Source of the DNA: the human T2T-CHM13v2.0 reference genome, Homo sapiens
Strand: one strand, 5' to 3'
DNA: 64,000 nucleotides
Assembly (NCBI RefSeq): GCF_009914755.1
Contig: NC_060935.1
Shown here: one piece after another, positions 1 to 64,000 of the stretch
How positions within the stretch are numbered: position 1 is the first letter of the stretch
Layout of the letters: the number at the start of each line of letters is the position of its first letter
Translations under genes and position numbers: made by a program
Notes under the pieces: model-generated
What the model saw: only the letters and a program-made list of their open reading frames with translations
Told to the model about the DNA's origin: nothing
Database searches by the model: none

Positions 1-239
1 CAGATGCTGGTTTGTCTTTTCCATTGCCGCAGAACTTCGGGCAGACTATGGAATGTTTTTTTAAGTGAGCATGAGTCACATATACAGATGGTTAGCACAT
101 ATTAGGTTCAGCAATATTTATCCAGTTTAATGAACTGCACTTCTTCATTGGTATCTGAATGTACCATCTTGTGAATGTACCATCTTTTAAATGTACCTCC
201 CAACTCCTCAGATGCCTACCTTATTTCTTCTTCAAAAAT

Positions 240-790
240 ACATTCCATTAAATAAATATATGGTGAGCATCTACTATGACAAAGTCTCTGAGGTCATTTT
301 TTAGGTGATACAAAGACAAGTAAAACAGTCTGTGACCTCAAGCATACAATTTACAAAGGAGAATAAGACGGCACTTAGAGACCTGTACAGAAAAGCAGAA
401 CATGACAAAGCCATTAGAAATACCAAGCATGTCTCCTGGAGGGTAAGAGGACAGTGAGCCCTTGAAGCAAGTTGGGGGGATTGGGAATGATTTTACAGGA
501 TGGTCAGAGTTCGAAAGATGGGTAGGAATTCAACAGGAGTGAGAGGTAGAACACAAGCTTAGCTGAAAGAACAGCATAGAGAAAAGACAAGTTATTGGTT
601 ACTTGAAGAAGAGTTAGTGAAGAGCCTCAATGCCTAGCTAGGCAGCTTTATACCTAATTTCAGTGGGTGATGAGGACTACTAAAGGTAACTGAGTAGGGA
701 AGTGACATCATGATAGCTATAATGACTAGGCTGGGGCAGTGGGATATCAGTCCAGTTAGTAGATCAATAATCTGGACCACTTTGAGGAAA
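240..790 (-). mobile_element. L2 LINE fragment (degenerate)
   Basis: cattccattaaataaatatatggtgagcatctactatg resembles the reverse complement of the L2 3' end. Confidence 0.55.
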
Positions 791-862
791 AGCAAAGGCA
801 TCGTAGAGAAAAGAACCTTAATTTCAGGCCTTATTTTTAGTTGAAAATGGTCTGAGTTTGGT

Positions 863-864
<2 letters not shown>

Positions 865-906
<42 letters not shown>
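865..906. repeat. (TG)n microsatellite followed by GA-rich tract
   Basis: About 21 uninterrupted TG units. Confidence 0.95.
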
Positions 907-909
<3 letters not shown>

Positions 910-1276
910 ATAAGAGAGAAAAAATGAGAGAGAGTGAGTGAGAGAGAAGAGGAAGAGAACGATTTGGGTATGGACAATAAGCTAATAAATTGCTGAAATG
1001 ATAGCAATGCTCTAGCTTTCATGATATTTTACTTTGGGGGAGGTGGGGGATGAGCTCTGAGCACTTCAGCTCTCTTGTCCTCATCCAGTGTCCAGGGGTA
1101 GGTAGCAGGCTAGGGAGGACATGAAAATGCACTTCTGCTCCATCACCCATGCTGGCACATACACGGACTGTGGTTGTGTCTCTGAGATATCTGGCAGCCA
1201 ACAGTACATCCCTGTGTCAGATACTATGGCCAGGAACAGCCAGGGGTCACTCATGAGGCTGCTTCCTGTTTTGCAG

Positions 1277-1522
1277 TTTCCAGTGGGTTTTTTGGAGGCC
1301 AGTGGCATGAAATTCATCCTCAGTACTGGACCAAGTACCAGGTGTGGGAGTGGCTCCAGCACCTCCTGGACACCAACCAGCTGGATGCCAATTGTATCCC
1401 TTTCCAAGAGTTCGACATCAACGGCGAGCACCTCTGCAGCATGAGTTTGCAGGAGTTCACCCGGGCGGCAGGGACGGCGGGGCAGCTCCTCTACAGCAAC
1501 TTGCAGCATCTGAAGTGGAACG
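1277..1522 (+). CDS. EHF: EHF coding exon (246 bp), Pointed/SAM domain: (V)SSGFFGGQWHEIHPQYWTKYQVWEWLQHLLD...LQHLKWN(G)
   Basis: Acceptor ttgcag at 1271-1276, donor gtgact at 1523; translation matches remembered human EHF; overlaps ORF 1342..1560. Confidence 0.97.
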
Positions 1523-1951
1523 GTGACTCTCTCTTTCTGTGTCTCTCCCTACCCTGCTAGGAGCCAGCTGGAAGAATAGAGATTCTGCAGATGACAGGAT
1601 TCTTTGTCAGGGACAAGAAAGAGTGGTCTCACCTCCAAATTACCATGTCCCAAGACAGAGAAATGGAAGGAAGATGAAAGGACAGGATTGAAGCATAGGG
1701 TACCTGGTGTGCCTAATCCCTTATAAATGCCAGTGTAATTTAATTCTTTCCTTATGGTGATAATTTTCAAGAAGACAAAAGCTGGCTAGGAATTCGTAGA
1801 ATACTTACTATCCTTGGAAAATGTTTTCTTTCCTTTGCAAACAGTCCAGTCACTTGCTTGTTAAAAAGATCATCATGGTTACAAAAAAAAAAACAAAAAA
1901 CAAAAAACAAAACAAAACAAAACCCCCCCCCCACACACACACAAAGAACCT

Positions 1952-2110
1952 TCTAGACCTAGGTTCTTAAGATAGGGTCCTAAGGGTGGTAAGAAGATAT
2001 ATGAAATTAGAACTATGTTTGTGTTTTGGGAGGGGAAAAAACTCACAATACTTCAGCAGATTCTTAAAAGGTCTGTAACTTAAAAAAAGGGTTAGAACAT
2101 ATGGTCTAGA
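1952..2110. mobile_element. hAT-Charlie-like MITE remnant; related copy at ~9457-9624
   Basis: Both copies bounded by tctag(a) and share tgtg..tttt..gg(a)gagg...attc..aaagg layout. Confidence 0.45.
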
Positions 2111-2984
2111 CACGTGTATGGGGAATGTTTCTGTGGTGGTTTCTGGAATTTCTGTTGCCCTAATGCCCCAGATGTCTCTCTGAGGCTTCCCCTAGCACAG
2201 GGATGGGCCACCATTCCAGATGTTGTCTTTGAGTGGTAGATTATTCATACACGAACATATCCTATACTGACATGTAAGACCTAGTAGGGTGGACAACTGA
2301 CCTTGCAGAATGGTTTTGACACTGGCATAAGGTTCCCCTGATAGTGGCTGTAAAAATCTAGCTCTTCTGAGAACTATGGGCATCCTGAAAAGTAGCAATA
2401 TTTAAGAACAGGGAGTTGGCCTGTCTGCACTGGAAAAGGCATTTATGTCTTGGTAGAACCCATGTTTGGGCAAGTAACCGGGACTTGGGCGGCATGAGCT
2501 CCAGGGCTGTGAACCAGAGTCATACCCTGGCAACAGCCATCAACACTGAAGAGGACCTGGGGCCTTGCAGCAGAGCTTGTGGCTGCGGTGGCCATTTTAG
2601 ATGATGTCATTCAGCTCCCTGGCCATGCCCTGCTTCCCACCCACCTCACATTGGTGGCTGCTCTTTTTTCTTTGACTAGAATCAAACCAAACAAGGCTCT
2701 ATAAATAACCCTCAGGGATCTTCAAAAAGATCAGACTTACACTTGAAGAATTAAAAATATTTACCTCCACCCCCCAATTAAATCCACTCCTTTAAAGCTT
2801 TGCCCTGATTGAGGTCTGAGGCAGGGAGGCCTGGGAGGTGCTGTGGCCATCTTAGACCTTCTGTCTCTGACTTCCCATGACTTGTTTGGTCTCATCGCAT
2901 GCTGCTGTAGCCTCTGAGTTCCTAATGTCCAGGCAGATTGCTCACTCTTTTGTTGTTTGCCTTTGTGTAGACCTTCTATCAACT

Positions 2985-3130
2985 AACATTTATTGAGTAT
3001 TTACTTATACTAGGCACTGTAAGTGAATTAATTCATTTAATAACTTTATGACAAAGTAAATATTGTGCCCATTTTACAGGTGGGAAGACTGAATGTCAGA
3101 GAGGTTAAAGGCATGGCTTCTGTTCTTGAG
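2985..3130 (-). mobile_element. MIR
   Basis: MIR core cccattttacaggtgggaagactga..tcagagaggttaa. Confidence 0.7.
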
Positions 3131-3439
3131 ATGTTTAGAATCTGTCTGGGGAAGAAAACAGACTAGATTCATATGCATTTACAAATATATATATATATAT
3201 ATAAGCATACATATATATGCTTTTATATATGATAATGGGAGAGGAGTTGCAAGCAAACAAGGTCATGTGATGTGTACTGCTTGTACATGTGCTGAGGCAT
3301 AAATAAGGAAAGAGTCACCACATTTTATCCAGACATATCTCACAGATTGGATGTAATCATGATGGCATTGATTAGATTTTAAATCAAAGAAGAATCAAGC
3401 TAGTTAAAAAGGTTTTTCCCTACATTTTCATTTTCATAT

Positions 3440-3600
3440 CATATCTTAGTATGGGAAAGCACCTTAGAAGTCATCTAGTGACCTTATCTAGTTTAATCTT
3501 GTTACAGATGGGGAAACTGAGACCCAGAAAGGTAAAGTGCACACACCTTCCTCATAGCTAGTAGTTGAAAAACTGGGCTTCTGAAGTTCTATTTCCACCA
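3440..3600 (-). mobile_element. MIR
   Basis: ttacagatggggaaactgagacccagaaaggtaaagtg. Confidence 0.7.
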
Positions 3601-3856
3601 TACTGAATGCCTTTACTATACCACATCAAATAATTGCTTCTAAGGTAGTGCCTTAGATTCCCAATTTTCTGGGGTCAGAGACTGCAGGCTTGAGTTTGTA
3701 GAGGCTGACAGAGAAACCACCTCCCATAAACAAACATAGGTGACCAGGCAGTAGGATGGCAGAAGCTCTGCAAAGATGCCAGTTCTGTCCTTATTTAAGC
3801 ATCCAGTTCTGGCTCCATCTGGGCCCTCTCTGACTATCCCAATCTGTCCTTCACAG

Positions 3857-3919
3857 GCCAGTGCAGTAGTGACCTGTTCCAGTCCACACACAATGTCATT
3901 GTCAAGACTGAACAAACTG
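3857..3919 (+). CDS. EHF: EHF coding exon (63 bp): (G)QCSSDLFQSTHNVIVKTEQT
   Basis: ttcacag acceptor, gtgagt donor at 3920; keeps frame with previous exon. Confidence 0.96.
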
Positions 3920-6377
3920 GTGAGTAGTAGTGGACAAAGGGAGCCAACCTAGCCTGGCAAAGCTCCGGGGAGGACAGTTGGGAGAGGGCAAGAGAGAATG
4001 TGGGGGCAAGTTTTTGCAGGAAACACAGGGAGGCCTTTTCCCTGGCTGTCTCTGATGGGCCACCCCCACCATGAATCTCATTCTTGCCCTTGCGACCAGT
4101 GACTGCCACCTATTTCCAATTTATAGACTTATGGGGAGCCACACTTCTCTGCCTCCTACTCCTGGTTGTGGCATCATCCAGACCTCAGGCCAGCAGCCAA
4201 GGAAAAGCAGAATATATGGTGGGCCTCCCCACCTTAAAAAGTGTCAGGGGAGTGGCCAAGTTTGGAAAGAGAAGAGGAAGGGGCAATGTCTCCTCTTCTC
4301 TCCCTCCTCCCTTGATGGGTGTGTGTTTCACAAAAAGGGTGAATATACTAACTTGGTATTGTAGTTAACAAATTTTTAGGGGCCCTGGGGAGCTTCTGCA
4401 GAGATGTACAAAGGTACCTGCAACCCAGCTCCTGCCTTAGGTGTGTTTTTATATGAAGGACAAAATGCTGGGCTCTGAGCAGAGTCTACAGTCCCATAGC
4501 ATCTACATTCATTTTCGTTTCCTTTCCCCTGTCCTAAATCTCTCTCCTGGAGACTGTCCTCCAAAGTCCATGAGCCATCATAAAACTGTGCAGCAACTAT
4601 TGCTCCTAAGTCACTCCCCATGTTCATGCCTGGGAGCCTGGGAGCCACGTGGGCCAACCAAGCTTTCCATAGACCTCCCTGAGGATGTGTCCCAGTCACC
4701 AAGGACAGAATTTGACCTGCAGGTGATTTGTGAGTCACTTGGGGCCAAAATTGGCCCATGCAGTTATTTACCCTTTCATAAGTGGGCTGGCCTACCATTA
4801 TTAAAGAAAAAAGCAATAGCTGCTAAGCATGCAAATTAGGCTTTGCTAGCCCTGCCTTTCTCTTCAGAGGCCAGGGGATGGGCCATCTGGATGTTCTGTG
4901 CTTTACAGGCCTGGCCTTGCCCTAGAGATGGATGCAGGACTTGGTCAGGAGGATGGCACCCCCTCCCCTGCTTGACCTGTCAGATAGCCCCACCGAAGGA
5001 GCCAGGGTAATACTGGAGAGGTCCCAAATAACTTGATAATTCCTTCTTGACCATCCAGACATTCTTGTGTTGCCAGTTCAGAAAAGCTGAGTGGAAGGGT
5101 GGAGAAGAAGGTCCACCCTAGGAGGAGGGGAGAAGAAGCTCATAGAGGGGCCAACACCCCCATACCTCTTTGGTTCAGTTTGTTTTCAGAGACAACAACA
5201 GGTGTACAAGGTGACCCAACAAGGAGAGAGGGTGTAACCCCAAGAGATTGGGCTTGGGGTGTCCAAACATGTAGCTATTAGCTAAAATACCGGCTAAATC
5301 CCTATGTCGTAAACACGAGGACTTAGCCAGTAAGTCAGGTTTTGTATCATTTGTGCTATAAAAACAAAATGAAACTCAGTCAGTGGCTTACACCCCGGCC
5401 CTAAAACTCAGAACCCAGCAAGGAGGGGAGCTGAGGGTAACCTAGGTCTGCAGTGAGGAGAAAGCAGGAAGTTTCTGGTGAGGACGAGGTGAGAGATCTT
5501 ACAGCTTTTGGCTAGCCAAGAAACAAAATGCTTCTGTTGGAGACCAGCCCAGATCTGGGGGTTGCGTAGGAGTTGAGCTCCATTTGGGGTAGGTGGAGGG
5601 GAGTTCCCTTTGAATCTGAAATCTGAAGAGTCAGTCAAAGTGAGAGGTGTTTACCGCAGCACACAGAAGAAAGAGAAAGAGAGACAGAGTACAAGAGCAC
5701 TTCTTTTCTGCGATGGGGCAGTGGGGCTTCACTCTTAAAAGGTGTTTGTTTGATTTAGTAACACAGTCCACCCCTTCTCCTTGGTTTTGTTTTGAGAATT
5801 TTATGTCATCCTTTAAGCTAATTGGAAAAATCCTAGAGGGAGGGGGCTGTCACCCAACTTGGATGACAAATCTCTGGATTTCAGCAAGGAAGAAACTGTG
5901 ATAAGATTGACAAGACTCTTCCTGAAAGAAATATCATTAACCCCCCAAGGCCTCATTAATTATTTATTATACATTTAAATAATTAAATCCTAACAAGGCC
6001 TTCCCCCCCACCACACTCTAGGGTAAAAATATTCTGGTGATTATGCAGTAGAATGCAGAACAAAGCCAAGCCAGGTTAGGAAAATTCCCAGGAACCACTT
6101 GGTCTAGGACAGGTTCCCATTCTTGCAACTTCTCTCACTTCCCTAAAAATGCAATAGGTACAGAACACATGGATGAGGCCATTTCCCCGAGGATGCTGAA
6201 AGGAAAATTAGACAACATTATTATAAAGTAACGCAGCTGAAGCAGAATCATATCCCTTGTCTCTGAGGACCACTCCTCACCCCCCATACTTTGTTGATGA
6301 ACAATGAATTAGAAAACGCAGCCTCTTCTCCCTGGGGAAAATGATCGCTGACTATTCTCCTTCTCTATTTTTTGTAG

Positions 6378-6446
6378 AGCCTTCCATCATGAACACCTGG
6401 AAAGACGAGAACTATTTATATGACACCAACTATGGTAGCACAGTAG
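6378..6446 (+). CDS. EHF: EHF coding exon (69 bp): (E)PSIMNTWKDENYLYDTNYGSTV
   Basis: ttttttgtag acceptor, gtaact donor at 6447; frame preserved. Confidence 0.96.
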
Positions 6447-6572
6447 GTAACTAACTCCCTGACACTTAAGGCCCTTTACATTCTTATTCAGTTTGTCTAA
6501 GAGCCACAGTGTTCTATTGTGAGGTGGGGGGAGGGGGTGCTCTAAATGTCCTTTATCTTTTCATGGCCACAG

Positions 6573-6641
6573 ATTTGTTGGACAGCAAAACTTTCTGCCG
6601 GGCTCAGATCTCCATGACAACCACCAGTCACCTTCCTGTTG
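6573..6641 (+). CDS. EHF: EHF coding exon (69 bp): (D)LLDSKTFCRAQISMTTTSHLPV; probably the 23-aa cassette separating the 300-aa and 277-aa isoforms
   Basis: ccacag acceptor, gtaagc donor at 6642; follows a 126-bp intron; isoform assignment from memory. Confidence 0.95.
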
Positions 6642-7975
6642 GTAAGCTGTCATCACATCTGAGGCTGGGTATGCCTAATGCTTAGGGAGAATCAGTGGGA
6701 ATTACCAACACTCTACATTTCTGCCTTTCTGGAGTCTTTCTAATTAAAGGGCTAGGAAAGGGATGGGGTTACCATTAGACGAGGTTTGCTTTTGAGGCAA
6801 TATTTGTACATCGAAGATGACCCGTAGGGATCCTCTAGGCAAAATGTTGGTCTCCTACGAAACTAGTCACTCTGTTGTGACAATAAAAGTTGTTTAGGCT
6901 TTTCTTTATTTTCAATGAAAACTTACTCTTGCAATATAGCTGCTAAAATTATTCATATTTGGGTATACTTATGGGAAATAAGGCTATATTTAATTTTCAA
7001 CAAACTACATTTGGCTTTAGAGAAAGAATACCTCATAGTAAAATTCAAAGGTCCGTGAACCTATAGTGATAGTTTCTGGGTGAAGGGGTAGCCATTGGAA
7101 ACTTCCAGAATCCCCACAGTTACACTATTTTGTCAGTTTTTAAGTCTAATTCCGATGACTCATCAGTGCTCTCTAATCAGTCAGAGCACCTGCATTTTAT
7201 GAGTTACGTTCACTTTAGCTGCATTTGGTTAAGCTTGGATGCAACTGGGGCTATCCATGCTCCTTAACCAAGGTTACACTGGGTGAGAAGTTTGGGATGT
7301 TGGGAGTCTGGGAGAGGGGATTTCAGATTACCACCCCCACCTACAAATAGGTGCATTGGCGTGTACAGTGTGGGAAATGGTTGAAAGAGGATCTTATGGT
7401 TTCCCGTGATCTGAGTATGAACTTGTGGATCTCTTTGGGTCTATGAAATGGCACTTAGACATCAGTCACAAGTGATAGTGCCTCTCTCCTGGAATTAAAT
7501 TTGGAGCAACTTCAGAAATGGGATTTAATTGGGTCTTTGTGAAAGAAATTAGTCTGCAACCCTTCCTTCCTCTTTTTTTCTGTTTTTGTTTTTGCTTTTG
7601 AGAACTGAAATAATGAAAGGTTTTGGTTTGAGGTTTTGTTTGGGTCAAGCCCCTTAAATGAGATGGGGCTGGGAGCCAATGTAAATGCTTGTGGAATTGA
7701 GATTAAGAGCTGAGGCCAGCATAGCTCTCGACTTCTCCTTCCCCCAGTGGTCCTTAGCATTATATGTCACTTGAAGTATTTGTTAAAATTAGGGAATAGA
7801 TCAAACACTGGCAAGGCTTGGCTGTGTATTTGCTATTCTGGGGGAACTGAGCCAACCGGGGTAAAATTTCTGTGGCAATCATTGCCACTCAGTCAAGACC
7901 ATGGGGTTCAGGGCTGAGGAAACCTCCCAAGTCACACTCTGAGTTCCTCTGCGACTTCCTACAGTGTCATCTCCC

Positions 7976-8018
7976 ACATCCTTCCATCCTTCCATCCTTC
8001 CATCCTTCCATCCTTCCA
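7976..8018. repeat. (CATCCTTC)n short tandem repeat
   Basis: About five copies of an 8-bp unit. Confidence 0.85.
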
Positions 8019-10319
8019 CTTGGGTCTTTGACTTACGGCAAAAAATTCCAACTAAGAATAAAGCTGAACCAACCACTTCCTGAGCCTCAGGGGCTAGTAG
8101 GTCTTGAGGCACCCGGGAAACAAAAACATCATAGTTACAGCTCTGCTGCCCTGAGAGCTGGGCCATCCTCTTTTCTACATCTTGACTTACACCTTCTAGA
8201 ATCTCAAAATCAATAGGGGCCTTAGAGGCCAGTTTCTGCTTTTGCATTTGCAGTAGCAAGGAACTCGCTCTCTCCTGAGTCCACCGATTGTATTTTTCAA
8301 TAGTCCTTCTTAAGATGGGCTCAGGAATCTTCTCTCCTTACCCTTCTGATCCTTGTTTGCTGCAGCTCCCCATTTCTATCCTGTGATTGTAACCCAGGCT
8401 GGAAAATGAGATCAATCACCCAGGCCCTAAAGAATCAATGCAGTCTCTGGGGTTGGTGTATTCATTGGGGTAATAGCCCTTCAGTAGGATAGTTAATTAC
8501 AGCCTTATATGGGTCAGTTTCTTTCAGAATAGTTTATAGTCTCTACTGCATGGAAGCAGAACCCCGGAAAAACCTTGGTCATTTGCCTGAGTCTTTATTT
8601 TTCGAGCTCCCATGTAATTGAATGCAGTGAAATATCTTTCTATGTTTTAATGCTAGTTACCAGCTGAGCTAAGGCGAGGCCCAGCGTAAACTGATGCCCT
8701 CTGTGATAAACGCAGGTGGGGAAATAGGCTTTGTTTTGATTTCTCTGTCATCTGCCCATTTCATAAAATGCCCGCTGCCGGTGTCCTGTTCTGCTCGACA
8801 GTCCTCCAGCCTGTCATGCCAGCTCGGGCTTGATGTGTTTATCCACTGACTTGTTGAGCCTAAAGCTAGGGTGGCACGGTCTATTAGAACACTGAAATTT
8901 GTATATCCCGTAAAGAAATGGCTCACAGCTGAATCATATGCAAATGCTTCTAATCTTTGCTTCTTGCGAAGCAGCTTAGCTGAAGTCACGCTCTCTCACT
9001 TGCATCACAAACCTGTGGCTTGTTGCTGCCCCTGCCTGGACTGGATAGGACCTTGGCCTGGAGTGCCTGGGAGCCAAGCAAGAGAAAGCCAGGCTGGACA
9101 ACTTCTCCAGGGCAAGCCATTATTTTATAAGAATGAATCACTTAACCACATGGCTAACTTCAAAGGTCTTGACTTTTATCCTAGGGCAGAAGAAGGACAC
9201 ATATTAAAGAGAGGTTAAAGATCAAAAGATATCAGTGGTAAAGCAGGCCAGTGATTCCACGGCTTACCCCTGCACACTGCAACAGGCAGAGAGGTCTGGA
9301 AGAAATTAGGTTCTTCTTTTGCCTTTGACTGCTTATTCCCCTTTATGATGATGGAAAGATTTTTATTTGGGGATTAAAAAAAGAACGTTCCTAGCTGGGT
9401 GGAGCCTAGCTTGGGTAAACGGCTGACAACTCAAAGAATATTTCCTCATGGTTTATCTAGTGTAGAGGTTTTAGAGTCCATGGACTGCTGCATGGGCCAC
9501 AGCCCCCTGAAATTGTTGACAAAATTTCATGTGTACATATATGTGCATTTTTTTCTGAGGAGAGGGTCCAAGGTTTTCGTCTTATTCACAAAGGCACCTG
9601 AACTCTGAAGTAACTGATTCTAGATCAACTAGGAACCCACAAACAATAATTGAGGCCAATATACTGAGAGACTCTTGTATTTTTCTGAATTCAACTCCTG
9701 GCTCTGAAATAATGGCCCTGCATCCCTCCTGGATGTCATTTGAAAATGAGCTTTGCTTGTGGCCTGCTGGGTAAATGCCACTCTTTGTCTGCAGTACAAC
9801 GTGGCCCTGTCAGAGTGATGTATCACTTGGAAACCGGGGTGGATGCCAGACCTGTCGCAATATTGTCACATCCTGATGGGATGTTGCAACCTCACCCTGC
9901 AACCTACAGGGAGGGAGAGTGAAGTCTCCTTGCATTTCCTGTGAATTTGTCCTCTCGGATTTCAGAGAAACCCAAGTCAGGTGCAGGCCCTGCTAGTGAC
10001 AATGCCAGGAGAGAAATTCTTAACCAGGATGAGAGGTTTCTTGTTTACTGAGGTCTTATTAAATCCCTCTCTCCATCCTGCCATGACGTTTCGAGAAATT
10101 GCTGGGAACACTGAGTCTTGATTAGCTGGGTGATAAGATGGTTGAAAGGGCCCATGAACGTTGGGAAATATAGAATTGTCAGATTGAAATTATCTTTTCT
10201 ACTAACAAGAGCATTACAGAAGTGAACCTGATTCTTGGCAAGAAAGGCTTGTGTGAAATCTGTTATGTGCAAAGGGAGATTATGTGCCGGCCACCATTTC
10301 TGGAAATGACATAGAATCA

Positions 10320-10560
10320 TGGTTATGAGTAAAGCTTCTGGATTCAAACTGTTTGTGTTCATATCCTGGCTCCACATTCCAGCTGTGTGACTCTAGTCAA
10401 GTCATTTGACCCCTCTGTTTCTCAGATCCTCCACAGCTGAAAACTGTGGATCATATTAGTACCTGTGTCATAGAGTTATTGTGTGAATTAAATAAAGTGA
10501 TTCATTTAAAGTGCTTAGTACAGTGCCTGGTACATAGTAAGTGCTCAATAAACAGTAGCT
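10320..10560 (+). mobile_element. MIR
   Basis: agctgtgtgactctagtcaagtcatttgacccctctgtttctcag ... gtgcttagtacagtgcctggtacatagtaagtgctcaataaa. Confidence 0.8.
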
Positions 10561-10873
10561 TTTTTTTCTTAACCAATTTAATTAGGAGCTAATGGCTGGC
10601 AGTTCATAGCTTTTTTGAATAATAGGCTTCTCCTGATAATTGAATGGATGCTGTGAACCCTCTCCCTTCATATATGGTTTCAGTCAGTCCAGGGGCCCTT
10701 GAAGGCCACACTGGGTCAGTGGACCCTAGTTTAGGAAGGGCACATGAAAGAGATCAGTTTTACTGGCCCAATTTCTTAAAATAATTGGCTTGTATTTAGG
10801 GACTACTTTGTATTAAAATTGGCTGATTTTTGAGTGTGAGAGTCTTTGTAAGATCTACTTTGGTCCTCCCAAT

Positions 10874-10911
<38 letters not shown>

Positions 10912-10929
10912 TCACACTCACACACACAC
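10874..10929. repeat. (CA)n imperfect microsatellite
   Basis: Direct reading. Confidence 0.9.
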
Positions 10930-11269
10930 GGCTAGATCATTTAGTTTTCTTTCTGAGAAGAATTTTTATTTCCCAGGTCCGCCTCCATCATCTCCTCTTT
11001 GGTAATAGTCGCAGAGGTTGCCATAATGAGTCATTTGTTAAACTAATCTGTGTTTCCATAGTCCACTGTGGCCCTCTGTATTGAGCTTGGGCCACTCAAT
11101 GGCGCCTTTGTCAGGCTGATTAAAATGTAACTTTGCATGCCAAAAAAGGGCACTCCTCTGGCTTAAAAGTCATCTTCCTTTGTTATAAATGTTTACATTT
11201 TTCTATTATGCTAAAAAAAAAAACCACAAATTTTTCAATGATCTAAATCTTTCAATGGCTTCCATCTTT

Positions 11270-11670
11270 CTCAGAGTCATGTCCTTAAAAGTCCCATAAG
11301 GGATTAATGATCAGAACCTCAGCTCCTCCCTCTCTGCCTCTTACAGCATGCATATACCAAACACACATCAACCTCAGGGCCTTTGCACTTCTATGTTACA
11401 CATGGAAGGCTGTTGCACAAGCTCTCTGCATGACCTTTTCCCTCATATCCTTTAGGTCGTGGAATCAGAGAGGTCTCCTATGACCACCTTGTATCAAATT
11501 GCAAATTATTCCCAAGTCCATACATCTATCTCCATTTCTTAACCTGCATCATTTTTCTCCATAGCATTTATCATCTCTGTTTTGTTTGGTTCACTAGCAC
11601 ATACTCAAAGGTGCCAGGCATGCAGTAGGTGCTCAGTAAATATTGTTTAAATGAGTGGATGCATGAATAA
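11270..11670 (+). mobile_element. L2 3' end
   Basis: cctcagggcctttgcactt ... gtgccaggcatgcagtaggtgctcagtaaatattgtttaaatgagtggatgcatgaat. Confidence 0.7.
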
Positions 11671-11724
11671 AAAAGAGAATTATAGGAAATAGGTCAATTA
11701 AATGGCTCTCATTTTTCTCCTTAG

Positions 11725-11787
11725 CAGAGTCACCTGATATGAAAAAGGAGCAAGACCCCCCTGCCAAGTGCCACACCAAAAAGCACA
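11725..11787 (+). CDS. EHF: EHF coding exon (63 bp): (A)ESPDMKKEQDPPAKCHTKKH
   Basis: ctccttag acceptor, gtaagt donor at 11788; overlaps start of ORF 11739..12026. Confidence 0.96.
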
Positions 11788-12343
11788 GTAAGTTGGCTGG
11801 CTTTCAGATGGCCTTTGGTCCTTCCCATCACATCGGGCACATCTGGAGGCCACTAGTTTTTTGGCAAATATCGCCTCTGTCTGCTGCCTTCATGTCTTCA
11901 TCCCAAACAGGGTGGAGTGAGAAAATAGAGGCATCACTTGCTAGCAAAGTAAGCCCCCTCTGCAGCTGTTTCTCAAAGTGGAGCCCCACTGGACATTTCC
12001 TCCCTGTTCTGTCATATGTGCTCTAAAACTGAGACACCCAGTGCCTAAGAACTGCTTGCAGGCATGGGGTTAGCAATTTCCATCTCTCCCAGAAGAAAAG
12101 GGTGGGAAGAGGAGCGAGATAAGAAGAAACAGCTGAGATGTATCATCCTTTCTTTTGCTAAATGTTGGCCTCCTACCTTTGTGGAGTTACCATTCCAAGA
12201 AATGACTGTTTTTTCTTAAGATTCAACACTGCTCTTTGGGAGTTGGGTCTCCTTCAGTAATAAAATCTTATGAACATATACGAAATATCAGAGACATGGA
12301 ATTGTGGGTGGAACACAGAAAGAAATCAAGATGGTATAATCTA

Positions 12344-12645
<302 letters not shown>

Positions 12646-13049
12646 TTAGAATGTCTTTATCTGCTCTTTCACATAATCCCACAAAACCATATTAATGCAA
12701 CCCCTCGAAAGGTGGGTGGGGTGGGGGTGGGGCATCAAAAATTCAGTGGGAGTAAAGTTGAATTTGGTTGATAATCTTATTGCAGTAGTGGCTTCATTTT
12801 CAAATTGGGTCCTCCAGTCCCTGCGTGACCACCCCTTTCCCTACCACCCTCATCTATTCTGGGAGTAAACATTCTAGACCCTTACTGATTTGCATTTGGC
12901 TGAAACACAGTTGCTGGGTCAAAGCAATTTAATTGGTTGAGATACTGGATAAAAGTGGTTGAGAGTTGCTCTCTGGGGAAGTAACAGGTTGAAGTGAACC
13001 CCAAGCAATTTGTGGATAATAACTAGAAGAAACTTCCCCCTGGCTTAGG

Positions 13050-13210
13050 AGACCTAAGACCTATTGCTTAGTCTTGGCTATGTCACTAGTTAGCTGTGTG
13101 ATCCTGATCAAGTCACTTAAGTTCTCTGTGCCTCGGTTTCCTGATTTGTAAAATAAAATATTGTGCTAGTTTATTCTTAAATACCTTTTTAATGTCCAAC
13201 ATCTGGTGAT
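13050..13210 (+). mobile_element. MIR
   Basis: tagctgtgtgatcctgatcaagtcacttaagttctctgtgcctcggtttcctgatttgtaaaat. Confidence 0.75.
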
Positions 13211-13349
13211 TCTGCGATCCATCTTCCCTGACAAGTAGGGGAGAAATGAGTATCTCCTACTTGCAGGAAGATGACCTAACTCAATGCTCTCTGCCCTATC
13301 TTTGCTGTGACTTAGATCATTAGTAACCTGCCTTTCTGCTTTTCATCAG

Positions 13350-13545
13350 ACCCGAGAGGGACTCACTTATGGGAATTCATCCGCGACATCCTCTTGAACC
13401 CAGACAAGAACCCAGGATTAATAAAATGGGAAGACCGATCTGAGGGCGTCTTCAGGTTCTTGAAATCAGAGGCAGTGGCTCAGCTATGGGGTAAAAAGAA
13501 GAACAACAGCAGCATGACCTATGAAAAGCTCAGCCGAGCTATGAG
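13350..13545 (+). CDS. EHF: EHF coding exon (196 bp), ETS DNA-binding domain: (N)[64 protein letters not shown](R)
   Basis: ttcatcag acceptor, gtgagg donor at 13546; hallmark ETS motifs [19 protein letters not shown]. Confidence 0.98.
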
Positions 13546-13648
13546 GTGAGGAGTTTCATGTCTCTGAAAACAAAAAGGCTGTACGACCCATTATTTACCT
13601 AGCAACCTTCATCGGATCAGTCACCTTATGCAATCTCCTTTGTTACAG

Positions 13649-13748
13649 ATATTACTACAAAAGAGAAATACTGGAGCGTGTGGATGGACGAAGACTGGTA
13701 TATAAATTTGGGAAGAATGCCCGAGGATGGAGAGAAAATGAAAACTGA
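13649..13748 (+). CDS. EHF: EHF last coding exon: (R)[32 protein letters not shown]
   Basis: tgttacag acceptor after a 103-bp intron; TGA at 13746-13748. Exons here total 806 nt, which with a 97-nt upstream coding part gives 300 aa. Confidence 0.98.
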
Positions 13749-14608
13749 AGCTGCCAATACTTTGGACACAAACCAAAACACACACCAAATAATCAGAAAC
13801 AAAGAACTCCTGGATGTAAATATTTCAAAGACTACTTTTCTCTGATATTTATGTACCATGAGGGGAACAAGAAACTACTTCTAACGGGAAGAAGAAACAC
13901 TACAGTCGATTAAAAAAATTATTTTGTTACTTCGAAGTATGTCCTATATGGGGAAAAAACGTACACAGTTTTCTGTGAAATATGATGCTGTATGTGGTTG
14001 TGATTTTTTTTCACCTCTATTGTGAATTCTTTTTCACTGCAAGAGTAACAGGATTTGTAGCCTTGTGCTTCTTGCTAAGAGAAAGAAAAACAAAATCAGA
14101 GGGCATTAAATGTTTTGTATGTTACATGATTTAGAAAAAGGTGATGCATCCTCCTCACATAAGCATCCATATGGCTTCGTCAAGGGAGGTGAACATTGTT
14201 GCTGAGTTAAATTCCAGGGTCTCAGATGGTTAGGACAAAGTGGATGGATGCCGGGAAGTTTAACCTGAGCCTTAGGATCCAATGAGTGGAGAATGGGGAC
14301 TTCCAAAACCCAAGGTTGGCTATAATCTCTGCATAACCACATGACTTGGAATGCTTAAATCAGCAAGAAGAATAATGGTGGGGTCTTTATACTCATTCAG
14401 GAATGGTTTATCTGATGCCAGGGCTGTCTTCCTTTCTCCCCTTTGGATGGTTGGTGAAATACTTTAATTGCCCTGTCTGCTCACTTCTAGCTATTTAAGA
14501 GAGAACCCAGCTTGGTTCTTTTTTGCTCCAAGTGCTTAAAAATAAGTTGGAAAAAGGAGACGGTGGTGTGGAAATGGCTGAAGAGTTTGCTCTTGTATCC
14601 CTATAGTC

Positions 14609-14821
14609 CAGGGTTTCTCAATCTGCACAATTGACATTTTTGGCCGGAGTGTTCTTTGTGGTGAGGGCTTTCCTGTGCATTGTAAGATGTTCAGCAGTAT
14701 CCACTCATGGTCTCTAACCACTTGACACCAGAAACCCCCCAGCTGTGATAACGCAAAATGTCTCTAGACATCACCAAATGTTCCCTGGGGGTGGCAAATT
14801 TGCCCTTGATTGAGAACCACC
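14609..14821 (+). mobile_element. MER20 (hAT-Charlie) inside the EHF 3' UTR
   Basis: cagggtttctcaa ... tcctgtgcattgtaagatgttcagcag ... aaaatgtctctagacat ... ttgagaaccac with inverted termini. Confidence 0.8.
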
Positions 14822-17800
14822 AGTTTAGCTAGTCAATATGAGGATGGTGGTTTATTCTCAGAAGAAAAAGATATGTAAGGTCTTTTAGCTCCTTAGAGTG
14901 AAGCAAAAGCAAGACTTCAACCTCAACCTATCTTTATGTTTTAAATGTTAGGGACAATAAGTTGAAATAGCTAGAGGAGCTTCTTTTCAGAACCCCAGAT
15001 GAGAGCCAATGTCAGATAAAGTAAGCATAGTAATGTAGCAGGAACTACAATAGAAGACATTTTCACTGGAATTACAAAGCAGAATTAAAATTATATTGTA
15101 GAAGGAAACACCAAGAAAAGAATTTCCAGGGAAAATCCTCTTTGCAGGTATTAATTCTTATAATTTTTTGTCTTTTGGATTATCTGTTTACTGTCTCATC
15201 TGAACTGATCCCAGGTGAACGGTTTATTGCCTAGATTTGTACTCAGAGGAATTTTTTTTGTTTTGTTTTGTCTTTTAAGAAAGGAAAGAAAGGATGAAAA
15301 AAATAAACAGAAAACTCAGCTCAGGCACAATTGTCACCAAGGAGTTAAAAGCTTCTTCTTCAATAGAGGAATTGTTCTGGGGGTCCTGGAGACTTACCAT
15401 TGAGCCATGCAATCTGGGAAGCACAGGAATAAGTAGACACTTTGAAAATGGATTTGAATGTTCTCATCCCTTTTGCAGCTTTTCTTTTTGGCTCTCTCAT
15501 GTCCTTGGCTTGCTCCTCTATTCTACCTCTCTTTCTCCAGCAATAATATGCAAATGAAGACATGTATCCATAAGAAGGAGTGCTCTTCATCAACTAATAG
15601 AGCACCTACCACAGTGTCATACCTGGTAGAGGTGAGCAATTCATATTCAAAGGTTGCAAAGTGTTTGTAATATATTCATGAGGCTGGAAGTAAGAAGAAT
15701 TAAAAATTTGTCCTAATTACAATGAGAACCATTCTAGGTAGTGATCTTGGAGCACACATGAATAACTTTCTGAAGGTGCAACCAAATCCATTTTTATTTC
15801 TGCCTGGCTTGGTCACCTCTGTAAAGGTTTAACTTAGTGTTGTCAAGTAACAGTTACTGAAAGAGCTGAGAAAAAGAACAATGAACAGCAACGATCTTGA
15901 CTGTGCAACTCAGACATTCCTGCAGAAAAGACATATGTTGCTTTACAAGAAGGCCAAAGAACTATGGGGCCTTCCCAGCATTTGACTGTTCATTGCATAG
16001 AATGAATTAAATATCCAGTTACTTGAATGGGTATAATGCATGAATATTTGTGTGTCTGTGTGTGTGTCTGAGTTGTGTGATTTTATTAGGGGCATCTGCC
16101 AATTCTCTCACTGTGGTTCCTTCTCTGACTTTGCCTGTTCATCATCTAAGGAGGCTAGATCCTTCGCTGACTTCACCATTCCTCAAACCTGTAAGTTTCT
16201 CACTTCTTCCAAATTGGCTTTGGCTCTTTCTGCAACCTTTCCATTCAAGAGCAATCTTTGCTAAGGAGTAAGTGAATGTGAAGAGTACCAACTACAACAA
16301 TTCTACAGATAATTAGTGGATTGTGTTGTTTGTTGAGAGTGAAGGTTTCTTGGCATCTGGTGCCTGATTAAGGCTTGAGTATTAAGTTCTCAGCATATCT
16401 CTCTATTGTCTTGACTTGAGTTTGCTGCATTTTCTATGTGCTGTTCGTGACTTGGAGAACTTAAAGTAATCGAGCTATGCCAACTTGGGGTGGTAACAGA
16501 GTACTTCCCACCACAGTGTTGAAAGGGAGAGCAAAGTCTTATGGATAAACCCTCCTTTCTTTTGGGGACACATGGCTCTCACTTGAGAAGCTCACCTGTG
16601 CTGAATGTCCACATGGTCACTAAACATGTTATCCTTAAACCCCCCGTATGCCTGAGTTGAAAGGGCTCTCTCTTATTAGGTTTTCATGGGAACATGAGGC
16701 AGCAAATCTATTGCTAAGACTTTACCAGGCTCAAATCATCTGAGGCTGATAGATATTTGACTTGGTAAGACTTAAGTAAGGCTCTGGCTCCCAGGGGCAT
16801 AAGCAACAGTTTCTTGAATGTGCCATCTGAGAAGGGAGACCCAGGTTGTGAGTTTTCCTTTGAACACATTGGTCTTTTCTCAAAGTTCCTGCCTTGCTAG
16901 ACTGTTAGCTCTTTGAGGACAGGGACTATGTCTTATCAATCACTATTATTTTCCTGTTACCTAGCATGGGACAAGTACACAACACATATTTGTTCAATGA
17001 ATGAATGAATGTCTTCTAAAAGACTCCTCTGATTGGGAGACCATATCTATAATTGGGATGTGAATCATTTCTTCAGTGGAATAAGAGCACAACGGCACAA
17101 CCTTCAAGGACATATTATCTACTATGAACATTTTACTGTGAGACTCTTTATTTTGCCTTCTACTTGCGCTGAAATGAAACCAAAACAGGCCGTTGGGTTC
17201 CACAAGTCAATATATGTTGGATGAGGATTCTGTTGCCTTATTGGGAACTGTGAGACTTATCTGGTATGAGAAGCCAGTAATAAACCTTTGACCTGTTTTA
17301 ACCAATGAAGATTATGAATATGTTAATATGATGTAAATTGCTATTTAAGTGTAAAGCAGTTCTAAGTTTTAGTATTTGGGGGATTGGTTTTTATTATTTT
17401 TTTCCTTTTTGAAAAATACTGAGGGATCTTTTGATAAAGTTAGTAATGCATGTTAGATTTTAGTTTTGCAAGCATGTTGTTTTTCAAATATATCAAGTAT
17501 AGAAAAAGGTAAAACAGTTAAGAAGGAAGGCAATTATATTATTCTTCTGTAGTTAAGCAAACACTTGTTGAGTGCCTGCTATGTGCACGGCATGGGCCCA
17601 TATGTGTGAGGAGCTTGTCTAATTATGTAGGAAGCAATAGATCTCGGTAGTTACGTATTGGGCAGATACTTACTGTATGAATGAAAGAACATCACAGTAA
17701 TCACAATATCAGAGCTGAATTATCCTCAGTGTAGCTTCTTGGAATTCAGTTTCTGGAACTAGAGATAGAGCATTTATTAAAAAAAACTCCTGTTGAGACT

Positions 17801-18076
17801 GTGTCTTATGAACCTCTGAAACGTACAAGCCTTCACAAGTTTAACTAAATTGGGATTAATCTTTCTGTAGTTATCTGCATAATTCTTGTTTTTCTTTCCA
17901 TCTGGCTCCTGGGTTGACAATTTGTGGAAACAACTCTATTGCTACTATTTAAAAAAAATCAGAAATCTTTCCCTTTAAGCTATGTTAAATTCAAACTATT
18001 CCTGCTATTCCTGTTTTGTCAAAGAATTATATTTTTCAAAATATGTTTATTTGTTTGATGGGTCCCAGGAAACACT

Positions 18077-18082
18077 AATAAA
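18077..18082 (+). terminator. Probable distal polyadenylation signal of EHF
   Basis: AATAAA followed ~25 nt later by gcgtgtttcattcttc. Confidence 0.7.
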
Positions 18083-18199
18083 AACCACAGAGACCAGCCT
18101 GGAAATGCGTGTTTCATTCTTCAATAAGCCATTCAATGCTGGGCTTAGAGAAAATGCACTTAGCCTCTAGCAACAGAACACATACAGCTTCTGCGTTAC

Positions 18200-18820
18200 T
18201 TTACTCAAAAAGCATTTATCGAGCATCTACTTCGTGCCAGATATTGTTCTAGGCACCAAATTATAGCAGAGGATGAAAGAGACAAAAATCTCTGCTCTCA
18301 TAAAATTTATGTTGTATTGAGTAGAAACAGTCAAGAAAAAACACAAATAAATAAATAAAGCATAGCATATTGGATGTGTAGTAAAGAAATATAGAGGAAC
18401 AGAGACTGCTAGAGCACTTAATACAATAAGGGCATGCTGTAAATTTAGGCAGTGTTAAGAAGGAAACATTTCAGTAAAGAACTGAAGGATCTAAAGGAAG
18501 GAGCCACACAGATATACAGATAACTGGGGGAGTGCTCCATACTGAAGTGATGTGAGAGGGTCCTAAGGTGGGTGTGTTCCTTATCATGCCCAGGGAACAG
18601 TGAGGAGGTCTGTTTGCCAGAGTAGACCGGCAATAGTTAAGAAATGGTGAAACAGAGGTACTGGTGGGCCAGATCACATAGAGGCCATTACGAAGGCTCT
18701 AGTTTTTCCTTTGCATGCGTGTGATGGAGATACTAGAGGAGTGACATGATCCAACTTCTGGTTTAAAAGGATTCTTCTGGCTGTTGTTTTGAGAATGGAT
18801 TGCAGGAAGGCATTCAATGC
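18200..18820 (-). mobile_element. L2 fragment just 3' of the EHF poly(A) site
   Basis: gcatttatcgagcatctacttcgtgccagatattgttctaggcac ... gtgacatgatccaacttctggtttaaaaggatt. Confidence 0.7.
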
Positions 18821-19794
18821 TGGATATAAAGAAAGGTAGAAAAGATGACCCTTATATCCAGGTCTCTAATACAATACTTAAAAATGTCACCAGGCAGTAA
18901 GTGAGCTCCAGTAGTTCATAGCACGTTTCTCCCTGGGTCCAGAAAGCCTCAGCTATTTAGTCACATAATTTCATAAATGATCATGAAATCAATAATAGCT
19001 AACTACTCTGGGAAGATTCACTTGTCCCAGGAATTATGATAATGCTATTTACATATATTATTATATTCATTTCTCATATAAGCCTGGATTTATAGATATT
19101 ATCTCCAATTTTCATATGAGGGAAATGAAGATCAGAAAAGTTAAGTGACTTTCTGAAGGTCACACAGCTGGTAATAAGGGGTAGATCTGGCATTGTTTAC
19201 ACACGTCCCTCTTTCCTCCCTACCATCCCCAACGCAAGTCCATGTTCTACCAGTAATATTTCTCTAGTTTCTCAGGACGCTAATGTTTTACACACACACA
19301 CACACATGCACACACATAGAGGTTTCTATAGTTAAACAGAGCTAGTTACTGTAAGACTTCTCAGAGTTTTTACTATGATAATGTGCATTGTGAATCTACA
19401 AGAGAGGGAAAAAGTGTGCCCACTTCCCTAAGCCTATTTGACGATGGACACCTTTCATCAAAGGAGACCTCATGAAACCAGCACCCCTTAGGACACTCCT
19501 AATCTTTAAAAATTACTTCTCAGAAGAGGCAATATTTTTCATGTTTGGGCCGAATAAGTTTTCTGATAATATTTCTGCACATCAAACTTGGCCAGCTTTG
19601 AATATATTCCATTTTTTCCTCCTTGAGAAGAAATCCCTCACTTACTGACCTGGGCATTATTTATCTGCGTTGATGCATTTCTCAGTAATCACAAAGACCT
19701 TGCAAAGTGACTCTTTGAAAACTATGAACCCTCCTCAATTTTAACTCATTAGAATTATCTACTCAAAACTACAGGCTGTAGCCCCAGGTGACAA

Positions 19795-19962
19795 TTTAAG
19801 TTTAAATTACTTACAATTATATAAATTAAAATTTAAGTTTCTAATCACACTGATCCACTTTTCAAGTGCCGAATAGTCGCATATGGCTAATGGTTATTTT
19901 ATTTGACAGTGGAGTACAGAACATTTCCATCATCAGAGAAAATTCCATAGGACAGTACTGTT
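19795..19962 (+). mobile_element. MER3/MER33-type hAT element
   Basis: tttcaagtgc..aatagtcgcatatggcta ... agaacatttccatcatc..agaaaattccataggacagtactg. Confidence 0.7.
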
Positions 19963-20479
19963 CTAAAATCTGACCTGGGAGGGTCGGGTAAGGGTGGAAA
20001 GGATAGTGATCAAAGCTAACCAACAGTGAAATAAGATTCCTGGGAGCCTTAGAAACCAAAGGTGACCCTGAATTGTAGAGAACAAAAAATAAAGATCCAA
20101 AGCAAATAACTGTGTTTGCTGGAGTGATGACAGTAGCTGCCAGTACAAACAGGTTTGATGTTGTCAGTGGAGCCTTGGTGTGGGAGGATTTGATTATTCT
20201 TATCTCCAAACCCCAAAAATACCCTACAGTCATTAATATGAATTTTCCAAGGATGTGGCTTTTTGGTGGATAATATTGGCATTAAGGGAAGATGACCAAA
20301 ATGGGAAGGGAAATGAAAGGTCCCCAAATAGAAATGGTTGCCACTGCCCACTCCGCTATAAATGGCACTAATACCACTTTCTTCCTTCTTTTCAAGAACG
20401 ACTTCTTGCATAAGTCATCTGCCCTTAGGCGCTCTTTCCTTATAAATCAATTCTCCTTCATTACTATCATGATCTGGCC

Positions 20480-21085
20480 TCTGTTCACATCAAGTCACTG
20501 ACAATGCCCTACTGGAGGTCATAGTCAAACTCATTTCTGCCTCAGGAACTTTCCTATAGCTGTTCCCTATACTGACAACGCACTTTCGATCTTCATGTGG
20601 CTGGTTCCTTTTAGTAATGCAGTCTCAGTTCAAAACGTTGCTTTCCTGATTGTACTTGCTTTAGCTGCCCACCTACCTCGCGTTGCTTCCTATTATATTG
20701 TCCACATTTAATCTTCACAGAACTTACAGTATCTGAAATTATTTTTTAAAATTCATTAGTTTACCAAGTCCTTATGATTTTGTCTCTGACCAATCAGCAT
20801 TCCTGGCTCACTGGCTTCCCTCCACCCACCAAGTTATCCTTAAAAACTCTGCTCCCCGAATGTCTGGGGAACCTGATTTGAGTAATAATAAAACTCTGGT
20901 CTCCCACCTCCCAAAATTCATTACTTTTATAGTATTTCTTATCCCTGCTAGAACATAAGCTCTTGGAGAGCAGGAGCCAGAAACTTCCATGTTGGCCAAT
21001 GTGTTCCTAGAGCGACAATGTGCCTGACATGTCCCCCTGACCCCATAAATATTTGTAGAATAAATAAATAAATAAATACATAAAT
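20480..21085 (+). mobile_element. L2 fragment interrupted by a short LTR8-like insert
   Basis: ctagaacataagctcttggagagcagg ... ataaatatttgtagaataaataaat 3' end. Confidence 0.65.
20759..20912 (+). mobile_element. LTR8-like (ERV1) fragment flanked by 11-bp direct repeats
   Basis: gaccaatcagca ... cccaccaagttatccttaaaaactctg ... tgatttgagtaataataaaactctggtctccc matches remembered LTR8; aaaattcatta at 20748-20758 and 20913-20923. Confidence 0.75.
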
Positions 21086-21556
21086 AAATAAAGGACATGC
21101 TTATTTTCAAATTCCAAGGCCTTTCTTTTGACTTTATGATTTTTGACACTGGTGACACCCTACCCCCTTTAATTTTGGAAAATAATCTAAGCCCTTGTTT
21201 TCCGCACCAATGAAATTCTTGCCCTCTGCTTTCCTGAGTATTCGTTCTTCAGTTCTTTCTCTTCCCATTCTTCTGTCTGTGTTCCCCAAGATTAAATCCT
21301 CAGCCCCCTTCTTTCTCCCCATTCTTTGCCTCAAAGTTTAGCCTCTTGAAAGGTCAGCCTCAAGAAACTTCATAATGATATAAGGGAGGTACAGACTGTT
21401 TTCTTCCTGGTCCTGACTTCAACTCTAACTGGCTGGAGACTATGAACCTGTCATTTCTCCATTCCTTAGTTTCTTCTTCTATGAAATGGGGACATACCTT
21501 CTTCTCAGTGTTGTGGGAATCAAGCAAACAGATTCTAGCCCCTGTTCATTTCATAA

Positions 21557-21861
21557 TTTTTTTTTTTTTGAGATGGAGTTTCGTTCTTGTTGCTCAGGCT
21601 GGAGTGCAATGGTGCAATCTCAGCTCACCACAACCTCCGCCTCCTGGGTTTGAGCGATTTTCCTGCCTAAGCCCCCTGAGTAGCTGGGATTACAGGCATG
21701 CACCACCATGCCTGGCTAATTTTGTATTTTTTTTTTTTTTTTAGTAGAGACGAGGTTTCTCCATGTTGGTCAGGCTGGTCTCAAACTCTCGACCTCAGGT
21801 GATCCGTCCCCCTCAGCTTCCCAAAGTGCTGGGATTACAGGTGTGAGCCACCACACCCGGC
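21557..21861 (-). mobile_element. AluS (Sq/Sp-like), full length
   Basis: Reverse-complement Alu with poly(T); imperfect TSD cattt(c/a)ataatttt. Confidence 0.95.
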
Positions 21862-23644
21862 GCATTTAATAATTTTAAAGGGTTTATATGTGCAGGCATT
21901 GTGCAAAGCACTTTGATTTTATTTTTTCTTGTAACCCTCACTCTAACCTCACGAGACAAGTTTGGGAAATTGAGGTTCAGAGAGGTGAAGAATTGTACCT
22001 GAGTTCATTCTGCTGATGTGGAAGAGCTGCTATTTGAATCTCTGCCTGGCTGAAACCGGAATTTAGGTCTTAAACATAATGTTCTATTGTCTTCCTTTGA
22101 AAGCATTAAGAAAATAAGTAAGCACTAAACAAAGTAAGAAACTTATTTTTGAATTTATGATGACCCAAAGAGAGGTATTAATATTTAGAGTGTCTAGTAT
22201 GGGAATACAATGATAACTAGTCAACATGGTGTCTTCAAGTCATTTTACCCTGTGTTAAAGGGCATAACTGACCGTCGCTGGGTAAGGACTAAGATTCAAA
22301 GAGGATTTGATATCTGATCTGCCTTAAAATCATAGCCCCAGAGCTGGAAGATTATTTGGTACAAACTCTTCTCATAAGAGTTTAGAGAGCTTAAAGAGCA
22401 AACTCAAGGTCACCCAGGCTCTTGGCTAGAAGGGGAAACCAGTCTTCCCACTTTCCTCTTCAAAAATCCCACCCAATGTGAATCTTCTTGGCCATGGTCC
22501 CCCCATATTCACAGGGCTCTTCCATCCTCAAAGCAGAGACATCTTCAGGGAAGCTCCTTTTTTCTCCTGGACTCCATGGTGATACCACGCAACTTTCTTG
22601 TGCTGATTCCTCAAATCCAGCCAACATCATCTTCCCTCTGGGCCACAGCCAAGTCAGGCAGGAAGAACTGCACATCCTAGACATTGGTGGAAGGGCCGAT
22701 GTATGGAACCAGAGGGACCATGTCAGCGCTGTTAAGAAATGATGGATGCAAAAGTCCCAGCACTTCTGAGGAAGGGACACAGAGTGTTCCTGGAATCTGG
22801 TAAAAGATCCCATTAATCATCACTTCTGTCTTCTCTCCTCTGCTTCACTGTGTGTATGTGTGTGTATGTGTGTGTGTGTTTATGTGTTGTATGTTTGTAT
22901 GTCTGCCTGCCCTTCTCTCTCTTGCTCTCTGTGTCTCTTTCAGAGTCCCTGTTCCTTTCCCATACCCTTCCTTCTTCTTGCTCACCAATCCCTTTCAGAC
23001 TCCTTCCCCCTCCAAACCTGTCTTTCCAGGTTGCTGAAAGACAGAGCCAACAAGAGGACAGTCCAGGACCAGGAATGGTGCCATCTCTCTGAAAGCCTCA
23101 GCGGTGACAATAACAAATGGTATTTACCTAAGAGTTATTAACACATCAACTGTTCTCTCCTTTACTGTTTAGTCATGTCACTCAGCACTAATGGACTTTT
23201 CCAATGGCAAACAGAAAGAGAAGAAGGAAAACAAACAGTGCATTCACACTAGATAGAATCAGTGATCCCTGCTGAAGCTGTGAAAACAGAGGGCATCTCT
23301 TAGGTTTGACCTGAGGACACGTCTCACCTGGATGTGGATTGCAAGATTCTGGGCCTATGCTGGACTCTCCACCAAGGTTTCCTATGAGAGAGAAAGCAAG
23401 GAGAAGTGAAGGACATGGCTTCATGGTGCAAGAAATAAGTGCTTTACTTATTCAACACTTTCAACTATGAATTGATGACAATCAAGGTTCACGGCACTAG
23501 GTGCTGCCATATTGCACCAGACAGACTGAAGACAAGGTTGTGAGTGGTCCAAGTTCGCACAGTAGGTCAGCATGAGAGCTCATCTCACTTCCAGTTTTAC
23601 TCCACCATGCTGCCTCCATTGATGCTCATTCTTCTCTCTCTCTC

Positions 23645-23942
23645 TTTTTTTTTTTTAAAGACAGGATCTCACTTTGTCACCCAGGCTGGAGGGCAGTGGC
23701 ATAATCAGGGCTCACTGCACTCTTGACCTCCTGGATTCAAGCAGCTCTCCAGCCTCAGCTTCCCGAGTGGCTGGGACTACAGGTACACATCACCACAACT
23801 GGCTAATTTTAAAATTCTTTTTTAGAGACAGGGGCTTTCTATGTTGCCCAGGCTAGTCTCGAACTCCTGGACTCAAGCAACCCTCCCACCTTGGCCTCCA
23901 AATCCATGCCTGGGATTATAGGCATGAGCCGCTGTTCCTGGC
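23645..23942 (-). mobile_element. AluJ
   Basis: Diverged reverse-complement Alu with gaactcctggactcaagcaaccctcccacc. Confidence 0.9.
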
Positions 23943-26199
23943 TCCATTCTTTCTTTAGTAAGGAAACTGGAATACAGGCTAACAGAGTAAAAAGCACAGG
24001 CTTTTGAGTTGGAACAACTCTTGTTTTAATTCACATACCTTCACTTACAAGGTGGGTGACCTTGGACAAGTGGCTTAAACTCTTTAAGCCTCAGCTTCCT
24101 CATGAAAAAGCAGAGGTTCTAAGTGGGAGCTTATACTTATGGGGAAGAGAACCAAATAACTAGGGTATTACATTGCAGTATGATCAATAACGGGGAACTG
24201 CAGGGAGACAGTATGCCTGGTTTCCAGGCATGGCTGTAACTCTAAGTAGCCATGGACCCTACGCAAGTTTTAAAAACGCTATTGCCTTAGTTTCTTTGCC
24301 TGTAAATCACTGTAAATCAATAGATTGGACTAGATCATCTCAGGCCATTCCAAACAGAAAGTTCCAGGAATTTATGAAAATAAGTTTGAATCAAGTCCAA
24401 CATTTCTTTAAATGTTTATATCTCAGCCACACTATTTAAAAATGGCTTCCCTTATGCCCCTAGAACGGATTGGGAGCTAAAGTGAATGCTGAGTCATCTC
24501 TAGTGGAGTTTTAGGGTTGAGTAGGTGGGAGGGGAGTGGAGAAAAAATCAGCAGAGCCTGGATCCCTGGACATACTTAGCCAATTCCAAGGGATGCTGTC
24601 CTTTCGGATCTAAGAATTGTATCCCCATCTGCTAACACTGCTTCTTGGGGACCTGGCTCACAGGTAACCATGAAGGCTGATACTGATTAAGTGTTTACTC
24701 TGTGTCAGACAAAGTGTCGCACTTTACCTGTATTTCACTTAACTCTATGAGCAAGGTGCTGTCATTATTATCATCTTTCCCTGGGGAGGAAGATACTGAG
24801 ATTCAGAATAATTATGTAAATTTCCCAAGTGGCAGAATTAGGATTTGAACCCAGCTCCCAAGCAATGGCATTTCTTTCAGTGAAACTCCTAAACTGCTAA
24901 AGGAAGCACTGCCTGAGGTTTGAACAGCTAAGAGAAGTCCCTTCTTTCTTTGAGTCTGCTTTCTTAGAAACAGGAAGGAAGTAGACTTTTGCCAAAAACA
25001 CAAAAATAAACAGGTCCCTGGGGCACCATGTGTAATTTGAAATTCAAAACTCTTGAGAGATGTTGCCTTTTCTTGAGTCTGGTTGGTCCCAGCAATGCTA
25101 ATGATGGAATCACAGATTGGACTCTCAGGGAGCTCCTGCAACAGGAATACCCTACATGTCTACTAAGAGTGTTGGTCTTAGGGAGTATGTTTGGTGTGTG
25201 AGTGATGCAAAGTTAGGATACAAGATGGCAGAAAAAAGAAAGGTGATCTCTGGTCCTGGCAGCCAGGAAATCCTCCCCCAAAGCATGGAATTTAATTTCC
25301 ATTAAAAGGCAGTAATCATTTTCATTTCTAATATTATAACTTAAAAAACCTGATGTCTGATCATTATAAAAAATGAAATATAGAAAATACAAAGGAAGTT
25401 AAAAAATATATACTACAAATCTCACAACTAAAAGAATCATTGTATACATTTGGTAGACAACTTTCGAGGCTTCTAGAATAATAAAAAGATAGATGATTGA
25501 GGGGTGGAAACTGAGAGGGTGCAGTGAATCAAGATTTGCAAAACTTTGTATCAGTCATATTAATACATTAGTTATTCATTAAAAAGAATAATTGTACAGA
25601 CAAATAATTTTATAATAATACAAACTGACATGCTATTTAAGAATTAAAAATTAGCCAATTTGACTTGAACTCAACTTGAAGAAAAAGATATGGAGTCAAT
25701 TCAAATAAATGTTCTTTTAATATATGGTATCTTCAAGAGATATGTGTATGTTTATAAAAATAAAATTATGAAAAGACTGATATTGGGGTAATTATGCTTT
25801 TACAAAATCCATTCATTTTTAGATAGGATTGGTTAGCTCCTTGCTGTAAAAGATGATAAAATTAACTCTCGTGTTGTTTTTCATATTTTCCTTTCCCTAC
25901 TTACTGATTTGGGTTAGTCTATTTTCATTTTTATTTTACTGAGATTTAAATACTTTTATTCTTTTTGACAAAATCAGGACCAAAATCCCAAAGTTGTTTA
26001 GTCTTAGATCTAAATCTATGTGTGTCAAATATTTGCTACCTGTTCTTTCACATTTATTACTCATCTTGTACTTCTTTATTTGGATTCACCTCTTGGTTGG
26101 CCAGGTTTCATAATGTAATGAATTCTTCTTGGTTCCTCCTGAGTTTACATTCTTCTCTTCTCTCTTTCTGCGAGTTCTCAGTTTATATGGGGAACTATG

Positions 26200-26680
26200 T
26201 GATTCTGAGGAAACTAGCTCTTTCTTCAACTCCAGACATGGAACCACTACCCAGGCTGAGCAGATCACATCTTTCTGCATCCTTGGTGAGGGTTATCTAT
26301 GTGACCTCAGATGGTGTGACCTCAGATGGAACAATCAGAGTGAATCTCAGGACTTTTGGCTGGAAATGTTGGAACATAGAACTCTCTTCCTCAAGACTGA
26401 ATAATATGAGGATGCGAATCCCAGAACTATTGCAACTATCTGTTTGCTTCCTTCCATGAGAGAAGTTAGCCTGAGGATGAAGTCAATACATTGAGAAGGG
26501 TTAGGACAAACCAAATTTCAGAGGACTTTTGCTGGGTCCCTGATGATATCATGAACTCCTGGATCAGGTTAGACCTGAAGTAACCCCTATTATTGAACTT
26601 TTCAGTTACAGCAGCCAATAAGAACAATAAGAACATACTTAGATAGTATAAGTTTTCTGTTGATTACAAAATGAAGAGCT
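26200..26680. mobile_element. MLT1-type MaLR LTR remnant
   Basis: cctggatcag...cctgaag...gaacttttcagttac..agccaataa...ttttctgtt. Confidence 0.5.
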
Positions 26681-27299
26681 CTAGTTCGTAAAATTGTGAA
26701 GGTAGCTGGTGACGGGCTTATGGAAAACAGTTCTGTAGAGAAAATGACAGCAACAAAGCTTCAGAGGTCAAAGAACAGAGGGCATATGACCCAATATTTG
26801 TGAGTTTAGCTTTTTCTAATGCTGCTACAAGGAGACTTATTCTTGTTAAGGAGGAATAGAACATAATAGTGATGGCTTGCCTCTTAGAGCATAAGCTATT
26901 TCCTTACAGGAACTTTTATGTGGAGCTGGAAAAATGTAAGGAAGCCAAGAATGCATTGACAGCTGCTATGGCAACCAGGATTCAAGGGGACAAAATTCTA
27001 AAGAAGAGGAAGTCATGCAGAAATGTGAAAGGACATTGTGACTTTTTGTCTTTGGGAATTTTTTAGTTTGGGATTTGGAAAGAGGGCCCAAGCAAGGGGT
27101 AGCTACTAAGAGGGCAGAGAAACCCACTGAAATTTTGATAGTCTCGTGAGGCTGAAGAGACAAAAAAAAATTTGAAGGGTCAGAATGTCAGTAAGAAGAA
27201 AGGGCTGGATAACTGATTCCAACATCATATCAGCTTCCCTACCATTAGTATTTGTCAATTTGAAACTTCTTGGGGCAGGGGACGAACAAACTTAGACTC

Positions 27300-28470
27300 T
27301 GAAAAACAGAATGCAATTTTGGTAGTCTCAGAATACCAAAGGGATGAGGATTAGAATTCAGGTCCAACTGTGCAGAAAAATCTCCAGTTAACACCTCAAG
27401 CTCTTATTGAGAATTCCAGGAAGAGGAGATAAATGAAAGATGATCCTACCTGTAACTGAAAATCTAGTTCAAATCAGCTTTGTCCTTGATTGGTGAAAGT
27501 TGATAGTCCCCAATCTATCTGTTTGGCAAAGGAAAGGATGAACCATTTCAGGAGGAAGATAACATTATTCAGAGTCTTTCTCATACACAATTCAATCAAA
27601 AATTACTAGGACCAAGTGACCAAATTCAAGAGAAAAGCTAGCCGATAGAAAGACCCATGGGAGATCCAAGTGTTGAACTGATCAGATGTGAACTTTAAAA
27701 TAGTTAGGATTAACATGTTTGAGAAAAATACAAAAAAACTAAGAAAATATATTAAAAGATACAGAATTTTAGCAGTTAGTTAGATTTTAAAAGCAACAAT
27801 CAAATTAAAATTTTAGAACTAAAAATGTAATAACTAAAATGAGAAGCTCAATAGATGGATTTGACAGAAGATTTGATACAAAAGAAAGCAGAAGTAATAA
27901 TCTGAAAAAATAGGCCAATAGAAAACATCCATATGAAACAAAGGATTTAAAAAAGAATTTAAAAAAGCACTGAAGAGTATAATAGATATATGAGGCACAG
28001 TAAATATTTCTAAAAATGGTATAATTTGAGTTCCAGTATGAGAAGAGAGAATGTGATGAAGCAAAATTTGAAGAGCTAATGGGATATAATGTTGCAAAAT
28101 GAATAAACCCCGCAGGTTTAATCATTCTTGCAAACTCTGAGAAGAAAACATCAGAATAAAACCACATTCAGGCTTTCCTTGTAAAACTGCTGAAAAGCAA
28201 AGACAAAGAGAACATCTTTAAAATAGGCAGAGGAAAAAAAGATAAAATAATATAAATTTTCTTATGAAACAACAGAATCCAGGAAATAATCGAATAACTT
28301 CTTTGAACTGCTGAAAAAAAGTCCAACTTAAAATTCTATATCCAGAAAAAATATTTAGCAAACATTAAAGCCAAATAGACGATTAAGACAAACAAAAACA
28401 AACAGAATGTGTCAGTAGCACAACTAAAGTAAAATAAATACTAAAAGGAGTTCTTTAGGAAGAAGAATAT
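27300..28470 (+). mobile_element. Ancient L1 (L1M) ORF1-region remnant
   Basis: A-rich, ORF1-like segments (aaaactgctgaaaagcaaagacaaagagaacatcttt; aattctatatccag). Confidence 0.6.
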
Positions 28471-28992
28471 TTATTCTTTTTTGGAAAGAACCCAAAAAGA
28501 TTATTCACTTCTTTCCTCCATCTCTGGGTATACATTTCCTCAGCTCTTTCTTGACTACACTGGCCCAGCCATCAAAGACTTTCCTCTTAAATCCCCAAAA
28601 TAAAAATTTTACACCACCTAACTATTGTAACCAGGGCTTGGCGTTCTGTCCCATCTAGCCATATTTCTTCACAGCCAAACTGAATCTGTCCTGTTGCTAT
28701 TAGGACTCATTATCTTTTTAAAAACAAAACATTTTTTCCTTCCATACCATGAAAGTAAATCACATCCAGTTGTAGAATATTTCTAAAATACGAAAGTACA
28801 AATATGTAAATAAAAGTTATTTATGTTCTCCTTTTCTTAAGTGATTGTTTTTGTTATTTTATTTATCATTATGTTTTTATTGGACATATAGGTTGTATCA
28901 TAATATGTTTTAATTGAGTAACCTTTATAAATATTCTTTTTCATAAATCTTTATATTTCTTAATGTTTTGTTTCTTAAGAAATATTTCTTTC

Positions 28993-29154
28993 TTTTTTTG
29001 TGATGGGGTCTTGCTATGTTGTCCAGTCTGAGTGCAACGGCTATTTACAGGCATGATCATAGTGTGCCACAGCCTCAAACTCCTGGGTTGAAGAAATCCT
29101 CCTGTCTTGGCCTCCCAAGTAGCTGGGACTATAGACATGTACTTCCACACTTGG
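28993..29154 (-). mobile_element. FAM (fossil Alu monomer)
   Basis: Monomeric, keeps the 7SL-like ggctatttacaggcatgatcatag segment absent from dimeric Alu. Confidence 0.7.
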
Positions 29155-29269
29155 ATCAAAGAGATATTTCTGAAAGTAAAATTTGGGGGTCAAAGGTATG
29201 GATTATTGTTTTTCTGACTCTTTTTTTAAAAAGTTGCTTCAGTGTCTTTGTTTTTCTTTCTTCCCCAGC

Positions 29270-30480
29270 ATCTCCCCAATCCTCCTCCCCACTGCCAACC
29301 TCTGATAAGCATAATTCTACTCTGTTTATATGGGTTTGACTTTGTTAGATTTCACACATGTGAAATCATGGATCATATGGTTATCCTATTTTTAATTTTT
29401 GAGGAAAATCCACACTGCTTTCCATAATGGCTACATTAATATGCCTTTCTAACAACAGTTCCCTTTACTCTACAACCTTGTCAACACTTGTTATTGTTTG
29501 TCTTTTTGATAATGGCCATTCTAACAGGTGTGGTATGATATTTCATTGTGCTTTGAGTTTGCATTTCCTTGATCATTAGTGACATTGAGCATTTTTCTCA
29601 TTTACTTGTTAGCCATTTGCATATCTTCTGAAAATTTGCTATTCAAGTCTTTTACCTGTTTTTAAATGGGCTTTTGTTTTCTTACTATTGAGTTGTTTGA
29701 GTTCCTTATATATTTTGGCTATTAACCCCTTATCAGATGTCTGGTTTGCAAATATTTTTTGCCTTTCTATAGGTTATGTTTTCACCTGGTGATTTTGCTG
29801 TGCAGTGCTTTTCATTTTTTATGTAATTTCATTTGTTTATTTTTGCTTTTGCTGCCTGTGCTGTTGGGGTCATATTAAAAAAAATTGTTGCCTAGATGTC
29901 ATGGAGATTTTTCACTATGTCTTCTTTTAATAGTTTTATGCTTCAGGTATTACATTGAAATATTTAATTTATTTCCAGTTGATTTTTGAATATGGTGTGA
30001 GATGTGGGTTTAATTTCACTCTTCTGCATGTGGATATCCAGTTTCCTAGAACCATTTATTGAAGAAAATGTCCTTTCCTCATTGTATGTCGCTATGTGGA
30101 AAATCAATTAAGTAAAAGTGTGTGAATTCATTTCTGGGCTCTTTATTCTGTTCCATTGGTGTCTGTTTCTACACAAATGCTCTGCTGCTTTGATTATTAT
30201 ATTATAGCTTTGTCGTGGATTTTGAAATGAGGTAGTGTGAAGCCTGCGGCTTTGTTCTTTTTGCTTAAGATTGCTTTGGCTATTTAGAATCTTTTGTAGT
30301 TCCATATGAATTAGGATTTAGTCTCTTTTTGTGAAAAATGTCATTGGAATTTTGATGGAGAGTGCATTGAATCTGTAGATCACTTTAGTTGGTATGGAGA
30401 CTTTAAAAGTATCAATCCTTCTAATCCATGAACACAGGATATCTTTCCATTTACTTGTATCTTCTTCAATTTCTTTAATC
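29270..30480 (-). mobile_element. Old L1 (L1MA/L1MB) ORF2 3' part
   Basis: Antisense L1 ORF2 motifs (cttctgcatgtggatatccagttt, gcattgaatctgtagatcactt). Confidence 0.8.
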
Positions 30481-31238
30481 AGAACTGGGACTAGTATAAA
30501 ATTCGGGGGCTCTGCAGTTTGCTACTTAAGCCTATATACACTTTTTTCAAGCACCCTGATATCATCATAACTTCATAGTTGGGATCTATTAATATTCTCT
30601 AAAGCAGAGAATATTAAACACTACCTGTTAGCAGGATGTTCCCACCTTCTCCATGTTCTCTCTCTTTTTTCTGACTTCAGCGGTATCTCAGTGTGGTGCT
30701 TCCATTGTCGTCTATGAAATTCTTCTTATGGTAAGGTTCTTGTGTGTAATTATTCAATACTATATCCTATATTATCTAGTCTCAGTGCACTGTCTTGATC
30801 AAAGAACGCTGTTCAGAAACCAAAGAGTGACTTCAAAACCACTCAAGTTCTTTGAGTGTTTGTAAAAACCTGTAAAGGATAAACATTCATAGCAATTCTT
30901 TGACATATTTTTTTCTTCTCCTATCCACTTTCTCACAATAGCTGCTCTCTTGTGCTTCTCAGAAATTCTCATTTCCTTCTTAAGATTTATTCCTCCAACC
31001 CTACCTTGTCCTCCTGTCTCTCTCCTGCTTCCATTCCTTTTCTGATTCTGATCCCAACATTTGGAAGACTCTTCTGGCAATGGAAGAACTCTTCTCCAAA
31101 TATGAAGTCTGGGGTGACATTGAGTAGTCAAAATCAAAGCCATCATTGGCAAGCAGAGGGATTGGGGAAAACTTGGAACGGTTACATATTAACAATGTTA
31201 TCTGTTCACAGGTCTTTCATGCAGAGTGGAAATCTGAA

Positions 31239-31275
31239 TGTGTGTGTGTGTGTGTGTGTGAGTGTGTGTGTGTGT
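31239..31275. repeat. (TG)n microsatellite
   Basis: Direct reading. Confidence 0.9.
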
Positions 31276-32014
31276 TTAGGGATCTATCACTTACCTTTCC
31301 TTCCAGGGCAATAGTGCTCATCCTTGGCTACTATATTACCTTGATAACAAGTAACAGGGAATCAACTTTTCAAACTGTAGTAGATTGGAAATAGCTTATT
31401 GTAAAGCATCTATGAAGTTATATACTTCTGATATAACCTCAGGCCCTTTTGTTTTTATATTTTCATTGGTCAGGATATACAGTAGAAACAAAGGAGACGG
31501 TGGAGTGTGATGGATAAGAATACAGGCTTTGGAACTACATAGACCTGCATCCCAAGCCTGACTCTACCACGTATTTGCTTTATGACTTTGGGCAAGCCAC
31601 TACAATCTTCTGATTTATTTGTAAAAGAGAGATAACACTTCGCAAGGTTATTTTGAAGGTTTAATTGTATCATTTAGTCAATAAATATTTATTGAGAACT
31701 TCTGTGTGCCAGTACTATTCTAGGCACTGGGACTCTGACAGTGAACCAGCAAGAAAACCTCACTGCTCCCAAGTAGCTGAGAGCCCAGTGATAATCCATG
31801 TAAAGTCTGCACACTACCTGGCACATAGCGAGCACTCAATAAATGGAAGAAATAATCATACTATTACTAGATTTTATCAAAAATATTTGCCTTTCTGATC
31901 TTGTTGGGTGAAAGATAGTTTCACTTAGCTAAATAAAGTCTTAGAATTCTAAAATGTCTAAGTTAGAAGGGTTAATGGTGTGTTTTGTTGTTTCAGGGCA
32001 AGGGGATTGGGGAC

Positions 32015-32540
32015 TGTATCACTCTGGTGTCACTAGCCTCTGAGATTGCCTCCCAGTGATGCCTGCTTCCTGGTGTTCACATCCTTATATAGTCTGCTCC
32101 CTCAGTGTGCCAGGTTTGGTTTGTGCTAATACAATATGGCAGAGCAATGGTATGTCACTTCTAACATTAGGTTATAGAAGATATTGAGGATTCCTTCTTG
32201 GACATTCTCTTTCTTTCTTTCTCAGATTATTCACTTTGGGGGAAGCCAGCTGCCATGCTATGAACCGCCTCATGGAGAGGCCCACATGACAGGAAACTGA
32301 GGCCTCCAGCCAATAGCCATATTAGTGATCTTGGGAGTGAATTCTGCAGCCCTGATGGGCCTTCTTATGACAGGAGCCCCAGCTAACAGCTTGACTGTGA
32401 CTTCATGGGAGACACTGAGCCAGACCTATCCAGCTAAGCAGCTCCCAGATGCCTGATCCTTAGAAACTGTGTGAGAAAATAAATGCTTGTTATTTTAAGA
32501 TGCTAAGTTTTGGGATAATTTGTTGTGCAGTAATAGATGC
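32015..32540 (+). mobile_element. MLT1 (MaLR) LTR
   Basis: ggaagccagctgccatg ... aggaaactgaggcctccagccaa ... gaaactgtgtgagaaaataaatgcttgttattttaag..gctaagttttggg. Confidence 0.75.
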
Positions 32541-32691
32541 TATTAATAACATACTCATTATAGGGGCTTGATAAATATTTTTGGAATAATTTAATGCACA
32601 TATATTTGGTTTTTCATCCTAAGTTCAAGATATTCAGTAACTTTCCCAAGATCCCACACTTGTCTCTTCCTTGTTAATGAGCCTCAGTCTT

Positions 32692-33104
32692 TGATATGGT
32701 TTGGCTATGTCCACACCCAAATCTCATCTTGAATTGTAGCTCCCATAATTCCCACGTGTCATGGGAGGGACCTAGTGGGAGGTAATTGAATCATGGGGAT
32801 GGGTCTTCCCATGCTGACCAATAGCATGATATCGGACAGCATGGGAAAGACATGATAGCAAATAAGTCTCAGTGATAGAGAATAAGTCTCAAGAGATCTG
32901 ATGCTATTACACAGGGGAGTTCCCCTGCACATGCCCTCTTTGCCTGCTGCCATGTAAGAAGTCCCTTTGTTCTTCCTGCATCTTCTGCCATGATTGTGAG
33001 GCATCCCCGGTCACATGGAACTGTGAGTCCATTAAACCTCTTTCCTTTATAAATTACCCAGTCTCGGGTATGTCTTTATCAGCGGCATGAGAACGACTAA
33101 TACA
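32692..33104 (+). mobile_element. THE1 solo LTR (MaLR) with 5-bp TSD
   Basis: tgatatggtttggct ... ctaataca termini; gtctt at 32687-32691 and 33105-33109. Confidence 0.92.
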
Positions 33105-36100
33105 GTCTTAATGTTTGATCTGCCTTGATCTTAATGTTTCCCCAGTTCTTTCTCCTCCCCACATCCTGCCTTCAGCCAGAAGGGGCAGGAGCATTAGCCT
33201 CTGGGCTCCCTGACTTGGTTTGGTCCCTCTTCACCAGCAATGACTGGGCCTATTTTCCTTAAGAGACAATAATCCTGGCTTATTATGTATCCAGAAGCTA
33301 TGGGAACATTTGTTTCCCTTCTGAGCCTGTTTTATCTATAAATTTCAATATATTAGCTAAGAAAGCTTATATCTGAGACCTGGAGGGAAGTGCCCTTTTA
33401 AAAGCTATTGCATTCTGATCCTCGTATTTCTTTCCAGAGACAAGGTTAGGGGTGGAAAATGCACTCATGGTAGAAAAGAAAGGCTTTTCAAGTCATCCTG
33501 TTATACCAGGAGTGGGAAAATCAAGGCAGAGGCTGATAAATGAATCTCAGGGTCAAACCAGATCCAGAAAAAACAGAGTCTAAGTCCTGAGCTGTTGAGA
33601 CCTTAGACAAAGCTTGCCCCATATGAGAAACTTGTAGTATTTTTCTGGCTCTAACAGGAACCAGCACAGGGACTCCCAAGATTGAGGACACCAAGCTGCT
33701 GCGGTGTCCTAATTTACCACACTGAGAAGAGTTTGAAATTTTTCCCTCTGTGTGTGTGTGTGCACGCGTGTGTGTGTTTGTGACTGTTAGGTACACTAGC
33801 CCCCAAGGCAGGTAGTAGGTCATATTGCTTATTCCATCCCAGTACCACACGCTTCTGGGCATACAGTAAATGTTGAATCAAGGCAAGGATGTGCACGTTT
33901 AAGCCTCTGTAATTGTGTTTGCTTATCTTAAGGCATTCTTTCTTTATTCATTTTAACCCTTAAAAAGTTTCTTCTTCTTTCTACAAAAACAAAACAACCA
34001 GAAAGACAAAACAAAAACCAAAATTGGTGACCTCATGCCTTATAGTTGTTCCTGTCTTCTGAGTGGCATTTGCTGTCTGAAGATATTTTCATCTATTACT
34101 GCATTTTTTTTTCTCCTCTTAGGTTTAGATCAGAGCTTATTTTTCAATAAGACGTGTTCAGAAAAGCTATCTTCCTTTACCAAATTGCACACTTCACAAA
34201 AGACAGAGATGAGATTTGAACCTTGGGCTGTCTGACTTTAAAGCCCCATGTCCGCTCCACTACCCAGGCTGTCTCTGTGCACATGCTGAGGCCACAGTCC
34301 TTTAGTCTCCAAGTGCTTGGCCACCCCTCTAGAATAAGGAGGTGATGCCTGGCTTCTCAAAAGGGATGAGGCTCTGGGCTTCCCACTCATTTTCAACAGA
34401 GTGCTTCCACTGTGGCTTTACATTTTGAGCTTTCCTATATAATTTCATTGGAACAAAACATTCCAAAGCAAGATGACACCAAATCAAACTGGAACAAACA
34501 AACAAGTCCACTGACTTTTGGTGATTAGGTGACCTCTAAGCTCCCTACTATAAAAGCTCACTCCAATGTCTTTCTTTCTGAGCCAATGTCTTCCATCTCA
34601 GGCTCCTGGCAATGAAGAGTGAGCATGGAGCCAGACCTCCTTTGGTATAATACAGCATCCGCTTCCCTCCAGCTGGGCTCAGCTGCAGGGCTTGTGCCCA
34701 TGGGAGGTTTCTGGGGAAAGGACAAACCAAGGCAACATTAAACCAAGAATGTTCAGCATGTCACAACTTTCACAAGCAGGACTGTGAGCCAGTATATCCT
34801 AATGGCTAAAAGCACAGGCTTTGGCTTTAAACATATATGGGTTATATGTTGACTGCTTTCTAGATTTTTGACCTTGGGCAAGTTCCTTTATCCACCTAAG
34901 CCTCAGCATCACCATTGGTAAAATAGAGATAGTAATGCCCATTTCATAAAGTTGTTACAAAGATGAAATGAGCCTATATATGTAAAGCACAGGCAGCTAC
35001 CATTTGTTGAGCACTTACTAGAAGCCAGGAGCTCTGCTAAGTGTTTTATATACATTGCCTTAGTGCATCTTCACAACAAACCTACGAGGTGGGCATGTTT
35101 GGCCTGTAACTGGATACAAAGGAAACAGTCAGTAAGTGGGAGTTTTCATTATTATAGTTATTGTTGTTACAATGACATGGTGTTGGGTCAGCCATGAGTG
35201 ATGACTACAGTGAGCATCCACATGCAATGATGCTGGGTTGGACCCTCCCACATGCTGCCTTCACCTGGTTCTCCAGCTGGGGAGGATGATGTCACTCCAC
35301 AGAGCTAAGAGATTTCTCAGCAAGTGTTTTCTGTAGAGATTTCTCCTCTCTTGGCTCCCCTCCTCAATGTCAGTCCCAACTGCCTGCTCTACCATCTGGC
35401 ATTGGTAGGTGAGATGGTAAAAATAATTTTCAGAAAATATATTATGTTTCAAGTCTGAAATCTAAAGTTCCAGGTTTTTCACTTTCAGACAGAGAAAGGA
35501 TGACTGTCATTCACCATTCATTGATGTGTGATACCTTTGGGGGAATCGTAGTGTCTCTCTAAGCCTACATTTCTACACCTGGAAAAACGGAAAGAAAATG
35601 AATAAGGAATGAAACATTTAGTGAGCATCTACTACATATCAGGAGCTCAATGTAAGTTGTCTCAATTATTCATCTCAACATGCTATAATTATTGTCCCTG
35701 TTTTATAAATGATGAAAACTTAGGCTCAGGCAGGTTGAGGCTCACCCAAGATCTCATGGCCATTAAGTGACAGAAGCGGAACTTGAATGCAAGTTTTCTG
35801 AAACATGTTATACGTTATTTCCACCACATCAACCAACAATTTGAAAGGCTGTCCTAGAGCCGCCTCCCATCCCTCCTTCTGAGTATGTGGAAGGACACAA
35901 TCTCCTCTTTGCTTCGGCCTTTTCATAGGTAAACATCCCTTTGTAAACTACCCATTATGGGGGAACAGATGCCTGCTGTCTTCTAGTGGAGTTTCAAAGG
36001 CCCGAATACCTCCACCTGCAGCCAACACAGCACATTTTGCAGGTACTTTGCAGTAATATGAGCCTCTGGTTATTTCCTGAGATGGATTCTTTAATTTTCA

Positions 36101-38170
36101 TGCTTAAACACAAATATAGCTTTGGTCCCTGTAAACAAACACAGTGACAAAGCTACATGACTCACCTACCAGTCATTTCCAGTGGCTTTCCAAAGCATGG
36201 GCATGGCATGGTACTGACCACGCATTCTGTCTCCCTGGAAACTGGTTCTTAGGACATGCCTGAGAAAATTAGTTCACTTGTCAGCCACCTGCACTGTGCC
36301 ATTCTGTTAAGGTAGATTAAGGAGGTGAGGAATGAGGTCTGAGAGCAAGGGGAATCATGGCTTTGCTTGGAAAGAAAGAAGTCTCTTTTGGGCTAGGAGC
36401 AATCAATCATTTGACAATCAATTGATTTAGAGTGTGTTGAGAGCCAGGTGCCTGGAATATAAAAAGAGATGAGTTCAGGGAGCCTGGAGGCAAAACCAAG
36501 GTTGGAACATGTTTCCTGACCAGCACAAGCGGTAGAGTATTTAACATTATTGACTATTTAGGAAAATCTGGACTTTCACCATAAGCTTAAGACATGGTAC
36601 CCTGTCATTAATCTTACAATCTTTTGGTAAAGGAAAATGAAGTTGTTGGGATTGAAAAACCTCTCCTTCTAAATCTCCTTTCCCAAATATGGGCCACTTA
36701 GAATTCTACCTTGAGTTTTTTGTCTTTTGCTTAAAGTTTTGATCATTATTAACATGTAAATATCCTGGGAAAAAATAACTGATGTGATCAGGGATAGGCT
36801 TCACCCATCATACTATTTCAAAAGAAGGAAAGAGCTAAACTAATGTGTTGAGAGGGACTCTCAGGTAGGACTCTGTGAGAGAGATCTGTCCTTGGGCTGG
36901 AATGAGAAGTGGTAGGATGGATGTTTTACAGGCACATTTATTTACCTTACAGTGGGGTGCATTAGTTTACTCATTCAATAGTGGTATTTGGGTATAAAAG
37001 AAGGATCTAGGAGTAAGTCATAAAAATACATATTTCTCATTAAAATTAATATTATAGAGAAGTTAGGAAACGAGAAAAAAATAAATATAAAATAGAAAAA
37101 TATCGATAGTTTTACCTCTCAAGTATATATTTTATGTCTTAACATATGTGCTAACAATTTTGTATATTTCTTTCCAGCCGTTGTTCTATGCATTACTTTT
37201 TTAAAACGTAGTTGAGATTAAATTACAGCATAATTTTGTATCCTGTCTTTTCATTATCATTATACCCTAAGCACTTTGCATATTACTATAAACTTTAATA
37301 TTAAAATAGCTAATATATTTTAAGTATTGATAATCAGTATGTGCTAGACACCATGCTAAACACTATATGAGATCCACTATCCCATTTAATCTCCACATAA
37401 ATTAGTAGGTACTATTACTGTTTTTATATTACAAAGGCTAACACTGAGGCTTAGAAAAGTTAGTTCATTTGTTCACAGCCACACAGCTAAAAGTGGAACA
37501 GTTGGGATGTAAATCCAGGCTTGCCAGGCTGCTAAACATGTATTACTATTTTTTCAAGGATGATATTATGTGATAGTTTAATTGAAAGTGTTTTTTCTTA
37601 CTTAATGATACATGAAATATGGAGGATCTTACAATTAATGGCACCTTAGCATAAATGAAACTTAGTTGTATTAATCTAGGATTACTTTTTATACCTCTAC
37701 AAATCTCTATGCCTTTACCCCATCAGTTTTGAAAACATATTTTATTTTCTTTTTTTTCTCCATGCGTGACCTGCTATTGTCAATGGCCATTTGGAATTCC
37801 CAAAGGATTGGTAGAGGTATGCAGTTGGGATAAAGCATTAAGGATACCAACCAAATGACTCACCAGGGAAAACCTGAGCTCTGCTCTTAAATCTGTCTGT
37901 ATTCCTGGCCAAGATGCCTCATCTCCTCCTTAGTGCTCTCAGTCTTCTTCTACTTTAATGTTATTTTTAATGACCATATAATTTTCTTTCAAGTGGGAAA
38001 AATGATGGGCTTGATTGTTCTCCTATTCGTGGCATTTCTTTTATTTCAATATATTCACTATATAAATAAGGTAGGAGCAAGCATTAAAACATGGTGGGTG
38101 AGAAACTCTAGAGATGGAGGGAAAAAGAACATAGGAATTATTTATTTTCTCTGGGTACTGTGCTCTTCTA

Positions 38171-38480
38171 CAGGGTGTTCATAAAGGCTAGAAACATAGA
38201 AAAATATATATAACAAATGTTTTATTGATATTACAGACAATAGGCGATGTGTTCAAAGTGCTATCTCTCATTATCAATGTGTGGTTCAATGTGCTGATGA
38301 AAATTGCAAAAAACTAGGTACTCTTAATGCATTTCCATAAATCTGTACAGATGCATCTAGGATGCATTGTCTCAGACAATTTATGCCTAGATTTTTCCAT
38401 TGTGTAAACTGTGCCATTAACATACCCCCAGAGGAAGAATTATAATGAGTTCAGTCTTTGCAAAAGTAGATGTTGGTCAC
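38171..38480 (-). mobile_element. Ancient Tc1/mariner DNA transposon fragment (DNA1_Mam-like)
   Basis: TA + cagggtgt terminus; minus strand reads FFLWGYVNGTVY and HFEHI, typical of Tc1/mariner transposase C-termini. Confidence 0.6.
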
Positions 38481-38769
38481 TCTACATTATGTTGTAATAC
38501 ACTCTGTGTTATGGCTTTTTTATCACAGTTTGCCTGGCTTACTACAAACATCTGTATATTGGACATCTCTTTACCAGACACCATAATTCCTTATATATAT
38601 GAGATATATATATATATATAAAATATATATATATAAAATTTATTTGACATGTGTAGTATATTTTTCTCCATGAGATAATGAGCACTTACAGGGCAAGAAT
38701 ATTCTCAGCTGCAGAGGTGATCACACTCCACAATTTATGAAACATAATTATTATTAGGCCCTGAAGCAT

Positions 38770-40053
38770 TTCTTTTTAAATTTTACATGTTTATGTACTG
38801 TCTTTTATTTTCCTACTCACTCCAGTTTCCATGCCTCTTACCATGGGTGACCATTCTGTTTAATGTGTTTGTTGTACATGGTCTCCTGTGGGGTTGGGTA
38901 AAGAATTCGTTGGGATGTACACCTGGAATCTCTGGGTCCTAACTCCCACCCACAGTAATGAACTTTCTTGTGGCATCTCATCCTCATCAACACTTCCACT
39001 GTCCAGCTTGGGATTGTTGTTGGTTCAGAAGGTAGAAAGTGATATCTCCTTGTTTTAAATTACTTTTCTCTAAACACGGTGACTATAGTTAATAACAATG
39101 TATTGTGTACTTGAAAATTGCTAAGAGAGTGGATTTTAAGTGTTCTTACCACAAAAAATGGTATGTGGAGCTAATATATGGTAACTAGCTGAGTTTAGCC
39201 ATTCCACAAATCTATACATATTTCAAAACATCATTTTGTACACCATACATATATATACTTTTTATTTATCAATTGAAAACATTACAATTAAAAACAGCTT
39301 TCCTCTGACTACTAGTAATTTTGAATGACTTTAATATACTAAGTAATCTTCTGTGTTTCCTCTTCTTCAAATTGTCTTTTCATACCCTCTATTTTCTTAT
39401 TGGGGCTATTGTATTTGGGGAAATTTATTGAATTTGTTTGAATATTTTAGATATTGGTTTTAGAGATTACAAATATCTTCTGAGGTGCTCTCTCACTTTC
39501 CTTTTAAATACTGTCATTCCCCTATTTTTTTTTCATGATGTCCTTCAATGAACAAAAATCCACAGTTTTGTTATAGTCAAATCTTTCAAGGGTTTTTTTT
39601 CATTGCCATTGGGTTTGTGCTCTGGAAGTTTTATTGATGCTCTCTCTTTCCCTGCCACAAGCCCCTAGGTCACAAAAATATTCTACATTTTCTTCTAATT
39701 ATTTTAGTTTTATAGCTCACATTTAGGCCTTTAATTAATCTAGAATCTATCCTTGTTTAAGGAGTTCAATGAGGATTTCATTAATTTCAGTTTTCTAGTT
39801 TCTCAATATTTATTAAACAAAGTGTCTCTCAATGAATGCGTAATCTATTATCTATTTGTCCGACACTAAGTTTTTCTCTTCTGTTGGCTAATTTGTTTTT
39901 GAAACATTACCACACTGTTTTCATTATCAGTCTCTAATATGTCTTAAAGTTAATGTTGTCTTGGTAATTTGTGAACCAATATAAATTTTAGATGATCAAG
40001 TTCCTTGAAAACAATCCAGCTGGAATTTTAGTTGGTATTGCCTTGATTTTACA
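38770..40053 (-). mobile_element. Ancient L1M fragment containing a + strand L1MA/MB 3'-end insert (~39077-39290)
   Basis: Antisense L1 motifs; insert ggtgactatagttaataacaatgtattg..acttgaaaattgctaagagagtggattttaa. Confidence 0.6.
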
Positions 40054-40568
40054 GGTCCTTACCTGAAGCCCAAGGTGATTTTTGGCCGCTGGCGACCTTG
40101 TGACCGTTGGCAGTGGGTCAGATGTGGCACTCAGAATTAGGGGAAGGATTGGTGATGCCAGAACATCTGGTGAAGCCGGCACTTCAAGGCACTCCTCAAG
40201 CCTGGAAAGCCTCACCAATAGGTATGACTCATGGTTTCGTGAAAAGCTGCTGATCTCATTAGTTTCAGAAATGATTGCATGGCTGGGCAGGGACTCTCGG
40301 GTAGATGCAACGCTGACTGGGTGCCCCCGGGAAGAATACCTCGCATTTCTCCTGAGGTGGTGAAATAGGCGGAAACTGGTTCCCATCCAAATCCTGGAAA
40401 CCACCATGGGTGAGGTCATGTCCACACATGTCAAGGCCTTGATGAGATAGTTATCTGCATAGTCCAGAAAAATCACTTTTCCACCAAACATTCTAAATGA
40501 TTGATGGAGAAACAAATTTTCCAATTACGCTAACTTTCATTGTTATTACTAAAGAATTAAGTGCTACA

Positions 40569-40569
<1 letters not shown>

Positions 40570-40607
<38 letters not shown>
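40570..40607. repeat. (CA)n microsatellite
   Basis: Direct reading. Confidence 0.95.
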
Positions 40608-40609
<2 letters not shown>

Positions 40610-41500
40610 CACACAATATTCAGATAAAAAGAAAGCCTAATTATTTTATATTCAGAAAAAAATGAATTGGCCTTTCTGAACAACCACAACGATGAAAAAG
40701 GAAAAGAAATCTGTTAAAACTTTAATTTTAGTTTTCCTTTTAGATTTTAAAATAATTGTGAAATATTTCAAACATAGAAAATATATAGAGTTTTTCTTTC
40801 TTTTTGGGAAACAGAGTTACAATGAAAGATACAATTGGAGACCACAGGGTACCATTGCGCCGGTCCTATTCTTCTGCTTCTCTTCTGAGTACTCATGCTT
40901 ATTTTATACTTTTACTATCTATGTATGCATCCCTAAACTGTAAATAGCAAAATTTTGCACATTTTAAGATTTTATCTGAATGGTCCTATGTCTGTATCAT
41001 TCTGCAGTGTGTGTTTTATCAATATTAGTATTTGTTGTTCTCTCAATTTGAAGTTTTCCACATTTATTTTAAGTGTTCCATTAAACATATTCCATTCCAG
41101 AAAATATATTGAAATTTATTCATTTCTATTGATAGATATTTAAATCATTTCCAAATGTTTGCTCCCAGGAAAACAGCTGCAATGGACATTATTACACATG
41201 TTTCCTCATGCACAAGAGTTAAAGTTTCTCTAAAACACTATTTTGGAGAGAGTATGAGCATCTTCAGAGTTCCTAGATAATGCCAAATTGTTTTTCAAAG
41301 TAATAGTATTAATTTACCCTCCTACCAGCATATCCTTACCAACACTTGGCATTGCCAAACTTTTGAATTTTCATAAATTTGATGGATGTGAAATGTTTTC
41401 TCATTAGTGTTATAATTTGCATTCTGCAGATATTAATGAGTTTGAGCACATTTTCATATATTTATTGTCTTCTCAGGTTTTCTTTCCTGTGAATTGCCTG

Positions 41501-42642
41501 TTTATATTTATTTATTTATATAATTATATTTATGTATTTATATTTATATAAATTTATATTTATAATTATGTAAATTTATATTTATATTTATTTAAACTTA
41601 TATTTATATAATATATAATATATAATATATTATATAAATATAAATATATAATATATTATATAAATATAAATATATAATATATTATATATTTATAAATATA
41701 TAATATATTATATATTTATATGAATATAATTTATTATATATTTATATTTATATAAATATTATATATTTATATTCATATAAATATATAATTTTATATATTA
41801 TATATTCATATAAATATATATTTATATTCATATGAATATAAATATATATTTATATTTATATGAATATATAATATATAAAATTATTATAATATATTATATA
41901 TATAATATATTATATATATAATATCTTTTATATATAATATATTATATAAATATATATTTATTTATTTATATTATATATTATATATTCATATAAATATATA
42001 TTTATATTTATATGAATATATAACATATAAAATTATATATTCATATGAATATAAATATATAATATTTATATAAATATAAATATATAATATAATTATATTC
42101 ATATAAATATATTATATATAATATATATAATATATTTATATATATTATATATAATATAATTATATTATATTATATATATAATATATTATTATATATATAA
42201 TTATATATTATATAATATATAATATATATAATAATATATATGATTATATATTATATAAATATATAATATATTATATATTTATATAATATATAATATATAT
42301 AATATATTAATATAATATATAATATATATGTAATATATATTATATAATATATAATATATGTAATATATATTTATATAATATATATTATATATGTAATATA
42401 TATTTATATAATATATATTATATATGTAATATATATTTATATAATATATATTATATATGTAATATATATTTATATAATATATATTATATATGTAATATAT
42501 ATTTATATAATATATATTATATATGTAATATATATTTATATAATATATATTATATATGTAATATATATTTATATAATATATATTATATATGTAATATATA
42601 TTTATATAATATATATTATATATGTAATATATATTTATATAT
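41501..42642. repeat. ~1.14 kb almost pure A/T low-complexity tract ending in a perfect 33-bp minisatellite (42360-42640)
   Basis: Single G recurs at 42360, 42393, 42426, 42459, 42492, 42525, 42558, 42591, 42624. Confidence 0.95.
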
Positions 42643-43227
42643 TAGCCCATGTTTTCATTGTATTGATTTTGTTTTCTTATTGAATTGTAGGCATTTTTAT
42701 TTTTTTTATTTTTATTTATTTATTTATTTATTTATTTCTGACCTGGGGGATGCTATAAACTGAATTCTGTGCCCCACTCCCTACCCAGTTCCCTACCCAG
42801 TTTCGTATGTTGAAGCTTTAACCCTTAATGTGATCGTATTTGGAGATGGGGTGTTTGGAAGTTTAATGTATTTATTTAAATTTTTTATTTCCATAGGTTA
42901 TTGGTGAACAGGTGGTGTTTAGTTACATGAGTAAGCTCTTTAGTGGTGATTTGTGAGATTTTGGTGCGCCCATCATCCGAGCGGTGTACACTGCCCCAAT
43001 CTGTAGTCTTTTTTTTTTTTTAATTATACTTTAAGTTTTAGGGTACATGTGCACATTGTGCAGGTTAGTTACATATGTATACATGTGCCATGCTGGTGCA
43101 CTGCACCCACTAACTCGTCATCTAGCATTAGGTATATCTCCCAATGCTATCCCTCCCCCCTCCCCCCACCCCACAACAGTCCCCAGAGTGTGATATTCCC
43201 CTTACTGTGTCCATGTGATCTCATTGT

Positions 43228-47980
<4,753 letters not shown>

Positions 47981-48434
47981 CTTTGTGGTTTTATCTACTT
48001 TTGGTCTTTGATGATGGTGATGTACAGATGGGTTTTTGGTGTGGATGTCCTTTCTGTTTGTTAGTTTTCCTTCTAACAGACAGGACCCTCAGCTGCAGGT
48101 CTGTTGGAATACCCTGCCCTGTGAGGTGTCAGTGTGCCCTTGCTGGGGGGTGCCTCCCAGTTAGGCTGCTCAGGGGTCAGGGGTCAGGGACCCACTTGAG
48201 GAGGCAGTCTGCCCATTCTCAGATCTCCAGCTGCGTGCTGGGAGAACCACTGCTCTCTTCAAAGCTGTCAGACGGGACATTTAAGTCTGCAGAGGTTACT
48301 GCTGTCTTTTTGTTTGTCTGTGCCCTGCCCCCAGAGGTGGAGCCTACAGAGGCAGGCAGGCCTCCTTGAGCTGTGGTGGGCTCCGCCCAGTTCGAGCTTC
48401 CCAGCTGCTTTGTTTACCAAATCAAGCCTGGGCA

Positions 48435-48743
48435 ATGGTGGGCGCCCCTCCCCCAGCCTCGCTGCCGCCTTGCAGTTTGATCTCAGACTGCTGTGCTAGC
48501 AATCAGCGAGACTCCGTGGGCGTAGGACCCTCCAAGACAGGTGTGGGATATAATCTCGTGGTGCGCCGTTTTTTAAGCCCGTTGGAAAAGCGCAGTATTC
48601 GGGTGGGAGTGACCCGATTTTCCAGGTGCCGTCCGTCACCCCTTTCTTTGACTTGGAAAGGGAACTCCCTGACCCCTTGCGCTTCCCAAGTGAGGCAGTG
48701 CCTCGCCCTGCTTTGGCTCGCGCACGGTTCGCGCACCCACTGA
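48435..48743 (+). CDS. L1 antisense ORF0-like reading frame (102 aa)
   Basis: MVGAPPPASLPPCSLISDCCASNQRDSVGVGPS...RVGVTRFSRC within ORF 48366..48743; ATG context gcaATGG; expression unknown. Confidence 0.6.
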   Translation: MVGAPPPASLPPCSLISDCCASNQRDSVGVGPSKTGVGYNLVVRRFLSPLEKRSIRVGVTRFSRCRPSPLSLTWKGNSLTPCASQVRQCLALLWLAHGSRTH

Positions 48744-48890
48744 CCTGCGCCCACTGTCTGGCACTCCCTAGTGAGATGAACCCAGTACCTCAGATGGAAA
48801 TGCAGAAATCACCGTCTTCTGCGTCGCTCACGCTGGGAGCTGTAGACCGGAGCTGTTCCTATTCGGCCATCTTGAATTGTAGGCATTTTT

Positions 48891-50330
48891 AAAAACAGAC
48901 TCTGGAGATGAATCTTTTCTAGTTATATACTTTGTAAGTATCTATACCGTAGATAACCTTTTATTTTGACTGAAATATCTTTTGTTGTGCAGAAGTTATT
49001 AATTTTGATGTATTTAACCTTAAATGTTTTCCTTTATGGCCTGTACTTATGTTGTGTTTAAGAAATAAATATTTTCTATGCTGAGGTCATACATACATGC
49101 TCCTCAGTTATAAAATTTTACAGTTTTTGCTTTTCACATTTAGATTTTTAATTCATCCAGAACCTTTTTGTGTATGGTGTTAATTTTAATTGTGCAGGGA
49201 GTTAATTTTAATTTCTGTCTTCTACATAAATAATCAACTCTCCCAAACTTTCACTAAATAATCTATTCATTCTGTTATACTTGATGACACCATATTCATC
49301 TATAGTGTATTTCCCCATATGGCTAGGTCTGTTTTTAGGCTCTTTATTTGGTTCTAATTATTCATTGATCTGTTCCTATGCCAGGTGCATATTTCATAAT
49401 TCGTCCAGCTTTTTGTCTTCTATTCTTGGCCCTTTCTTCTCTTGCATGCTTTTTAGGATCAAATTGTGAAATTGAGTGAGAAACCCTACCAAAATTTTAT
49501 TTGGAATTGCATTGATTTTAACAATTTAATTTGGGAATAATTAATGTCTTTAAGATTTTCTGTCTTCTCACATATAACTATGGCAAATATCTTCATTTAT
49601 CTAGATCTTTCTTTTAATAATGTTTTATAATTTTCATCATGAAACTTTCACTTTTTTTTAGATTTATTCCTAAATGCTTTGCATATTTTTGCAGTTTTGT
49701 AAGTGGGAATTTTTTCTATTCCATTTTTCTAATTATTACTTATTTATGAGTAAACTACTAATTTTGATATGTTGACCTAATGTTCAAAAATCTTGCTAAG
49801 TTATTTTATTAGTTCTCATATATTTTAAAATGACTTTCAAGTTTTCTATGTAATTCAACCGTATCTTCTAAAAATAAGAACAGATTTGACTTCAATTTTA
49901 AATTTATTTATTTTCTTGATTTGTGTGATTAACTTAGGTATCCAAGGCAGAGTTAAATAGAAGGGGCAATAAAGAATCATGGTCTTGTTCCTGACAAGAC
50001 AATACTTCTAAAGCGTTCCATTTTAAGTGTGATGTTTGCTACAGGTGTTTAATAGATACTGCTTATTAATCTGATGAAGTTTACTTTTACTCCTAGTTTA
50101 ATAAGAGGTTTTTATATTTAAATCATGAATGAATGGAGAATTATATTGGGTGCTTTTTCTGTACATATCGAGATAATATGCTGTTCTATCGTTGCATCTA
50201 ATAGTTTAGATCATAACTGGTTAATTTCCTGATGTTGAACTATCCTTGTAGTCTTAAGATAAACTATTTGTGGTCATAATCTATTACTGTCGTTAAAATA
50301 GTTTTGGATTTAATATTTATTCTCCTGTAT
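48891..50330 (-). mobile_element. Ancient L1M host element (continues the ~40740-41500 and 42643-42698 pieces)
   Basis: Degenerate antisense ORF2 motifs resume after the TSD. Confidence 0.6.
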
Positions 50331-52070
50331 ACTTATATCTAGTTTTTCTAGCACTATTTATTGAATAGGGTGTTCTTCCCCCCATGTTCTTGGTGTCTTT
50401 GTCAAAAATTAGTTGGCTGTAATTATGTGGATTTATTTCTGGATTCTCTATATTACTCCATTGGTCTGTGTGTCTATCTTTATACTCATGACATGCTGTT
50501 TTGGTTACTATAGCTGTGTAGTATATTTTGAAGTCAGATAGTATGATACCTCTAGCTTTATTCTGTTAGTTCAGGATTGCTTTTTCTACTTGAGCTCTTT
50601 TGCTTTTCCATAATTTTGGATTTTTTTCTATTTTTGTCACTAATTTTATTGGTATTTTGATAGGGATTGCATTGAATTTGTAGACTGCTTTGGGTAGTAT
50701 GGCCATTTTAACAATATTAATTCCTCTGACCCAGGAGCATGGTGTAGCTCTTCATTTTTTTGTGTCTTCTTCAATTTCTTTAGACAGTGTTTTGTAGTCT
50801 TACTACAAAAAGGATGCTTTTTACCTCCTTGGTTAAAATTATTCCTAGGTATTTTAATTTTTTGTAGCTATTATAAATGGAATTGCTTTTGCACACAGTT
50901 TGTTACTGGTGTATAGAAACATCATTGATTTTTGTATGTTAATTTTGTATCCTGCAACTTTACTGAGTTTATCAGTTCTAGGAAGTTTTTGGTAGAGCCT
51001 TTAGGTTTTTCTATATCATATCATCTGCAACATAGGACAATTTGACTTCTTCTTTCTTGATTAAAATTCCTTTTATTTCTTTCTCTTGCCTGATTGCTCT
51101 AGTTAGGACTTGTAACACAATGTTGAATAAGAGTGGTGAAAATGGGCAACCTTGTCTTACTCTAGTTCTTAGAGAAAAGGCTTTCAGCTTTTCCCCATTC
51201 AGTATGATGTTAGCTGTGGGTTTATCATATATGGCTTTTATTATGTTGACGTCTGTTTCTTCTATGCCTAATTTGTTTAGAGTTTTTATCATAAAAAGAT
51301 GTTGATTTTATCAAATGCTTTTTCTGCGTATATTGAAATGATCAATATAAAAAGTGGTTTTTGTCCTTCATTCTGTTGATGTGATGTATCATGTTCATTG
51401 ATTTGTGTAGGTCAAACCATCCTTTCATTCCTAGATAAATTCCACTTGATCATGGTATATTATCTTTTTGATGCCATTATGGATTTAATTTGCTAGTATT
51501 CTGTTGAGGATTTTTGCATTTATGTTCATTAGGAATATTGGCCTGTAGTTTTCCTTTTTTTGTTGTGCCCTTGTCTAGTTTTGGTATCAAGGTAATGTTG
51601 GCCTCATAGAATGAGTGTAGAAGAATTTCCTCCTTTTCAATTTTCTGGAAGAGCTTGAGAAGAATTGGCATTAGTTCTTCTTTATAAGTTTGGTAGATTT
51701 CAGCAGTAATGCCATCCAGGCCAGGGTTTTTCTTTGTTGAGAGAGTTTTTATTACTGATTCAATCTTATTCCCCATTATTGGTCTGTTCAGGCTTTCTGT
51801 TTCTTCCTGGTTAAATCTTGGTAGGTTGTATGTGTCCACTATTTATCCATTTCCCGTAGGTTTTTCAGTTTGTTAGTGTAGAGTTATTTATAATAATCTA
51901 TGATGATCTTTTGTGTATTTGTAGTATCAGTTGTAATGTCTTCTTTTTCATTTCTGATTTTGTTTATTTGGGTCTTCTATTTTTCTTGGTGCCTTAGCTA
52001 GCAGTTTATCCTTTTAAAAAACAACTTCATTTTATTAATATTTTGTATCTTTTTTAGTCTCTATTTCATT
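50330..52070 (-). mobile_element. L1PB/L1MA ORF2 fragment
   Basis: ORFs 51011..51292 and 51477..51839 are diverged ORF2p. Confidence 0.85.
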
Positions 52071-52605
52071 TTTCCTTTTGTCTTAGTTTTGAAGGGGTAC
52101 ATGTGCAGGTTTGTTACATGGGTAAATTGCACATCACAGCGGTTTGATGTGCAGATTATTTTGTCACTCAGGTAATGAGCATAGTACCCAACAGGTAGTT
52201 TTTCAACCCTCACCCTCCTCCCACCTTCCACCCTCAAGTAGGCTGGAATTGTTCCCTTCTTTGTGTTCTATTGTTCCCTTCTTTGTGTTCATGTGTATGC
52301 AATGTCTAGCTCCCATTTACAAGTGAGAACACACTGTATTTGGTTTTCTGTTCTGGCATTATTTTGCTTAGTATAATGGCTTCTGGTTCTATGCACATTG
52401 CTGCAAAGGGCATGATTTTGTTCTTTTTTATGGCTGCATAGGATCCCATTGTATATATGTATCACATTTTATTTATTCAGTTCACTGTTGATGGGCATTT
52501 AGGTTGATTCCATGTTTTTGCTATTGTGAATAGTGCTGCAATGAATATATGTGTGCATGTGTCTTTTTCGTAGAATGATTTCTATTCCCTTGGGTACATA
52601 CCCAG
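52070..52605 (-). mobile_element. Old L1PA (PA15/16-like) 3' end
   Basis: ggggtacatgtgcaggtttgttacatgggtaaattgc. Confidence 0.8.
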
Positions 52606-53070
52606 AAACTTATTCTTTTTCATCCTCCTATTTTTCCTGTTTCATTTTCATTTTTGTTGCTTATTTATTTTTCTTCCTTGGATTTTTTTTTTAGTTATTT
52701 GAGAGTCTTAAGAAAACTTATTTGAAAGTCTTTGTCAGATTGCTGCATAACATTAATTTTATTTGGAGTGAATCTGTGTCCTGATTGTTGGTTTTTTTTG
52801 CTATCTTTGTTAGCATTTGATTTCTTTATGTGTAGTGGATTTTGGTATAAAATATCATTGTGTGCGAGTGTTTTATTGATTTATTTAGTGTTTTATTTTT
52901 ATTCCTGTTACCTCACACACAAACCTCTGTGTTCACACTGTTTTTTGTAGTTTTGTGATTGTTTCTGCCTGGATTTCCTAAGCCTTACCATTTAGAATCA
53001 AGTTTTGTAATGGCATTTTGGAGCTCCTGCTCCTACCATAAGTCAGGATATCACAGATAGAACCACCCAC

Positions 53071-53484
53071 TGTAGCAGATGCTATTGCTGTTGGTGCCCC
53101 ACCCAGCTGCTCTGGGTGTTGATTGCTAATAGATCACACTTGTATTCTTTTCTAAAAGATTATCTTTGACTGATAGAAGTTTTTTATCTTTTGTTTTCTG
53201 AAGGATTCACAACTTCACTTTGGGAGTTGGCATATGGCCAATGACTGACTGAAGCAAGAGTGTAAGAGCTTCTCCCTCCTTCTTCTGGACAGGACAATCT
53301 TTGACACATTTTAAATTTCAGAGCTCCCTGCGGGATCATGCTTTTCCTAAAATGATATGCCTAGCTGCTGCTTCTACACTGTTCTGCTTTCCTCACTCCA
53401 TTATGGGTTTCTCCTGAAAGAACGCTTTCAGTAAATTGATCACCTCATCTCAGACTTCGCTTCTGGGGAAGTCAACCCAAAACA
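53071..53484 (+). mobile_element. LTR16-like (ERVL) solo LTR
   Basis: tgtagcagatgct ... ggccaatgactgactga ... cttctggggaa..caacccaaaaca. Confidence 0.6.
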
Positions 53485-53918
53485 AACCTAAGGTGGCTTA
53501 GTTTATCTTTAGGTCACAAGCTCATGTCTGTTCTAGACACACAGGTCAGCCTCCTTTCATGATGACAGGGACTGAGAGAGAAGTCTCTTTTCAAGCAATG
53601 ATGCAGACAATACTGTCTTACATGAAACTTTTCTACTCTCCTTAGCTCACAGTGGTGGACTCTCAGCTGTTACATGGTGCTTCAGGACACAGAGCTCTGT
53701 GCATGTTTGGTTTCAACCACTCTCATAACTTTACACTTATGTTCTTGGTAACTCTTGTTTCTTGACCTTAATTATATCTTTTTAATTATTTATTTTTACA
53801 TAAAACATTGTTCTAGGTTTGGATCAGATAGTTGCATCAAACCTAGGGAAGTCACTGAGATTTTTTTCTATTTGTACACATTTATGAATTTTCTCCTCAA
53901 AGAGATTATGTAGCATGA

Positions 53919-54269
<351 letters not shown>

Positions 54270-54764
54270 TTGTAAGTGTATTTCTGTGTCAATAGATGTA
54301 TTTTCTGCAGCATTATTTTCTTTTCCTGGGATAAATCACATGTAGTCATAATGTGCTGTCTTTTTTATTTACTATTGGATTTAATTTGCTAGAATTTTTT
54401 GGAAGATTTTTGAGTCTATATTCATGAGGTGTATTTATATGCTGCATTTTCTTTTCTTTTCGTAATGTCTCTGTTTTAAGAATGAGGGTAATATTGACTT
54501 CATATAAAGAATCAGGAGGTATTTTCTACTCATCTTTTTCTGAAAGAGTGTTTATGATTGACATAATTTTTTTTCTTATATGTTAGAATTTACCAATGAA
54601 ACCATCTGGGCTCAGCATTTTCTTTGTGGAAATACATTAAATTATAAATTCAATTTATTAAATGGATAGAGGACTGTGAGGATTTAAAAATTTCTTCTTG
54701 AGGCATTTTTAATAATTTGTGTTTTTTTCAAGGAACTTGTACTTTTTAATCTAAGTTTAAAAAA

Positions 54765-55045
54765 CTTACTCAGGAATGGAAAACTAAACATCATATATTC
54801 TTACTTTTAAGTGGGAGCTAAGCTATGAGAGTGCTTAAGAATGATATAATGGACTATGGGGACTTGGGGGAAAGGGTGGGAGGGTGGTGAGGGATAAAAG
54901 ACTACACATTGGGTGCAATGTACACTGCTTAGGTGATGGGTGCACCAAAATCTCAGAAATCACACCTAAAGAACTTATCCATGTAACCAAACACCACCTA
55001 TTCTCCCAAAACTATTGAAATAATAATAAAAATAAAAATATATTA
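54765..55045 (+). mobile_element. L1PB-type 3' end
   Basis: aagtgggagctaagctatgag ... ggtgagggataaaagactacacattggg ... ccatgtaaccaaacaccacct. Confidence 0.8.
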
Positions 55046-55050
55046 AAAAT

Positions 55051-55344
55051 AGTCTGGGCACAGTGGCTCACACCTGCAATCCCAGCACTTCGGGAGGCTG
55101 GGGCAGGCTCATCTCTTTGTCTCAGGAATTCAAGACCAGCCTGAGCAACACGGTAAAACCCTGTCTCTACAAAAAATATGAAAAGTTAGCCAGGTTTCGT
55201 GGTAAGTGTCTGTGATCCCAGCTATTCAGGAGGATGAAGTAGGAGGGTTGCTTGAGCCCGGGAGGTGGAAATTGCAGTGAGCTAAGATTAGGCCACTGTA
55301 CTCCATCCTGGGTGACAAAGCGAGACCCTCATCTCAAAAAAAAA
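55051..55344 (+). mobile_element. AluJ
   Basis: Diverged dimeric Alu with short poly(A). Confidence 0.9.
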
Positions 55345-55524
55345 CCCCAAGTATATATATATGTAATATATAAAAAATATATATAATATATAAATATATT
55401 TATATATAATTTTTAAAAATCTTAAAAGATTAAATAAATCTATTAGTATACATGGTTATTATATTTACTTGTTATAATTTAATATCTATAGGACTTGCAG
55501 TAATGTCTCATTTTGTATTCTTTT

Positions 55525-58500
55525 TATATACATTTTTGTGGGTACATAGTAAGTGTATATATTTGCAGGTTACATAAGATACTTTGATACAGGCATGTAA
55601 TGTGTAATAATCACACTGTGGTAAATGGGGTATTTATCCTAATAAGCATTTATCCTTTGTGTTACAAACAAACCAGTTATAGTCTTTCAGTTATTTTAAA
55701 ATGTACAATTAAATTATTATTGACTATAGTCCCCCTGATGTGCTATCAAATACTAGGTCTTATTCATTCTTTCTAACCACTTTTTTTTTTTGTATCCATT
55801 GACCACCCCTACTTCTTTCCCCAGCCCCCACGACCCTTCCCAGACTTTAGTGACCATCGTTCTATTCTCTGCCTCCATGAGTTCAATTGTTTTTTATTTT
55901 TAGACCCAACAAATAAATGAGAACATATAAAGTTTGTCTTGCTGTGCTTGGCTTATTTCACTTAATGTAATGACTTCCAGTTCCACCCATGTTGCAATGA
56001 CAAGATCACATTCTTTTAATGGCTGAATAATACTCCATTGTGTATATGCAGCACATTTCCTTTATCCATTCATCTGTTGATGGACACTTAGGTTGCTTCC
56101 AAATCTTGGCTACTATGAACAGTGTTGCAACAAACATGGTGGTGCAGATATCCCTTCCCTATACTGATTTCCTTTCTTCTAGATATATACTTAGCAGTGG
56201 GATTGCTGGATCATATGGCAGCTCTATTTTTAGATTTTTGAGGAACCCCCAAACTGTTCTCCATAGTGGTAGTACTAATTGACATTCGCACTAACAGTAT
56301 ATAAGTGTTCTCTTTCCTCCACATCCTCGCCAGCATTTGTTATTACCTGTCTTTTGAATATAAGCCATTTTAACTGAGATGAGATTATATCTCATTGTAG
56401 TTTTGATTTGCATTTCTCTGATGATCAGTGATATTGAGCACCTTTTCCTATGCCTGCTTGCCATTGTATGCCTTCTTTTGAGAAATGTCTATTTATATTT
56501 TTTGCCCATTTTAATTATATTATTATATTTTTCCCTATAAAGTTGTTTGAGCTCTTTATATATTCCAGGTATTAATCTCTTGTAAGATTGGCAGTTTGCA
56601 AATATTTTCTCCCATTCTGTGGATTGTCTTTTCACTTTGTTGATTGTTTTCATTGCTGTGCAGAAGCTTTTAAACTTTATGTGATTCCATTTGTTCATTT
56701 TTGCTTTAGTTGTCTGTGCTTGTGGGTTATTACTCAATAAATTTTTGCCCAGAACAATGTCCTGGAGAGTTTTTCCAATGTTTTCTTGTAATAGTTTCAT
56801 ACCTTTAAGTCTTTCATCCATTTTGATTTGATCTTTATAGATGGCAAGAGCTAGAGATTGAGTTTCATTCTTCTGCATATGGATATCCAGTTTTCCCAGC
56901 ACCATTTATTGAAGAGATTGTCTTTTCCCCAATGTATGTTTTTGGCACCTTTGTTGAAAATGAGTTCGCTGTAGGTGTATACATTTATTTCTGGGTTCTC
57001 TACTCTGTTCCATTGGTCTATGTGTCTGTTTTTATGACAGTACCATGCTGTTTTGGTTACCATAGCTCTGTGGTTATAATTTCAAGTCAGGTAATGTGAT
57101 TCCTCCATTTTTGTTCTTTTTGCTTAGGATAACTTTGGCTATTCTGGGTATTTGGTGGTTCCATATAAATTTTAGTATTGTTTTTTCTATTTCTGTGAAG
57201 AATGTCATTGGTATTTTTGTAAAGATTGCATTGAATCTGTAGATTGCTTTTGGTACTATTGATGGCAGCAGTGGCCCATCTGGAGTGGCTGCTGCTAAGA
57301 TACTGGCTGCAGCAGAGGAGGCCTGGGCAGGGCTGTTTGCTCTGTGGGGCCCGTGGGAGCCAGGAATGGGTGGGAGCCCCACCCCCGTCCGAGTTGGTGG
57401 GGTGGGAGCCCCGTGCTCCCAGGTGCAGCTGTAGCTGCCCAGCTATGTCTGCTGACCCAGGCATCCTTGTGGTCTTGGGGACACAGAAAATCCTCCTACC
57501 CCAACAGGTTCAGAAGTGCCTGCTCCCACTGCCTGGGCTTTTCCCAATCCTGGTACCCACTCTGATTTCAGAGTAGAGTTGTGGCTGAGCCTGGGTGCTG
57601 TCACTACCTGGTTGGGTGTGCCTGCACTCAGGCCGGTACTGACACACAAATCCCCTACTACTGAAGCCTAGGGTAGCTGAGGGTGACTTGGCACAAGATT
57701 GCAGGTTCCCCTTGGCATGAACAGCCTGGGCATCATGAATGGTGGCAGGAGGCAGACAGGCTCCTGGGTGGAAATGGGCAGGTCCTTGGTGAAACTCCAC
57801 CTTTAAGCCAGGGATGGCCTGAAGCCTGGGGGCCAGGCTACTAGTTCTGTGGACCAGAGTGAGAACTTATTGTGCTTTTTCCAGGCCCACCCATGGCCAC
57901 CCATGGACCAGTCAGCTTGTACTTCCTCCCCTCTGAAGCCCACAAAAACTCTGGATTCAGTCAGACTCGGGCAGATGACAGGATGACCTGCTTGTGGAGA
58001 GGAGCTACCCACTCTGGATCTCCTCTCTGCTGAGGGCTGCACACTCATTGGGATGACCTGCCTGCACATAGAAGGTACTCACTTTGGCTCTCCTGAAATC
58101 TGTACTGTCACTCAGTAAAGCATCACTTCACCTTGCTCACCCTCTAGTAGTCCACATCTCTTATTTTTCCTGGACATGGGACAAGAACTCAGGACCTGCT
58201 AAATGGCAGGGCTGAAAGAGCTGTAACACAAACAGTGCTGGAACACACCTTCCCCTCGCTTGCCACATTGCAGGCAACAAGAAGGAGAAAAGAGAGAAGG
58301 ACAGAAGCACTGTGGCCCTTTGGGGAGCCCAGACATAGGAGCTCCCTGAGCCAGGGCTGTGAGACCCTCTTTGGGGTTCTGTGGTTCCTGGCATCTCCAA
58401 GCTTCTGGGTGCTGCCACATTTCCCAGTGACCACAGTGGAAGCCGCTTGCGGTATGTCTGGTCCAGTTGCAGCAGGGAGACAGTGCTTACGCTGGTGCCT

Positions 58501-61500
58501 GGAGCTGCCTGCCCCACTGCAGCCAGAGTGTCTGGCTGTGTGCAGTGGCCAGACCCTGTACTCGCTGCTCATGCAAGCCTCACCACACCATTCCTGGCTT
58601 ACCCTTGGCAGGCATGGTATCCAGGCTGGTAGTGAAAGCCCAGCGCAGTCTGCCAGGTCGAATGGGTGGAATGAGCCCAGTGGGCCCAAGCAAAACTTGG
58701 GCAAAGGTGCCACTGGCCACAGAGGTTTCCAGCTGGCAAAGCAACATCCTAAGGATCCTGTGACAATATAGACATTTTAACAACATTCATTCTTCCAATC
58801 AAGGAACATAAAATATCGTTCAATTTTTTGGCATCCTCTCTAATTTCTTCCATTAGTGTTTTCTAGTTTTCAGTACAGAGATCTTTCATTTTTTTGGTTA
58901 AGTTAATTCCTAGTTATTTAATTTTATGTGTGGCTATTATAAATGGGATTATTTTTAATTTCTTTTTCAGATTGTACACTGTGGGCATATAAAAATGCTA
59001 CTGAATTTTGTATGTTGATTTTGTATCCTGCAACTTTACTAAGTTTGTTTACAAGTTCTAATTTTTTTTGGTGGAGTCTTAAGGTTTTTCCAAATATAAG
59101 ATCATATCATCTGCAAACAAGGGTAATTTGACTTATTCCTTCCCAATTTGAATGCCTTTTACTTCTTTCTTTCTCTTGTCTGACTCCTCTAGCTAGGATT
59201 TCCAGTACTACACTGAATAATAGTGGTGAAAGTGGGCATCCTTGTTTGCTCCAGATCTTACAGAAAAGACTTTTAGTTTTTTTCCCATTCACTATGATAC
59301 TAGCTGATGGTCTGTCATATATGGCTTTTATTATATTGAAATATGATCCTTCTATACCCAGTTTTTTCAGTTTGTTTTAATCATGGCAGGATGTTGAATT
59401 TTATCAAATGCTTTTTCAGCATCAAATAAAATGATTATGTGGCTTTTGTCCTTCATCCTGTTGATATGATGTATCACACTGATTGATTTGCAAATGTTGA
59501 ACCATCCTTGCATCCATAAAATCAATCCCACTTGGTAATTATGATCTTTGTAATATATTATTGAATTCAGTTTGCTAGTATTTTGTTAAGAATTTTTGCA
59601 TTAATTTTTATCAGAGATGTTGGCCTGTAGTTTTCTTTTTTTGAACATGTCTTTGTCTGGTTTGGGTTTTAAGGTAATACTGGCCTCGTAGAATGAGTTT
59701 GGAAGTATGGAAGTATTCCCTCCTATTTTTCAAAACAATTTGAGTAGGATTAGCATTAGTTCTTCTTTACATGTTTGGTAGAATTCAGCAATGAAGCCAT
59801 CAGGTCCCAGGTCTCTGCTGGCAGACATTTTATTAATGGCTTTGATCTTGTCAATTGTTGTTGGTCTGTTTAGGTTTTGGATTTCCTCATGGCTCAACAT
59901 TGGTAGGTTTTATGTGTCTAGGAATATATCCATTTCCTCTAGGTTTTCCAATTTATTGCCTAAGAATTATAGTAGCCATAATAATCCTTTGAATTTCTGC
60001 ATTATCAACAATATGTCTCCTTTTTTAATATCTGATTTTATTTAGGTCTTCTGTCTTATTTCCTTTGTTAGTCTGGCTAAAGGTTTATTAATTTTATTCA
60101 TCATTTCAAAAAACAAACTTCATTTTATTGATCTTTTGTATTGTTTCTTTCATTTCAATTTCATTTATTTCTGCTCTGATGTTTATTATTTCTGCTCTGA
60201 TGTTTATTATTTCTTTTCTTCTACTAATTTGGGGTTTGGTTTTATCTTGCTTTTCTAGTTCTTTAAGATGCATTGTTAGATTGTTTATTTGAAGTTTTTT
60301 TTATGTAGGCACTTATAGCTGTAAAATTCCTTCCTAGTACTGTTTTGCTGCATCCCATAGGTTTTGCTATGTTGTGTTTCCATTATCATTTGTTTTAAGA
60401 AAATTTTCAATTTTCTTCTTAATTTCATCATTGACCCATCAGTCATTCAGGAGCACAGTGTTTAATTTCTATGTGGGTGTATAGTTTCTAAAATTTCTCT
60501 TGTTATTGATTTCTATTTTTATTCCATTTTGGTCAGAGAAGATGCTGGGTATTATTTCAATTTTTTGAATGTTTTAAAACTTGCTTTGTGACCTACCACA
60601 TGGTCTTTCTTTGAGAATGGTACATTTTCTGAGGAGATGAATGTGTATTTTGCAGCCAGTGGATAACATCATATGTAAAGATTAATTAGGTTCATTTTTT
60701 TCTATAGTGCAAATTAACTGTGATGTTTCTTTGTTGAATTACTGTCTGAGAGGTCTGTCCAGTGCTGAAGATGGGGTGCTGAAGTCTCCAGCTATTATTA
60801 TATTGATGTCTATCTCTCTGTTTAGCTCTAATAATATTTGCTTTATATATCTGGGTGCTACTGCATTGGATGCATATATATTTAAAATTGTTTTATTCTC
60901 TTGCTGAATTGAGCCCTTTATCATGTTATAATGACCTTCTTTGTCTCTTCTTACAGTTTTTCCTTGAAATACATTTTGTCTGATATATAAGTATAGCTAC
61001 TCCTGCTCTTTTCTTGGTTTCCATTGGCATGAACTATATTTCCATCCTTTATCTTTAGTCTATGTGTATCTTTATAGATGAAATATTTTTCTTGTAGGCA
61101 ACAGATCATTGGGTCTTGCTTTTTATTCGTCCAGCTACTTCATAGTTTTTTATTGATATTTTAGTCCATTTACATTCAATGTTATTATTGAGAAGTAAAG
61201 ACTTATGCTTGCCATTTTGTTATTTGTTTTCTGGTTGCTTTGTGGTCTTTTCCTTCTTCTCTTCCATCCTGCTTTCCTTTCAGTGAAGGTGATTTTCATT
61301 GGTGGTATATTTTCATTTCTTGCTTCTTATTTTTTGAATATCCATTGCATGATTTTTACTTGAGGTTACTGTGAGGCTTGCAAATACTATGATATATTTT
61401 AAGCAGATGACAAATTAACACTGATTGCATAAACAAACAAACAAAAGGAAACTAATAAAAACTCTACCCTGTAACTTTGTCTCCCACTTCTTAACTTTTT

Positions 61501-64000
61501 GTTGTTTCTCTTTGTCTTATTGTACCATGTCTTGAAAAGTTGATATAGTTATTATTTCTGATGGGTTTGTTGTGTAGTCTTTCTACTTAGGGTTTAGTTT
61601 ACACACCACAATTACATTGTCATAATATTCTGTGTTTTTCCGTGTGCTTACTCTTACTAGTGAGGTTTGTACTTTCAGATTATTTATTATTGTTCATTAA
61701 TGTTCTTTTCTTTCAGATTGAAGAACTCCCTTTAGTATTTCTCTCTCAGCTTTTGTTTTTCTGGGAAAGTCTTTATTTCTCTTTCATGCTTGAAGGATAT
61801 TTTTGCTGGATATACTATTCTAGGGTAAAACGTTTTTTGCTTCAGCGCTTTAAATATGCCATGCCACTCTCTCCTGGTCTGCAAGGTTTCCACTGAGAAG
61901 TCTGCTGCCAGATGTATTAGAGCTCCATTGTATAATTTTTTTTTTCTTGATGCTTTTAAGAACTTTTCTTTATCCTTGACCTTTGGGAGTTTGATTATTA
62001 AATGCCTTGAGGTAGTCTTCTTTGGGTTAAATCTGCTTGGTGTTCTATAACCTTCTTGTCCTTGAACCTTGTTACCTTTCTCTAGGTTTGGGAAGTTTTC
62101 TGACAGTATTACTTTGAATAAACGTTCTACACCTATATATTTTTGTACCTCCTCTTTAAGGCTAATAACTCTTAGATTTTCCCTTTTGAGTCAATTTTCT
62201 AGATCTTGTAGGTATACTTCATTCCTTTTTCTTTTGTTTCCTCTGACTGTGTATTTTCAAATAGCCTGTCTTCAAGCTCACTCATTCTTCTGTTTGATCA
62301 ACTCTTCTATTAAGAGACTGTGGTGCATTCTTCAGAATGTCAATTGCATTTTTCAACTCTAGAATTTCTACTTGATTTCTTTTTCATTATTCAATTTCAA
62401 TCTCTTTGTTAAATTTATTTGCTAGAATTTTGAATTTCTTATCCGTGTTATCTTGAATTTCTTTGAGTTTCCTCAAAACAGCTATTTTGAATACTCTTTC
62501 TGAAAGGTCACATAGCTCTCTTTCTCCAGAATTGCTCTTTGGTGCCTTATTTAGTTCATTTGGTAAGGTCTTATTTTCCTGTATAGTCTTGATGCTTGTG
62601 GATGTTTATCAGTTTCTGTGCATTGAAGAGTTAAGCATTCATTGTAGTCTTTACAGTCTGGGCTTATTTGTGCCCATCTTTCTTGGGAAGGCTTTCCAGC
62701 TATTCAGAGAGACTTGGTCCCCAAGCCCCAAATTGCTGTGGTTCTTGTAGACTTGTACAGGTACCGCCTTGGTGGTTTTGGATAAGAGCTGGAAGAATTC
62801 TCTGGATTATCAGGCAGAGACTCTTGTTCTCTTCCCTTACTTTCCCTCAAAGAAATGGAGTCTCTCTCTCTCTGTGCTAAGCCAACTGGGGCTGGGGTGA
62901 ACCTTTGTGACCTTTGTGACCACCACCACTGGGGCTGTGCTGAGTCAGACCTAAAGCCATCATAGCACTGAGTCGTGCCCAATGCCTGCTGTAATCACTA
63001 CCTGGCTATGGCCTATGTTCACTGAAGGCCTTCTTTGGGCCCTACAGTCAGCAAGTGAGGAAGCCAGCCAGGCTTATGTCCTTCCCTTCTGGCCCAGAGC
63101 AGGTCCAGAAATTCTGTCTAAGAGTCTAGGCCTGGACTCAGGAACCCCAAGAGCCTGCTTCATGCTCTACCCCACTGTGGCTGAGCTGTTATCTAAAGTT
63201 CAAGACAAAGTCTCCTTTACTTGCACTCTGCTTTTCTCAAGCAGAAGATCTTTCACCCTAGCCACCACAGCTGGGAATATACTGGGTCACACCTGTAGCC
63301 AGCATGTCTCAGAGTCTCAACCAAGGCCCATGGTGTACTACTTGGGTATTCTTATTCGTTACTCAGGGCCCAAAGCCTGTTTAGTCAGCAGGTGATTAAT
63401 TCTGTCAGGATTAGTTCTTCCCTTTAAGGCAGTGAGTTTCCTGCTGGCCCAGGTTGTGTCTAGAAATGTCTGTGAACTAGGGCCTGGAATAGGGGCCTGA
63501 CAACTCTGCCTGGTGCACTATCCTATTGTGGATGAGCTAGTATCAAAGACACAAGACAAATACCACTTTACTCTTCACTCTCCTCTCCTCAAGCAGAAGG
63601 AAGGAGTTACTATCATTGCTACAAGCTGCACTGCTTGGGTTTCACAAGCTTGGGTTTCACAAGTGGTGGCACAAGCAACACCCTTAGCTGCCCCAGCTGG
63701 TGTCTTCCTAGGTCACGTGCTGCCTTAGTCTACTGGCTGTAAGTCCAGCCTTAGCACTAGGCCTCGCCTAGAAATTGCGGTACTTGTGTCCTAGACTGCA
63801 TTTCAAGTTTACCTAGAACCCAAGAGCACTTTAGCCTGCAGTGGCAAGTTTTGCTGAAACTCAAGTTCCAACCACTGGGATGGGCAATTTCCCTCTGGCT
63901 GGGGCTGGTCCACATGCTCCTTCTGTGAGTGGGTGCCAGCTGAACCAAGCAAGGTTTTGCTCCCTGCTGTGACAGGGCAGCACTGAGTTCAATGCCAAGA
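55525..64000 (-). mobile_element. Long old L1 (L1MA-type): 3' UTR, ORF2, ORF1 and repeated 5' region running off the window; split by an LTR
   Basis: ORF2p fragments 56489..57063, 59107..59292, 60739..60924; antisense ORF1-like 61740-62500; duplicated 5' blocks ~63090-63250 and ~63445-63600. Confidence 0.85.
57260..58765 (+). mobile_element. MER52-type (ERV1) solo LTR nested in L1 ORF2
   Basis: tgatggcagcagtggcccatctggag ... ggatcctgtgaca termini, GC-rich; 4-bp near-TSD ctat/atat; L1 sequence resumes exactly on both sides. Confidence 0.85.

What the first reader, a model, noticed from the sequence alone, without database searches (positions are those of the whole stretch)
42680..43022. Germline L1 3' transduction: ~270 bp of foreign DNA carried inside the TSD
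Seen: the duplication ttgaattgtaggcattttt (42680-42698; 48872-48890, followed by aaaa, a TTTT/AA endonuclease site) does not abut the L1 poly(T) at 43009-43021. Between them lie a second T-rich tail (42699-42737) and ~270 bp (42738-43008) made of an MLT1/MST-like LTR start, a ccctacccagtt tandem duplication and a truncated L1PB-type 3' end. Established: read-through of the weak L1 poly(A) signal gives exactly this two-tail structure. Inference: this tag identifies the parent L1, which had inserted in an L1PB 3' end at another locus.
Basis: partly seen in the sequence, partly recalled or inferred. Interest (0 to 1): 0.75.

Follow-up and report, generated by a model that had tools for sequence, protein, structure and literature searches.

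The report
L1 carrying its lost parent's tag
A jumping-gene (LINE-1) copy on human chromosome 11 carries 271 bases that match one spot on chromosome 18, where its parent copy likely once sat but is absent in this genome; this is a real but ordinary example of a well-known process.

Summary
Observation confirmed. One target-site duplication (42680-42698 / 48872-48890) encloses a minus-strand L1, its T13 tail, 271 nt of foreign DNA and a second tail. The foreign DNA has one full-length match elsewhere, G000:C18:51,422,954-51,423,212 (9 substitutions in 259 nt; 4 derived here, 5 there). That site is empty: no young L1 in the 20 kb around it. The tag starts at an A4 site where Alu-sized insertions sit in paralogous old L1 ends. 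This is a 'parentless' 3' transduction (about 88%): the parent was probably never fixed and was lost. No sibling was found. No common poly(A) hexamer lies within 120 nt of the tag end.

About 615 nt (ORF1 end to ORF2 start) are replaced by a ~470-nt inverted copy of its own ORF2. The arms differ at only 4 sites, so this likely came after insertion. Its 5' UTR also starts the predicted lncRNA LOC102723568 in antisense.

Known mechanism, new instance; ape orthologues could not be checked.

The parts
42680..42698 (.). Target-site duplication, left copy (at the L1 3' side)
42699..42737 (-). Second poly(A)-derived tail, decayed to (TAAA)n; apart from its first AA it is not templated at the chr18 source
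42738..42750 (-). Tag part 1: 13 nt of chr18 flank beyond the end of the LTR-like element
42751..42865 (+). Tag part 2: start of an old MaLR-type solo LTR (MLT1-like, name recalled), including one copy of the old L1's own 9-nt duplication (42857-42865)
42778..42802 (.). 12-nt tandem duplication; one unit only in the chr18 copy
42866..43008 (-). Tag part 3: last ~143 nt of an old L1 3' end (L1PB-like, name recalled), with two AATAAA that were read through
43009..43021 (-). First tail (A13 in L1 sense): the parent's poly(A) plus the AAAA that begins the chr18 target site
43022..48874 (-). Near full-length L1 of L1PA2 or short-L1PA3 type (label inferred); about 11 nt missing at the 5' end; ORF1 and ORF2 broken
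44243..44717 (-). ORF2 segment in place (arm A), donor of the inverted copy
46868..47342 (+). Inverted copy of arm A (arm B), replacing about 615 nt (ORF1 3' part, spacer, ORF2 5' end); junction homologies GAAGA (5 nt) and AG (2 nt exact, in a loosely similar stretch)
48435..48743 (+). 102-codon antisense ORF in the 5' UTR (ORF0-like, name recalled); same length in 9 of 20 relatives
48638..48933 (+). Annotated first exon of predicted lncRNA LOC102723568: starts in the L1 5' UTR antisense, ends at GTAAGT (48934) in the flank
   Evidence: hub annotation
48872..48890 (.). Target-site duplication, right copy, followed by AAAAA; TTG shared with the L1 5' end

Best explanation
This L1 insertion carries 271 nt whose only full-length match found is an L1-free site on chromosome 18, and it is likely a 'parentless' 3' transduction from a parent L1 that once sat there and was later lost. 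Shown: one duplication encloses L1, tail, tag and second tail; the tag's source is unique among the hits; the source is empty; both tag copies have since mutated about equally. Inferred: an L1PA2-era element inserted at the GAT/AAAAGACTAC site in an old L1 3' end on chr18. Its transcript ran past its own weak poly(A) signal and the old L1's two AATAAA, and was polyadenylated about 260 nt downstream. That RNA was copied by target-primed reverse transcription into chr11. The chr11 daughter persisted, while the parent allele probably never fixed and was lost by drift or lineage sorting. Later, likely after insertion, a template switch during replication or repair replaced about 615 nt of the daughter with an inverted copy of its own ORF2.
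For: Exact 20-nt repeat at both ends. One full-length hit besides the window among 40 scored of 1301 candidates, and among 40 scored of 100 for the LTR-side half. At chr18 both repeat parts continue beyond the tag, and the old L1 piece has its own 9-nt duplication, so chr18 is the source. blastn of the L1 body against 20 kb around the source gave no hit. The tag starts at AAAA; in 10 of 14 other loci selected for an A10 run before the same motif, the motif is duplicated 130-326 nt upstream, the mark of insertions at that site. Of the 9 substitutions, 4 are derived on chr11 and 5 on chr18. Nine of 259 fits the L1 body's 1.1-1.3% departure from relatives (expected 5.8-6.5, P 0.13-0.21). Parentless sources are reported in dogs and non-human primates (passages).
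Against: The parent is not seen; only one genome was searched. None of 13 poly(A) hexamers lies within 120 nt of the tag's 3' end; the nearest AATAAA are 123 and 136 nt upstream. No sibling with the tag was found; the DNA searches score only the best 40 candidates, and the pattern search was exact-match. The A-run pattern selects for insertions, so it shows that the site is used, not how often. The AAAA at the tag start would also suit a template switch.
Confidence: 0.88

Rival explanations
1. RNA template switch: reverse transcription began on the poly(A) of an unrelated chr18 transcript, copied 271 nt, and jumped at AAAA onto the poly(A) of an L1 RNA. No L1 ever sat on chr18.
For: Explains the empty source and the lack of siblings. 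L1 chimeras with other RNAs exist (PMC13174262, abstract and passages). AAAA offers microhomology.
Against: The junction is the same site at which paralogous old L1 ends took insertions. The chimeras catalogued in that paper carry the foreign RNA 5' of the L1 (outline and passages only). About 10% of L1 insertions carry 3' transductions (passage in PMC2768975), a much higher prior.
Confidence: 0.06
2. The parent was fixed on chr18 and later removed precisely by recombination between its target-site duplications, or the immediate parent was an intermediate daughter at a third locus that is now lost.
For: Gives the same picture in one genome. Precise deletion is named as a less likely route for SVAs missing in one lineage (passage in PMC6139936).
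Against: Needs an extra rare event. No third full tag copy among the scored hits. Only one tail follows the tag.
Confidence: 0.05
3. Two successive insertions at chr11: the tag arrived first (or was ancestral here) and the L1 later inserted at its edge.
For: Old repeat fragments are common, and the tag start is an endonuclease-type site.
Against: An L1 inserted at the tag start would repeat AAAAGACTAC at its own 5' end. Instead the 5' end joins the outer duplication directly. The tag is 96.5% identical to chr18 but only about 85-91% to other paralogues, which cover part of it.
Confidence: 0.01
4. (About the internal inversion only.) The inverted copy arose during insertion, when the nascent cDNA folded back at GAAGA/TCTTC, copied itself for ~470 nt and returned to the RNA.
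For: The geometry and junction homologies fit. The four changes shared by both arms could come from the parent; two are at sites that also vary among relatives (1 and 5 of 20). Gene conversion between arms could lower their divergence. The 95% interval for arm divergence (0.23-2.2%) reaches close to the expected value.
Against: Arms differ at 4 of 470 sites against 8.7-11.8 expected (P 0.064-0.008); arms versus tag, Fisher P 0.016. No copy closer than about 98% among 40 scored of 7338 candidates.
Confidence: 0.25

Closest known systems
L1 3' transduction (Moran 1999; Goodier 2000; Pickeral 2000; Szak 2003: seen only as references; catalogues in bioRxiv 10.1101/2021.07.12.451456 and PMC9311842: passages)
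   Same: One duplication around L1 plus flank, two tails, interchromosomal source, length inside the reported 8-997 nt range.
   Different: No parent L1 at the source; no common poly(A) hexamer 10-40 nt before the end; the tag is almost all old repeat.
'Parentless' 3' transductions (PMC7980453, PMC13141329, PMC4862182; passages)
   Same: The source of the tag is not next to an L1 (17 of 18 and 24 of 27 in dogs; the usual case in non-human primates).
   Different: Those are polymorphic recent insertions. This one is about 1.1-1.5% diverged from its relatives, so the parent is likely long extinct rather than segregating.
Twin-priming 5' inversion (bioRxiv 10.1101/2021.12.20.472354; passages)
   Same: An inverted L1 segment with microhomology and a deletion at the junction.
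   Different: Here the inverted piece is internal, duplicates sequence 2.15 kb away, and the 5' part continues in sense to a nearly intact 5' end.
L1 antisense-promoter chimeric transcripts (recalled)
   Same: An annotated first exon starts in the 5' UTR antisense and splices from a donor in the flank.
   Different: The model is predicted (XR_) and promoter activity was not tested.

Membership tests
Parentless L1 3' transduction | One target-site duplication encloses both L1 and foreign DNA | tested here: met
Parentless L1 3' transduction | L1 endonuclease-type site (TTTT/AA) at the insertion | tested here: met
   TTTTT/AAAAA at 48886-48895
Parentless L1 3' transduction | Tail between L1 and tag, and a non-templated tail after the tag | tested here: met
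   T13 at 43009-43021; 42699-42737 absent from the source beyond AA
Parentless L1 3' transduction | Tag maps to one other locus whose sequence continues on both sides | tested here: met
   C18:51,422,954-51,423,212
Parentless L1 3' transduction | Source locus lacks an adjacent donor L1 | tested here: met
   no blastn hit of the L1 body in 20 kb
Parentless L1 3' transduction | Outgroup orthologue shows one duplication copy and lacks L1 and tag together | not testable with these tools
   no ape genomes are held
3' transduction with parent in place | Full-length L1 immediately upstream of the source | tested here: not met
   not filed here
3' transduction with parent in place | Poly(A) signal 10-40 nt before the tag end (common, not universal) | tested here: not met
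   13 hexamers scanned; nearest AATAAA 123 nt upstream
L1PA2 subfamily | Short 5' UTR lacking the 129-bp ZNF93 site (also true of some L1PA3 and of L1HS) | tested here: inconclusive
   894 nt to the ORF1 ATG plus about 11 missing, colinear with 20 relatives; not aligned to a long-UTR copy; deletion described in PMC12403153 passage
L1PA2 subfamily | Best match to the L1PA2 consensus and its diagnostic bases | not testable with these tools
   no repeat library; 2.6-3.0% mean pairwise distance to relatives suits L1PA2 or young L1PA3 by recall
Twin-priming 5' inversion | The 5' portion of the insert is inverted and abuts the duplication | tested here: not met
   inverted piece is internal and duplicated; 5' end in sense

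The most novel reading that the evidence does not exclude
The tag marks a vanished L1PA2-era source element at C18:51,422,949/950 that was segregating in the African-ape ancestor and survives in gorilla, chimpanzee or bonobo by incomplete lineage sorting. With an unrearranged orthologue of the daughter, this would give a parent-daughter pair split across species and date a self-templated 470-nt inverted insertion that left a long hairpin-forming repeat under an active promoter near EHF.
Probability: 0.15. Interest if true: 0.45.

Novelty: new member of a known kind. Interest (0 to 1): 0.27.

Why it matters
It matters little as a mechanism: 3' transduction and missing parents are established. 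As a locus it gives a base-precise address for an extinct source L1, which ape assemblies can check in minutes. It suggests that old L1 insertions were often made by parents that never fixed. The 99%-identical inverted arms could form ~470-bp double-stranded RNA if the element is transcribed, or invert the 2.15-kb spacer; both are untested. The element lies between EHF and APIP. By my rough coordinate conversion it is about 60 kb outside the reported cystic-fibrosis modifier peak, so no link is claimed.

Tried and rejected
Sibling search: DNA searches and an exact pattern (15 matches, 1 is this locus). None of the other 14 has a young L1 end before the motif; 12 of 14 show an Alu-type end (label recalled). 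Close-relative search with the 3' 1.7 kb: best about 98% (loci not cut out, so this rests on scores only). One inversion junction was searched with up to 1 mismatch and is unique; the other was not searched.

Papers: Szak 2003, Pickeral 2000 and the Science version of Hoyt 2022 are not held. Hoyt's Table S13 of CHM13 transductions could list this locus, and bioRxiv supplements are closed, so 'not in print' is not claimed. Search for L1PA2 + EHF + antisense promoter: 0 papers. LOC102723568: 4 papers, listing only, on sarcoidosis and bocavirus. Searches showed no title about this element. Supplements of PMC13174262 were listed, not read. PMC13192797 and PMC11702581 passages gave nothing on this locus. 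Link to the CF modifier peak: not supported (part 1 of 3 read). Sequential insertion and twin priming were rejected as above.

Full report
Observation. An exact 20-nt repeat lies at 42680 and 48872. Its first three bases on the right also read as the L1's 5' end, so the strict duplication is 16-19 nt. The right copy is followed by AAAAA, an L1 endonuclease-type site. In L1 sense (minus strand) the order is: duplication, L1 (48874-43022, about 11 nt short at the 5' end compared with relatives), A13, 271 nt of foreign DNA, a 39-nt A-rich tail decayed to (TAAA)n, duplication. Among exact 19-mers with at least 4 G+C, 300-10,000 nt apart, the window holds 12 pairs in 5 clusters; only this one sits at the L1's ends.

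Source of the tag. A search of the window's own genome gave one full-length hit besides the window, G000:C18:51,422,954-51,423,212, among 40 scored of 1301 candidates; the other 38 cover only the old-L1 half at 86-91%. The LTR-side half gave the same single full hit among 40 scored of 100. I read contig C18 as chromosome 18 from its number. The copies differ by 9 substitutions in 259 nt plus a 12-nt unit that is doubled here and single there. At chr18 the old L1 piece continues upstream and has its own 9-nt duplication inside an LTR-like element that continues too, and the last 13 nt of the tag are flank beyond that element. So chr18 is the source and chr11 the copy. The family names L1PB and MLT1 are recalled and come from no call.

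The parent is absent. blastn of the L1 body against 20 kb around the source found nothing at E 1e-5. The tag begins at GAGAT/AAAAGACTAC. An exact search for an A10 run before this motif gave 15 matches, one being this locus. Of the other 14, 12 have an Alu-type end before the run (label recalled), and 10 have the site duplicated 130-326 nt upstream. The position is thus a proven insertion target in paralogues, although the pattern selects for such cases. None of the 14 has a young L1 end there, so no sibling was found.

Age. Against 20 near-full-length relatives (the top 20 of 39 non-self hits), the L1 differs by 2.6-3.0% pairwise. It departs from the majority base at 1.12% of ORF2 plus 3' UTR sites, 1.46% of the 5' UTR and 1.72% of the kept ORF1. 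Using old paralogues as outgroups, 4 tag substitutions are derived on chr11 and 5 on chr18; one of the four rests on only 6 paralogues. Nine differences against 5.8-6.5 expected is unremarkable (P 0.13-0.21), so tag and L1 are of matching age. A 5' UTR of about 905 nt points to L1PA2 or short L1PA3 (129-bp loss described in a passage of PMC12403153); the label was not tested against a consensus.

Against the reading. None of 13 common poly(A) hexamers lies within 120 nt of the tag's end; two AATAAA lie 123 and 136 nt upstream and were read through. PMC9311842 found a signal within 10-40 nt for six of seven prolific donors (passage). The parent is inferred, not seen. A template switch from a chr18 transcript onto an L1 RNA would give the same layout; I give it 6%.

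The ORF list shows no full ORF1 or ORF2, and a 475-nt inverted repeat joins 44243-44717 and 46868-47342. Against relatives, about 615 nt from the ORF1 3' part to the start of ORF2 are gone and replaced by the inverted ORF2 copy, with GAAGA at one junction and a 2-nt exact match in a loosely similar stretch at the other. The arms share four derived bases, two found in none of 20 relatives, so the donor was this element. They show five mismatches; I dropped one because it lies in the junction and belongs to the ORF1 side, leaving 4 of 470. Expected at insertion age: 8.7-11.8 (P 0.064-0.008); arms versus tag, Fisher P 0.016. The nearest relative among 40 scored of 7338 candidates is about 98% identical. 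The one junction searched is unique in the genome. A template switch after insertion is the likelier origin (about 75%). Fold-back of nascent cDNA during insertion, with later conversion between arms or a diverged parent, is not excluded. It is not a twin-priming 5' inversion (passages of bioRxiv 10.1101/2021.12.20.472354).

Surroundings. The annotated first exon of LOC102723568 (48638-48933) starts antisense in the 5' UTR and ends at GTAAGT in the flank, as expected for an L1 antisense-promoter transcript (recalled class; not tested). A 102-codon antisense ORF is shared with 9 of 20 relatives. The CF modifier peak is reported at hg19 chr11:34,776,532-34,819,022 (PMC4935763, part 1 of 3); by my rough conversion from recalled coordinates the L1 lies about 60 kb from it, so I claim no link.

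Comparison with what is known. About 10% of L1 insertions carry 3' transductions (passages of PMC2768975 and PMC4862182). The CHM13 preprint lists 183 high-confidence L1 3' events (passages). Sources without an adjacent L1 are called parentless: 17 of 18 and 24 of 27 in dogs (passages), and the usual case in non-human primates. Lost source elements are described for hominine SVAs (passages of PMC6139936). My searches showed no paper on this element. But Szak 2003 and Pickeral 2000 were not available, and the CHM13 transduction table is in a supplement I could not see, so it may be catalogued.

Verdict. Real, correctly interpreted, with its source site located and found empty in this genome: a new member of a known kind. 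Interest 0.27.

Noticed in passing
window 44243-44717 and 46868-47342: The L1 has lost about 615 nt (ORF1 end, spacer, ORF2 start), replaced by an inverted copy of its own ORF2. The arms share 4 derived bases (2 seen in none of 20 relatives) and differ at 4 of 470 sites; the one junction searched is unique in the genome.
   Followed up: yes
window 48638-48939: The first exon of predicted lncRNA LOC102723568 starts antisense in the L1 5' UTR and ends at GTAAGT just outside the insertion; the RefSeq enhancer 47978-48621 covers the 5' UTR. It looks like an L1 antisense-promoter transcript.
   Followed up: partly
window 48435-48743 (+): 102-codon antisense ORF in the 5' UTR (ORF0-like); 102 codons in 9 of 20 relatives and 71 in 5 of 20.
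   Followed up: partly
L026-L040: The GAT/AAAAGACTAC position in old L1 3' ends has taken insertions repeatedly: 10 of 14 loci selected for an A-run show the site duplicated 130-326 nt upstream. The rate relative to other sites was not measured.
   Followed up: partly
window 41503-42642: A 1.14-kb TA-rich tandem array with a 33-nt period ends about 40 nt before the left duplication copy; a candidate length-variable repeat.
   Followed up: no
L002 1071-1745 (G000:C18, near 51,422,500-51,423,200): The source is a nested structure: a solo LTR-like element interrupted by a ~290-nt old L1 3' fragment with its own 9-nt duplication. A second LTR-like fragment of the same kind lies about 2.2 kb away (L020).
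   Followed up: partly
L042 6178-6851: One of the fetched relatives has an older L1 fragment (about 74% identical) directly after its 3' end.
   Followed up: no
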